32,000 bases of DNA, taken from NCBI GenBank assembly GCA_963674525.2, contig CAXXRV010000016.1, positions 12,648 to 44,647 of the forward strand. Reading direction: 5' to 3'. This DNA is from an uncultured Psychromonas sp. (GTDB taxonomy: Bacteria; Pseudomonadota; Gammaproteobacteria; Enterobacterales; Psychromonadaceae). Positions 1-32,000 of the stretch are shown here, one piece after another. The position numbers and the translations under genes were made by a program. The notes under the pieces were generated by a model. That model saw nothing but the letters and a program-made list of their open reading frames with translations, did no database searches and was not told the origin of the DNA. Within the stretch, counting starts at the first letter, position 1. Every line of letters starts with the position of its first letter.

Positions 1-64
1 CATTCTTGCGCTCGGGCATGAGCGTCTAGCAGTAGGAATCCCCCCACTAAAATCTTTGATTTAG
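1..64 (+). CDS. tnpB: 3' terminal fragment of tnpB (copy 1), 5'-truncated by the window edge; codons start at nt 2 and read ILALGHERLAVGIPPLKSLI*
   Basis: In-frame match to the C-terminus of the complete TnpB at 8352-9440 (ILALGHERLAVGIPH*). The extra C at 41-46 shifts the stop from the position equivalent to 9438-9440 to 62-64. Confidence 0.75.
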   Translation, partial: ILALGHERLAVGIPPLKSLI

Positions 65-81
65 TGGAGGGAGGATGTCAA
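1..81 (+). mobile_element. Right end (RE) of a second copy of the tnpB-only IS200/IS605-family element; the body of this copy lies left of the window
   Basis: nt 1-81 align with 9392-9471 (2 substitutions and one 1-nt C-tract indel). Identity stops abruptly after GGATGTCAA in both copies. Subterminal hairpin CCACTAAA (44-51) / TTTAGTGG (60-67). Confidence 0.85.
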
Positions 82-247
82 TCTGGGAAAGATTGTAAGG
101 CAAGGCTAAAAACAGTAGCAGTGCCGCTGCTTGAAGGATTGCACGCATCAATAGCGAACATTACGCAGCTAAGTATGAAAAAGGATTTATAATATAGTTA
201 ATTAACTTTCAACAAGCATATTTATAGTAATTGCTAGGATTTATACC

Positions 248-1306
248 ATGGATCGAAATAGAGTTATTTTTGCTGGCAGTTATTTCTGCTGTTCTATTTT
301 TTTAGCCTGTTATTTTGTGTTTGCCTTGCCGGTAAGTGCTGAGGCTGGCTTTAATTTTGATTTTCAATACCAGCAACAAGAAGAGCAGTATACTGAAAAT
401 ATTGACGCTGTTCATCAAGCTGCTGAGCAGGGGAATGCCAATGCGCAATTTTATCTTGCTGCGCTGTATGCACTCGGTCAGAGTGTTCCGCAAAACTATC
501 AACTGGCCGTTAGCTGGTGCCGTAAAGCCGCTGAGCAGGGGCTGGTAAATGCTCAGCATAATCTTGCTGTATTTTATGCTGCAGGGCGGGGTGTAAAGCA
601 GGACTACAAGCAGGCGGTTTTCTGGTACCGTAAGGCTGCACAGCAGGGATTTGTCAATGCACAACATGATCTTGGCGGGCTTTATGCGCTGGGGCGGGGC
701 GTAGAGCAGGACTTTGAGCAGGCGGTTTTTTGGTATCGTCAGGCTGCACAACAGGGATTTGCAGATGCTCAGGCCAGTCTTGGATATATGTATAGTGCAG
801 GTCAAGGTGTAAAGCAGGACTACAAGCAGGCGTTTTTCTGGTATCGTAAAGCTGGACGGCAGGGGCTGGCCAATGCCCAGCATAATCTCGGCCTGGCCTA
901 TGAAAGAGGGCAAGGCGTGAAGCAGGACTTTAAACAGGCGGTTTTTTGGTATCGTCAAGCGGCTGAGCAAGGGTTCGTCAATGCCCAGACCAATCTCGGC
1001 AATATGTATCTGGAAGGCAAAGGTGTGCCTAAAGACGAGATGCAGGCTGCTTCTTTTTATCAAAAAGCAGCGGAAAGAGGGGAGGCAACAGCACAGTTTA
1101 ACCTTGGCCGTTTATATGCTTTAGGCTTGGGCGTCCGCAAAGATTATAAACTGGCTTATGCATGGTTTTTTAGTGCGCAGCAAAATGGCTATGCACATGC
1201 ATCTGCCGGCCTGCACTTTGTCGCGCCCAAGTTGAGTGCGAAGGACCTTGCCGAAGCGAAGGAGTTAGCAAGAAGGTATGCCTGGTTATACCATTCCAGA
1301 GACTAG
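248..1306 (+). CDS. Secreted Sel1-like repeat (SLR/TPR-like) protein
   Basis: N-terminal hydrophobic signal-like segment ending ALPVSAEA. It is followed by 7 full and 1 degenerate 36-aa units with the Sel1 pattern (AAEQG-x-A-x-AQ-x-x-LG-x-x-Y-x-x-G-x-GV-x-QD-x-x-x-A-x-x-WY-x-KAA). Confidence 0.85.
   Translation: MDRNRVIFAGSYFCCSIFLACYFVFALPVSAEAGFNFDFQYQQQEEQYTENIDAVHQAAEQGNANAQFYLAALYALGQSVPQNYQLAVSWCRKAAEQGLVNAQHNLAVFYAAGRGVKQDYKQAVFWYRKAAQQGFVNAQHDLGGLYALGRGVEQDFEQAVFWYRQAAQQGFADAQASLGYMYSAGQGVKQDYKQAFFWYRKAGRQGLANAQHNLGLAYERGQGVKQDFKQAVFWYRQAAEQGFVNAQTNLGNMYLEGKGVPKDEMQAASFYQKAAERGEATAQFNLGRLYALGLGVRKDYKLAYAWFFSAQQNGYAHASAGLHFVAPKLSAKDLAEAKELARRYAWLYHSRD
422..1214 (+). repeat. 108-bp-period coding tandem repeats (Sel1 units)
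   Basis: Recurrent DNA blocks such as gtaaagcaggactacaagcaggcggttttctggtaccgtaaggctgca, gtagagcaggactttgagcaggcggttttttggtatcgtcaggctgca and gtgaagcaggactttaaacaggcggttttttggtatcgtcaagcggct. Confidence 0.8.
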
Positions 1307-1323
1307 TAGGAAAAGTAAATAAA

Positions 1324-2763
1324 ATGGAAATCAGATTTACACAATTAAAAGCAGAGGCGGCTACTTTTACCCTTGAGATCGATAACTGGGTGATAGAGCA
1401 GCACTCCTGGGGAGTCTTCTCTACAGAAGGTGATATCGGCTCTCTGCTTGCTAACCTGCTTTGCGGAGAACTTATTGCTTCATCCGGAAGTCTCCAGGGA
1501 AACAAGGGCAAGATTGCTCAGGTTTCTCTTAGTGAACAACAGCGTTTATTGGAGCTGGAGCTTGCCAATGATGACTCCGAGTTTATGGATCGTATCGATA
1601 CAGGAAGCACGGCTTATGAGCTTATTTATCAGCAGTGTGAAGATAAAGCCCTTACTCTGCGTCTGCTTAATGAACTGGATCTGCGGCATATTCAGGCAAG
1701 TGGATTTCGCATGCTTTCCACCGGTGAAACCCGACGTTTAATGTTAGCCAGAGCATTGGCCGGCCAACCTGAATTTTTAGTGCTGGATGATCCTTATACG
1801 GGCTTGGATAGTGCACATAGAAAATCATTGACGGACTATCTGATGGCATTGTCACAAACTGTGCAGATGATGGTTATTGTTTCGCGTGAAGAGGATATGC
1901 CGCAGTGGATAGATAAAATAGCCCTCTTTAGTCAGGGGAAGCTCGACAGTTTGATGGATAAAAATACCTGGGACAGCCATCCGCTAATCGCACAGATAAA
2001 GGCGCAGTCAAGAGAACAGAGCGAACAGATGATGGCGTTGATTCGACGTCATCGCCATAGCGCTCAATTTGCGGATCCTATCTTTGAGTTGCAAAACGGC
2101 AAAGTGGTTTATGCAGAGCAAAGTATTTTTAGCGGCGTAAACTGGCGTATTAATCAAGGTGAGCACTGGCAGGTTAAAGGCCCGAACGGTTGTGGAAAAA
2201 GTACCTTGTTAGGTTTGATTTTTGGTGATCATCCGCAATGCTACAGCAATGACATTCAAATCTTCGGCAGGCAAAGAGGCTCGGGGGAAACTATCTGGGA
2301 GATCAAAAAGCATATCGGAATGGTCTCCTCGGCGCTGCATCTGCAATACCGAGTGAACTGCAGTGCGCTGGAGGTTATTTTATCCGGCTTTTATGACTCG
2401 ATCGGGCTTTATCAAAAAGCGACAATACAGGAACAGAAGATTGCCGAGGAATGGTTGCAGATCCTGCATATGGGAGCATTTGCAAAAACTCCTTTCAGGC
2501 ACTTAGAATATGGCCAGCAGCGGCTATTACTGATTGCCAGAGCGATAGTTAAACAGCCGGCGCTGTTAATTCTGGATGAGCCCTATCAGGGCCTTGATTA
2601 TCTGGGAAGACGATTAGTTAAAAACGCTCTTGAGCTGATTGCTAAAGAAAATCTCAGTCAGCTTATTTATGTTTCTCACTACCAGCAAGACAGTCTGGCA
2701 AGTATAGACAATTATCTGCAGTTTATTGCAGATAAGGTAAACGGCGGTTACAAAGTTGAATGA
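1324..2763 (+). CDS. modF: ModF-like ABC ATPase with two nucleotide-binding domains and no membrane domain
   Basis: Collinear with E. coli ModF as I recall it, e.g. GDHPQCYSNDIQIFGRQRGSGETIWEIKKHIG. The second NBD has Walker A GPNGCGKST, signature-like YGQQRL and Walker B LLILDEP. The first NBD has LSTGETRR and FLVLDDP but a degenerate Walker A. Confidence 0.8.
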   Translation: MEIRFTQLKAEAATFTLEIDNWVIEQHSWGVFSTEGDIGSLLANLLCGELIASSGSLQGNKGKIAQVSLSEQQRLLELELANDDSEFMDRIDTGSTAYELIYQQCEDKALTLRLLNELDLRHIQASGFRMLSTGETRRLMLARALAGQPEFLVLDDPYTGLDSAHRKSLTDYLMALSQTVQMMVIVSREEDMPQWIDKIALFSQGKLDSLMDKNTWDSHPLIAQIKAQSREQSEQMMALIRRHRHSAQFADPIFELQNGKVVYAEQSIFSGVNWRINQGEHWQVKGPNGCGKSTLLGLIFGDHPQCYSNDIQIFGRQRGSGETIWEIKKHIGMVSSALHLQYRVNCSALEVILSGFYDSIGLYQKATIQEQKIAEEWLQILHMGAFAKTPFRHLEYGQQRLLLIARAIVKQPALLILDEPYQGLDYLGRRLVKNALELIAKENLSQLIYVSHYQQDSLASIDNYLQFIADKVNGGYKVE

Positions 2764-2765
2764 TC

Positions 2766-5279
2766 TTAATCGAGTGGCTTGAAGTAGACCAGAAGCAGCG
2801 GCAGCAAGGTCAGATTGGCCAGCAGCGCGACCAGCATCGAAAAGCCGGTTAACAGGCCGAAATAGATGGTTGGAATAAAATTGGACAGGGCAAGAATGGA
2901 AAATCCCAATATAACAGTGACCGAAGTGTAATAGATAGCACGTCCGATACTGCCGTGGCAGTGTCGGACGGCACGCCAGTAGTTTTTATGCTGATGGTAT
3001 TCAGCGATAAAGCGGTGCACATAATGAATGGCGTCATCCACCGCGATGCCAATGCAGATTGCCGCTATGGTAATGGTCATCAAATCTAGCGGGATATTCA
3101 GCCAGCCCATCAGCCCCAGTACCATGGCTGCCGCAACCAAGTTAGGTACCAGGGTGATGGCTGCTATTTTGAGATCTCTGAAGAGCAGCGTAAACATCAT
3201 AAAGATCGCCACAAAAACCACGCCTATGGTCAAGATTTGCGAGCGAAACAAACTCTGCAGCATATTGTTGTACAGCACCACCATGCCGGTCAGGTGCACC
3301 TGCTCATTATCCATTGCCAGCTCACCGGTCAGATGTTGACGGATCTTCTCTAACAGGTCATTGCGCTGCAAAGACAGATCTGATTCAAAGACCCGCAGGC
3401 TGAATCTAAGCTGCTGAGCATCCTTTGACAGATAGGGAGTAAACAAAATCTCCTTGATATCATCCGGCAGCTTCTTATACAGGACGGAGAGGAAGAAGTT
3501 GTCATCAAGCACACGCGGATCTAAAGTCCCCAATATTTCCATGCTGGCGGCAAGAGAAAGCACCTTGCCCGATTCTGGCAAGCCATCGAGATAATCGTGG
3601 ATGGCTGCAACTTCCTGCAATTCTGCCGTGTTGAACCAGTAACTGCGAGCGGTAATCCCCTTGTCTTCGTCTGCTTGCGGCTCAAATTCTGCCGGATCAA
3701 AACCTAACTCTTCCAGCAGCTGGGCTTCTTCACTTCCTAGTTGCTGTTCATTGTCTTTAAAAAAAGTGGCCGGCGCGTCAATGATTATATCCAGTGGCGT
3801 AGTGCCGCCCAGTTTATGGTCGATAAGTTCCATTCCCTGATAGATCTCGGTTGATTTTTTGAAGTAATCGATAAAGCGGTTTTCTACCGTTAACATACTG
3901 ATACCTATGCTGCTAAGCAGGAACAGTAGGGCAAAGGCAGTGACGACAGCTCGGCCATGGGAGGCGATCAGTCCGGCAAGAAAAGCGGTGATCACCCCGG
4001 TGATATTGTGCTGTTCACGCGGTCGTCCCGGTTTAAGTAACATTAAGGAAGCGGGAAACAGGGTAAAGGTGATAAGAAAGGCCACGGCCATGCCTATGGT
4101 CATCATCCAGCCGAAATCGATGACCGGGCGTATATCACTGACCAGCAGAGAGGCGAATGCAACCATAGTGGTGGTGGCGGTATAAAAACAGGGCAGCAGT
4201 TTTTTCTTTACGGTTTCCAGCACCAGCGTATGCTGCGAGGCATCGGGCTGCTGCGCATGCAGCTCCTGATAACGCACAATCAGGTGAATGGTCAGCGATA
4301 AGGTAATGATCAGCAGCAGCGAAATAAAGTTGGAAGAGACCACTGTTACCGGCCAGTCGCTCAAGCCGAGAAAACCGACCATGGTTATTCCGCAAGAAAA
4401 GCAGGTAAGCAGCGGCAGCAGCACCCAGCGCAGCTTGGCGAAAGCCACCGCAAGCAGAACGATCAGAAAGGCCAGTACGCCGAGCCCGAAAGTCAGCAGG
4501 TCGTGGCGAATAAAGTCGATAGAGTCAACGGTGATCATCGGCACGCCGCCTAAATGCAGTTTTGCTCCTTGTTGGTGTTCGGCCATAATTTTGCGCACAT
4601 CGGCGATCAGGGCACTCTGCCGCTCCAGCGACGCCCTACTGTAGGCGCTAAAGCGTTCCGTGACTGATGCCAGTTCATCGCGCTGCTCTGCAGTGAGATC
4701 TGCATCGATGCGTATTTCCCGAAGCTGATTACGGCGGTTACGTAATTTATAGTAGGTCTCATCACGGCGCATATTGACTTGCAGGGCGGTCGTTCCGCCA
4801 TCCTCACTGATCAGCAGGTTCGCATAGAGGGGGCTGGCAAGCAGTTCACGGCGGGCCAGGTGCCGGTCGGTATCGGGTTGTTCCAGAGTACGGAGCGAGT
4901 CGCGGATTTCGTCCGATGGAACGCGCGGACTGTCAATCAAGGGCACATCGAGAATGCTGATCACAGCGTCGACTTCCTGCAATGCGCTCAAGCTATCGCG
5001 CAATTTCTGCAGATCGTCGAGTACGCTCTTATCAAAAAGGTCTTTATGCGGTGTGTAGGTGACGATCAGAAAGTCGTCCGAGCCATAGCGCGCCTTGATC
5101 GCGTGGTAATAATGAAGCGTTTGATCGTTTTCCAGCAGCAGCGAGTCACCGGAGGCATCGAGCCGGAATTTACTCGCATGAAAGGCGAAAAAGGTGACGA
5201 TCAGCGCGATAATCAATAACGACAGCCGAGGATGGCTTAGCAGCAGCCGATCGTAACTCTCTGCGGGGGAAAACAGCAT
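2766..5279 (-). CDS. RND-superfamily exporter of the MMPL/COG1033 type
   Basis: Two blocks of about 6 hydrophobic helices, each preceded by a large soluble loop, in an ~840-aa protein. I prefer the ATG at 5279 because GAAGGAG lies 7 nt upstream; the ORF-track start at 5312 is a TTG. Confidence 0.7.
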   Translation of the reverse strand: MLFSPAESYDRLLLSHPRLSLLIIALIVTFFAFHASKFRLDASGDSLLLENDQTLHYYHAIKARYGSDDFLIVTYTPHKDLFDKSVLDDLQKLRDSLSALQEVDAVISILDVPLIDSPRVPSDEIRDSLRTLEQPDTDRHLARRELLASPLYANLLISEDGGTTALQVNMRRDETYYKLRNRRNQLREIRIDADLTAEQRDELASVTERFSAYSRASLERQSALIADVRKIMAEHQQGAKLHLGGVPMITVDSIDFIRHDLLTFGLGVLAFLIVLLAVAFAKLRWVLLPLLTCFSCGITMVGFLGLSDWPVTVVSSNFISLLLIITLSLTIHLIVRYQELHAQQPDASQHTLVLETVKKKLLPCFYTATTTMVAFASLLVSDIRPVIDFGWMMTIGMAVAFLITFTLFPASLMLLKPGRPREQHNITGVITAFLAGLIASHGRAVVTAFALLFLLSSIGISMLTVENRFIDYFKKSTEIYQGMELIDHKLGGTTPLDIIIDAPATFFKDNEQQLGSEEAQLLEELGFDPAEFEPQADEDKGITARSYWFNTAELQEVAAIHDYLDGLPESGKVLSLAASMEILGTLDPRVLDDNFFLSVLYKKLPDDIKEILFTPYLSKDAQQLRFSLRVFESDLSLQRNDLLEKIRQHLTGELAMDNEQVHLTGMVVLYNNMLQSLFRSQILTIGVVFVAIFMMFTLLFRDLKIAAITLVPNLVAAAMVLGLMGWLNIPLDLMTITIAAICIGIAVDDAIHYVHRFIAEYHQHKNYWRAVRHCHGSIGRAIYYTSVTVILGFSILALSNFIPTIYFGLLTGFSMLVALLANLTLLPLLLVYFKPLD

Positions 5280-5485
5280 GCGTTTACTCCTTCGCTTAAC
5301 AGGATTCCTCAAAATGAGTATAGGAAGATTAGCGATGTTTGCTAACTACAATACGTCTAAAAGGCGTTTTCCGGCAGTAGAGAAAGCCAATACGACAAAG
5401 TACTAAATCTATAATATGGGTCATACTTAGAGTTTATTTGGCTTTTCCGGTTAGCGCTAGGCTCTCGATATAAAGGAAGGCAAGG

Positions 5486-6493
5486 GTGACAGCATCAGCA
5501 AATATCTCCTCTTCTCGCCAGTTTCGGTTATCTATTGCCGGATCTGCGCTATGCGGTGCTTTGCTTGCCGCTTTAGCGCTCTTTATGCGTGCTTTGCAAG
5601 TAAGTTTGCTGGAGCAGTTAGCAGTCTTTTTATCGCTCGCACCACTGGCTGGATTTTTAGTGGCGCTTACGCTGCCCGCTATTCAGCAGCGAATCGCAGC
5701 AGGATGGAGAAAATCCTGTCGTTGCCCACTACTGATTGCAGCAGGGCTTGCCTGCAGCTATTCACTGGCAGCTATCGGCAATGGCTTTAATCCTTATGAC
5801 TGGCTGGTGGTGATTTTATTTTTTATATTGGTACTGCTGTCCGCTCATGCGCTTTCTCAGTGCCCGCCCGGTTATAGTGATATGTTATTGCTCTGGGTAT
5901 TGTTAGTACCTTTTGAATATCGCCTCACTGAAAAACTGTGGTTTGGTGCGCAGGGCATCAGTTATATCTGGTGGTCGTTGGCGCTAAGTGTGTTAATGAT
6001 AGTGATTTGGCGTGACGGTCGAGGGCTGCCGGGAATGGCCATAAGCTTTGTGCTTAAGGCTAAGGATATTATGGCTGTCCTGCTTGTGACAGCCGTGGCG
6101 CTGTTGTTTCTGCTGCCTATGGCGATGGCTTTGGATTTTATCCGTTACAATCCTCCGGCGGACTTTATTGCCTGGGAAACAGCCGTTAGATTTATCGGCC
6201 TGCTGTTTACCGTGGCCATTCCTGAAGAGTTGTTTTTTCGTGGTGTGTTGATGATGTCGCTGTTGGCTCTGACTAAAAAACTGTGGCTGGCGGTGCTGTT
6301 ATCTTCACTATTCTTTGGTCTCTGCCATTGGAATAATGCTACTACGCTACAGCAGCAGCTAGCATACTGCTTTCTGGCGAGCATCGCAGGAATTTTTTAT
6401 GCCCTCTCTTATCTGCGCTGCGCTAATAACCTGTTGCCTGCAGCATTGACTCACACCGCTATTGACTGGGGTTGGCAGCTTTTCTTTAAGTAA
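5486..6493 (+). CDS. CPBP (CAAX/Abi) family intramembrane glutamic endopeptidase
   Basis: Polytopic membrane protein with the three CPBP motifs in order: EELFFRG, FGLCHW and HTAIDW. GTG start preceded by AAGGAAGG. Confidence 0.8.
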   Translation: MTASANISSSRQFRLSIAGSALCGALLAALALFMRALQVSLLEQLAVFLSLAPLAGFLVALTLPAIQQRIAAGWRKSCRCPLLIAAGLACSYSLAAIGNGFNPYDWLVVILFFILVLLSAHALSQCPPGYSDMLLLWVLLVPFEYRLTEKLWFGAQGISYIWWSLALSVLMIVIWRDGRGLPGMAISFVLKAKDIMAVLLVTAVALLFLLPMAMALDFIRYNPPADFIAWETAVRFIGLLFTVAIPEELFFRGVLMMSLLALTKKLWLAVLLSSLFFGLCHWNNATTLQQQLAYCFLASIAGIFYALSYLRCANNLLPAALTHTAIDWGWQLFFK

Positions 6494-6666
6494 TAGCTTT
6501 GTCATAAAATAAACCCGTCTCTGCAGATGAACATTTTGGCAAAGGGCGTTGATTATCTCTATACTGATTATTGTTAATAATCTTCAAGCAAGAGGGCTGC
6601 CTGGCTGGGCGATTACCGCCAAGCCAACAGCCCATGCTTTACCAGGCTACACAAGGAAGCAATAGT

Positions 6667-7572
6667 GTGACACTGAGCAGGCGGGAGTTTTTAATATCGA
6701 GCGCGAGTGCTGTGGTCAGCGGCTGTGCTCTGCTGTCTTTTCCGGGCATCTGCCTTGCTGCATCGGCAACACCGCTGGAAAACAAGATAGAAAAAGCGGT
6801 TAAAGGGATGCGCAAGCGTGGAATTATCTCAAAGAATGAGCGAACCTCCTGGTCCATTTATGATTTTACCAGCGGACAGAAACTGGTCTCGATCAATGAA
6901 GACCGGCCAATGCAGGCTGCCAGCATGATCAAGCCTTTTATCGCCCAGGCATTCTTTATCCGTCATAATGCCAACCCGCAACTTTACCCCTATCGCATGA
7001 AGGAAAAACAGATTCTGGAAAAAATGCTCCGTTACAGTGATAACAGCGCAACCAATCAGATGATCAATATTGTCGGAAAACACTCAGAGCAGCCCTATCG
7101 GCCAGTCACGGTAGAAAGGGTGCTAAAGTCATTCAAACCGGCGCTTTTTCAGCAAACCTCAATTGTCGAGTATATTCCGCCGGGCGGGAAAACTTACCTT
7201 AATTGTGCCTCGGCGCATGATTACAGCCGCTTTCTGTTTGCCATGTGGAACCAGAATCTCCCTTACGCGCAGGAAATTCAGCATTATATGAGCCTGTCTA
7301 ACCGGGACAGGATCAGCGACGGGGTTGAAAATATTCCCGCGTCGGTCAAAGTCATTGATAAAACCGGTTCAACTTCGCAGATGTGCGGTGATATGGGGAT
7401 TGTGCTGGCCCATGATAAAGGTGGTAAAATATATCCCTACACCTTTATCGGTATGATAGAGCGGGAGCAACCAGCGCAACGCTACCCCCTATGGATCCGT
7501 AAGCGTGGCAATGTGCTGAGAACAATCTCCAGTATCGCTTACGAGCATATCAAGCGTACTTACAGGCTTTAG
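6667..7572 (+). CDS. Class A beta-lactamase-like serine hydrolase with a twin-arginine signal
   Basis: S-x-x-K (SMIK), S-D-N (YSDNSAT) and K-T-G (DKTGST) occur in the correct order. The Tat-like signal is TLSRREFLISSASAV. The GTG at 6667 has AAGGAAG 7 nt upstream; an alternative in-frame ATG lies at 6634. Confidence 0.7.
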   Translation: MTLSRREFLISSASAVVSGCALLSFPGICLAASATPLENKIEKAVKGMRKRGIISKNERTSWSIYDFTSGQKLVSINEDRPMQAASMIKPFIAQAFFIRHNANPQLYPYRMKEKQILEKMLRYSDNSATNQMINIVGKHSEQPYRPVTVERVLKSFKPALFQQTSIVEYIPPGGKTYLNCASAHDYSRFLFAMWNQNLPYAQEIQHYMSLSNRDRISDGVENIPASVKVIDKTGSTSQMCGDMGIVLAHDKGGKIYPYTFIGMIEREQPAQRYPLWIRKRGNVLRTISSIAYEHIKRTYRL

Positions 7573-7610
7573 CGTGTTATTCGTCTCGTTAATAAAAGAG
7601 TTGATTGGTT

Positions 7611-8216
7611 ATGGTGCAATGGTTACTACTATCGATATTAATAGGCGCAGCGGGATCACTGACAGCCTGCAGCAAGAGCCTTGATAAGGCCCCTGAAAAG
7701 CCCGTTTCTTTTTCGGTGAAGCTTGAGCCTGCTGCTTTTGTCGAAAATTCTGGGGCGCCTGTCGAGCTGACGGCGGCAACAGAGACACAATTATCATCTG
7801 GATTTGCACAGAGCATGCTGTCGGCCGTGAATAAGGCACGCGCGCAGGCACGTCAGTGTGGCGGCAGAAGCATGCCGGCCGTTGCCAAGCTAACCTGGAA
7901 TAAGCAACTGCAACGCGCTGCTTATATCCATTCAAGCGATATGGCGAAATATGAGTTTTTCAGCCATACCGGCTTGCAGGGCAAAGAGGTTAGCCACCGA
8001 GTTCAGGAGCAGGGCTATCGTTGGCGTGCGGTGGGAGAAAATATCAGCGCCGGGGCTGTGGATGTGCAGGCTGTTATGGCGGGATGGTTAGCCAGCCCCG
8101 GCCACTGCGCCAATATTATGAGTGCGGATTTTACAGAAATGGCCGCTGCTGTGGTCACCAATAAGGCAACCTATTATGAGCACTATTGGACGCAGGTGTT
8201 TGCAGCCCCTTTTTAA
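7611..8216 (+). CDS. CAP/SCP/PR1-like (YkwD-type) domain lipoprotein
   Basis: Lipobox LTAC after a hydrophobic stretch. The C-terminal domain carries WNKQL...AA..HS.DM, GENI and GW..SPGHCANIM, which is typical of CAP domains. The ATG at 7611 is preferred over the TTG at 7605. Confidence 0.7.
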   Translation: MVQWLLLSILIGAAGSLTACSKSLDKAPEKPVSFSVKLEPAAFVENSGAPVELTAATETQLSSGFAQSMLSAVNKARAQARQCGGRSMPAVAKLTWNKQLQRAAYIHSSDMAKYEFFSHTGLQGKEVSHRVQEQGYRWRAVGENISAGAVDVQAVMAGWLASPGHCANIMSADFTEMAAAVVTNKATYYEHYWTQVFAAPF

Positions 8217-8217
8217 C

Positions 8218-9471
8218 GAACCTTGCGGAATTCTCTACCCATAACTTGTTTGGGTGGAGATGGATAGCAAACCAGCCGTTAGGTTGGTCTATCTTAGTTG
8301 GATACACTATCATTTTTGCCTGTGTTTACATCCAGACAAATCAGGTCTACTATGATCATTATGAAAAGCAAAGTACACACAAAAACGCTAAAAACAAGGA
8401 TCCGTGATAAACATCTAAGCACCCTAAACAAATGGGCTTACGGTGTGAATCAGGTGTGGAATTTTTGCAATGAAACGGCGATGAAGGCACTGAGCAATGT
8501 CAGTGAATTTGGCCCGGTAAAACCCGCTTTCCTGTCTGGTTATGATCTCCAAAAACACACTAAAGGCATGAATAAAACGCTTGGCCTGAATTCTGCGACC
8601 GTGCAGATGGTTGGGCATGAATATGCCACCCGTCGCAAACAATTCAAGAAATACAGATTGAATTGGCGTAAGTCAGGAGGGGTTAGACGTTCACTGGGTT
8701 GGATCCCGGTTCGTAAAGACTGTATTAGCTTCAAAAATGGTCAGGTTTATCATAACCGCCACTATTTTAGCGTTTGGGATAGTTACGGATTATCTCAATA
8801 CACGTTCAAATCAGGATCATTCAATGAGGATTCAAGAGGCCGGTGGTACTTCAATGTTGTGGTTGAGGTGGAAGCAGAGCAGGGTACAGGCAAAGCCAGT
8901 GTGGGTATTGATTTGGGTTGTAAAGAAACAGCCACCGACAGTAACGGCTACAAACTAAAAGGCCGTGAATACCGCGAGCTAGAAAAAAGTTTAGGCATCG
9001 CACAACGGGCAAAGAACAAAAAGCGCGCAAAAGCGATCCATGCAAAGATAAAAAACCGCAGAGTAGATGCTTTGCATAAATACAGCCGCAAACTTGTCAA
9101 TGAAAATGCGGCGATATTCATTGGCAACGTAAGCAGTCAAAAACTGGTCAAGACTAAAATGGCTAAGTCCGTTTTAGATGCGGGCTGGTCTACATTAAAA
9201 ACACTATTGGAATACAAAAGCGCTCACGCTGGTATTGTTTTTGAAGAAATCAATGAATCGTACACCACCCAAACTTGCTCGTGTTGTGGCTCTCGCCAAA
9301 ACAGTCCGAAAGGTAGAGCAGGACTTGGAATAAGAGAATGGACCTGTGAGTGTGGTGTCACTCACGACCGCGATGTGAACGCGGCCAAAAACATTCTTGC
9401 GCTCGGGCATGAGCGTCTGGCGGTAGGAATCCCCCACTAAAATCTTTGATTTAGTGGAGGGAGGATGTCAA
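8218..9471 (+). mobile_element. Non-autonomous IS200/IS605-family element (IS1341-like, tnpB only). The right boundary is exact; the left boundary is approximate.
   Basis: The right boundary is defined by loss of identity with copy 1 after TCAA (9471). The left-end region has hairpin ACCCA (8237-8241) / TGGGT (8251-8255) followed by GGAGATGGATAGCAA. This resembles the right end: hairpin, then GGAGGGAGGATGTCAA. No tnpA (Y1 transposase) ORF is adjacent. Confidence 0.75.
8352..9440 (+). CDS. tnpB: TnpB-family RNA-guided endonuclease-like protein (IS605 OrfB / IS1341 type)
   Basis: RuvC-I GIDLG (D at 8910-8912), zinc finger CSCCG...CECG, RuvC-III HDRDVNAAKNI (9363-9395), and the DAGW...LEYK block. 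The start is uncertain (ATG at 8352 or 8361); the ORF-track start at 8298 would lie in the left end. Confidence 0.85.
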   Translation: MIIMKSKVHTKTLKTRIRDKHLSTLNKWAYGVNQVWNFCNETAMKALSNVSEFGPVKPAFLSGYDLQKHTKGMNKTLGLNSATVQMVGHEYATRRKQFKKYRLNWRKSGGVRRSLGWIPVRKDCISFKNGQVYHNRHYFSVWDSYGLSQYTFKSGSFNEDSRGRWYFNVVVEVEAEQGTGKASVGIDLGCKETATDSNGYKLKGREYRELEKSLGIAQRAKNKKRAKAIHAKIKNRRVDALHKYSRKLVNENAAIFIGNVSSQKLVKTKMAKSVLDAGWSTLKTLLEYKSAHAGIVFEEINESYTTQTCSCCGSRQNSPKGRAGLGIREWTCECGVTHDRDVNAAKNILALGHERLAVGIPH

Positions 9472-9491
9472 CTCAGTGCACTGTTAGTAAA
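9330..9491 (+). ncRNA. Putative omegaRNA (reRNA). The scaffold overlaps the tnpB 3' end and the right end. The predicted guide is about 9472-9491 (ctcagtgcactgttagtaaa).
   Basis: By analogy with characterised TnpB systems, the scaffold ends at the right-end boundary and the guide is the flanking DNA. The hairpin 9434-9441/9450-9457 can extend by CCC/GGG across an A bulge. The 5' limit is a guess and there is no transcript evidence. Confidence 0.4.
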
Positions 9492-9504
9492 AAGGAAAGA
9501 TTCT

Positions 9505-10281
9505 ATGGAAAGCTACCAAGCGTTGTTGAGCACCTTAGCCTTGACGATGGGCGCCTCATGGGCCAGCGGCATCAATCTATATGCCGCGCTGCTGGTGTTA
9601 GGTTTAGGCGGGGCGAGCGGTAATATAGATCTACCTTCCGGGCTTGAGGTGCTTGAAAATCCGCTAGTGATAGGTGCAGCAGGGCTGATGTATTTTGTTG
9701 AGTTTTTTGTCGATAAAACGCCGGGGGTAGACAGCGGCTGGGATGCAATTTCTACCTTTATTCGCTTGCCGGCCGGTGCCATGTTAGCGGCAGGCGCTGT
9801 CGGCGAGGTGACGCCTGCACTCGAGATTGCCGCCGCTATTATGGGCGGCGGGTTAGCCGCCACCAGTCATGCGACTAAAGCAGGAACGCGGCTACTGATT
9901 AATACCTCTCCTGAGCCGCTAACTAACTGGACGGCATCGATCAGCGAAGATCTGCTGGTGCTTGCTGGACTTTGGACTGCGCTTAATCATCCGCTGGTTT
10001 TTATTGTTCTGCTGCTGATATTTATTATACTGGCGATTTTGCTTTTGCCTAAGTTATGGCGCTTTATTAAATTGCTGTTTCGTAAAATTGCGCAATTTAT
10101 AGGTTTGCTTGAAAAAGATAAAGTCATAGCAGCTGGCGTCGAGGGAGGTGTAACGCATGAGCAATTGCAGGCTTTACGCAGGCAAGGCGTGTTAAGTGAG
10201 AAGGAGTTTAATGCCGCTAAACAGAGGTTGCAGCAAAATCACCAGGCACAGGGTAAAGAGAATGGCAGTTCCAAGGATTAA
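9505..10281 (+). CDS. DUF4126-like membrane protein with a C-terminal SHOCT-like motif
   Basis: GINLYAALLVLGL...VEFFVDKTPGVDSGWD...RLPAGA matches the DUF4126 pattern as I recall it. The C-terminus GVLSEKEFNAAKQRL resembles SHOCT. The ATG at 9505 has AAAGGAAAG upstream. Confidence 0.6.
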   Translation: MESYQALLSTLALTMGASWASGINLYAALLVLGLGGASGNIDLPSGLEVLENPLVIGAAGLMYFVEFFVDKTPGVDSGWDAISTFIRLPAGAMLAAGAVGEVTPALEIAAAIMGGGLAATSHATKAGTRLLINTSPEPLTNWTASISEDLLVLAGLWTALNHPLVFIVLLLIFIILAILLLPKLWRFIKLLFRKIAQFIGLLEKDKVIAAGVEGGVTHEQLQALRRQGVLSEKEFNAAKQRLQQNHQAQGKENGSSKD

Positions 10282-10357
10282 ACTCTTTTTCCTTATTTTC
10301 CGGCAGTGCTGTTAGAATGTGTCAAGTTTTCTGCCCTAATCAAGTGACCTGTTATTA

Positions 10358-13261
10358 ATGAAATCAATCTCTTCAAGTATTTTTGGCCGTCTTTTCGGTC
10401 ATCCTACGAAAGTAATCATCAAGACTGAGGGTATCAGGGTGCTGTTAAACAGTAGGGCAACAGATATCAGCTGGCAGGCATTATTGTCACCTCCGACATT
10501 TACGCGCGGGTTATTCGGACAGACGCTTAGCTTCACTACCAAAGAGCAAAATTATGTGCTCAGCAAGTTAGCTTATAACTGTGCAAAAAAACAAAAAAAT
10601 GACTGCGAAAGGTTTTGGGCCGAGAGTAATAAACAACGCCTTGAAGACCTGCTTGCTAAAATAAACCAGTTAATCAGTCGCCGCTATTTGCGTCAGTCGC
10701 ATTGGCAGCGCATTCATGGTGCCGTGCAACAGGAATATAAGAGATGGTTTCCCTGGTTTACTGCAAGCAAAAACACGGCCCATATTGCTAAACTGGTTAA
10801 ACTATTAGCCAAATACCAGCATTGGCAGGAGCAGGATATCGCGCGTTGCCGGGCCGCTTATATTGACCGGCAGCTTAAAAGCTATCGGTTATTCTTTGAC
10901 AAGGTTGAAAGCAATCCCTTAACAGCAAGGCAACGTGAAGCCTGTGTTATTGATGACGATAATAATCTGTTATTAGCCGGCGCAGGAACGGGTAAAACCA
11001 GCGTTATGGTCGCGCGAGCCGGCTATTTACTCAGCAGTCAGCAGGCGCGCAATAATGAAATTCTACTTTTAGCCTATGGCCGAAAAGCGGCAGATGAAAT
11101 GGATCAAAGAATAAAAGATAAATTAGCCACTGATAAAATCAGCAGCAGCACATTTCATAGTTTAGGGCTTAATATTATTGCCCGGGTTGAAGGGCAAAAA
11201 CCTAATTTATCGCTTTTTGCCGAGAATGAGCAGGCAAAGGTGCAATGGGTGCAGCGCTGCTTGGAAAATTTAATGAATGGCCAGGCGCCATATCGGCACG
11301 TGCTGGTCGAATATTTCAGCCAATATTACTACACAGAAAAAGATGAGTTTGAATTTGCCAGCCTGGGCGAGTATTACCAGTATTTAACGGATAATGACAT
11401 CCGCAGTTTAAAAGGGGATAAAGTCAAAAGTTTTGCCGAGTTATCTATTGCTAACTGGCTATTCAATCATGGCATCGACTATCAATATCGGTCTGACTAT
11501 GCCTATAACCTAAGGACTGTTGAATATAAACAATACCAGCCGGATTTTTTCCTGCCAGAATTAAATATTTATATTGAATATTTTGCCGTGAATGACAAGG
11601 GGGATAGCGCGCCTTATCTTGATAAAGTTAAGTACCTTGCCGCAATGCAATGGAAAGGTAAAATTCATCAACAATATAATACGCAATGCATAGCCTTAAC
11701 CTACGCTCAGCATAAAAAAGGCATACTGCTTAGTACGCTGGCAAAATCTCTAAAAGACAAAAATATTCACTGCACGCCGTTGGCCGATGACGTGCTCTTA
11801 GCCAAGATCAAGGAAAGCGGCCGTGTTTCAGCGCTTGCCGAGTTATTTGCCAAACTGATCGGCTTATATAAAAGCGCGTGTTTAGACGAGAGCGCCGAAA
11901 AGTCTATTATTGCCGCCTCAAGTGATGTAGCACAAACGCAGAAAGCATTCGTATTAGTTAAGCCTATTTTACGGGCCTATCAGAAAAAGTTATCACAGGG
12001 CAATGAAATAGACTTTGAAGATATGATCACTAAAGCACTTGCCTATGTCGAAAGCGGAAAATTTATTGCTCCCTGGCGCTATATTATGGTTGATGAGTTT
12101 CAAGATATTTCCGAGCCGCGTGCGCGTTTGGTGAAAGCGCTGCGTGACAGCCGCAAAGGCTGCTCTGTTTTTGCCGTTGGCGATGACTGGCAGGCAATCT
12201 ATCGCTTCAGTGGCGCAGATGTGACGCTGACAACCGGCTTTGCCGACTACTTTGGCCCGACGACGCAAAGCGAGCTGGACCAAACTTTTCGTTTTAATAA
12301 TAAAATCGGGCAGCTAGCCACTGATTTTGTAAGTAAAAACCCGGCACAAATAAATAAAACCATTAACTCGCTTAAGCAGGTTAATGCGCCTGCCGTGTCG
12401 TTATTACGCAAGGCTTCGCTTAACTTGCAAAGGGATGAAAATAGCGTGAGTGAAATAGTAAATGGGGCTGTAGATGAAGTATTAACGGCGATCTCGGCAA
12501 AAGTGAAAAAAACGGCCAGCGTTTACCTGCTGGCGCGTTTTCGATTTCAATTACCGAATAGGGTAGCCCTGGCCAGATTAAGAAATCAATATCCGCTATT
12601 AAGCATTGAAACTCATACATTTCATGCCGCTAAAGGTAAAGAAGCCGATTACGCTGTGCTGCTCGGATTAACCCGTGGGCAGCATGGTTTTCCTTCTGAA
12701 AAAGTAACGCCGGCTATTGTCGATGCTTTGCTGGCTAAACAGGAAAGTTTTAAATATGCAGAGGAGCGCCGACTGTTTTATGTTGCCTTAACGCGGGCAA
12801 AAGAGCGTGTTTATGTGATTGCGGATATGCTTGAAGCGAGTCCCTTTGTCAGCGAGCTGCTTGCTGAACATGATATCGAAGTTGATGAATTTACTATTAG
12901 TGTCGACCAGAGTATTGTTGAGCAGATTAGCTGCCAGCTTTGTGAAACCGGCACACTGCAAGCACGCACCGGGCATTATGGAGCTTTTTACTCCTGCTCC
13001 CATTTTCCTCGTTGTGATCATAAAGAAAAAGCCTGTGCGCAATGCGGAAGTGCAATGACCAAAAAGCGTTATTCAGGATTTAAATCCTGTTTAAATGCCT
13101 CCTGCGAGACGATGCTGCCGCTTTGTCAGCAATGCGGTGCGGAAATGGTCTTAAGAAAAGGGCGGCAGGGTGAATTTTGGGGATGTAGCAATTACCGAGG
13201 CAATGAGCAGGTAAGTTGTAAGAACACTGTACCCGCAGCAAACATTAAATGGCCCGCTTAA
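10358..13261 (+). CDS. helD: DNA helicase IV (HelD)-like UvrD-family helicase with an inserted PD-(D/E)xK-like module and three C-terminal topoisomerase-type zinc ribbons
   Basis: Collinear with E. coli HelD as I recall it: N-terminal domain, FFDKVESNPLT..Q, Walker A AGAGTGKTS, LLLAYGRKAADEMDQRI, motif II VDEFQDIS, GDDWQAIYRFSGA, AEERRLFYVALTRAK. The extra segments lie at 11400-11710 and 12932-13258. Confidence 0.8.
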   Translation: MKSISSSIFGRLFGHPTKVIIKTEGIRVLLNSRATDISWQALLSPPTFTRGLFGQTLSFTTKEQNYVLSKLAYNCAKKQKNDCERFWAESNKQRLEDLLAKINQLISRRYLRQSHWQRIHGAVQQEYKRWFPWFTASKNTAHIAKLVKLLAKYQHWQEQDIARCRAAYIDRQLKSYRLFFDKVESNPLTARQREACVIDDDNNLLLAGAGTGKTSVMVARAGYLLSSQQARNNEILLLAYGRKAADEMDQRIKDKLATDKISSSTFHSLGLNIIARVEGQKPNLSLFAENEQAKVQWVQRCLENLMNGQAPYRHVLVEYFSQYYYTEKDEFEFASLGEYYQYLTDNDIRSLKGDKVKSFAELSIANWLFNHGIDYQYRSDYAYNLRTVEYKQYQPDFFLPELNIYIEYFAVNDKGDSAPYLDKVKYLAAMQWKGKIHQQYNTQCIALTYAQHKKGILLSTLAKSLKDKNIHCTPLADDVLLAKIKESGRVSALAELFAKLIGLYKSACLDESAEKSIIAASSDVAQTQKAFVLVKPILRAYQKKLSQGNEIDFEDMITKALAYVESGKFIAPWRYIMVDEFQDISEPRARLVKALRDSRKGCSVFAVGDDWQAIYRFSGADVTLTTGFADYFGPTTQSELDQTFRFNNKIGQLATDFVSKNPAQINKTINSLKQVNAPAVSLLRKASLNLQRDENSVSEIVNGAVDEVLTAISAKVKKTASVYLLARFRFQLPNRVALARLRNQYPLLSIETHTFHAAKGKEADYAVLLGLTRGQHGFPSEKVTPAIVDALLAKQESFKYAEERRLFYVALTRAKERVYVIADMLEASPFVSELLAEHDIEVDEFTISVDQSIVEQISCQLCETGTLQARTGHYGAFYSCSHFPRCDHKEKACAQCGSAMTKKRYSGFKSCLNASCETMLPLCQQCGAEMVLRKGRQGEFWGCSNYRGNEQVSCKNTVPAANIKWPA

Positions 13262-13427
13262 GGCGGCATAAATTTTTTGCACTATTAGAAATCTTCGAGC
13301 AGCGATATCAAGGAGAATGGCTGGAAGCGCAGTCTTTAGAGTGGTTATGTGTCATTTCCGTTTCTATTACCAATTAATAACTGAAATGACACAGATTTTT
13401 GAACGCCCTCCCGCCAGATGTTTTTAT

Positions 13428-13784
13428 TTATTCGCTGGCCTCCTCATCCATCGGCATCATTTCTTCTTCAGCCTCTTCATCCATCGGCATCATTTCTTCT
13501 GCCTCTTCAGTCATGTGCATCATTTTTTCTTCTGCTCCTTCAGCTGCATCAGTGATAGCGTCTTTTGCATCTTCAGCAGCTTCTTTGGCATCTTCAACGA
13601 CAGTAGTCGCTGCTTCAGTCATCTGATCCATGGCACCTGTTGAATCAGTATCCATTTCTTCTACTACGGCTTCAGGTTCACTGGCAGCATCTTTTGCCGC
13701 ATCGCCATTTTGATCGCATCCACTTAATAGCGCGATAGCCAATACAGAAGAGACAGCCATTGTTACACTTTTATAGTACTTCAT
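13428..13784 (-). CDS. Small acidic, Met-rich lipoprotein
   Basis: Signal plus lipobox (AIALLSGC). GAGGG lies about 8 nt upstream of the ATG. The mature part is D/E/A-rich and ends with three MM-x-M units (MMHMTEEAEE, MMPMDEEAEEE, MMPMDEEASE). Confidence 0.65.
   Translation of the reverse strand: MKYYKSVTMAVSSVLAIALLSGCDQNGDAAKDAASEPEAVVEEMDTDSTGAMDQMTEAATTVVEDAKEAAEDAKDAITDAAEGAEEKMMHMTEEAEEMMPMDEEAEEEMMPMDEEASE
13442..13534 (-). repeat. Three tandem ~30-33-nt coding repeats (MM-x-M-acidic units)
   Basis: cctcatccatcggcatcatttcttcttcag / cctcttcatccatcggcatcatttcttctg / cctcttcagtcatgtgcatcattttttcttctg. Confidence 0.8.
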
Positions 13785-14212
13785 AGTTTTTACCCTCGTC
13801 AGTTAAATTGCCTTATTAATTATAGTCAAAAATTAATATTTAGCGGTGCATATCAATTAAATAGACACTTTTTGAAAGGCCGCTAACAGCGGCAGGTTGC
13901 AATCAATCGGATACCGATGGCAACAGCAGCTGTTCTGTGAATGTTTATCATAATGATGGATAATCACTTTTTCATAGTGCCTGCTAAGGCTTTTTTCGCT
14001 AGCGCCAAGCCAACAGTGATTCGCTCAATGCAGGCTGAACAGAGCGGCGAGATAAATGAAAAAGCGGCAAAGGGAGATTGCTAATTTATGCGCGATAACG
14101 GACTGAGCATCAAGCTAAACGTCTCATTTTTGTGAAAAAAAAGCGATAGTAGTAGATCTGGTTTTAATATTTAAGCACCATATATGCAGGAAATATTCTA
14201 TGGAGGGAAGCT

Positions 14213-14947
14213 ATGAAAGCGGTGCATGCGCTATTTAAAGAGATGCTCGGAAGCTTGCGCGATCTTCTGCCGATAATATGTGTGATCGCTTTTTTCCAAT
14301 TAGTGGTTTTACAGGAGCCTCTGCCCAATATCCTGTCGATTCTTTTGGGACTTCTTTTTGTTGTTTTAGGTCTGACCTTTTTTATTTTTGGGTTGAATAT
14401 GGGGCTTTTCCCCATTGGTGAAAGCATGGCGCGCTCTTTTGCCAGCAAAGGCAGTCTCTTCTGGCTGATTTTATTCGCATTTTGTTTAGGCTTTGGCACT
14501 ACTATTGCCGAGCCGGCATTAACGGCTGTGGCGAGTGAAGCTGCCACAGTGGCTGCTGAAGGTGGCGTTATCCCGCAAACGGTTGAAGGAATGAACGACT
14601 ACGCCAACGGCCTGCGGGTGACGGTGGCGCTTTCTGTGGGCCTTGCGATTGTGATCGGTGTGGTGCGTATACTTAAGGGCTGGCCGATTCATATCATGAT
14701 CATTGCCGGCTACATTGGCGTCGTAGTACTGACCTGGTTTGCACCCGAAACTATTATCGGTATCGCCTACGACTCCGGCGGTGTGACCACCTCGACCATT
14801 ACCGTCCCGCTGGTAACCGCTTTGGGGGTCGGGCTAGCATCATCAATTAAAGGTCGAAACCCTATGTTAGACGGCTTTGGTTTGATTGCATTTGCCTCGC
14901 TGCTACCTATGATCTTTGTGATGCTTTACGGGATGATTTTATCATGA
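14213..14947 (+). CDS. DUF1538-family integral membrane protein (paralog A)
   Basis: Polytopic. Conserved blocks [11 protein letters not shown] and [25 protein letters not shown]...[16 protein letters not shown] lies 7 nt upstream of the start. Confidence 0.7.
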
Positions 14948-15738
14948 TAAGTCCACTGCAGTTTATCGATATGTTTATTAGTACCATGGTCGATGTTATT
15001 CCTATTGCCAGTATTATTTTTGTTTTTCAATTAGTGATCCTCAGGAAACCTATAGTAAATTTAAACAGAGTCGTGCTGGGTTTTTTTTATGTTATTTTAG
15101 GGCTGTCGCTTTTTCTATTGGGGCTGGAGTTAGCGCTTTTTCCACTGGGTGAAACCATGGCGGCGCAGCTTACCGCTCCCGAATTTCTTTACGCTTTTAA
15201 AGAGGACATTACAGAGTCCTTGTCCTGGATTGATTATTATTGGATTTATCTGTTCGCATTTGCTATCGGGTTTAGCACAACCATTGCCGAGCCTTCTCTA
15301 ATTGCGGTGGCGATTAAAGCCAATCAGGTTTCCGGTGGCGCGATCCGGGTTAATGGCTTGCGGGTTGCGGTGGCCTTAGGTGTCGCCTGTGGCATCTCCT
15401 TAGGGAGTTATAGAATAGTTGTTGGTGATCCTATCCATTATTATATTATGGTTGGCTATATTGTGGTGATTATGCAAACCCATTTTGCGCCAAAGCTGAT
15501 AATACCGCTGGCCTATGATTCGGGTGGTGTGACAACCTCGACGGTGACGGTGCCATTAGTCACAGCTTTAGGTTTAGGGTTAGCCTCCACCGTTCCGGGA
15601 AGAAACCCTGTTATTGACGGTTTTGGATTAATCGCATTTGCAAGTCTATTTCCAATCATTTCAGTCATGGCATACGCCCAAATTACTCAATGGTTAAACT
15701 CAAGAGCAGATTCTAAGGAGAAAGATAATGCGCTTTAA
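14944..15738 (+). CDS. DUF1538-family integral membrane protein (paralog B)
   Basis: Same blocks as paralog A ([47 protein letters not shown]). ATGA start/stop overlap with the upstream gene. Confidence 0.7.
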
Positions 15739-16078
15739 ATTAATAATTGCCTTTGTCGAGGATGCAAAGACAGATGCGGTTGTCGATGCGGCACGCTTGG
15801 CGGGCGCCACCGGCGCAACAGTGATCAATAATGCGCGCGGGGAGGGACTCAAGCAAAAAACCACTTTTTTTGGCCTGACTCTAGATGTGCAAAAAGATGT
15901 GGTGTTCTTTATGGTAGAAGAGCATTTATCGCGACAAATATTGGAAACAATTAACCAGGTCGGTGGCTTTGATCAGGAGTCGGGGCAGGGTATTGCCATT
16001 CAAATCGATATTGAAGACGCAGTCGGCGTGGCGCGTCAGGTAGAGACATTAACTAAAGTGGTAGAGGATGAGTTATGA
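15728..16078 (+). CDS. PII-like signal-transduction protein
   Basis: 116 aa with a PII-like layout: the [10 protein letters not shown] strand, a helix, a GATGATVINNARGEG strand followed by a T-loop-like segment, then a second beta-alpha-beta and GIAIQIDIEDAVGV. AAGGAG upstream. Overlaps the upstream gene by 11 nt. Confidence 0.6.
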   Translation: MRFKLIIAFVEDAKTDAVVDAARLAGATGATVINNARGEGLKQKTTFFGLTLDVQKDVVFFMVEEHLSRQILETINQVGGFDQESGQGIAIQIDIEDAVGVARQVETLTKVVEDEL

Positions 16079-16479
16079 GCCAGCATAAGCTTGTTAGAGT
16101 GAGAGACGTTATGGGTAATTCCTATGTCATGATTGATGGAGTTAAAACGGTGGAAGAAGGCATTCAGCTAGCACGAGAGCATGCCGTCAAAGCCTTAGTG
16201 GTGAATAAGCGACATGATAATGATGAATACGGCATCGTTTTAATGAATGATATTGCCAAAAAAGTGTTAGCGCGCAACCATTCCGTTGAGCGCACCAATA
16301 TTTATGAAATCATGACCAAACCGGCTTTATCTGTTGCCCCTGATATGGATGTGAAATATTGCGCGCGTTTATTTGAGCGCTTTGGTGTCAGCCGGGCACC
16401 GGTCATTGAGCATGGTAAGGTTATTGGTATGGTGAGTTACAATAATATTGTGCTCAACGGTATGGCATTGGATGTTTAA
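16075..16479 (+). CDS. CBS-pair domain protein
   Basis: 134 aa consisting of two CBS motifs (VRDVM...V.EG..LA.EH.VKALVV and IYEIMTKPALSV.PDMDV..CARLFERFGVSRAPV...GKVIGMVSY). ATGA overlap with the upstream gene. Confidence 0.8.
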   Translation: MSQHKLVRVRDVMGNSYVMIDGVKTVEEGIQLAREHAVKALVVNKRHDNDEYGIVLMNDIAKKVLARNHSVERTNIYEIMTKPALSVAPDMDVKYCARLFERFGVSRAPVIEHGKVIGMVSYNNIVLNGMALDV

Positions 16480-16515
16480 AACAGTAAAATAAAAAGTTTT
16501 TAGGAGAACCGAAAA

Positions 16516-17061
16516 ATGAAACTGTTTTTTGCTTCGGATCTGCATGGTTCATTGCCGGCAACAGAGCGAATGCTCAAAAAATATAAAGCGTCAGGTGCTG
16601 ATTATCTAGTGCTTTTAGGCGATCTATTGAATCATGGCCCGAGAAACCCGATTCCGCAGGGCTACCAGCCAGCTGCTGTTGCAGAGCTTTTAAATCAATA
16701 CAGCGATCAGATTTTGGCGGTGCGTGGTAACTGTGATAGTGAAGTTGACCAGATGCTGCTTAACTTTCCGATGCTGGAAAGCTATGCCTGGATATTGCTG
16801 GAAAAAGGTCAACGTATCTTTTTAACCCATGGTCATATCTATAATAGTGATAATCGCCCGCCGCTAAAAAGGGGAGATATCATCGCTTATGGGCATACAC
16901 ATATTCCTTTAGCTGAACAAAATGGCGAGCAGTTTATCTATAATCCGGGCTCGATTACTTTTCCTAAAGGGGACTATGTTGCCAGTTACGGATTGTACGA
17001 AGAAGGTCGCTTAAAAGTGCTGTCATTTTCAAATGAAATTTTGCAGCAGGTGAATATTTAA
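16516..17061 (+). CDS. yfcE: YfcE-type metallophosphoesterase (MJ0936 family)
   Basis: Near-collinear with E. coli YfcE as I recall it: FASDLHGSLPATER, LGDLLNHGPRN, RGNCDSEVDQMLL, LTHGH, YGHTHIP, NPGS...PKG. Confidence 0.85.
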   Translation: MKLFFASDLHGSLPATERMLKKYKASGADYLVLLGDLLNHGPRNPIPQGYQPAAVAELLNQYSDQILAVRGNCDSEVDQMLLNFPMLESYAWILLEKGQRIFLTHGHIYNSDNRPPLKRGDIIAYGHTHIPLAEQNGEQFIYNPGSITFPKGDYVASYGLYEEGRLKVLSFSNEILQQVNI

Positions 17062-17118
17062 ATAAACTATGCTATGAGTAGTGGTTTGTTGTAGCAGTGC
17101 AAAGTAAAGGAGTAGCGC

Positions 17119-17850
17119 ATGAATACCATCTTTAAACTATGTCTTATAGCGCCGCTACTCTTTGCCATTGCAGCAACCAGCCAGGCTGGCGAACTGGTCG
17201 CGCATAAAGCAAGTTATACAGCAAAACTAAAAAAAGGTATCAGCATTCAAGGTGAAGCTGTACGGGAGCTGAAACAATCAGAAAACGGACAATGGTTATA
17301 CAGCTTTAAGGTAAGATCCTTTTTCGCCGATATCGATGAATCAACACGCCTTTCCTGGCAGGACAATAAAGTGCTGCCGCATTCATATAACTACAAACTT
17401 TCTGCTCCTTTAACGCGGGATAGACGAAAGAAAGTTAATTTTGACTGGGACAACATGATTGCCCTCAACCCGCTGCAAAAGAAAGGATGGACAATTACCG
17501 ATATTCCGGAAAATACTCTTGATAGATTAGGTTTTCAGCTGCAGTTAGCGATGGATCTGCAAGCAGGTCAGCAGAATATGCGCTATGCTGTGGCAGATAA
17601 AGGGAAAATAAGAGAAAACCGTTTTCGGGTAACAGGGGAAGAAATAATTAAGACTGCCCTGGGAGTCATAGCCTGTATCAGCGTTGAAAAAGTACGTGAC
17701 AAAGACAAAAAACGGCAAACGACCATGTGGTTCTCGAAACAATACCCGTTTTTATTATTAAGAATGCTGCAAGTCGAAAAAGATGGCGAGCAATACGAAA
17801 TTAATATTAATGCAGCTAGCATTAATAATAAAAGCATTACTTTTAATTAA
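17119..17850 (+). CDS. Periplasmic or outer-membrane DUF3108-like protein
   Basis: Signal peptide ending SQA. Pattern Y.A..KG..I.GEA...L......W.Y......F.....E.S....D....P..Y.......R.....FDW, then the D.L..QLQL motif. Confidence 0.55.
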   Translation: MNTIFKLCLIAPLLFAIAATSQAGELVAHKASYTAKLKKGISIQGEAVRELKQSENGQWLYSFKVRSFFADIDESTRLSWQDNKVLPHSYNYKLSAPLTRDRRKKVNFDWDNMIALNPLQKKGWTITDIPENTLDRLGFQLQLAMDLQAGQQNMRYAVADKGKIRENRFRVTGEEIIKTALGVIACISVEKVRDKDKKRQTTMWFSKQYPFLLLRMLQVEKDGEQYEININAASINNKSITFN

Positions 17851-17985
17851 CGCTTTTGCAACGAGAATAATAACGGCAATATGATGCTATCAAGCGATGC
17901 CTCCTGCCGCCCTGAAATAGGAGATTCCGCTATACTCAATATAATGAGAGCGAAAACTGTGCTTATAGAGTAACCGGAGCCGGAT

Positions 17986-18261
17986 ATGGTCTTAGTCAAA
18001 CGTTTAATGCTGGATATTCTCAAACCTCATCAACCCCGAGCATTAGAGTTTTGCTCTAAACTTGCTGAAGTCGGTGATGATTATGCGGTCAGTTTAACTG
18101 TGCGCGGCGTTGATGAGAAAACCGAAACTGTTGCCGTGTGTATTGAAGGTTATGATCTCAACTTTGCCGCAATACAATCTGCTATTTCCGATATGAGCAG
18201 TTCGCTGCATAGTGTAGATGAAGTGGAGGTGCGTAATGAGCGGAGTAAAAACGCCGAATAA
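17986..18261 (+). CDS. DUF211 (COG1888) family small protein
   Basis: RLMLDILKPHQP....F...L.....D..V.L.V..VDEKTETV.V.IEG.DL.F..I...I....SSLHSVDEV matches the DUF211 pattern as I recall it. Confidence 0.6.
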   Translation: MVLVKRLMLDILKPHQPRALEFCSKLAEVGDDYAVSLTVRGVDEKTETVAVCIEGYDLNFAAIQSAISDMSSSLHSVDEVEVRNERSKNAE

Positions 18262-18302
18262 CCCGTCGTTTTATCATTAACAGCAGCTTAAAGGAGTAGC
18301 AT

Positions 18303-18889
18303 GTGCTGAAACCCTTTACGCAAATCCATTTTTATCTGCAAATTACCCATTCTCAGGGAATAATACGGCGTTACTTTGTGGTTAATGGTTTCGATGGCGC
18401 GCTGACTATGCTCGGACTGATTATTGGTTTTCTGTTTAGTCCTCCTTCCAGTTTACAAATTATGATCAATGCCTGTATGGGCGCAACCATTGCCTTAGCC
18501 GTAAGCGGTACCAGCAGTGCTTTTGTCAGCGAACAGGCAGAGTTGCGTCTGGCTTTGAGCAACCTTGAGGATGCCATGATTACTGAGCTGCACAAAGGAG
18601 CCCATGCAGAAGCAACGCGCTGGGTGCCGCTTCTTATCGCGTTGGTCAATGGCTCAGCCCCGCTGATTATTGCATTGCTGATCATCGCGCCCTTATGGCT
18701 GGCGATGCAGGGGCTTACATTTATTCTTTCGCCGCTATACTGTGCCATTTGCATTGCCATCGTTATTATTTTTCTTTTGGTGTTTTCCTTGGCCGGCTAT
18801 CCGGCGTAACCTGGTTAATCGGCGGCTTTAAAACCTTGCTGATTGCAGCACTGACCATTGCTTTGATCTACTTATTAACCATTCAATAA
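18303..18889 (+). pseudogene. VIT1/CCC1-like (TIGR00267-type) membrane protein interrupted by a frameshift in a T-rich run near 18765-18782
   Basis: The frame-0 ORF (18303-18809) ends VIIFLLVFSLAGYPA*. The overlapping ORF in another frame continues FGVFLGRLSGVTWLIGGFKTLLIAALTIALIYLLTIQ*, which looks like the family's last TM helix. This could be a true pseudogene or a sequencing error. Confidence 0.55.
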
Positions 18890-18907
18890 GGTTATGCACT
18901 GCAGTTG

Positions 18908-20209
18908 TCAATGCTTTACATAGAGCAGCTTGACTTCACCTGGTTGCAGAGTACATTGCAGATACTCCGGTACTTTTTCCATGCGTCGCCTACGGGAAAT
19001 ATCTGTTACCTGACTCGAGCCCATAATGTTATATATGTTTGACTTACGCACGGTGTGCGTGTCACGACTGTCAATATTTGCCAGCAGCATGATCTTTTCC
19101 TGCCCGTTGCGGCTCTCTTTGGTGAAACCGAGCAGCCCGGCGTTGTTCAGCGGCAGCATGTTTAAGCCATTATCCTCCTGAAGAATATTATAGCTGGCCT
19201 TGATAGTGTTGATTTCGCCAATCTCAGCGGAAATATCATAGTAAACCGGCTCCCACCATGAAGGGTTGGCATGGACAACGTGGATCTGGCGGCGAAAGCC
19301 GTATTCAAAGCCGATCGTAGTGGAAATGCTGGAGCAGAGATAGGCTCCTAATTCGTAGCGCAACAGCGCTTGCCGGTGATTGCCGGAAAATTCATCGGCG
19401 CAGCGGATAGTGTCATGATTCTCCGGGAAAGAGATGGAAGGGGCATGACGACTGTATTCACCGTGCTGATCCAGAAACCACTGCTCTTTTAAGTTCCACC
19501 ATCTAAAGCTGTTGGTAATAAAATCGAAACCGGCTTCAGCAATCTCAATAACCTGCTGTGATGAACAGCCCAGCGTTTCCCCTAAAAATACAGCATCAGG
19601 GTATTTTTCTTTAATGCGCGGAATAAGAAACTGCCATAGCTCGGCTGGAACATGGTAGGCCGCATCGCAGCGGAATCCACGAATCCCCAGATCCATATAA
19701 AAGAGCATCATCTCCAGCCAGTAGTGCCAGAGATTATCTCTGTCACTGGAGTTAGCGTTGTTAATTTGAGCCAGATCTTTCCACTCTATCCATTTATCAC
19801 CGTCCAGTGCACCGGGGTGTTTCAGTTTGCCTGCTTGATCGCGTTCGTACCATTCCGGGTGTTCATGGCTGAGCGGTGAATCAAAAGCGGTGTGGTTGAT
19901 CACCAGATCCATCATAATCTTCATGCCGCGCTTGCCGGCCTCCTGGCAGACTTTGCGCAGCAGCTTATTGCCTGTCTCGACATGCGCTTCCGGATTTTCA
20001 AAGTCCAATTGTCCTGTTATATACAGGGGGTGGTAGTGATAATGATTTCTTATCGCGTAATCTGAGCCGGAAAAGCCCGGGTAATGGATAGGATTGATAT
20101 AGATCCAGTCAAAGTTCATGGCTTGAATCCGGTCAAAATGCTTGATCCACATATCCATCGAGCCAACAAGCTTAGGGTATAAATTATAAGCGCGTATGCC
20201 TTTAGCCAT
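18908..20209 (-). CDS. GH13 alpha-amylase-family enzyme with a GlgE-like catalytic core
   Basis: GH13 catalytic regions GIRGFRCDAAYHVP (nucleophile Asp), VFLGETLG (acid/base Glu) and FPENHD, plus HPEWY. GGAGG lies 7 nt upstream of the ATG. Confidence 0.8.
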   Translation of the reverse strand: MAKGIRAYNLYPKLVGSMDMWIKHFDRIQAMNFDWIYINPIHYPGFSGSDYAIRNHYHYHPLYITGQLDFENPEAHVETGNKLLRKVCQEAGKRGMKIMMDLVINHTAFDSPLSHEHPEWYERDQAGKLKHPGALDGDKWIEWKDLAQINNANSSDRDNLWHYWLEMMLFYMDLGIRGFRCDAAYHVPAELWQFLIPRIKEKYPDAVFLGETLGCSSQQVIEIAEAGFDFITNSFRWWNLKEQWFLDQHGEYSRHAPSISFPENHDTIRCADEFSGNHRQALLRYELGAYLCSSISTTIGFEYGFRRQIHVVHANPSWWEPVYYDISAEIGEINTIKASYNILQEDNGLNMLPLNNAGLLGFTKESRNGQEKIMLLANIDSRDTHTVRKSNIYNIMGSSQVTDISRRRRMEKVPEYLQCTLQPGEVKLLYVKH

Positions 20210-20585
20210 TACTTTACCTCCGTGTAAATCGTTCTCTTAAGTTGGTGCAGCCGGATTGAGAGATACTGAACAGTTATTTTTTCTTGAAAATAACATAAAC
20301 TTTTTTAGGTTATTGAGTTAAATTATTTTTTTTTGATGCTACGAGCAGTTTTAGCTGTTTGTATTATAAATCTATTGACAATCAGTGCGCTGGGTTACTC
20401 ACGACCTGCATCTTAACTCTCTCTTTATTAATGACTTATTCTTCTTATTTGTTTTCTAGATGATTAAATGACATTTAAATTCACAAATGCACTGTGGGTA
20501 GCAGTGTTTGTCGTACTATTCTTTAAGAAAGGTTTTCGGTCATAGAAAGTGTCGTTAACCAATTTGCGCATTTTAGGGGGTAAAC

Positions 20586-21929
20586 ATGTTATTTAAATGC
20601 CATCTATTAGTACTGGTTATGTTTCTCCTCTCTGCCTGTGAAGAAAGCACTCCTTCGACAGTGACTGTGCTGCCGAATAGTAATGATGTCGAGGCCGACT
20701 TTGCTGCGATAACTGCACGTGTCAGTGTGGCCAGTGACGGTACGCAAAGCAATGCGCACAGTTGGGCGCCTGTTATCAGTGGCGATGGCCGCTATGTCGC
20801 CTTTACTTCCCGGGCCACTAATCTGGCGACAAAGGAGACGGACAGTCATGGCGGTATCTTTGTATATGATCGCCAGACAGGCAGTAGCGAATGTGTCACT
20901 GTCTCCGGTATGACGCCAGCTATCAGTGACGACGGCCGTTATCTGGCATTTGCTAGCTCTGCGGACGATCTTGTTGTTGATGATAGCAATGATGAATCTG
21001 ATATCTTTGTTCATGATCGCGATACCGGCAGCAGTGAACGAGTCAGTGTTGCCAGTGATGGTAGTGAAGGCAATAATAGCAGCAGTGATCCTGTCATCAG
21101 TGGTGACGGCCGCTATGTGGCCTTTGCTTCCCGGGCAGATAATCTGGTGGCTGATGATAACAATGGTGAATCTGATATTTTTGTCCATGATCGCGATACA
21201 GGCAGTACAGAGCTTGTCAGTGTCGGCCGTGATGAGGGACAGGGGGATAATGCCAGCTGGTCACCCGCCATCAGCAGCAACGGTCGTTATGTGGCATTTT
21301 ATTCGCAGGCGACCAACCTGGTTGCCGATGATACGAACGGGGCAAAGGACGTATTTGTGTATGATCGCGAAACAGCTATCAGTGAGCGGGTCAGTATCGC
21401 CAGTGATGGCAGCCAGGCTGACTTTTCCAGTTTTGCTCCCTCGATCAGTGACGATGGCCGTTATGTGGCATTTGCATCACAAGCAAGTAACCTGGTGGAT
21501 GCTGATACCAATGGTGTACCTGATATTTTTGTTCATGATCGCGATACGGGGAGCACTGAACTTGTCAGTATCGCCAGTGACGGTATCCAGGGAAACGATT
21601 ATAGTTTTTCGCCGGTGATCAGTGGCGATGGCCGGTATGTGGCATTTGCCTCCGATGCCACGAATCTGGTTGCTGCAGACACTAATGATCTGCAGGATAT
21701 TTTTGTCCATGATCGTGTTAGCGGTACTACGGAGCGTAGCAGTGTCAGCAGCGACGGCAGCCAGAGTAATAATAATCGCGCTGGCATAGAGCCGGCGGTC
21801 AGTGCCGGAGCAGCGATTAGTGATAATGGTCGTTATGTGGCCTTTTACTCCCATGCAATGAATCTGGTTGCCGATGATACGAACGAGCGCAGTGACATTT
21901 TTGTTCGCTCCACAGGCAGCGATAAATAG
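20586..21929 (+). CDS. Lipoprotein with seven TolB/PD40-like beta-propeller repeats
   Basis: Lipobox LLSAC. Seven units of IS-x-DGRYVAF-x-S-x-A-x-NLV-x-DDTN-x-x-x-DIFVHDR-x-TG-x-TE-x-VS-x-ASDG-x-x-x-N. Confidence 0.75.
   Translation: MLFKCHLLVLVMFLLSACEESTPSTVTVLPNSNDVEADFAAITARVSVASDGTQSNAHSWAPVISGDGRYVAFTSRATNLATKETDSHGGIFVYDRQTGSSECVTVSGMTPAISDDGRYLAFASSADDLVVDDSNDESDIFVHDRDTGSSERVSVASDGSEGNNSSSDPVISGDGRYVAFASRADNLVADDNNGESDIFVHDRDTGSTELVSVGRDEGQGDNASWSPAISSNGRYVAFYSQATNLVADDTNGAKDVFVYDRETAISERVSIASDGSQADFSSFAPSISDDGRYVAFASQASNLVDADTNGVPDIFVHDRDTGSTELVSIASDGIQGNDYSFSPVISGDGRYVAFASDATNLVAADTNDLQDIFVHDRVSGTTERSSVSSDGSQSNNNRAGIEPAVSAGAAISDNGRYVAFYSHAMNLVADDTNERSDIFVRSTGSDK
20721..21910 (+). 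repeat. ~174-bp-period coding tandem repeats (propeller blades)
   Basis: Recurrent DNA such as gacggccgttatgtggcatttgc and gatatttttgttcatgatcgcgata(c/a)(c/g)ggcag. Confidence 0.8.
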
Positions 21930-22112
21930 CTTTGTAAAAATTACCCCTGCAAACTGTCTGTATTTGCCGGTTGCGGAGTTGGTTATAATCCCCTCGCTAA
22001 ACAGACTTCGTGCATATTATGGCAATACGAAGTGATAAACCCGAAAGCTGCTCTAAATACAGAGAGCGCAACCTGCACTGGATTTACGATCCAGCCCGCA
22101 AAAGGAAACACC

Positions 22113-23096
22113 ATGACGCAATATGTAGTATGTGCATTGTATAAATTCGTTGCACTGGAAGATTATAAAGCGCTTCGTCAACCCTTGATGGACGTGATGG
22201 AAGAACACCACATTCGCGGCACACTGCTGCTTGCCAGTGAAGGTATTAATGGCACTGTCGCGTCGACCCGAGAAGGCATCGATGCGCTGTTGGCGTGGTT
22301 TAAACAAGACACACGCCTGGCGGATGTGGCCTACAAAGAGTCCTATGATGTTCAGCAGCCGTTTAAGCGCAGCAAAATCAAATTGAAAAAAGAGATTGTA
22401 ACCATGGGCGTCGAAAGTATCGATCCGCGTCATGTGGTGGGCACCTATGTGAAAGCAAAAGATTGGAATGCACTGATTGCCGATCCTGAGGTGCTGGTGG
22501 TGGATACCCGTAACGATTATGAAATTGAAATCGGCACATTTAAAAATGCGCTGAATCCCAATACTGAAACGTTCCGCGAATTCCCTGACTATGTGGAAAA
22601 TAACCTCGATCCGGAAAAACACAAAAAAGTGGCGATGTACTGTACCGGCGGTATTCGTTGTGAAAAATCCACGGCGTATCTCAAAGAGCAGGGTTTTGAT
22701 GAGGTCTATCATCTGCAGGGCGGCATCTTGAAGTATCTGGAAGAAGTGCCTGAAGAAGAGAGCTTGTGGCAGGGCGAATGTTACGTCTTTGATGGCCGGG
22801 TGGCTGTCGATCATCAGCTGGAAAAAGGTCAGTACGCCATGTGTAACGCATGTCGCCTGCCTATTACTGCCGCTGACATGGAGCATCAACAGTTCGAAAA
22901 AGGAGTAAGCTGTCCGCGCTGTTTTGATAAACACAGCAGTGAGCAGAAAGCCCGTTTTCGTGAGCGTGAAAAACAAGTACAACTGGCCGCGGCTCGAGGT
23001 GAGCAGCATGTCGGTGGCGAAGCCAATAAAGTACTTGCCGCCCGCCGTGAAGAAAAACAGGCGCGTAAAGCGCAGCAGCGAAAAACTAAACAATAG
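22113..23096 (+). CDS. trhO: Rhodanese-domain tRNA uridine(34) hydroxylase TrhO (YceA/UPF0176)
   Basis: ALYKF, EGINGT, VVDTRN.YE...G.F.NA and the active-site loop [21 protein letters not shown]. The ATG at 22113 has AAGGAA upstream, and the ORF-track N-terminal extension is unsupported. Confidence 0.85.
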
Positions 23097-23352
23097 TTAA
23101 TAGCGCACAACTTACGCAGCCTTAGCCGCTCATGGCAACCAGGCTGCTCATTTTGTTTGCTCAGCAAGCATTTCCTCATTAATCACTCCTATAAACAGCT
23201 TTAGTCAATTACTAACAAACCCGGCGCAGCCATAGCTGAAAAATAACGCTCACCGTTGGCGGTTTTTATTAGCAGAAGTAAGCTATATTTTTAAATAGTT
23301 TGCCTTTAACTTGCTAATATCAACCAGATTAATTAACTGATCTGTTTTTATA

Positions 23353-23413
23353 TTGGAAGTGCGGTTTGAACCGCGCCTTATACCAAGCTGCGCGACTGAA
23401 GTCGCACTTCCAA
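23353..23413. other. 61-nt imperfect hairpin element with alternative local hairpins, 57 nt upstream of the PsiE-like start
   Basis: TTGGAAGTGCG (23353-23363) is the exact reverse complement of CGCACTTCCAA (23403-23413). The internal hairpins GCGG/CCGC (23361-23374) and GCGAC/GTCGC (23392-23405) each overlap the outer stem by 3 nt. Confidence 0.5.
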
Positions 23414-23469
23414 AAGTAGATCACAAACTTAATAATATTGGTATAACGGGCCACGCTGCGGAGAAAAAA

Positions 23470-23898
23470 ATGATAAGCGAAAAAGTAAAAAAGTATTTTG
23501 ATTTAATCGTCGATGCGGTTTTCGGGGTTATTCTGATATTTATTATCCTAGGTATTGCCATTGGAACACTGCAGCTCTTTTTAACAACCTGGAAGCTGCT
23601 TGCTTTCGAGGGGATTACCGGCCACTACATAGACATTATCGCCGATGTGTTGACCTTGTATGTACTGATTGAGCTATCCAAGTCCTTAGTTGAATACTTT
23701 AACTCGCACAAGCTGCGCCTGACATTTATCGTTGATGCTGCCATTGTGTTTGTGTTGCGCGAAATTCTTATTTCACTATTTAAGCATGAAATGCATCCGG
23801 ATATGCTTTATGCATTTTCGGTATTTCTGCTGGTGCTTGGTGCGCTGCGCATAGCCTCAGTGCTTGTCTACCAGCGCGAAAAGGACATCTTAGATTGA
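23470..23898 (+). CDS. PsiE-like (phosphate-starvation-inducible E family) small membrane protein
   Basis: 142 aa with 4 hydrophobic helices. The spacing and motif pattern (Y..L.E....VEYF......L.F.V......VLREI) resemble E. coli PsiE as I recall it. Confidence 0.5.
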   Translation: MISEKVKKYFDLIVDAVFGVILIFIILGIAIGTLQLFLTTWKLLAFEGITGHYIDIIADVLTLYVLIELSKSLVEYFNSHKLRLTFIVDAAIVFVLREILISLFKHEMHPDMLYAFSVFLLVLGALRIASVLVYQREKDILD

Positions 23899-23946
23899 CA
23901 TAAGCCTTTTCCTTTTAGGAAGAGCTGGATGGCAATCATATGTTGG

Positions 23947-24639
23947 TCAACAGCTCTTAAATATCTTTGCATTTTTGACAAGCTCACGAAATAAAGAGCG
24001 CTGGCTTGTCAAATAGAGTAGAAATTCGGGATGCCATTGTACTCCAATCAGAAAAGTCTGGGACGGGTCTTCGATAGCTTGTACGATACCGTCCAAGTCT
24101 CGTCCGGTAACAATTAACCCGTCGCCGACGCGATCGATTCCCTGATTGTGCAGACTGTTTATGCGTGACCGCTTGCGGCCAAAGAGGGTCGCTAACAGGC
24201 TGTCCTGTGTTTCCGGCTCAGTTGCGATACACAGTGTCTTGAGTGGTAGCACAGTCCATCGGTTAGATGTTTTCCGGCGTCGTGATCGCAGCGCTTGATT
24301 CAGCGTGCCACCCTGGCAAACATTAAGCAGTTGTGCACCTCGACAGATGCCGAGCAGGGGGAGTCTCCGAGTAAGAGCATCGTTTATAATGGCAGTTTCC
24401 AGGGTGTCACGTGCGCTATCGTAGTTAGGTTCGACTTCGGGTTCGGCGGCATAGAGCACAGGCTCTACATCATGTCCACCGGTTACCACGACGCCATCGT
24501 ATTGATAGTGGTGTTGCTCATCGCCAGGACGTAATTGCAGTGGACGTCCACCATACAGACGAACTGCCAGGGCGACTAACATACGGGGGCCAAATGAGCC
24601 ATGTTGCGGCCCCGTTATGGCGATTACCGGTCTAGCCAT
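23947..24639 (-). CDS. Class-I glutamine amidotransferase-like thiol peptidase (peptidase C26 / PuuD-like gamma-glutamyl hydrolase family)
   Basis: Nucleophile elbow LLGICRGAQLLNV, NSLHNQ and GVQWHPE (catalytic His/Glu). GGAG upstream of the start. The start lies inside the 3' end of the upstream gene. Confidence 0.8.
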   Translation of the reverse strand: MARPVIAITGPQHGSFGPRMLVALAVRLYGGRPLQLRPGDEQHHYQYDGVVVTGGHDVEPVLYAAEPEVEPNYDSARDTLETAIINDALTRRLPLLGICRGAQLLNVCQGGTLNQALRSRRRKTSNRWTVLPLKTLCIATEPETQDSLLATLFGRKRSRINSLHNQGIDRVGDGLIVTGRDLDGIVQAIEDPSQTFLIGVQWHPEFLLYLTSQRSLFRELVKNAKIFKSC

Positions 24640-25616
24640 TCTTTCTCCACCGTTTCGCTCCAGTCGCTAAAAATTTTTTTTACCGGACTATTAAGAAATT
24701 CGAGATATGCTTTACAACAGGATCCTAAGCGGGCTTCATCCGCAGCAAGGCGCTCAACCTCTACCCAATCATTCCAGGCAATATAAAGCCCCCAGTCGCT
24801 CTTGTCGATTTCGCAATCCGGCAGGCGATAATGAAAGGTCGGGCGCGATTTGATCCGTTCGTCATCCACCTTGGCATTCACCCGTTTCTCATCAAGGCAC
24901 ATGAACAGCGGAAGCATGTCGAGGGCGCGATTGCGGGTCGGGTTATAGGCGAGATAGTCGTCGATAAGGGTTGTCAGGTCGGGCCAGTAATCTGCTGAGA
25001 TAAGTTTCTTTACGTAATCAGCTGGAAAGGGATCGACGTAGCTTGTCACCTGTCGCGTGAGGTTAATGTCGGCACGCGTGAGTAGCCAGTCGTAAAGACA
25101 CATAAATGCTTTAAGGCAAGCTGTGATTAGTTTGGGATCGTGACTCGGCAGCTCTGGATTAAGTTGCATGCCGAAGGCATTGGTAGTGCTATCCGAGGTG
25201 CCCTTGGCACCGGCATCTCGTAGGTGAACAATCAGCTTTTCCACCTCTTCAAGACGATCCAGGGGAAGCGGCGGAGTGACAATCTCTACCGGCACAAGTG
25301 CTTCTGCGGCCCAGGCGAGTACATCTTCAGCTGAGCGCCCTATCTTGTCCACGAGCGCCTGGTCGTCGCGATGTTCGCGGCCTAGTTGCTTGAGCAGTTC
25401 ATAGTCTAGTTCGACAATCCAATCACCAGCCGCATCCCCTTTTAAAACGCGCTCGTAGCGCCCGTTCGAGGCAATGTCGAGACTGAAAAAGCTGGCTACC
25501 TGCTTGGCCAGCGTATCAAGGCTGAGTCCGCTCATCTCAAGTTCGACTCCCACCCGTCTAGTCTTGCCCTCGGCATTTTGCAGCCAGGGCAGCTGTTGTA
25601 AGTTTCGATTTGACAT
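24624..25616 (-). CDS. Putative amidoligase (Amidoligase_2 / glutamine-synthetase-like carboxylate-amine ligase fold)
   Basis: N-terminal RRVGVELEMSG strand (E-x-E metal/ATP motif of GS-like amidoligases), ~330 aa, and a conserved pairing with a GAT-like peptidase. The ATG at 25616 has AAGGAG 6 nt upstream; the ORF-track start at 25619 is a TTG. Confidence 0.55.
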   Translation of the reverse strand: MSNRNLQQLPWLQNAEGKTRRVGVELEMSGLSLDTLAKQVASFFSLDIASNGRYERVLKGDAAGDWIVELDYELLKQLGREHRDDQALVDKIGRSAEDVLAWAAEALVPVEIVTPPLPLDRLEEVEKLIVHLRDAGAKGTSDSTTNAFGMQLNPELPSHDPKLITACLKAFMCLYDWLLTRADINLTRQVTSYVDPFPADYVKKLISADYWPDLTTLIDDYLAYNPTRNRALDMLPLFMCLDEKRVNAKVDDERIKSRPTFHYRLPDCEIDKSDWGLYIAWNDWVEVERLAADEARLGSCCKAYLEFLNSPVKKIFSDWSETVEKEWLDR

Positions 25617-25620
25617 CAAT

Positions 25621-25660
25621 TACTCCTTAATGGATATAACTACTCCTTAATGGATATAAC
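25621..25660. repeat. Perfect 2 x 20-bp tandem duplication (tactccttaatggatataac) containing the amidoligase Shine-Dalgarno sequence
   Basis: 25621-25640 is identical to 25641-25660. On the minus strand each unit reads gttatatccattAAGGAGta. Confidence 0.95.
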
Positions 25661-25721
25661 ACGGCAGCTTGATGAGTGGAAATCGCGTAACGTGTGGCAA
25701 TTTCCAGAAACCAGTCAGCAC

Positions 25722-26195
25722 TTAATCATTGTTATGGCTGCAATAGAAATGGCGCGCTCCCTTTAGCAGCATATGAAATGCTTCGCCATCAACATGCACC
25801 AGATGTTTATGATCACCCGCTTCAAAAAAAACATTGGCCAGCATCAATAGCCTTTGGTCCTCGAATGTTTCCAGTCCATAGGCCGGGCCCAGTGGCGGAA
25901 TCGCACCGGATTGGCAATCACTAAAAAGCTGATCGATTTCAATTTCTTTCGCCAGTTCGAATTCCCGGCCGACCTCCTCTCTTATCGCCTTTAGCTTCAG
26001 CCAATGACTGCCCGGAATTACAGCCATGGCATAACCCTGTACATCTTTTACAATAACAGCTTTGGCAATATGATCATCGGGAATATGTGTCGCCTTTGCA
26101 CTGTCACGACTGGTATAGGTTGCTGGATGCGCCACAAGCTCATAATCAACTTGCTGTTCCGATAGATAAGATTTTATCGTTGCTGCAATGGACAT
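25722..26195 (-). CDS. YbaK/EbsC-like aminoacyl-tRNA deacylase domain protein
   Basis: 157 aa. L....V.YEL..H....T..D.A.......D..AK.V...D......AV.PG......K.....G....LA......LF.DC..GA.PP.G..YG is typical of the YbaK/ProRS-associated domain. AAGGAA upstream. Confidence 0.7.
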   Translation of the reverse strand: MSIAATIKSYLSEQQVDYELVAHPATYTSRDSAKATHIPDDHIAKAVIVKDVQGYAMAVIPGSHWLKLKAIREEVGREFELAKEIEIDQLFSDCQSGAIPPLGPAYGLETFEDQRLLMLANVFFEAGDHKHLVHVDGEAFHMLLKGARHFYCSHNND

Positions 26196-26474
26196 AATTT
26201 TGTTCCTTGTTAGTGAGTAGTTCGTATCATTCCCGTTTTAAGGCGAAGGCTGAACTCGTGCAAACTTGTAATCAGCTCGACATATCGCCGGGCCGATTAG
26301 AATTAAATTGTGACTATTTTGGCTCAAAGTATAGTAGTTAAATAGCAACGCCGTTCCTTGAATCTGTTTAACTTTATACCAGTTTTTAATAAACTGGACG
26401 AATATGAATGAAGACAGGGCTTCAGCCCTGCAGTATCATCATCGCTCATAGATAATATAAAGATAAAGGCTGAT

Positions 26475-27104
26475 ATGAATCTTGTTTTTGATGGGCCGGA
26501 TAACGGTCCTCTGTTTGTTTTCGCACATGGTGCCGGCGCGCCGTTAACTTCTGATTTTATGCAGCAAGTGAGTGCCGGCTTAGCGAAGCAGGGGATCCGT
26601 GTTGTGCGCTTTAATTTTAATTATATGCAGCAGCGCCTTGATACCGGCAGTCGCCGTCCACCTGAGCGAGCAGATAAGTTAATTGCGCAATTTCAAAACG
26701 TTATTAACAGCTTAAATGCGCCAATGGTGATTGGCGGTAAATCAATGGGCGGGCGCATGGCAAGCTTAGTGGCTGCCGAAGCTGAGGCAGATCTAAGCAA
26801 ACAAATAAAAGGGGTGGCGTGTCTGGGGTATCCTTTTCACCCGCAGGGCAAACCCGAAAAACTGCGCATTGAACATTTAGCAGATATCAGTCAGCCCTTA
26901 TTTATTATGCAGGGCGAGTGCGATAAACTCGGCAATAAGCAGGAAGTGGAATCATATTCACTACCCGACTCTATGCAATGGTTATGGCTGGAAGACGGTG
27001 ACCATGATTTAAAGCCAAGGGTAAAAAGCGGCTTTACCCATCAACAGCATATTCAATCTGTTATTATGCATTTGAGCAATTATATAAAAGCCTGCCTGAG
27101 TTAA
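26475..27104 (+). CDS. Alpha/beta-fold hydrolase (COG3571 / KANL3-Tex30-like)
   Basis: FAHGAGAP near the N-terminus, nucleophile elbow GGKSMGGR, a later acidic residue (GECD) and a GDHDL histidine motif. Confidence 0.7.
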   Translation: MNLVFDGPDNGPLFVFAHGAGAPLTSDFMQQVSAGLAKQGIRVVRFNFNYMQQRLDTGSRRPPERADKLIAQFQNVINSLNAPMVIGGKSMGGRMASLVAAEAEADLSKQIKGVACLGYPFHPQGKPEKLRIEHLADISQPLFIMQGECDKLGNKQEVESYSLPDSMQWLWLEDGDHDLKPRVKSGFTHQQHIQSVIMHLSNYIKACLS

Positions 27105-27130
27105 TTTATTTTTGCACTGCGCATTATGGC

Positions 27131-30100
27131 TTAGATAACAAAAGTGTAAAAAAGAAGGGCCAGGACAATGAGCATAACTGAGCCGGGCGTGGCGACGAAC
27201 AAACGCTTGCGTGAGTGGCTCAACAAGGATTGTGATTTAGCATAGAGACGGGCAAAGAGTAGGCTCATTCTCTCAGTCATAATACTGATGAAAAGTCGCA
27301 GTTTTTGTGTGCATTTTTGTAATACTAGTGAAATTTTTTGATAGAAAACTAGAATATCACCGGCTGCTGGCGCTGCTATGCCGGCTCTGAATGTTGCACT
27401 GGCGAGCAATAACAGCAATCCGGTAATCCCCGGCCATAATGCCGACCAGCTTAGCGTTGACAAAACACTGAATTGAATTTTAAATGCAAATGCCGGCGTA
27501 ACAGATAGGTAAGCGACAGAGAGTAGCGCTGAGAGCAGCGTCGGGAGTATCAATCCCCATCGTGGTGATGAATTTGTGCTGCCGGGTATCGCATGCTGGC
27601 GCATTAATTGGATAAAACGTCCCATTAACAGCAAGGTAGTTATTGCGCTCAAGGTCAATAATGTCGAGAACAGTGGCCAGATAGACGTAGCACTTTTAAG
27701 CGCCGATTTGGCGAATGCTCCGCTGGTCAACGGCAGTCCTATCAAGGACAGGGCTGGAATAAGTACAAGTAACCACAGAAAGGGTTTTAATCTCGACTTT
27801 TGTTGCAGCTCTTCACGCAATCCGACACTGAAAAACAGGGTCGCCTTGGCAAAAGCATGGTGCATCGCAAAAAATAAAATGGCCGGTAATAACAACTCCC
27901 AGCTGCTCGGAAATGCTAAAGCAAAGCCGATGCTGGCGCTAATAATCCCGAGTTGACTGATGGTCGAATAGGCTAATAGCGTTTTTGGGTTGTTCTGTAA
28001 AATACCATAGGCAGCTGCAAGGAATACAGCCATAAAGCCTAAAACCATCATCGGCTGCGCTAAAAGCAGCATAGATTGCTCACCGAGTGGGAGAAAGCGC
28101 ATCCAGCCTAACAGCCCAGCTTTAACCATGACTGCACTGAGTAACGCACTCACAGGAACAGGAGCAACCGGATGCGCCTTAGGCAGCCAGACATGCAAGG
28201 TGGCAAGGCCTGCTTTTACACCAAAACCGATCAGCAGAAACGCAGCCACCCAGGTGACCTCTGCTGAATTTCCAGTATATTGCAGATAGTAAGTTTGGCC
28301 CGCCAGACCAACAAATAAAACGACCTCGCCAAAGACCACCCATTTGATGTAGGTGGACGCAGCTGATATCGCCTCGTCGCTATTGCTATGAAGTATCAAT
28401 GGATAGGCACTGAAGCTCATCAGAGTAAAAAAGGTGAGGAATGAAAAGAGCTCATAAGACAAGACAACCCCTAAATTAGCGAACATTGTCAGCAGAAAGA
28501 AGAAGTAGAAGCTGTTGCGTTTATTATCGCCAGCTAAATAAGAGCGCGCATAGAGCGCGGCAATAAACCACAGTAAAGCGGTCAACGTCAGAAAAGCTTG
28601 CTCAGTAATATTGCCGCCATCTAATAACAGGGCTGTCAACACCCCGGGAAGCGGAGCAAGGGGGACAAGCTTAATCACTACCGGCCTTAGGTTTTTAACG
28701 ATCATCATAGCCAGCAACAAAGCCGGTAATATCAACACCCATAAAGCTTCCGTGCTGTGGTTGAGCGCCATAGCGGAAAGGTCTGGAAGGCCTGTTTGAT
28801 ATTCCCGTGTGGTGATTAAAGCCGCCCAGGAAAGGGGGCTGAAAGAAGCAGAGGCAAATAGTCCGATCAGCAAGGAAAAAAACGCAGTTAGCAAAGGGGG
28901 CAGAAGTAACATCCAGTGTGTTTCCAACTTTAAACTAACTTGTTCCTTTGGCCAGGGGGAATCCTGCTTTTTGAACCAAACCGCATTTATAACCGGCAGA
29001 AAATAGACTGCATTCAGTATGCTGCTTATTGCCAGCACACCTAGAATCCACGCCCCTTGAGTACCCTGAGCTTCCAGGGCGCCTATCCCAAGATACCATT
29101 TTGAAACAAACCCGGCGATGGGAGGTATGCCTATCATGCCCAATGCAGCAATGGTGAAGGCGCCCATCGTTAGTGGCATGCGCTTACCGACGCCATTCAT
29201 TTGGCTTACCTTATGAATGCCGAGGGTTTCTGCGAGACTGCCGGCGCAGAAAAATAGCGTAATTTTCATCACGCCTTGATGAACTAAGTGTACCAGACCG
29301 CCGATGGTCGCGATGGGGCCTGATATGGCTGTGCCCAGCACTATGTATGATACTTGGCTCACCGTTGAGTAGGCTAGGCGTTTTTTTAAATCATCCTGGC
29401 TCAATGCGCGCATAGAGCCATAGACAATAGTGAATCCTGCAATCGCAGCAAGAAATATGGTGAGGCCTAAGTCCTTTGCAAATTCAACGCCATAGATATC
29501 GTAGACAACCCGCACAATGCCAAATGCGCCAGCTTTTACTACCGCAACCGCATGCAGTAGTGAGCTTACCGGGGCCGGCGCTGCCATCGAGACGGGCAGC
29601 CAACCATGCACAGGAAACAGGGCTGCTTTGACGCCGAGCCCCGCTATCAGTAAGACAAAGATTATCTGCAGATGCGTTCTGTCAAGATGCGGCATGCCAG
29701 CCAATAAGCCTGTCGAGATGAAATCGAGCGGGCCGGCAATGGTTTTTAGCCACACGATACCCGCCAGCAGCAATACTCCGCCGAGCATTGTATAAACAAG
29801 GTAAGTCCGTGCCGCTTTAATTGATGCCGTATTGCCTTTGTGAGCTATCAGCGGATAGGTGGTCAGGGTCAGTAGCTCGTAAAAGATAAGAAAGGTAAGC
29901 AGGTTGCCGGCTAGCGCTAAACCAATGGTCGCGCCAACACATAAGCTAAAGAAAGCAAAGAAGCGGCTTAAGTGGGCCGAGTATTTAAAATAACCTATGG
30001 CATAAATAGTGGTCAATAACCAGAGAAAACCCGACAGGCTTACAAAGAGTAGCGAAAGTGTGTCCGCGCGCAGCACAAGGTCAATATTCGGCAACAAAGT

Positions 30101-30295
30101 CAGGCGAGTTTCAAAATATAGATTATTGCTGACGCCGTTGAGCAGCAAAGCAATCAGGCTTAAGGTAATCAATGCGCCAGCGATATTAAAAGTACTGCGC
30201 AGTAAAGAGCTATGCGCCGCGGTCGCCATTATCGCCAAGCCGGCTAGAAATGGCCCTAGTACAATCAATGCGGGTAATAGCGAACTGAGGTTCAT
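27131..30295 (-). CDS. Fusion of two MrpD/NuoM/NuoN-like antiporter modules (proton-conducting membrane transporter family) with a C-terminal amphipathic-helix and TM tail
   Basis: There are two copies of the family hallmarks. TM5 Glu: IFYELLTL and LSYELFSF. TM7 Lys region: GLGVKAALFPVHGWLP...APAPVSSLLHA and GFGVKAGLATLHVWLP...APVPVSALLSA. ATGA overlap with the upstream gene. Confidence 0.75.
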   Translation of the reverse strand: MNLSSLLPALIVLGPFLAGLAIMATAAHSSLLRSTFNIAGALITLSLIALLLNGVSNNLYFETRLTLLPNIDLVLRADTLSLLFVSLSGFLWLLTTIYAIGYFKYSAHLSRFFAFFSLCVGATIGLALAGNLLTFLIFYELLTLTTYPLIAHKGNTASIKAARTYLVYTMLGGVLLLAGIVWLKTIAGPLDFISTGLLAGMPHLDRTHLQIIFVLLIAGLGVKAALFPVHGWLPVSMAAPAPVSSLLHAVAVVKAGAFGIVRVVYDIYGVEFAKDLGLTIFLAAIAGFTIVYGSMRALSQDDLKKRLAYSTVSQVSYIVLGTAISGPIATIGGLVHLVHQGVMKITLFFCAGSLAETLGIHKVSQMNGVGKRMPLTMGAFTIAALGMIGIPPIAGFVSKWYLGIGALEAQGTQGAWILGVLAISSILNAVYFLPVINAVWFKKQDSPWPKEQVSLKLETHWMLLLPPLLTAFFSLLIGLFASASFSPLSWAALITTREYQTGLPDLSAMALNHSTEALWVLILPALLLAMMIVKNLRPVVIKLVPLAPLPGVLTALLLDGGNITEQAFLTLTALLWFIAALYARSYLAGDNKRNSFYFFFLLTMFANLGVVLSYELFSFLTFFTLMSFSAYPLILHSNSDEAISAASTYIKWVVFGEVVLFVGLAGQTYYLQYTGNSAEVTWVAAFLLIGFGVKAGLATLHVWLPKAHPVAPVPVSALLSAVMVKAGLLGWMRFLPLGEQSMLLLAQPMMVLGFMAVFLAAAYGILQNNPKTLLAYSTISQLGIISASIGFALAFPSSWELLLPAILFFAMHHAFAKATLFFSVGLREELQQKSRLKPFLWLLVLIPALSLIGLPLTSGAFAKSALKSATSIWPLFSTLLTLSAITTLLLMGRFIQLMRQHAIPGSTNSSPRWGLILPTLLSALLSVAYLSVTPAFAFKIQFSVLSTLSWSALWPGITGLLLLLASATFRAGIAAPAAGDILVFYQKISLVLQKCTQKLRLFISIMTERMSLLFARLYAKSQSLLSHSRKRLFVATPGSVMLIVLALLFYTFVI

Positions 30296-31785
30296 ATGCT
30301 GTTTACTTCCAATATTGGCTGAGCCATATTGAGAATAAGCTCGGCATTTAAACCTAAGGCCAATGTAATAAGCGCCAGCACCAGTGCCGCTGCAGTCAGC
30401 ATTTTGGAAGGGTGTGTTTGGGCAAGAGTGCCGGGAGCAGAAGGCTTGCCGGTAAATGCTAAATTCAGTATTTTAGCCAGATATATTGCAGCGGCAAGGC
30501 CACCAGAGAGCACGATTATTACCCACCACCATTGACCACTCTCGATAGACGCCGTAAGCAGTAACCATTTCGCGATAAAACCGGCGCTTGGCGGCAGCCC
30601 GATCAAACTAACGCCGGCGATCGCAAACGCCAACAGGTTAACAGGTTCGCGGGTCGCAATTCCCTTAAGTTGCGCAATATCACTCGAGCCTTGTGCCAAA
30701 ATAAGGTTACCGGCAGATAAAAACATCGCCGCTTTAGCGCAGCCATGCGCGACAATAAAATAGACGGCGGCTTGAGACGCCAGACTGGAAAACGAATGGC
30801 TATTGCTAGCCATCGCGCTTAAGGGAAACAATAAAAAGATGTAACCGAGTTGCCCGACCGTCGAATAGGCAACCAATACTTTCAGCTGTGTGGCACGAAA
30901 TGCTTTCCAGGAGCCATAAATAATGGCTGCCGCCCCTAAGCAGCCTAACAGCTGAGACGCGGCAAAGGTTGCCGATTCACTTAACACTTCAAACCAGAAC
31001 TTGATCAATAGATAAAGTGACGCTTTGACCACTAACGCCGAGAGTATCGCGCTGACCGGCGTCGGTGCATTTGCGTGCGCGGGGGGTAACCAGAAGTGCA
31101 GCGGGAACAGGGCTATTTTAAGCAGAAGGCCAATAGTAATAAGTATCATCGCAATTTGCTCCGGGAAGCTGTCGCTGGAGCGTGCAGCGAGCTGAGCAAG
31201 ATCTAGCGTAGCATGGTTACGGTAGAGAATAACGATGGCCATTAAGTAGAAAAGTGAGCCGAGTAACCCCACCAGCAGATATCTGAGCGCTGCTTCTAAA
31301 GCCGCCCGTGTTGATTGAAGCGCAACCAGGGCGGCGGCTGATAGCCCTATAATTTCAAGACAGACGTAGATATTGAAAGCATCTGCAGAGACAAATAACG
31401 CATTGAGCCCAGCTATCAAGAGCCACCACAATGGCCAAAACCGTATACGCTGCGCATCATTCGCGTAATATACCGTGCTGTAGATTGTTAATATAAAGGT
31501 CAGCACTCCGGTCAGGCCGATCATGACCATGGAAAAACCATCAACTAGCAAATCAATACCCAGCGGGGCTCCCCAGCGACCAATTTCATAAACTTCACTC
31601 TGGTAAGTATTTTCCTTGTAAAACAGAAAGGTCAGCATGGCCACAGTAAGAAAGAGTAGGCAGGCAAAACCCACATTGAGAACGCTCTGAACGGTGTTTC
31701 GACGGCTAACAAAGCCTGACAAAGCGGCTATTAATGGCAAAAGCACAATAAAAGGCAGCAACAGTGATGAATTCAGATCCGCCAT
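30292..31785 (-). CDS. MrpD/MnhD-like antiporter subunit (NuoN/NuoM family)
   Basis: 497 aa, polytopic. VCLEIIGL (TM5 Glu), LLLKIALFPLHFWLPPAHANAPTPVSAILSA (TM7 Lys), SWKAF...K..LAYSTVGQLGY. Confidence 0.8.
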   Translation of the reverse strand: MADLNSSLLLPFIVLLPLIAALSGFVSRRNTVQSVLNVGFACLLFLTVAMLTFLFYKENTYQSEVYEIGRWGAPLGIDLLVDGFSMVMIGLTGVLTFILTIYSTVYYANDAQRIRFWPLWWLLIAGLNALFVSADAFNIYVCLEIIGLSAAALVALQSTRAALEAALRYLLVGLLGSLFYLMAIVILYRNHATLDLAQLAARSSDSFPEQIAMILITIGLLLKIALFPLHFWLPPAHANAPTPVSAILSALVVKASLYLLIKFWFEVLSESATFAASQLLGCLGAAAIIYGSWKAFRATQLKVLVAYSTVGQLGYIFLLFPLSAMASNSHSFSSLASQAAVYFIVAHGCAKAAMFLSAGNLILAQGSSDIAQLKGIATREPVNLLAFAIAGVSLIGLPPSAGFIAKWLLLTASIESGQWWWVIIVLSGGLAAAIYLAKILNLAFTGKPSAPGTLAQTHPSKMLTAAALVLALITLALGLNAELILNMAQPILEVNSI

Positions 31786-31787
31786 AT

Positions 31788-32000
31788 TTACAATTTATCC
31801 TGCTGAGTCTTTTCTATTTCATACAATCTAACCATCAGGTTTAAGGCCAGCGCAGTGCCCGCTGCTGCGATGACAATGCCGGTTAATACCATCGCCTGGG
31901 GCAAGGGATCGATGGTGAATGCATTTTGCTTTGCCAGGGCAATCAAGAGCATAAAGATCCCAACCCCCATAACGTTCAAGGCTAATACTTTGCGTATGAT
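31788..32000 (-). CDS. MrpC/MnhC (NuoK-like) subunit, 5'-truncated by the right window edge
   Basis: The C-terminal DPLPQAMVLTGIVIAAAGTALALNLMVRLYE matches the B. subtilis MrpC pattern DPLPQALILTAIVISFG. The reading frame stays open to nt 32000 (IIRKVLAL...), so the TTG at 31979 is not the real start. Confidence 0.75.
   Translation of the reverse strand: MIRKVLALNVMGVGIFMLLIALAKQNAFTIDPLPQAMVLTGIVIAAAGTALALNLMVRLYEIEKTQQDKL

Follow-up and report, generated by a model that had tools for sequence, protein, structure and literature searches.

Positions 8217-9471 of the 32,000-nucleotide stretch of DNA analyzed here (the window) are a tnpA-less copy of an IS200/IS605-family transposon, in which tnpB is the sole gene. 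In the account that we favor, this copy is mobilized in trans, encodes a TnpB with a relocated catalytic glutamate, and specifies an omegaRNA that would direct homing. We give this account as a whole a probability of about 0.82.

The ends of the element were searched for by BLAST in the whole 3.56-Mb genome, which revealed about 50 left ends and 53 right ends. All 53 right ends terminate in ...GGATGTCAA (window 9471), with an unrelated flank beyond each. An earlier note, made from the letters of the window, had placed the right end at this base, and none of the 53 copies has homology past TCAA. The repeat on which that placement drew is real. Positions 1-81 belong to a neighboring copy (G000:C16:11468-12728) and are matched by our covariance model R1 with 69 bits; they differ from 9392-9471 by two substitutions and one C-tract indel, and identity ceases right after TCAA. 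The alignment of all genome copies that the note had proposed defined the left ends and a conserved 5' TTTAA from 50 copies, which open with TTTAAC, three single-base variants among them.

The left junction, 8216/8217, was read off sites that lack the element, some in a sister species and others in the same genome. We compared the uninterrupted CAP|DUF4126 junction of the sister species, and the sites on contigs C29 and C21 of this genome (G000) against occupied sister-species sites. In the empty sites, TTTAA is directly joined to the right flank and there is no target duplication; TTTAA is therefore the pre-existing target, and C is the first base of the element. The earlier prediction of a junction near 8217/8218 was thus correct as to the vicinity and one base off, and the motif TTAAC proposed for it has to give way to TTTAA. 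The CAP-domain gene ends within the target, its stop codon TAA being 8214-8216. The right terminus reads GTCAA, and TTTAA is not repeated there. TTTAA also lies 5' of a related copy on a Shewanella plasmid, and we infer that it is the TAM of this element. Empty sites of paralogues within the same genome were considered as well; only the C10 copy lies in a repeat, and its paralogues, with ~80-89% identity and indels, left the junction ambiguous; the comparisons with the sister species decided the matter. When the left end was aligned to relatives by BLAST, the boundary came out in the wrong register, owing to hairpins of different length. By eye, the TAMs of distant relatives look like TTTAA, TTTAC, TTAT or TTAC-like motifs, the one established being that of the Shewanella plasmid copy.

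Terminal inverted repeats are absent, subterminal imperfect hairpins are present at both ends, and insertion is 3' of a specific 5-nt motif without target duplication, all as in the IS200/IS605 family. The left hairpin, recognized before, is conserved in all copies; it lies 15 nt from the left junction and not 19 nt, the IS608-like spacing that the note had supposed. The right hairpin is subterminal as described, at 9 nt rather than 14 nt from the end when the extended stem is included. It is conserved in all copies and covaries in relatives; in most of these it is shorter, with CUUUAG as the loop. By analogy with other Y1 systems, it is the hairpin that TnpA would recognize as single-stranded DNA. 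The TCAA at 9468-9471 closes the element and corresponds to the right-end cleavage site. At the left end, GATGGATAGC within the box next to the hairpin is conserved in distant relatives. The features are collected in Table 1.

Table 1. Coordinates of the element and its features in the window
Feature	Position	Strand	Details and evidence
Transposon, tnpB-only form	8217..9471	+	1255 bp; whole-genome BLAST ends and empty sites
TTTAA target pentanucleotide, predicted TAM	8212..8216	+	Empty sites; conserved 5' of 50 left ends
Left-end subterminal hairpin	8232..8260	+	10-bp stem, one T.G in the window copy, 9-nt loop
GGAGATGGATAGCAA box	8256..8270	+	Overlaps, then extends past, the left hairpin
tnpB ORF	8352..9440	+	362 aa; PF07282, PF01385
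Hairpin over first zinc-finger CxxC codons	9282..9303	+	Per-sequence folds
Hairpin over second zinc-finger codons	9345..9366	+	Kept, sequences differing, in most relatives (per-sequence folds)
GAUGU, 5' strand of long-range pairing	9372..9376	+	Partner 9465-9469, pseudoknot-like
7-bp stem (helix 2)	9399..9416	+	9399-9405 with 9410-9416, loop GGCA
3-bp stem (helix 3)	9417..9426	+	9417-9419 with 9424-9426; compensatory changes
Right-end subterminal hairpin	9430..9462	+	With extended stem, 9 nt from end
Right terminus	9465..9471	+	AUGUC (3' strand of long-range pairing), then AA
Last 81 nt of neighboring copy (tnpB 3' end and right end)	1..81	+	TCAA ends at window 81
Predicted guide segment, window copy	9472..9491	+	First 16-20 nt of flank; predicted
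Predicted guide segment, neighboring copy	82..101	+	Flank 3' of right end, unrelated to other copies; predicted

ORF and Pfam inspection of the window copy found no tnpA between 8217 and 9471. In four genome copies with identical ends, one of them at G000:C26:303849-305464, an intact Y1 tnpA sits between the left end and tnpB and is read from the opposite strand. The encoded TnpA (132 aa; PF01797 at 143 bits) has the HIH motif and the C-terminal Tyr of the IS200/IS605 family, and two of the four copies are 99.5% identical. Where these full copies have a 385-bp tnpA segment, the tnpB-only copy has a 29-nt segment. Because the tnpA-carrying form is present in the same genome, the tnpB-only copies are tnpA-less derivatives, mobilizable in trans. 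The designation of the window copy as IS1341-like holds in that no tnpA adjoins it and is, given the four tnpA-carrying copies elsewhere, an operational label only. As in the IS1341 group (ISfinder, tnpB-only), tnpB is the one gene between the IS605-type ends of the window copy and of ~40 others. Unlike in that group, a tnpA-carrying form with identical ends exists in the same genome, so that "tnpB-only" is a deletion state of one element and no separate lineage.

The ORF, which had been assigned to the TnpB family from its motifs, was confirmed as such by profile search (PF07282, 5e-24; PF01385, 1e-8). A sequence search of the PDB matched it to the ISDra2 TnpB structures (1e-20), and the best Foldseek matches of a structure model of moderate quality (pLDDT 76, pTM 0.54) were ISFba1 and ISDra2 TnpB, Cas12f and Fanzor2 (E 1e-17 to 1e-13, TM about 0.5). 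On the basis of Pfam, the PDB match and the predicted fold, we identify the ORF product as TnpB. The start common to the tnpA-carrying copies is at 8361, giving 359 aa. Among the 46 copies with paired ends, the ORF is intact in 33 and broken in 13, and pN/pS across copies is 0.11; TnpB is under strong purifying selection within this one genome.

The key residues of this TnpB are D187, G258, E302 and D341, with zinc-finger cysteines C309/C312 and C332/C334. Gly258 and Asn259 occupy the position of ISDra2 E278. In 59 relatives, D187, E302 and D341 are invariant, as is Gly258 at the canonical RuvC-II Glu position, and Glu302 lies six residues before the CxxC (E302-x6-C309xxC312). In the model, E302 comes just after strand 296-300, the next strand after the one ending at G258. 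An ExxxxxxCxxC "Ealt" pattern has been published for TnpB (PMC10711439), and an E-to-G class with the strand arrangement of the relocated Glu has been described (PMC10691335). Judged by these motifs, our TnpB belongs to the known relocated-glutamate (Ealt, or RuvC-II-rearranged) class and is without the canonical RuvC-II Glu. We predict that it is an active nuclease. A 2023 survey called the activity of the relocated-Glu, Y1-associated bacterial class untested and the biochemical consequences of the arrangement still to be studied (PMC10691335). ISFba1 TnpB, the best structural match, was considered as a precedent for the relocated Glu and rejected; its RuvC residues are D194, E290 and D371 (PMC11061315), and the glutamate is spaced as in canonical ISDra2.

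Covariation and suppressed synonymous variation both fit an omegaRNA scaffold in the last ~130-190 nt of the element, which is where we place it. A scaffold model of 22 pairs was 96.6% paired in relatives, compared with 80.6% in shuffles; its covariation score was 0.455 versus 0.155 for shuffled alignments, with 0 of 500 shuffles reaching the real score, and at most 0.08 when the partners were slid. Helix 2 was 99.5% paired, with both-sided changes at four pairs and conserved G.U closing pairs, which fit an RNA of the tnpB-sense strand. In the long-range pairing, 94% of cells were paired and the only changes were C-G/U-G and G-U/A-U/G-C, one-sided at four of the five pairs, with a single two-sided change at the fifth. 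It joins positions -100..-96 with -7..-3 from the element end; the ISDra2 pseudoknot joins -5..-3 with -105..-103 (PMC10097598). The right-end hairpin (helices 4-5) is likely the guide-proximal stem of the omegaRNA; part of the covariation is not RNA-specific, since this hairpin must covary for single-stranded DNA binding by TnpA too. Further upstream, the hairpin at 9282-9303 is kept, with differing sequences, in nearly all of 37 relatives and is possibly the 5' part of the scaffold. A local CCGCG/CGCGG stem around the pseudoknot strand forms in the window copy; by eye it is not conserved in the alignment of relatives, and it was excluded from the model. A permissive Rfam search of 8100-9600 gave no match, and assignment of the scaffold to RAGATH-18 or another curated family was accordingly rejected.

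The stop codon lies 31 nt from the element end, and the scaffold is almost wholly inside the tnpB ORF. Synonymous diversity drops from ~0.2-0.3 to 0.034 over the last 39 codons, a dip that is not unique, codons 161-200 being low as well (0.088). Nucleotide diversity reaches its minimum over the final 300 nt and at the left end. The scaffold of IS200/IS605 TnpB systems ends at the transposon boundary (PMC10711439). By analogy with these systems, the two flanks singled out in the earlier note do sit at the expected guide positions, and they are unrelated among copies; the flank of the window copy is unique in the genome and lies within the leader of the DUF4126 gene.

Three other readings of these data have to be weighed. 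The structured 3' region might be only the single-stranded DNA right end on which TnpA acts, with no guide RNA and with another role or none for TnpB. Y1 transposases need a subterminal hairpin, as established for IS608, and the covariation of helices 4-5 would follow from DNA pairing alone. However, the covarying stems and the long-range pairing reach ~100-190 nt from the end, well past a TnpA-binding hairpin, and a conserved G.U closing pair would turn into C.A if the other strand were the one that folds, and into a weak G.T if it formed in DNA. Together with the purifying selection on TnpB and a pairing geometry that matches the solved omegaRNA pseudoknot of ISDra2 (PMC10097598), this makes such a reading very improbable. 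We also hold it to be very unlikely that the family has ceased to be active in this genome, its copies being relics of old bursts and their boundaries mere history. The median inter-copy difference of 57 per 1260 nt, the broken ORFs and the five copies interrupted by another IS would suit such relics. Nevertheless, some tnpB-only copies from separate loci are just 1-5 nt per 1260 apart, the tnpA genes are intact with two nearly identical copies, and each insertion site that allowed a comparison between the two species holds the element in one of them and lacks it in the other. We rejected a composite in which the interrupting IS and its host copy move together: identity is ~99-100% among the inner IS copies and ~97% among the host copies, and the inner IS occurs in both orientations, all of which points to independent hits.

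The missing canonical RuvC-II Glu, replaced by Gly258/Asn259, also raises the question of whether TnpB has lost catalysis or taken on another function, such as that of a TldR-like RNA-guided repressor, and nuclease-dead TnpB derivatives are known (10.1101/2023.11.30.569447). Against this, D187 and D341 are invariant, and so is a glutamate exactly six residues before the CxxC, the published signature of relocation (PMC10711439), placed in the model as described for that class (PMC10691335). Moreover, the gene has no fixed locus but belongs to a mobile transposon with many copies and intact ends, and Fanzors of the same arrangement are reported to be RNA-programmable DNA endonucleases (PMC10530073). 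We see very little chance that this TnpB is dead or repurposed.

We therefore favor an active, trans-mobilized element that would work as follows. The Y1 (HUH) TnpA from the four full-length sister copies would move the element as single-stranded DNA, in peel-and-paste fashion: it would recognize the subterminal hairpins and cut the top strand behind TTTAA at the left end and behind TCAA at the right, and reinsertion would follow 3' of a further TTTAA, with no duplication of the target. The tnpB gene would supply a RuvC nuclease of 359-362 aa with D187, E302 and D341 as catalytic residues, and the omegaRNA would be a transcript of the last ~130-190 nt that runs on into 16-20 nt of flank. After excision, the donor site would read TTTAA plus flank, that is, TAM plus guide match, and could be cut by TnpB-omegaRNA, with recombination restoring the element. 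The occupied site reads GTCAA plus flank and would hence be spared.

ISDra2 of Deinococcus radiodurans also combines a Y1 TnpA with TnpB and has a pentanucleotide target doubling as TAM, as predicted here. Its omegaRNA derives from the 3' end of tnpB together with the right end, and the first base of the flank opens the guide, as we propose for the present element; its pseudoknot links the last scaffold bases to a segment ~100 nt upstream, and its guide-proximal stem has a UUUA-type loop, as in most relatives of our element. ISDra2 TnpB was the second-best structural match (8h1j) and the best PDB sequence match. The two proteins are nevertheless only ~20% identical, with canonical E278 there and G258 plus relocated E302 here; the TAM is TTGAT there and TTTAA (predicted) here, and in our element the scaffold is almost wholly within the ORF and tnpA is divergently oriented in the full copies. 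IS608 of Helicobacter pylori, on which the mechanism of IS200/IS605 transposition has been modeled, likewise lacks inverted repeats, has a subterminal hairpin at each end, leaves its target unduplicated, inserts 3' of a short T-rich motif (TTAC) and has a right end finishing in TCAA. Its hairpins are spaced 19 nt (left) and 10 nt (right) from the ends, in contrast to 15 and 9 nt here, its target differs from TTTAA, and its genes are co-oriented.

For the IS605-type TnpB7 of Sulfolobus islandicus, the insertion site TTTAA was shown by experiment to be a functional TAM, and a right-end motif protects the occupied site (PMC11043419). As in our element, the last five bases of the transposon (TTCAC there, GTCAA here) do not match the TAM; TnpB7, however, is from an archaeal thermophile and has an unrelated scaffold sequence, and its activity is experimental whereas ours is predicted. 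The "RIIr-5" E-to-G clade (PMC10691335) and the "Ealt" D-Phi-G clade (PMC10711439) share with our TnpB, by motif, the Gly at the canonical Glu position, an invariant Glu that precedes the first CxxC by six residues, and a D-hydrophobic-G (DLG) rather than DPG in RuvC-I. Pro-Fanzors, in contrast, are associated with an IS607 serine recombinase, whereas our element has a Y1 TnpA and retains the DRDxN motif of RuvC-III.

Elements of this kind are already well known; what is now stated to the base are the ends, the TTTAA site and the likely scaffold. The result is a base-exact description of the ends, target/TAM, scaffold model, native guides, and autonomous and non-autonomous forms in a family of TnpB transposons distributed widely across Gamma- and Betaproteobacteria and conjugative plasmids. 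We put at even odds the claim, based on sequence, that this is a thriving Y1-TnpA-associated relocated-Glu TnpB with ~50 copies, TAM TTTAA, a scaffold of ~127-190 nt and 53 native guides. As a well-annotated, successful natural example of the relocated Glu, the element offers a convenient test system and not a new kind of system. If RNA-guided cleavage and homing hold true, it would be a tractable bacterial IS605 example of the relocated-Glu catalytic arrangement and, at 359 aa with an AT-rich TAM, may be an editor candidate.

A BLAST search of the whole genome assembly carrying the window (G000; 3.56 Mb, 30 contigs; window at G000:C16:12648-44647) matched 77 pieces of the element, giving 50 left ends and 53 right ends. 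All 53 right ends close with ...GGATGTCAA and then run into unrelated flanks, which bears out the boundary that the earlier note had placed at 9471, after TCAA. Within the window, nt 1-81 and 9392-9471 are identical except for two substitutions and a one-base indel in a C-tract, and the likeness stops directly after TCAA in each. The left ends start with TTTAAC, with three single-base variants. We could join 46 left/right pairs, mostly 1260 bp when measured from the first T of TTTAA, and these paired copies total 62 kb, or 1.7% of the genome. A relative on a Shewanella conjugative plasmid (72% identical) starts TTTAA/CGAAAT... and ends ...GGATGTCAA, as the element does.

The left junction was compared with empty sites in G011, a sister species genome and the closest one sampled. 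The genes on either side of the element, encoding a CAP-domain protein (upstream) and a DUF4126 protein (downstream, about 88% identical between the genomes), adjoin in G011 without the element, and the empty junction reads ...CCCCTTTTTAA, then C. Three more comparisons run in the reverse direction, with G011 occupied and G000 empty. One G011 copy starts TTTAAT/GAATC and has the right flank gggtatag, and the matching empty site on G000 contig C29 is CAATTTAA/GGTTATAG; for a second right flank, gggcattc, the site on contig C21 is GTTGTTTAA/GGGTATTC. At the G000 sites matching two G011 left flanks, the base after TTTAA is G or T instead of C. These comparisons make TTTAA (8212-8216) the pre-existing target; the element starts at C8217, the sixth base of TTTAAC, and spans 8217-9471 (1255 bp) with no target duplication. 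The left junction proposed near 8217/8218, after TTAAC, was thus in the right region and one base off. The TAA stop of the CAP gene (8214-8216) lies inside TTTAA and is target sequence rather than part of the element. The gene is intact after insertion, and the empty site in G011 carries the same stop.

A search with PF01797 (the Y1 transposase family) gave 14 matches in G000, of which four lie in full copies, i.e., copies carrying tnpA within the element. Here 29 nt of the short form are replaced by a segment of 385 bp on the strand opposite tnpB, giving an IS605-type element of 1.6 kb whose ends are those of the tnpB-only form. Their TnpA has 132 aa, an HIH motif and a C-terminal tyrosine, and two of the four share 99.5% identity. 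Since full copies with the same ends carry tnpA, the tnpB-only copies are tnpA-less derivatives, movable in trans. Some pairs at separate loci have just 1, 2, 2, 3 and 5 differences in 1260 nt, and these small numbers indicate recent movement of the tnpB-only copies. Several weaker PF01797 matches (about 50-60 bits) lie in open frames about 180 aa long, and more distant IS605-type elements in G000 (tnpB DNA identity 72-78%) include some with their own Y1 tnpA.

The ORF at 8352-9440 matches PF07282 (Cas12f1-like TNB, 5e-24) and PF01385 (OrfB_IS605, 1e-8), and its top PDB sequence match is ISDra2 TnpB (1e-20). An AlphaFold2 model built from 23 family sequences (pLDDT 76, pTM 0.54) has ISFba1 TnpB, ISDra2 TnpB, Cas12f and Fanzor2 as its top structural matches (E 3e-17 to 3e-14). 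In the HMMER alignment, Gly258, and not V260, stands opposite the catalytic E278 of ISDra2 and marks the canonical Glu position. D187, G258, E302 and D341 are invariant in 59 family members, in which E302 is exactly six residues N-terminal of C309xxC312; by sequence, this matches the "alternative glutamate" pattern ExxxxxxCxxC described in PMC10711439. The G258/E302 pattern also fits the rearranged RuvC-II class with a Glu-to-Gly change (PMC10691335). Its RuvC-I motif, DLG, places the protein in the Ealt D-Phi-G group and outside the DPG pro-Fanzor group. In the predicted model, G258 terminates strand 252-258 and E302 comes after the next strand, 296-300, a placement that agrees with the move of the Glu onto a neighbouring strand described for this class.

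The ORF is intact in 33 of the 46 paired copies, with its stop 31 nt before the right end. Among 31 intact copies, mean pN was 0.018 and mean pS 0.161 (pN/pS 0.11). Synonymous diversity was 0.19-0.30 in codons 1-120 and 201-240 and 0.09-0.18 between them; it dropped to 0.086 across codons 281-320 and to 0.034 across codons 321-359. Nucleotide diversity was minimal in the first 60 nt and last 300 nt. The 3' fall would be expected from an overlapping functional nucleic-acid element, although a further dip at codons 161-200 (0.088) shows that such a signal is not confined to the 3' end.

From 462 relatives found in genome contigs, 80 were kept (57-78% protein identity, Gamma- and Betaproteobacteria). 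Over their final ~130 nt these relatives align well, and almost every aligned one terminates in GTCAA. RNAalifold predicted a 5-bp long-range helix that encloses stems of 7 and 3 bp and the right-end hairpin. In an alignment of 59 matches to a covariance model (R1), whose fitting somewhat favours the structure, 96.6% of paired cells were pairable against 80.6% in shuffles, and the covariation score was 0.455 against 0.155 in shuffles (0/500 reached 0.455) and no more than 0.08 when partners were slid. The conserved G.U closing pairs of the 7-bp stem fit an RNA of the tnpB-sense strand. The long-range helix shows one-sided changes only at four of its five pairs and a single two-sided change at the fifth; its geometry is that of the solved ISDra2 pseudoknot, -5 to -3 with -105 to -103 (PMC10097598). 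No Rfam family matches the scaffold region, and we infer the omegaRNA itself. A 402-bp mini-element in G011 (L055, G011:C229, about 3916-4317) consists of 88 nt of the left end and the last 284 nt; it keeps the predicted scaffold region (tnpB 3' end and right end) and has lost the remaining tnpB. The neighbouring copy (G000:C16:11468-12728), whose 3' part is window 1-81, has one C more in the C-tract at the base of its right-end hairpin, which shifts the TnpB C-terminus (ORF 367 aa, stop 17 nt, not 31, from the end).

Coordinates of the features (window positions unless a contig of G000, C-number, is given)
Feature	Coordinates	Remarks
7-bp stem	9399-9405 with 9410-9416	conserved G.U closing pairs
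3-bp stem	9417-9419 with 9424-9426	
Right-end hairpin	9430-9462	
Long-range helix	9372-9376 with 9465-9469	-100 to -96 with -7 to -3
Upstream hairpins	9282-9303 and 9345-9366	over zinc-finger CxxC codons; differing sequences, form in nearly all relatives
Predicted guides of the window's two copies	82-101 and 9472-9491	
Full copies	C10:93301-94917, C13:67173-68785, C24:417838-419453, C26:303849-305464	
IS1595-like copies inside IS605 element copies	C26:320793-321823, C24:166432-167462, C5:179132-180162, C5:12054-13083, C21:313736-314766	
More distant IS605-type elements	C4:52579-54127, C12:55703-56416, C22:28492-30010, C24:462998-463672	
Further loci, given with the weaker PF01797 matches	C29:90964-91248 and 92699-92983, C4:41168-41398 and 46968-47243	

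By analogy with IS608 and ISDra2, TnpA from a full copy would cut the top strand 3' of TTTAA and of TCAA and carry the single strand to another TTTAA; G000 has 20,566 such sites. Following published TnpB work, the donor after excision would read TTTAA plus flank, a match to the omegaRNA guide beside the TAM, and TnpB would cleave it, with recombination with the sister chromosome restoring the copy. The occupied locus reads GTCAA plus flank and would be protected, as was shown for the occupied locus of S. islandicus TnpB7 (TAM TTTAA, end TTCAC; PMC11043419). A second genomic match was sought for 53 16-nt flanks, and none was found in G000 (0/53).

Other mobile elements have entered the copies. 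An IS1595-like insertion sequence (1031 bp, 315-aa transposase, inverted repeats beginning GGCGGTGTTCCC, 8-bp duplications) has 10 near-identical copies in G000, and five of them occupy one identical 8-bp site, GTTTACAT (window 8324-8331), in IS605 element copies. They lie in both orientations and so arose independently. Upstream of tnpB, a weak promoter-like match (8325-8353) has a -35-like hexamer that this site overlaps; the remaining targets of the insertion sequence share a CTG-N8-CAG-like context. The copy at G000:C4:49133-50612 has, in the same left-end region, a 209-bp insert with terminal inverted repeats CAAGGGCTATCC... that resembles a MITE. In a plasmid collection, 244 records contain relatives of the element at 60-80% DNA identity, and 169 of these records are from Klebsiella; these plasmids are conjugative for the most part, and the family therefore travels on plasmids.

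With these small corrections, the earlier reading of a tnpB-only element of a known family is supported overall, and within that family the element is ordinary but resolved in fine detail. It is of modest interest for combining a Y1 transposase with a relocated-Glu TnpB, for its evident success, with about 50 copies under purifying selection, and for a predicted TAM, scaffold and guides that are now ready for direct test.

Follow-up and report, generated by a model that had tools for sequence, protein, structure and literature searches.

A TnpB with a putatively relocated RuvC-II glutamate in a multi-copy IS200/IS605-family element

A multi-copy element with a host-derived target site

The window, by which we mean the whole 32,000-nucleotide stretch of DNA analysed here, holds a tnpB gene inside a tnpA-less element of the IS200/IS605 family, together with the 3' tail of a neighbouring copy. 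The features at the locus are listed below with their coordinates in the window.

1..81, + strand: 3' tail of a neighbouring copy (genome C16:11467-12728), with a C-run at 40-45
8212..8217, + strand: TTTAAC, host-derived target directly before the left end (from left flanks and empty sites) and predicted TAM
8218..9471, + strand: tnpA-less IS200/IS605-family element, 1254 bp (from BLAST boundaries of the copies and the empty site in a relative)
8233..8259, + strand: left-end subterminal hairpin, CTCCACCCA / TGGGTGGAG in other copies (47 left ends compared)
8361..9440, + strand: tnpB coding sequence, 359 aa from 8361 (362 aa from ATG 8352)
9399..9426, + strand: two stems in the 3' end of the coding sequence, 9399-9405/9410-9416 and 9417-9419/9424-9426, assigned to the predicted omegaRNA scaffold
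9430..9462, + strand: terminal hairpin across the stop codon (compensatory changes in five of six pairs; visible in 78 loci)
9463..9471, + strand: conserved unpaired right-end terminus GGATGTCAA, the element ending after TCAA
9472..9491, + strand: flank expected to template the omegaRNA guide, of presumed length

Genome-wide BLAST detected about 47 left ends and 52 right ends of the element. Similarity between the copies begins after TTTAAC, which is present in 45 of the 47 left flanks, and ends after GGATGTCAA, a terminus that is nearly invariant both in the 52 right ends of the source genome and at 78 loci in other species. A relative from the same genus carries an empty site (G011, locus L036), where the upstream gene ends ...CCCCTTTTTAAC and runs directly into the leader of the downstream gene. 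The same gene ends TTTTAAC in two further relatives (G002 and G003), from which the element is absent. Since the element-free relatives keep TTTTAAC, TTTAAC is host sequence, and it is the insertion target of the element. By analogy with IS200/IS605 biology, it is also predicted to be the TAM.

The full coding sequence is covered by 43 copies, of which 31 are intact and 12 are broken or altered in length. Pairwise comparison of the intact copies (465 pairs) gave a mean dN of 0.018 and a mean dS of 0.182, a ratio of 0.10. Four longer copies (~1617-1620 bp) encode a divergent 132-aa Y1 transposase (Pfam Y1_Tnp PF01797, 3.7e-42) that is 100% identical in all four, and a Y1 tnpA gene adjoins tnpB in the same position at 23 of 80 orthologous loci of other species. 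The ~1030-bp insert found in some copies was considered as a candidate tnpA and rejected, as it proved to be an unrelated IS1595-type transposase. With many copies, a dN/dS of 0.10 and tnpA partners, the element is a mobile system under purifying selection.

The copy in the window has an intact reading frame, with 6-16 residues separating its product from those of the other intact copies. It alone among the 47 left ends carries T for C at 8236, which places a T.G mismatch in the left-end hairpin, so its transposition may be inefficient even with an active TnpB. The tails of the two copies in the window had been said to differ only synonymously. Two synonymous changes agree with that description, but the tail at 1-81 also has an extra C in its C-run (six vs five), which shifts its last two codons.

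The product is a member of the TnpB family

The open reading frame spans 8298-9440 on the forward strand and offers two candidate starts, ATG 8352 and ATG 8361. Residue numbers given here count from ATG 8361 and increase by three if ATG 8352 is the start, as it is in database clusters that are 96-98% identical (362 aa; for example, P0002-P0004). A curated-profile score and the OrfB_IS605 and TNB zinc-ribbon domains all place the product among the TnpBs: it scores 206 bits against NCBIfam guided_TnpB NF040570 (cutoff 100), 84.6 bits against Pfam PF07282 (cutoff 26.3) and 35.9 bits against Pfam PF01385 (cutoff 30.5), the Pfam matches being to OrfB_IS605 and Cas12f1-like_TNB. Its top sequence match in the PDB is ISDra2 TnpB (HMMER, 1.1e-20). 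An AlphaFold2 model built from an alignment of 36 homologues reached a pLDDT of 76 and a pTM of 0.52, its confidence being only moderate near residues 258-273 and 300-325. A Foldseek search with this model returned ISFba1 TnpB (8iaz), ISDra2 TnpB (8h1j), AsCas12f and the mimivirus Fanzor2 (9b0l), with E values of 2e-16 to 4e-13 and TM scores of ~0.62-0.64, a TnpB/Cas12f-like fold. The genetic setting is likewise that of a TnpB, namely an IS200/IS605 element whose ends and target site are defined and which has a Y1 TnpA as its partner.

The family is widespread. More than 500 loci were found among species-representative genomes, mostly in Gammaproteobacteria, with some in Betaproteobacteria and at least one in an alphaproteobacterium (Henriciella), and ~8000 clusters in the protein database match the window TnpB.

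Glycine occupies the canonical RuvC-II column

The residues of the predicted RuvC site and of the zinc finger lie at the following positions.

8910..8912, + strand: D184, RuvC-I Asp in the motif GIDLG (aligns with GVDVG of ISDra2; conserved)
9123..9125, + strand: G255, at the canonical RuvC-II Glu column (three alignments: HMMER, family profile and MAFFT)
9255..9257, + strand: E299, candidate alternative (relocated) RuvC-II Glu (from its invariance, its Ealt spacing and its strand position)
9276..9353, + strand: zinc-finger cysteines C306, C309, C329 and C331
9372..9374, + strand: D338, RuvC-III Asp in HDRDVNAAKN (invariant; aligns with D361 of ISDra2)

The original prediction, made by eye, stated that the protein has no Glu at the canonical RuvC-II position and that Val257 (9129-9131) stands there instead. 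The residues and coordinates that it quoted are correct, as positions 9099-9134 read NENAAIFIGNVS, residues 247-258. The profile alignment that it had proposed as a check was performed and placed no Glu of the window TnpB at the canonical column, so the core of the observation stands. The register was two residues off, as three alignments make the counterpart of the canonical Glu not Val257 but Gly255, which precedes it by two. HMMER against ISDra2 TnpB pairs LVNENAAIFIGNVSSQKL with LVREYEIIGTEHLKPDNM, the profile of the 69-sequence family pairs ivvGdv with IGTEHL of ISDra2 and IAVEDL of 9yyg, and MAFFT, applied to a canonical TnpB family of the source genome, aligns AIFIGNV to IIVLEDL. I-F-I-G-N-V is thereby set against I-G-T-E-H-L, A-V-E-D-L and V-L-E-D-L.

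Gly is found at column 255 in all of the 36 close homologues, in at least 90% of 69 more distant representatives and in 78/79 sequences of an orthologue alignment. The AlphaFold2 model puts G255 at the end of a predicted strand, 249-256. A rearranged RuvC-II is recognised by the replacement of the canonical Glu with Gly or Pro, neither of which is acidic, and G255 fits this mark.

The source genome provides its own comparison, as it holds three TnpB families: the window family and two others. The second family, at ~60% identity, also has the alternative glutamate Ealt (VGDVSS ... VNESYSTQTC). The third is canonical; it encodes proteins of ~416 aa at ~26% identity and occurs in ~10 places. Its RuvC-II reads IIVLEDLKIKNM (LEDL) and its zinc finger is preceded by VDPKYTSQTC, so that Glu stands opposite G255 and Pro opposite E299, the mirror image of the window family.

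An invariant glutamate precedes the zinc finger

E299 lies in the context INESYTTQTC, 44 residues past G255. Conservation was followed at four depths: 36 homologues of at least 66% identity (A1); 69 representatives with identity down to 34% (A2); a 79-sequence orthologue alignment translated from the genomes of other species (78 orthologues and the window TnpB); and the 31 intact paralogues of the source genome. E299 is unchanged at all four depths, in 36, 69, 79 and 31 sequences, respectively. Canonical TnpBs have Pro at this column, both in the ISDra2 and family-profile alignments and in the canonical family of the source genome.

The position of E299 agrees with that of relocated glutamates in the literature. 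Ealt has been defined as a conserved Glu that precedes the zinc-finger motif by six residues (Yoon 2023, NAR, PMC10711439), and exactly six residues separate E299 from the first CxxC (E299-SYTTQT-C306-SC-C309). The rearranged Glu has been placed ~45 residues downstream of the canonical position (Jiang 2023, Sci Adv, PMC10530073), and the corresponding offset in Fanzor2 is 50 residues (PMC11832414); the +44 of E299 agrees with both. According to the AlphaFold2 secondary structure (pLDDT 76), E299 directly follows predicted strand 293-298, which lies beside strand 249-256, a topology compatible with a Glu close to the two Asp residues. HMMER also matched residues 292-345 of the window TnpB to residues 460-508 of the Fanzor2 chain 9b0l. 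As the match gives end points only, we assumed that its first and last eight columns are ungapped, and on that assumption the pairing is consistent with E299 corresponding to Glu467 and D338 to Asp501. The cryo-EM structure 9b0l, of ApmFz2, has an Asp324, Glu467 and Asp501 triad with Mg2+, in which Glu467 coordinates the ion (PMC11832414). E299 is predicted to contact the metal site.

The third carboxylate might instead be supplied by E248, by E295 or E296, or by position 256, with E299 kept for a structural or zinc-finger-positioning role. The placement of the third carboxylate is predicted here from secondary structure, and the ApmFanzor E467A mutant, in which cleavage was abolished, was also poorly expressed, hinting at an additional structural role of that residue (PMC10530073). 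Against this stands the variability of every other candidate in the orthologue alignment. E248 is Glu in 14/79 sequences and Arg in 39/79; E295 is Glu in 27/79 and Lys in 36/79; E296 is Glu in 51/79 and Val in 22/79; and position 256, beside Gly255, is Asn in 52/79. In the source genome, E248K and E295A each occur in one intact paralogue. Given also that the equivalent Glu467 coordinates Mg2+ in the Fanzor2 structure, we consider it very improbable that a carboxylate other than E299 completes the site. E248 was set aside as the relocated Glu for the further reason that ISDra2 has a non-catalytic Glu at the same place (LVRE).

One of the two readings offered by the original prediction was a rearranged catalytic site in which Glu comes from E248 or from E295/E296. 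That reading is supported in kind but not in its named residues, all of which vary, the invariant residue being E299. The string VFEEINE quoted in that prediction has E299 as its last E.

The remaining catalytic and zinc-finger residues are conserved

The RuvC-I Asp had been reported as intact at 8910-8912, and D184 is indeed there; it is invariant in the sets of 36 and 69 homologues and present in 78/79 sequences of the orthologue alignment. RuvC-III had been described as an intact HDRD at 9363-9374. The motif is present (H335-D336-R337-D338), with R337 and D338 invariant and D336 variable. All 31 intact copies in the source genome, the window copy among them, have D, G, E and D at the four catalytic columns (184, 255, 299 and 338). 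The four zinc-finger cysteines are invariant in the 69 homologues and in the orthologue alignment. The second zinc knuckle is CxC in this copy (C329-E-C331) and CxxC in most relatives, a difference visible as a one-residue gap in the 36-homologue alignment.

The published regular expression for Ealt proteins, D{P}G-x(120,160)-E-x6-CxxC-x(12,18)-CxxC-x(4,8)-D, has no literal match in the window TnpB. From G186 to E299 there are 112 residues, where 120-160 are required, and from C309 to C329 there are 19, where 12-18 are required; the third deviation is the CxC knuckle. The E-x6-CxxC core and the final Cys-x6-D338 do agree with the expression. The mismatch is limited to spacer lengths and the CxC knuckle, and the defining E-x6-CxxC is present.

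Covarying stems at the right end indicate a structured RNA

The right end lies only 31 nt past the stop codon, and the RNA scaffold must therefore extend into tnpB. Across 9163-9440, third-position diversity among the copies drops from ~0.1-0.2 to 0.007-0.08. Covariation was measured in 53 non-redundant loci from other species, with slid partners and shuffles as controls. In the three 3' stems, 98.6% of cells were paired, compared to 41-55% with the partners slid, and 11 of the 16 pairs changed on both sides. Double-change cells numbered 113; the slid controls gave 0-23 and the shuffles 22 on average. The inner two stems, which lie within the coding sequence, were paired in 100% of cells, with both-sided change in six of their ten pairs, and are best explained by an RNA. 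The terminal hairpin at 9430-9462 probably doubles as an omegaRNA segment and as the right-end recognition hairpin of TnpA; its covariation could stem from the binding of TnpA to a DNA hairpin rather than from a function in RNA. The covarying stems at 9399-9462 thus suggest a structured omegaRNA at the right end, as is typical of TnpB elements. A search of 8000-9700 against Rfam, with E values up to 1, found no described omegaRNA family. Similarity between the copies stops at 9471, and by analogy with the biology of ISDra2 and TvTnpB (PMC10530073) the guide would be templated by the flank from 9472 on, over a length that is likewise set by analogy.

A mobile, probably active RNA-guided nuclease

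Collectively, these results make it very probable that tnpB (8361-9440) encodes an active RNA-guided DNA endonuclease with a known rearranged RuvC site, D184/E299/D338. That the protein cleaves DNA is expected by analogy with its active relatives. The catalytic set would consist of D184 on strand beta-1, E299 in the loop just past beta-5 and D338, with Gly255 at the end of beta-4, where canonical TnpB and Cas12 hold their Glu. The tnpA-less element at 8218-9471 would insert 3' of TTTAAC and could be mobilised in trans by the Y1 transposase from the four sister copies. The omegaRNA would be transcribed from the final ~100-250 nt of tnpB, across the right end and into the flank, and would direct TnpB to the donor site left empty by excision, next to TTTAAC. 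Cleavage at that site may then lead to re-copying of the element by recombination.

The second reading of the original prediction was a nuclease-impaired protein that binds DNA under RNA guidance, similar to TldR or to Cas12k/Cas12m, in which loss of the canonical Glu has inactivated RuvC. The Gly at the canonical column in three alignments would fit such a binder, and inactivated, exapted TnpBs do exist (PMC10691335). In the window TnpB, however, the published alternative position holds an invariant Glu, D184 and D338 are conserved, and enzymes with the same arrangement cleave DNA (PMC10530073). Proteins of the dead type are expected to show catalytic loss, immobility and a fixed host neighbourhood; in the source genome, we found instead a conserved D/E/D set, ~47 copies marked by their left ends, varied contexts and tnpA partners, rather than a single immobile gene bound to a host operon. 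An exapted, immobile, nuclease-dead derivative does not fit a mobile system under purifying selection, and we see very little chance that the protein is a dead binder. That the window copy is a decaying, non-functional relic in which the residue pattern has no meaning is hardly credible: although 12 of the 43 full-length copies in the genome have a disrupted or length-altered coding sequence and the left-end hairpin mismatch is unique to this copy, its own frame is unbroken and keeps all four catalytic-column residues, it is 6-16 residues away from the other intact copies, and dN/dS across copies is 0.10.

For annotation, reading the protein as an active, rearranged nuclease means that the window TnpB is not to be filed as a dead nuclease and that its catalytic set should be given as D184 / E299 / D338. 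As the family is very common, the same correction applies widely. The source genome also offers a natural test set, with 30 distinct intact protein variants, a defined 6-nt target and a nucleotide-exact guide boundary, for which the canonical TnpB family of the same genome serves as a control. It is conceivable, though we think it rather unlikely, that the relocated Glu in this compact (359-362 aa), Y1-linked clade with D-L-G and Ealt changes the chemistry, for example by abolishing collateral cleavage of ssDNA. If so, the loss of collateral activity would shield the single-stranded transposition intermediates of the element and would help to explain its spread to ~47 copies. Publications of 2023-2024 already describe the rearrangement, explain it structurally and show that related enzymes are active, and no new question is opened here.

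Comparison with known systems

ISDra2 TnpB (8exa, 8h1j) shares with the window TnpB its fold, domain order, zinc finger and HDRD motif, as well as an omegaRNA, predicted in the window element, that overlaps the 3' end of tnpB. In ISDra2, the catalytic Glu stands where the window TnpB has G255, a Pro stands in place of E299, and the TAM is TTGAT.

Ealt TnpBs, pro-Fanzors and Fanzor2 resemble the window TnpB in the Glu six residues before CxxC and in the D...E...D triad, and both Foldseek and HMMER matched 9b0l. Pro-Fanzors and Fanzors differ in their D-P-G RuvC-I motif, their IS607 serine TnpA and their cyanobacterial or eukaryotic hosts. The window TnpB has D-L-G (D184-L185-G186), a Y1 TnpA and a gammaproteobacterial host. 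The D-P-G motif was not found in any of the 79 alignment sequences (78 orthologues and the window TnpB), all of which have Leu at the middle position, and the partner transposase is a Y1 HUH transposase (PF01797) rather than an IS607 serine recombinase. Having D-L-G instead of D-P-G and a Y1 instead of a serine TnpA, the window TnpB is not a pro-Fanzor.

TnpB2/TvTnpB of Thermoplasma volcanium shares with the window family a Glu ~45 residues downstream of the canonical position, an adjoining IS605 Y1 TnpA and a right-end guide RNA, the last predicted in the window element. This rearranged enzyme showed TAM-dependent DNA cleavage and no collateral activity (PMC10530073). Compared by description, the two differ in that TvTnpB is archaeal with the TAM NTGAC, whereas the window element is gammaproteobacterial with the target TTTAAC.

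In RIIr-5, the largest rearranged clade, the Glu is replaced with glycine and has shifted from beta-4 to beta-5 (Altae-Tran 2023, PNAS, PMC10691335). The window TnpB resembles this clade in having Gly for the canonical Glu and a compensating Glu in the loop after beta-5, not on beta-4. Both belong to mobile elements, RIIr-5 being associated with Y1 or serine TnpA and the window family with Y1. The RuvC-III motif of the window TnpB is DRDxN, which PMC10691335 lists for the 'typical' clade. By its published description RIIr-5 is a candidate clade for the window TnpB, which may equally belong to another RIIr branch. At the level of the class, the sequence of the window TnpB matches the published rearranged RuvC-II proteins, described as RIIr (Altae-Tran 2023), TnpB2 (Jiang 2023) and Ealt (Yoon 2023), among which it appears to belong.

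TnpB lineages and autonomous copies in the host genome

The genome holding the window contains, besides the window family, a second TnpB family with the relocated RuvC-II glutamate (E299 in the window TnpB). It is present in four copies at about 60% identity to the window family, and two of the four have their own Y1 TnpA (contigs C22:28483-30010 and C4:52579-54136). A third family, of about 416 aa, was found at about 10 places and has a canonical RuvC-II motif (LEDL) and a RuvC-III motif of the NADH type. This brings the number of TnpB lineages in the genome to three. The window family itself is represented there by four autonomous, tnpA-bearing versions of about 1617-1620 bp in addition to tnpA-less elements. 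Their divergent Y1 TnpA (132 aa, 100% identical among the four) is encoded between the left end and tnpB, and about 385 nt of the autonomous form are replaced by about 30 nt in the tnpA-less form. Separately, four copies of the window family's element hold an IS1595/ISXO2-type transposase gene at an identical position in the left-end region, which represents either a nested insertion that was later copied or a hotspot.

Features in the host genome
C26:144746-145993, third TnpB family (example)
C24:497190-497855, third TnpB family (example)
C22:16522-17769, third TnpB family (example)
C10:93299-94917, autonomous element
C13:67173-68785, autonomous element
C24:417837-419453, autonomous element
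C26:303845-305464, autonomous element
C5:179131-180164 (244-1191 of extracted locus L032), minus strand, IS1595/ISXO2-type insert, 315 aa, PF12762 1.5e-14
C24:166430-167463, IS1595/ISXO2-type insert
C26:320792-321824, IS1595/ISXO2-type insert
C5:12052-13084, IS1595/ISXO2-type insert

Features of the window copy and its neighbour

The TTTAAC target contains the stop codon (window 8214-8216) of the upstream gene at 7605-8216. This gene was left intact by the insertion, and relatives without the element show an identical end of the gene. The stem of the left-end hairpin has T for C at 8236, creating a T.G mismatch that is unique among 47 left ends and might weaken TnpA recognition of this end. 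The neighbouring copy, of which the tail forms the beginning of the window, has a run of six C (40-45) compared to five in the window copy (9431-9435), and the extra C shifts the last two codons, converting GIPH-stop to GIPPLKSLI-stop. The differences between the tails of the two copies are thus not all synonymous. All four zinc-finger cysteines are invariant across the family; the second knuckle is CxxC in most members and, through a one-residue deletion, CxC in the window TnpB (C-E-C, 9345-9353) and some relatives.

Spread of the family

Orthologous loci from other species (L038-L117) revealed that the family is widespread, with members in Shewanella, Halomonas, Marinobacter, Pseudomonas, Endozoicomonas, Thiopseudomonas, Azotobacter, Providencia, Comamonadaceae, Henriciella and Denitrificimonas, the last with at least 11 loci in a single strain. 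Across these loci the right end is almost invariant (GGATGTCAA), and the loop of its terminal hairpin usually houses the tnpB stop codon.

Follow-up and report, generated by a model that had tools for sequence, protein, structure and literature searches.

A probable UmpAB-type DUF1538 transporter encoded in one operon with PII-like and CBS-pair proteins in Psychromonas

PII proteins have been described as plugs or locks of transporters, and CBS domains as switches by which transporters respond to nucleotides; the PII regulators known so far, classically GlnK acting on AmtB (NH4+) and SbtB acting on SbtA (HCO3-), have trimeric transporters as targets (PMC10710835). In both systems a small protein with the PII fold is encoded beside the membrane transporter and co-transcribed with it. 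CBS domains are fused to the transporter in MgtE, CorB/CNNM, ClC and OpuA/OpuC, and tandem CBS pairs of around 130 amino acid residues also occur as stand-alone proteins (CBS-CP12, DarB).

The closest characterised system to the locus described here is UmpAB, a pair of DUF1538 proteins of Halomonas zhaodongensis, to which Na+(Li+,K+)/H+ antiport was assigned in 2017 by complementation of E. coli KNabc and, with everted vesicles, by dequenching of acridine orange (Meng et al., 2017, Sci Rep 7:4221, PMC5484666). The antiport is pH-dependent, with sub-millimolar K0.5 values for Na+, K+ and Li+ (0.26-0.46 mM) and negative vector controls, and UmpA and UmpB were shown by co-immunoprecipitation to form a heterodimer, with PII and CBS partners absent (Meng et al., 2017). 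Since UmpAB was active in E. coli without a PII or a CBS protein, such partners are dispensable for antiport; the published clone ended after umpB, and the paper mentions neither a PII nor a CBS protein (Meng et al., 2017). UmpAB-type antiporters have already been invoked for salinity adaptation, for instance in cable bacteria.

We analysed a window of 32,000 nucleotides from an uncultured Psychromonas sp. (contig CAXXRV010000016.1), in which a related gene pair is followed by two further genes. Reading of the junctions base by base revealed four plus-strand genes between positions 14213 and 16479, each overlapping the next: gene A (14213-14947), coding for a DUF1538 membrane protein of 244 amino acid residues, the putative UmpA-type subunit; gene B (14944-15738), coding for a second DUF1538 membrane protein of 264 residues with a hydrophilic C-terminal tail, the putative UmpB-type subunit; a gene for a PII-like protein of 116 residues and pI 4.5, belonging to a DUF1538-associated subfamily (15728-16078); and a gene for a stand-alone CBS-pair protein of 134 residues (16075-16479). 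Genes A and B share a 4-nt ATGA overlap (14944-14947), and gene B overlaps the PII-like gene by 11 nt, the ATG of the latter being located at 15728, 8 nt downstream of an AAGGAG, and the TAA of the former at 15736-15738. A second ATGA overlap (16075-16078), with GAGGAT upstream, joins the PII-like and CBS genes, and by the layout of this junction the CBS gene is translationally coupled to the PII-like gene. The four genes constitute a tightly coupled operon, with all open reading frames and overlaps where the initial annotation had placed them. Like umpA and umpB, A and B are adjacent, overlapping and paralogous; whereas the published UmpAB clone stops after its second gene, the window operon continues with the PII-like and CBS genes.

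Both membrane proteins match the Pfam DUF1538 model (PF07556) over all of its 211 positions (E 1.7e-70 for A and 2.4e-68 for B), are 50% identical to each other and share the blocks TTIAEP(A/S)L and (I/V)TVPLVTALG(V/L)GLA, in agreement with their earlier description as a paralogous pair. Their best NCBIfam matches are the equivalog models NF041627 and NF041628, and the matches are reciprocal, as A scores 379.8 bits against UmpA and 184.7 against UmpB, and B 346.8 bits against UmpB and 209.5 against UmpA. Neither protein reaches its equivalog cutoff (490 bits for UmpA, 500 for UmpB); ten diverse relatives score 353-400 bits against the same models, so that the cutoffs admit essentially only Halomonas-like sequences, and we read the lower scores as reflecting a narrow model, with no sign of a different function. 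In fact, A is 64% identical to UmpA and B 58% identical to the UmpB-type gene product of Halomonas alkaliantarctica, a pair that is in turn 93% and 90% identical to H. zhaodongensis UmpAB (Meng et al., 2017). By these comparisons A and B are UmpA-type and UmpB-type orthologues. Their antiport function would be a transfer from one heterologous study across 58-64% identity, the measured activity being that of Halomonas UmpAB alone.

The AlphaFold2 model of A (pLDDT 85) consists entirely of helices, which are interrupted at the TTIAEP and DSGGVTTST motifs. In both subunits, we noticed, invariant acidic and Thr/Ser-rich motifs coincide with predicted helix breaks (E100 in TTIAEP; D187), and acidic, Thr/Ser-rich motifs so placed in a model are typical of ion-coupled carriers. 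A structure search with the DUF1538 model found no solved structural relative, and comparison of DUF1538 with the other Pfam transporter families gave no weak links at E <= 10. An internal structural repeat was also considered and rejected, the N-terminal and C-terminal halves of DUF1538 aligning with an hhalign probability below 1%.

Downstream sequence was sufficient at 74 related genome loci: in 67 of them the four genes stay together in the order A-B-PII-CBS and on the same strand, five carry A-B-PII without the CBS gene and two lack the PII gene. The arrangement extends over Gamma-, Alpha-, Zeta- and Deltaproteobacteria, Spirochaetes and Eiseniibacteriota, which is far beyond chance. The junctions are conserved as well: the PII and CBS genes share a 4-nt ATGA overlap in 62 of the 67 loci and are never more than 1 nt apart, and the B and PII genes overlap in 44 of 73 loci and lie within 30 nt of each other in 67 of them. 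Halomonas genomes likewise have PII and CBS genes behind the pair (umpA-umpB-PII-CBS at loci L085 and L089, with a PII of 116 residues and a CBS protein of 139-140), and Nitrincola and Marinospirillum carry the same series; the window module and the characterised system are therefore one and the same unit. No further neighbours are conserved across lineages, all other synteny being lineage-local. The great majority of the hosts come from marine, saline or alkaline habitats; many hosts are chemolithoautotrophs (Beggiatoa, Thiothrix, Mariprofundus, Sulfurivirga, Thiohalobacter), and the module is equally common in heterotrophs (Vibrio, Psychromonas, Colwellia, Shewanella, Halomonas).

The association of DUF1538 with PII reaches further than that with CBS. 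All nine records of distant DUF1538 systems, from Clostridia, Methylocystis and Chelativorans and at only 27-34% identity, show a P-II gene directly downstream, often overlapping the DUF1538 gene, and none of the nine has a CBS gene after it. Some of these distant pairs reside on plasmids, flanked by IS elements, and their neighbourhoods are otherwise unrelated. Domain dosage also co-varies, a fused double DUF1538 of Clostridia being accompanied by a tandem double PII.

The PII-like protein scores 38.2 bits against Pfam P-II (gathering cutoff 25), which, together with the DUF1538 and CBS matches, bears out the family assignments first made from the letters alone. Its AlphaFold2 model, of only moderate quality (pLDDT 69, shallow alignment), has the topology beta-alpha-beta-[T-loop]-beta-alpha-beta followed by a C-terminal helix, and Foldseek relates it with probability 1.0 to GlnK, GlnZ, SbtB and CPII, at 20-26% identity, and likewise to GlnB. 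SbtB and CPII are both among the top matches, and the model is not specifically nearer to either of them than to GlnK. The sequence profile of the family matches SbtB with E 0.5 and PstA (Lmo2692, 4rww) with E 0.7. Among 73 family members we found neither the PROSITE-type C-terminal signature [ST]-x(3)-G-[DY]-G-[KR]-[IV]-[FW]-[LIVM] nor the uridylylation-site motif Y-[KR]-G-[AS]-[AE]-Y, the uridylylation tyrosine being missing; an E. coli GlnB sequence served as control and matched both. Profile alignment to A. fulgidus GlnK and column counts over the same 73 sequences place I/V at the K90 equivalent and G at the R101 equivalent in every one, mostly A/S at the R103 equivalent and variable residues at that of Q39, which in canonical PII is linked to Mg-ATP/2-oxoglutarate. 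K90, R101 and R103 are the basic residues that hold the ATP phosphates in canonical PII; as they and both signatures are lacking, canonical ATP binding by this protein cannot be assumed. By sequence and model it is a protein of the PII fold that has diverged from canonical PII (GlnB/GlnK).

The predicted T-loop is about five residues shorter than those of GlnK and SbtB. Its tip, T46-F47-[F/L]48-G49-L50-x-L52, is nearly invariant (n=73) and the flanking loop positions vary, a pattern expected of a protein-protein interface; in Halomonas the tip differs (GILGM instead of TFFGL). As in GlnK-AmtB and SbtB-SbtA, a small PII-fold protein with a T-loop, here with a conserved tip, is encoded beside a transporter; unlike in those systems, the C-terminal helix is present, the canonical signatures and ligand residues are absent, the transporter is unrelated and reported as a heterodimer rather than a trimer, and an extra CBS protein without counterpart is encoded. 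The PII-like gene was linked to DUF1538 genes at every locus examined, and no nitrogen genes, amtB and glnA included, were conserved nearby. The subfamily comprises 252 clusters at 50% identity (E <= 1e-10), and an exact-sequence look-up of the window protein matched no record. The 150 best cluster representatives include tandem-PII proteins and one with three PII stretches, and no natural DUF1538-PII fusion. The repeated PII stretches and the conserved loop tip lend indirect support to a putative SbtB-type trimer that would dock through its T-loop. Two apparent fusions were discarded: P0319, a truncated PII joined to CBS (211 residues), has the appearance of an indel or an artefact of assembly, and at locus L079 the reading frames are separate, B (260 residues) ending at its own stop before the PII.

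The CBS-pair protein consists of two Pfam CBS stretches (62.4 bits over 134 residues) with no other domain, and is 52% identical to its Halomonas counterpart. Among solved structures the closest by sequence is that of the CBS domain of a cyanobacterial CBS-CP12 protein (5nmu; E 1e-23, aligned over residues 7-127). Like CBS-CP12 and DarB it is a tandem pair on a polypeptide of its own, in contrast to the transporter-fused CBS domains, and it is set apart from known CBS systems by the coupling of its gene to the PII-like gene and by its absence from distant DUF1538 systems.

The module had initially been regarded as functionally undescribed as a whole, with no substrate or mechanism assigned to DUF1538. 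For the membrane pair this was out of date, given the 2017 characterisation (Meng et al., 2017) and the existence of NF041627 and NF041628, and the heterodimer suggested from the shared blocks has in fact been demonstrated experimentally for the Halomonas homologues (Meng et al., 2017). The published work covers the membrane pair and not the PII-like and CBS partners, so that the idea, judged by its own refuting condition of a published characterisation of the gene set, was half refuted: it holds for these two proteins, whose association with DUF1538 we found nowhere described in the literature searched, and the pair of soluble partners appears to be the unreported part. The sole experimental study of the family thus used a transporter stripped of two co-encoded partners that recur across phyla. 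An annotation gap persists, since the Pfam family is still named DUF1538 and the partners are labelled 'P-II family nitrogen regulator', which wrongly implies nitrogen control.

We favour, with somewhat better than even confidence, an explanation in which a UmpAB-type cation/proton antiporter is gated by a dedicated PII-like sensor, the CBS protein being a clade-specific second sensor. A and B would form a secondary transporter, a heteromer of paralogous DUF1538 subunits exchanging Na+, Li+ or K+ against H+. The PII-like protein would be the ancestral, family-wide partner, docking through its conserved T-loop on the cytoplasmic face of the transporter and locking or releasing it in response to a small ligand that it binds, the likeliest signal being the adenylate state (AMP, ADP, ATP), in the manner of GlnK on AmtB and SbtB on SbtA. 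The CBS-pair protein would be a later addition in a proteobacterial and marine clade, probably forming a complex with the PII-like protein or providing a second input (nucleotide or ionic strength). Such control would have a simple logic, since an electrogenic or pmf-consuming cation/proton antiporter should close in a de-energised cell. Gene order, coupling, family assignments, orthology to the UmpAB locus and the divergence of the PII-like protein from canonical PII come directly from our analysis; that the soluble proteins bind the transporter, which ligand they sense and in which direction they regulate is our inference.

Some observations count against gating by the PII-like protein. PII targets are so far trimeric and UmpAB is reported as a heterodimer; in addition, the partners are dispensable in E. 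coli, K90, R101 and R103 are lacking, the T-loop tip differs in Halomonas and no DUF1538-PII fusion was seen among the best representatives. More tentatively still, and as a possibility on which we would not insist, a very large PII-like subfamily could gate a heterodimeric transporter with a binding pocket that has lost every canonical ATP-phosphate ligand, perhaps sensing AMP or a cation in place of ATP/2-oxoglutarate; in the marine proteobacterial clade it would form an obligate pair with a CBS protein, making up a two-sensor gate on a cation/proton antiporter. If PII gating holds, the PII-transporter paradigm of AmtB and SbtA would extend to cation/proton antiport and to an apparently non-trimeric transporter, breaking the current rule that PII proteins regulate trimeric transporters only. 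Since none of the solved structures is related to DUF1538, solving that of the complex would reveal both a new carrier fold and a new way for PII proteins to dock, and the established vesicle assay makes PII gating of UmpAB-type antiport directly testable.

A different substrate is an unlikely alternative, yet the strongest of those considered. The DUF1538 pair would move bicarbonate, ammonium or another ion or metabolite linked to carbon or nitrogen, with Na+/H+ exchange as a side activity, and the PII-like protein would report the carbon/nitrogen balance or inorganic carbon, as SbtB and CPII do. PII partners are classically found on transporters of NH4+ and HCO3- (PMC10710835), CPII and SbtB rank near the top of the structural matches, and there is no solved relative of DUF1538 to anchor a substrate class. 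However, these matches are not specifically closer than GlnK and the SbtB profile match reaches only E 0.5. The many chemolithoautotrophic hosts would fit carbon sensing, but the module is as common in heterotrophs, and its conserved neighbourhood includes no carboxysome, RuBisCO, glnA or amt genes. The functional evidence comes from a single heterologous study, with broad specificity for Na+, Li+ and K+, but the K0.5 values reported there lie between 0.26 and 0.46 mM and the vector controls were negative (Meng et al., 2017).

We give little credence to the proposal that the PII-like protein and the CBS protein together serve as a pair of receptors for a second messenger, resembling DarA/PstA and DarB/CbpB, which bind c-di-AMP, and would tie the antiporter to K+/osmotic signalling rather than to adenylate energy charge. 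The composition is indeed that of the two 'binding-domain-only' receptors known from Firmicutes, one of them PII-like and the other a stand-alone CBS pair, both small; c-di-AMP controls K+ and osmolyte transport, and the absence of the ATP-phosphate residues leaves room for a different ligand. Nevertheless, specific sequence similarity is lacking, as the PstA profile match has E 0.7 and DarB/CbpB is not among the PDB matches of the CBS protein at E <= 1e-3. To our knowledge, the genes for DarA/PstA and DarB/CbpB do not form an operon with a transporter in Firmicutes, and most Gammaproteobacteria carrying the module have, as far as we know, no diadenylate cyclases. A YfcE-type phosphodiesterase gene lies directly downstream in Psychromonas and Vibrionaceae, but this linkage is lineage-local.

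Equally improbable is mere co-regulation, in which the PII-like and CBS proteins would be co-transcribed signalling proteins directed at other targets (enzymes, transcription factors): canonical PII proteins have numerous targets, UmpAB is active in E. coli without partners (Meng et al., 2017), the CBS gene is missing in five loci and the PII gene in two, and no fusion joins the domains among the 150 best PII-like representatives, but a DUF1538-PII adjacency that spans Clostridia and Proteobacteria, with membrane proteins 27-34% identical and neighbourhoods otherwise unrelated, conserved start/stop overlaps and co-varying dosage make up the pattern of subunits of one machine.

Both flanks of the operon carry lineage-local features. 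The upstream spacer measures 428 nt, of which only about 105 nt (14108-14212, plus strand) are conserved in alignments with Psychromonas and close Vibrio loci. This region, a probable promoter or operator together with a Shine-Dalgarno sequence (GGAGGG), contains an AT-rich inverted repeat, GTCTCATTTTTGTGAAAAAAAAGCGAT (14121-14147), as well as TTTTAATATTT and the palindrome GAATATTC. We found the element at 14 of 82 loci, each from a close relative, and by this distribution it is lineage-local and outside the family-wide module. A riboswitch or leader RNA in the spacer was rejected, Rfam giving no match at E <= 1 over 13400-16700, nor any at gathering threshold over the whole window. Downstream, the YfcE-type gene (16516-17061, plus strand; NCBIfam PRK09453, 262.7 bits) begins after a 36-nt gap behind the CBS stop codon, in which no convincing terminator was found, and has its own Shine-Dalgarno sequence; it is possibly co-transcribed with the operon, and it occupies this position only in 19 loci of Psychromonas and Vibrionaceae.

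The four genes of the module had been described in the initial annotation as consecutive plus-strand ORFs with overlapping ends, which the ORF positions and the bases read at the junctions confirm. Genes A (14213–14947, 244 aa) and B (14944–15738, 264 aa) both match DUF1538 over the full Pfam model (E 1.7e-70 and 2.4e-68, respectively), gene C (15728–16078, 116 aa) matches P-II (38.2 bits, gathering cutoff 25) and gene D (16075–16479, 134 aa) contains two CBS motifs (62.4 bits), and Pfam thus supports every domain assignment made from the sequence. A and B meet in an ATGA overlap, B and C in an 11-nt overlap with a Shine-Dalgarno sequence (AAGGAG) 8 nt 5' of the ATG, and C and D in a further ATGA overlap with GAGGAT just before it. 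The proposed paralogy of A and B also holds, since the two proteins are 50% identical and the sequence blocks quoted in its favour are present in both. The nearest relative of the locus is another Psychromonas locus (L001), whose protein A is 97% identical.

DUF1538 proteins had been taken to lack an assigned substrate or mechanism, a view made out of date in 2017 by the description of the antiporter UmpAB of Halomonas zhaodongensis, from which the NCBIfam models UmpA and UmpB come (Meng et al., 2017, Sci Rep 7:4221, PMC5484666). For A, the NCBIfam model 'Na,Li,K/H(+) antiporter subunit UmpA' ranks first with 379.8 bits (UmpB, 184.7), and for B 'subunit UmpB' with 346.8 bits (UmpA, 209.5). Neither protein reaches its equivalog cutoff (490 bits for UmpA, 500 for UmpB); since ten diverse relatives likewise reach only 353–400 bits, these cutoffs admit essentially Halomonas-like sequences only. 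The reciprocal pattern of model scores shows that the A/B duplication is older than the divergence of Psychromonas and Halomonas, and the membrane pair is a further member of the published antiporter family. A cloned 4.2-kb fragment of H. zhaodongensis rescued E. coli KNabc, with tolerance to NaCl, LiCl and alkaline pH conferred only when both overlapping DUF1538 genes were co-expressed; UmpB co-immunoprecipitated with UmpA, and in everted vesicles Na+, Li+ and K+ were exchanged for H+ in a pH-dependent manner, best at pH 9.0 and with K0.5 values of 0.26, 0.46 and 0.41 mM for Na+, Li+ and K+, respectively (PMC5484666). The clone stopped after umpB and the paper nowhere mentions PII or CBS (PMC5484666), so that the sole functional study used the transporter without its co-encoded partners. 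A literature search of open-access PubMed Central and bioRxiv retrieved no description of conserved PII-like and CBS partners either. The initial interpretation is supported in part: the membrane pair, presented there as uncharacterised, has published antiporter relatives, and the partners are undescribed in the literature searched.

AF2 predicts A as an all-helical protein (pLDDT 85, pTM 0.76) whose helices break exactly at two invariant motifs, TTIAE|P (96–101) and YDSGGV|TTSTI|TVP (186–199), and four acidic residues (E70, E100, D187 and D220) are invariant. Such invariant acids, together with Thr/Ser clusters where the helices unwind, are features to be expected in an ion-coupled carrier. 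No solved structure resembles the model (Foldseek, best E 0.66), a PDB sequence search with the DUF1538 membrane subunit gave no match, and neither an internal repeat in the subunit nor weak Pfam ties of DUF1538 to other transporter families were detected.

Scanning one genome per species, we obtained 80 loci with A-type proteins 62–97% identical to that of the window, and mapped all four window proteins onto them. Gene order was counted in the 74 loci that extend 1.7 kb or more 3' of A: 67 keep A-B-PII-CBS in order and strand, which bears out the four-gene grouping, five have A-B-PII (L069, L071, L072, L076 and L079, three of them inspected by eye) and two A-B only (L059, inspected, and L067). 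Besides gammaproteobacteria such as Vibrio, Aliivibrio, Photobacterium, Colwellia, Shewanella, Beggiatoa, Thiothrix and Wenzhouxiangella, the hosts include Alpha-, Zeta- and Deltaproteobacteria, one spirochaete and one MAG of Eiseniibacteriota, and almost all are marine, saline or alkaline organisms. A and B overlap in 60 of 77 real pairs and B and PII in 44 of 73, while the PII/CBS overlap is exactly 4 nt in 62 of 67, with a gap never above 1 nt; this tight junction is kept even where the CBS protein falls to 36–50% identity. Clustering of all flanking ORFs revealed no other conserved neighbour beyond lineage-local synteny. The Halomonas context was reached by searching with the most UmpA-like relative and then looking up the Halomonas matches. 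H. alkaliantarctica, whose membrane pair is 93% and 90% identical to UmpAB (PMC5484666), encodes umpA(254)-umpB(263)-PII(116)-CBS(140), to which window A, B, C and D are 64, 58, 60 and 52% identical; Halomonas sp. GFAJ-1, Nitrincola and Marinospirillum have the same arrangement, and H. aquamarina has A-B-PII without CBS. The four genes form one conserved unit, Halomonas included.

Several of these loci carry further genes of related type. In Nitrincola iocasae (L088, 5361–6744), a second DUF1538 gene directly 3' of the module encodes a fused A-like and B-like protein of ~495 aa (53% and 49% identical to window A and B), and in Marinospirillum (L090, 6470–6744) a ~501-aa DUF1538 gene begins ~1.1 kb past the module, after three small genes; some genomes thus have split and fused versions near each other. 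The Wenzhouxiangella MAG locus (L069), which has no CBS gene, contains a second PII-like gene (7934–8623, minus strand; 37% identical to that of the window) convergent to the module one. In two Halomonas genomes, umpAB is preceded at a distance of a few kb by a gene for an NhaC-type Na+/H+ antiporter (PF03553; L085, 1–918; L087, 1842–3188), which may be a coincidental clustering of sodium-cycle genes.

Protein C is acidic (pI 4.5), and its AF2 model (pLDDT 69) has the topology beta1-alpha1-beta2-[low-confidence loop 37–55]-beta3-alpha2-[loop]-beta4 plus a C-terminal helix. Foldseek retrieved GlnZ, GlnK, GlnB, SbtB and CPII (probability 1.0, 20–26% identity) with no subfamily favoured; as a single sequence C had no PDB match at E <= 1, and its family profile reached archaeal GlnK at only E 6e-6. 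By profile alignment to archaeal GlnK and column counts over 73 sequences, the glycines around the nucleotide cleft are invariant (G26, G29, G38, G40, G86 and G88), I or V stands at the K90 position in every one of the 73, an invariant G at that of R101, mostly A or S at that of R103 and a variable residue at that of Q39, and no sequence of the set carries either PROSITE-type PII signature. The T-loop is ~5 residues shorter than in GlnK, and its tip (T46-F47-(F/L)48-G49-L50-x-L52) is nearly invariant, positions 42–45 being free to vary; the Halomonas tip, G-I-L-G-M, retains the hydrophobic-hydrophobic-Gly-hydrophobic pattern. C is within the PII superfamily, yet it is no GlnB/GlnK-type nitrogen regulator, and ATP/2-oxoglutarate cannot be assumed as its ligand. 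A different physiological substrate of the transporter, linked to carbon or nitrogen status, might be suggested by the PII kinship; set beside the cation antiport of UmpAB, we regard it as rather unlikely.

Protein D is a bare Bateman module and, among solved structures, comes closest to the CBS domain of cyanobacterial CBS-CP12 (E 1e-23, residues 7–127 aligned). PII-like and CBS-only proteins are also found as the c-di-AMP receptors DarA and DarB, and C and D could make up a second-messenger receptor pair of this kind; characterised c-di-AMP receptors are absent from the PDB matches of D (E <= 1e-3), and we consider such a role very unlikely.

More distant DUF1538 genes (27–34% identical to A), on plasmids and chromids of Clostridia and Alphaproteobacteria, are immediately followed by a P-II gene in nine of nine records and by a CBS gene in none (seven inspected gene by gene, two second-strain records judged from the match table only). 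In Clostridia both DUF1538 domains are fused in a ~500-aa protein and the partner (~222 aa) has two PII-like halves, and Methylocystis and Chelativorans have one PII gene after a pair of unfused DUF1538 genes. The ancestral partner of DUF1538 is PII, and CBS is a clade-specific addition. As domain dosage co-varies between fused transporter and tandem PII, these gene structures argue for a physical partnership rather than mere co-regulation; that the PII-like and CBS partners act on other targets, despite sharing an operon with the transporter, is very unlikely. A full-library search with the window protein recovered 252 clusters (50% identity) of PII-like relatives at E <= 1e-10, many of them tandem-PII proteins of 200–280 aa. 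In one representative, P0360 (357 aa), phmmer matched three PII-like stretches and Pfam counts two P-II; this protein may be a pseudo-trimer on a single chain and would then favour a trimeric arrangement for this PII-like subfamily.

By analogy, we propose a PII-regulated transporter in which the transporter family would be new, the PII-like sensor divergent and the CBS protein an additional component. A and B would form a UmpAB-type cation/proton exchanger, as established for the orthologues. The PII-like protein would bind a small effector in the clefts between its subunits and, as in GlnK-AmtB and SbtB-SbtA (PMC10710835), its conserved T-loop tip would dock on the cytoplasmic face of the transporter and lock it. 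The CBS protein, presumably made in fixed proportion to PII via ATGA coupling, would either form a complex with PII or add a further input, nucleotide or ionic; in lineages that lack it, regulation would depend on PII alone. All transporters so far seen under PII control are trimeric (PMC10710835), whereas UmpAB is reported as a heterodimer, which poses a symmetry problem for this mechanism. The association of PII and CBS with UmpAB is robust and directly testable with the existing assay; the concept extends a known kind of system and is no surprise.

Of the 428-nt spacer 5' of A, in which Rfam found no match, only the last ~105 nt (14108–14212) are conserved, and of 82 loci just 14 have them, each from Psychromonas or a very close 'Vibrio sp.'. 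This stretch comprises an AT-rich inverted repeat (GTCTCATTTTTGTGAAAAAAAAGCGAT, 14121–14147), the element TTTTAATATTT and a palindrome (GAATATTC) that abuts the Shine-Dalgarno sequence, and is probably a lineage-specific promoter or operator. Downstream, a YfcE-type metallophosphodiesterase gene (16516–17061, plus strand) with its own Shine-Dalgarno sequence starts 36 nt after the CBS gene, and no terminator was found between them. It occupies this position in 19 loci, of Psychromonas and Vibrionaceae only; a phosphodiesterase adjoining two nucleotide-sensor-type proteins is suggestive, although the linkage is lineage-local. Further along (17986–18809), and also downstream in L001, lies another pair of a small soluble and a small membrane protein, DUF211 (COG1888, 91 aa) and a TIGR00267-family protein (168 aa), both from families with no assigned function. 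On the minus strand, 13428–13784 encodes a predicted lipoprotein of 118 aa (LSGC lipobox). It is rich in Met, extremely acidic and carries MMPMDEEAEEE repeats, a composition that may point to a periplasmic metal-binding protein.

Follow-up and report, generated by a model that had tools for sequence, protein, structure and literature searches.

A translationally coupled amidoligase and C26 hydrolase gene pair in Psychromonas as a candidate module for reversible gamma-glutamylation

Two overlapping genes in a 32,000-nucleotide stretch of DNA from an uncultured Psychromonas sp. (hereafter, the window) encode a member of the Amidoligase_2 family and a peptidase C26-type thiol hydrolase. We propose, with a probability of about 60%, that the pair is a self-contained, translationally coupled module for the reversible gamma-glutamylation of an amine, probably a small molecule. 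In this proposal, the cytoplasmic amidoligase would use ATP to activate the gamma-carboxylate of glutamate as an acyl phosphate and would couple it with a primary amine; the resulting gamma-glutamyl amide would be cut back into glutamate and amine by the Cys-His-Glu triad of the C26 enzyme. The amine would most likely be small, that is a polyamine, an amino-alcohol or another alkylamine, and the modification could serve as a transient protecting group, as a means of buffering or storing a reactive amine, or as a form released outside the cytoplasm. We infer the gamma-glutamyl nature of the bond from the modeled fold superfamily of the ligase and from three alternative partner families found beside its orthologues.

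Results

Both gene products fall into the predicted families

The first-pass annotation of this DNA had assigned the upstream gene to Amidoligase_2, under accession PF12224, and the downstream gene to the class-I GAT/peptidase C26-type enzymes. HMM searches confirmed both families (Table 1). The amidoligase open reading frame (24624-25619/25616, minus strand) encodes the motif RRVGVELEMSG in its N-terminal region, and its product matched PF12224 at full length and above threshold (profile positions 1-244 of 245, E 9.8e-63, 212.7 bits against a gathering cutoff of 22 bits). It is a predicted ATP-dependent carboxylate-amine ligase of the glutamine synthetase/Glu-Cys ligase superfamily. An AF2 model (pLDDT 88, pTM 0.87), compared with the PDB by Foldseek, returned Glu-Cys ligase (GCL; 2gwc, E 3.4e-4, probability 1.0), YbdK, glutamine synthetase (GS), GshF and GmaS as top folds, with remote matches to GCL, YbdK and GS (TM-score at most 0.39, identity 10-12%). 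All five enzymes phosphorylate the gamma-carboxylate of glutamate; since the fold match is remote, glutamate as the carboxylate substrate of the amidoligase is an extrapolation. Residues invariant in an alignment of 37 orthologues include E25, E27, E69, D71, E111, N153, R188, the NPTRNR stretch at 225-230, H262 and R264, and the conserved acidic residues, which sit on beta-strands, fit Mg-ATP and acyl-phosphate chemistry. A comparison of the amidoligase with PHROG gave no match.

Table 1 Features of the gene pair and its neighbor in the window
Feature	Position	Strand	Details
YbaK-like gene	25722-26195	-	PF04073 tRNA_edit, E 8e-22 (Pfam)
Amidoligase ribosome-binding region	25617-25660	-	AAGGAG at 25628-25623, 6 nt before ATG
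Amidoligase_2 gene	24624-25616	-	330 aa from ATG; Pfam, AF2, Foldseek, 37-orthologue alignment
Translational-coupling junction	24624-24651	-	16-nt overlap at 24624-24639 plus GGAG Shine-Dalgarno (SD) sequence inside the amidoligase gene
Peptidase_C26/class-I GATase-like thiol hydrolase gene	23947-24639	-	230 aa; Pfam, alignment with PDB relatives

The downstream product carries the motifs LLGICRGAQ and GVQWHPEF and matched PF07722 Peptidase_C26 (E 3.2e-46, 158.3 bits, cutoff 20.5) as well as PF00117 GATase (E 2.4e-13, 51 bits). It aligned with Lin1909 (3fij, E 8e-27) and, as second-best solved relative, with PuuD (6vtv, E 1.6e-23); the cysteine of GICRG and the histidine and glutamate of WHPE were in register with both, leaving the Cys-His-Glu triad intact. 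The protein is a predicted gamma-glutamyl amide hydrolase. Against the NCBIfam equivalog for PuuD (NF008471, gamma-glutamyl-GABA hydrolase), it scored 90.1 bits with a cutoff of 266 and is, by these scores, a relative of PuuD, not an orthologue.

The 16-nt overlap of the two genes and the placement of the second gene's SD sequence inside the first, both described in the first pass, were borne out: the amidoligase stop codon TAA lies at 24626-24624, the C26 start codon ATG at 24639-24637 and the GGAG at 24648-24645, 5 nt upstream of that start. In the leader of the amidoligase gene, 20 bp are exactly duplicated in tandem (25660-25641 and 25640-25621), and the AAGGAG lies in the second copy; neither the intergenic leader nor the duplication has a counterpart upstream of the amidoligase orthologues. 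Searches around the pair for a riboswitch or other RNA element, a promoter or a terminator found nothing meaningful, and PADLOC defence models did not match the amidoligase, C26 or YbaK-like proteins.

The ligase keeps a partner and exchanges it repeatedly

Comparisons covered 80 related loci, with partner states scored in 75 orthologous loci and gene overlaps in 55 complete ligase-C26 pairs. A C26 gene lay directly downstream of the ligase in about 57 of the 80, and 35 of the 55 complete pairs shared the 16-nt overlap. The identities of ligase and C26 to the window's pair co-varied (r = 0.90), and ligase-partner pairing was kept down to 34-41% identity. By this comparison, the ligase-C26 pairing is far beyond chance, in agreement with the earlier claim of a conserved amidoligase and GAT-like thiol peptidase association in proteobacteria.

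C26 was not the only partner. Across the 75 orthologous loci, it occurred in 59, a membrane-anchored GGACT cyclotransferase (PF06094) in 28 and a lipoprotein gamma-glutamyltranspeptidase (GGT) in 8. Counted as adjacent same-strand partners, C26 stood alone in 35 loci, with GGACT in 18 and with GGT in 6, GGACT stood alone in 10 and GGT in 2; thus, 71 of the 75 loci had a partner and only four had none. The only clearly decayed ligase genes, one with two stops (L014) and one a fragment (L079), were partnerless. In the Pelovirga/Geobacteraceae clade, GGACT occupied the exact position of C26, with the 16-nt overlap too. GGT either ran 4 nt into the ligase start or ended up to about 60 nt before it. 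On the ligase tree, the partner state switched at least about 20 times, and three distinct proteins (L028, P0216 and P0255) fused ligase and C26. As each of C26, GGACT and GGT serves as ligase partner, alone or combined, three unrelated families therefore substitute for one another, and all they have in common chemically is that they cleave a gamma-glutamyl-N bond. Removal of gamma-glutamyl groups from amines is known for PF06094 enzymes, among them GGACT and BtrG. This interchange narrows the likely chemistry of the module to that bond and strengthens the gamma-glutamyl-type amide linkage suggested in the first pass; such chemistry would give a mass-spectrometric signature, namely a 129-Da glutamyl adduct.

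Of the three partner types, two seem to lie outside the cytoplasm: the partner GGT has a lipobox and the partner GGACT an N-terminal signal-anchor. Separately, we observed a VTT-ligase fusion and a VTT/DedA neighbor, confined to two distant lineages; neither the 80 loci nor the window contained VTT/DedA genes.

The pair is a mobile cassette beside a native ybaK

A search of 24 congeners did not find the pair in 23 of them, and the closest relatives of the pair come from Desulfobacterota, at 77% identity. From this distribution, it is a horizontally moved cassette that travels as a unit; carriers include Chromatiaceae and cultured, non-pathogenic bacteria such as Kangiella koreensis, Salinivibrio costicola, Allochromatium vinosum and Marinomonas hwangdonensis. 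The host genome also has canonical gshA, gshB and ggt, ruling out the amidoligase as a replacement for GshA. A GGACT partner elsewhere in this genome was considered and rejected: its single PF06094 gene (C5:318177-318551) fails the partner-GGACT profile.

It had also been raised that the adjacent YbaK-like gene might be linked to the pair. A single tRNA-linked functional unit of ybaK, amidoligase and C26 would fit their common strand, the 105-nt gap without a terminator-like or promoter-like site between ybaK and amidoligase, and the fact that the closest congener lacks the entire three-gene block at this site, but it is largely refuted by synteny and has a next to negligible probability: a YbaK homologue occurred in none of the 80 related loci, five congeners without the pair carry ybaK at 73-89% nucleotide identity in other contexts, homology to the nearest of these ends at 25714, directly beyond the ybaK stop codon, and GC3 differs between ybaK (0.41) and the ligase (0.56). 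Conservation across loci thus held for the pair and not for its YbaK neighbor, which is a native gene of the genus. Its product scored 29 bits against the Cys-tRNA(Pro) deacylase equivalog TIGR00011, with a cutoff of 153.

Discussion

Several points weigh against the proposed module. Made in stoichiometric amounts, a ligase and a hydrolase of the same bond would spend ATP to no net effect if nothing kept them apart in time, space or substrate, and the locus offers no explanation of how they are kept apart. Enzymes that modify the intermediate, as in the Puu pathway, are not conserved beside the pair, and the fold match to GCL and GS is remote. The extracytoplasmic-looking GGT and GGACT do not fit a simple cycle of making and breaking the bond in the cytoplasm. 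Alternatively, the gamma-glutamyl-amine might leave the cytoplasm, or an envelope or lipid amine might be glutamylated, with deprotection outside by lipoprotein GGT or anchored GGACT and with C26 as a cytoplasmic recycling or self-protection arm. The VTT/DedA fusion and neighbor would fit a membrane-associated substrate of this kind. We regard this exported or envelope version as rather doubtful; if true, it would constitute a gamma-glutamyl 'pro-metabolite' cycle of bacteria, separate from the glutathione and polyamine pathways.

Reversible gamma-glutamylation of a small amine also has to be weighed against the tagging of proteins or peptides, in which glutamate, or a peptide glutamate, would be joined to a protein lysine or N-terminus and the tag removed by C26, much like a pared-down PafA/Dop pupylation. 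PafA and Dop are members of the GCL/GS-like superfamily indicated by the fold match, one partner type belongs to PF06094, whose mammalian member GGACT acts on epsilon-(gamma-glutamyl)-lysine, and peptide modification was reportedly raised by Iyer et al. in 2009. However, no conserved small ORF, candidate tag or target gene lies beside the pair in the 80 loci, where only GGACT and GGT recur; among characterized C26 relatives, the closest are PuuD and SpuA-like enzymes, whose substrates are small gamma-glutamyl amines; and protein targets in the cytoplasm would be out of reach of a periplasmic GGT or GGACT. Tagging is therefore unlikely in our judgment.

A glutamine-dependent amidotransferase, in which the C26/GATase protein would feed glutamine-derived ammonia to the ligase for amidation of an ATP-activated carboxylate (compare MurT/GatD and CTP synthase), is distinctly improbable. 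The class-I GATase fold with its catalytic triad would suit this role, and tight coupling, fusions and a C26 better conserved than the ligase (48 of 55 pairs) are typical of obligate heteromers. Against it, GGACT or GGT is the sole partner within 5-kb flanks in 12 loci whose ligase is intact (at one of these, L061, the contig stops 181 nt downstream and a C26 gene there is possible), GGACT takes the exact place of C26 in one clade, and the C26 protein scores 158 bits to Peptidase_C26 against 51 to GATase. We know of no GS/GCL-superfamily enzyme with a GATase partner. An AF2 model of a natural ligase-C26 fusion was confident for the domains but not for their mutual orientation (pTM 0.62, compared with 0.87 for the ligase by itself; linker pLDDT below 50), a weak test, as the underlying alignment was unpaired. 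Glutathione-amide synthesis was rejected as a general function, as carriers of the pair extend well beyond the known producers of glutathione amide. It is retained just as an improbable variant of the amidotransferase, for which the presence of the pair in Chromatiaceae speaks; in the A. vinosum metabolome, glutathione amide was not detected (PMC4213376).

Comparison with known systems

The window's pair is an ordinary member of a known, predicted kind, a further case of it on a cassette gained by horizontal transfer. By comparative genomics, Iyer, Abhiman, Burroughs and Aravind are said to have predicted in 2009 neighborhoods of Amidoligase_2 with a GAT-like thiol peptidase or an Aig2 cyclotransferase, and the Pfam description of PF12224 presumably records the pairing of amidoligase with a GAT-like thiol peptidase in proteobacteria. 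The ligase family, the proteobacterial C26-type partner and the GGACT/Aig2 partner are alike in those neighborhoods and here, function is predicted in both, and nothing essential differs. What may be new here is the alternation of three partners, the membrane anchoring of the proteobacterial GGACT, the lipoprotein GGT as third partner and the ligase-C26 and VTT-ligase fusions. Full-text literature searches found no biochemical assay or substrate for any PF12224 member, consistent with the module having been called experimentally uncharacterized in the first pass; papers naming an 'amidoligase' (Klebsiella CfmP, argolaphos) deal with enzymes of the ATP-grasp or GNAT type and not with PF12224.

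Among solved structures, Glu-Cys ligase, YbdK, glutamine synthetase and GmaS provide the nearest folds, yet a PDB sequence search with the amidoligase returned no relative in any chain. In E. coli, PuuA is a GS-fold gamma-glutamyl-putrescine synthetase and PuuD a C26 gamma-glutamyl-GABA hydrolase. Both systems combine a GS-superfamily ligase, ATP-dependent or here predicted to be so, with a Cys-His-Glu C26 enzyme that removes, or here would remove, the glutamyl group; in contrast to the amidoligase, PuuA belongs to the true glutamine synthetase family and not to PF12224, and PuuB and PuuC oxidize the intermediate in that pathway, whereas no modifying enzymes that would act between ligation and hydrolysis are conserved here. 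The E. coli glutathionylspermidine synthetase/amidase (Gss) fuses an amide ligase with a Cys-nucleophile amidase acting on the same bond, which demonstrates that pairs of this seemingly futile sort do occur and that oxidizing the cysteine of the amidase can switch them; its folds, ATP-grasp plus CHAP, are unrelated to those of the present pair.

PF12224 is widespread in bacteria, phages and prophages. The amidoligases of phiEco32/LUZ24-type phages and of Firmicutes prophages have the GS-like fold in common with the window's ligase (BFVD matches to phage 'amidoligase enzyme' proteins at probability 1.0, TM-score 0.40-0.47, with an identity of only 10-16%), and the phage cassettes, like the amidoligase and gamma-glutamyl cyclotransferase pairs of Firmicutes prophages, are tied to gamma-glutamyl-cleaving enzymes (PMC11318856). 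The phage cassettes comprise 5-10 genes, including an ATP-grasp enzyme and a class-II amidotransferase, whereas the window holds a chromosomal two-gene unit without phage context. As this two-gene version is the simplest form and has cultured carriers, it is the most tractable entry point to the product, and an answer here would probably account for the larger phage cassettes as well.

An overlapping amidoligase-peptidase gene pair

Three open reading frames follow one another on the minus strand, encoding a YbaK-like protein, an amidoligase (hereafter the ligase) and a C26-type peptidase (C26). The first-pass annotation, made from the sequence alone, had read the latter two as an amidoligase paired with a glutamine amidotransferase (GATase)-like thiol peptidase. 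Pfam searches matched the 330-aa protein, whose frame offers an alternative TTG one codon 5' of the ATG, to Amidoligase_2 (PF12224) along the full length of the model (E = 9.8e-63), and the 230-aa protein to Peptidase_C26 (E = 3.2e-46), with a weaker class-I GATase match. With the C26 ATG (24639-24637) 13 nt ahead of the ligase stop codon (24626-24624), the genes overlap by 16 nt, and an SD-like GGAG (24648-24645) precedes the C26 ATG by 5 nt. As the reading frames, domain matches, quoted motifs (GVELEMSG, GICRG and QWHPE) and overlap were all found, the original observation, including the SD of the second gene, was correct in every detail.

Features of the gene pair and its surroundings in the window
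Feature	Position	Strand	Evidence
YbaK-like gene, 157 aa	25722-26195	-	ORF, tRNA_edit domain (Pfam)
Exact 20-bp tandem duplication	25621-25660		
Amidoligase_2 gene, 330 aa from ATG	24624-25616	-	ORF, PF12224
Peptidase_C26 gene, 230 aa	23947-24639	-	ORF, Peptidase_C26
Dispersed repeat, ~133 bp	23315-23447		

The pairing is conserved, and partners are exchanged

We scanned one genome per species and collected 80 loci with an orthologous ligase (38-77% identity). tBLASTn with the window neighbors placed C26 directly downstream of the ligase in about 57 of them, bearing out the proposed conservation of the pair, which persists in relatives of only 34-41% identity. Across 55 complete pairs, ligase and C26 identities to the window proteins correlated (r = 0.90), C26 was the more conserved protein in 48, and the 16-nt overlap was retained in 35.

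Clustering of all ORFs in the loci revealed two additional recurrent neighbors: a GGACT/AIG2-like gamma-glutamyl cyclotransferase of ~150 aa (PF06094; GGACT) and a gamma-glutamyltranspeptidase of ~590 aa (PF01019; GGT). Among 75 near-full-length, intact ligases, the window's included, the partner was C26 alone in 35 loci, C26 with GGACT in 18, GGACT alone in 10, C26 with GGT in 6, GGT alone in 2 and none in 4; these calls describe the locus rather than the whole genome, and some 'GGACT only' or 'none' calls lie near contig ends (for example, L061). GGACT was encoded either just upstream, forming a three-gene operon, or downstream in place of C26, and in a Pelovirga/Geobacteraceae clade its overlap with the ligase is 16 nt, exactly that of C26. 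GGT lay directly upstream on the same strand, at distances from a 4-nt overlap to a ~60-nt gap. On a maximum-likelihood ligase tree, the partner label switched about 20 times.

Two ligase genes were clearly decayed, and neither has a C26, GGACT or GGT neighbor: that of Marinobacter halophilus (L014:5001-5987) carries two in-frame stops, and that of M. salicampi (L079) is reduced to a fragment. Both fit decay after partner loss. At a further locus (L104:1746-5210), a distant ligase-C26 pair with overlaps lies between a ProA-size aldehyde-dehydrogenase-family gene and a nadD-like gene with rsfS behind it; the pair has probably inserted into the conserved proA-nadD-rsfS cluster.

Three different single-polypeptide ligase-C26 fusions of 564-620 aa were found (L028:4992-6686, from an Arcobacter MAG, and proteins P0216 and P0255). 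Each is known from one or two contigs only; they may be genuine Rosetta-stone proteins, or frameshifts introduced during assembly. An AlphaFold model of a natural fusion, built on an unpaired alignment, was confident for the domains and not for their mutual orientation (pTM 0.62). At L089:5001-6713, a VTT/DedA membrane domain is fused N-terminally to the amidoligase; the next gene encodes C26, and genes of lipid metabolism lie close by. A divergently transcribed VTT gene (L106:2261-2959) adjoins another distant ligase-C26 pair from a marine lineage. Both arrangements hint at a membrane link. Neither the window nor any of the 80 loci contained a VTT gene. In public records (UniRef/NCBI), several orthologous amidoligases (P0045, P0058, P0107) are named 'alpha-L-fucosidase' and fusions 'PuuD', which look like propagated misannotations.

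A predicted gamma-glutamyl amide product

Searching the PDB by sequence gave no relative of the ligase. Across 37 aligned orthologues a charged set was invariant (R20, E25, E27, E69, D71, E111, N153, R188, D220, the NPTRNR block 225-230, R258, H262, R264 and E288), and the alignment yielded a confident AlphaFold model (pLDDT 88, pTM 0.87). Its best solved-structure match was plant glutamate-cysteine ligase (2gwc; E = 3.4e-4, probability 1.0), followed by YbdK, glutamine synthetases, GshF and gamma-glutamylmethylamide synthetase, although all similarities were remote (TM 0.39 or lower). All these enzymes phosphorylate the gamma-carboxylate of glutamate. Similarly distant matches were obtained to predicted viral structures of phage 'amidoligase enzyme' proteins, and the ligase matched no PHROG family. 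C26 aligned with PuuD (6vtv) and Lin1909 (3fij), its catalytic Cys (in GICRG) and His/Glu (in WHPE) falling in register with theirs; nevertheless, it is not a PuuD orthologue (90 bits versus a cutoff of 266).

PuuD-type C26 enzymes, GGACT and GGT have unrelated folds and share the chemistry of cutting the bond between the glutamate gamma-carbonyl and nitrogen. Since they substitute for one another and combine beside a ligase of a glutamate-activating superfamily, the ligase product is predicted to be a gamma-glutamyl amide, and this interchange is the strongest evidence available. Because gamma-glutamyl amines are better substrates than gamma-glutamyl alpha-amino acids for PuuD-type and GGACT-type enzymes, a small amine is favored as the acceptor.

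Protein tagging after the manner of PafA/Dop is a possible alternative, although the ORF clustering found no candidate tag or target gene traveling with the pair. A glutamine-dependent amidotransferase, in which ligase and GATase form a heteromer, would explain why the genes are coupled and sometimes fused, and why C26 is so well conserved. This reading is contradicted by 12 loci in which an intact ligase is accompanied, across the flanks examined, only by GGACT or GGT, and by GGACT taking over the position of C26.

Synthesis of a gamma-glutamyl amide raises a difficulty of its own, as a ligase and a hydrolase co-expressed stoichiometrically would burn ATP; E. coli Gss offers a precedent for such a pair, under post-translational control. 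In addition, all eight GGT partners carry an N-terminal lipoprotein signal with a lipobox and Cys, and all GGACT partners have a short positive N-terminus, a ~20-residue hydrophobic segment and a conserved LLSPWGYxPP before the catalytic domain, a layout that, by the positive-inside rule, would place this domain outside the cytoplasm. Given the lipoprotein GGT and anchored GGACT, about one-third of carriers probably handle the gamma-glutamyl compound outside the cytoplasm, which complicates a purely cytoplasmic make-and-break cycle.

Horizontal acquisition of the pair

A PF12224 homologue was present in only 1 of 24 genomes of the same genus. Congener G014 carries a different amidoligase-C26 pair (L095, C1:3275870-3276826), 36-39% identical and at another chromosomal site, which is an independent acquisition. 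In the closest congener (G011; 86-88% DNA identity), PsiE and Abhydrolase_11 are ~98 bp apart (L097), versus 2.5 kb holding ybaK, ligase and C26 in the window; the block missing there spans 23897-26431, and the site is variable in the genus. As ybaK occurs in other contexts in five congeners and homology to the nearest ybaK-bearing congener ends at 25714, just past the ybaK stop, the foreign DNA is in essence the two genes. These have a GC content of 52% versus 47% for the window, ligase GC3 is 0.56 versus 0.41-0.49 for its neighbors, the nearest relatives come from MAGs of Desulfocapsa, Desulfuromonadales and Desulfurivibrionaceae (75-77% protein and ~77% DNA identity), and four phyla intermix on the ligase tree. 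Judged from these sequence features and the absence in congeners, the pair is a two-gene cassette that moves horizontally; the window shows no mobility genes attached to it.

A functional link to YbaK is not supported, given these other contexts in congeners and its absence from all 80 loci, from which tBLASTn likewise found PsiE, Abhydrolase_11 and TrhO missing. The pair may still be transcribed from the ybaK promoter, because no promoter-like or terminator-like site separates ybaK from the ligase.

The 20-bp duplication doubles the ligase SD region, its second copy containing the AAGGAG that lies 6 nt 5' of the ligase ATG. It has no counterpart 5' of orthologous ligases and sits at the junction of native ybaK DNA and acquired cassette. 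The dispersed repeat, just upstream of the PsiE-like gene, contains a 61-nt hairpin noticed in the first-pass annotation and looks MITE/REP-like. Its own genome holds at least 15 copies (91-98% identity), five of them spaced every 228 bp on one contig (contig C26, 377064-378106); congeners have weaker copies, and the window copy is absent from the closest one.

Relation to known systems

PF12224 is small, with 715 clusters at 50% identity in 1.8 billion representatives. Full-text literature searches found no experimental characterization of any member; mentions came as annotations, in papers on phages, prophages and genomes that cite Iyer et al. 2009. The window pair thus belongs to an already known, computationally predicted kind, to which our analysis adds the three-way partner interchange, GGT included, the predicted extracytoplasmic location of GGACT and GGT, the fusion proteins, the exclusion of YbaK from the unit and the cassette-like horizontal acquisition of the pair.
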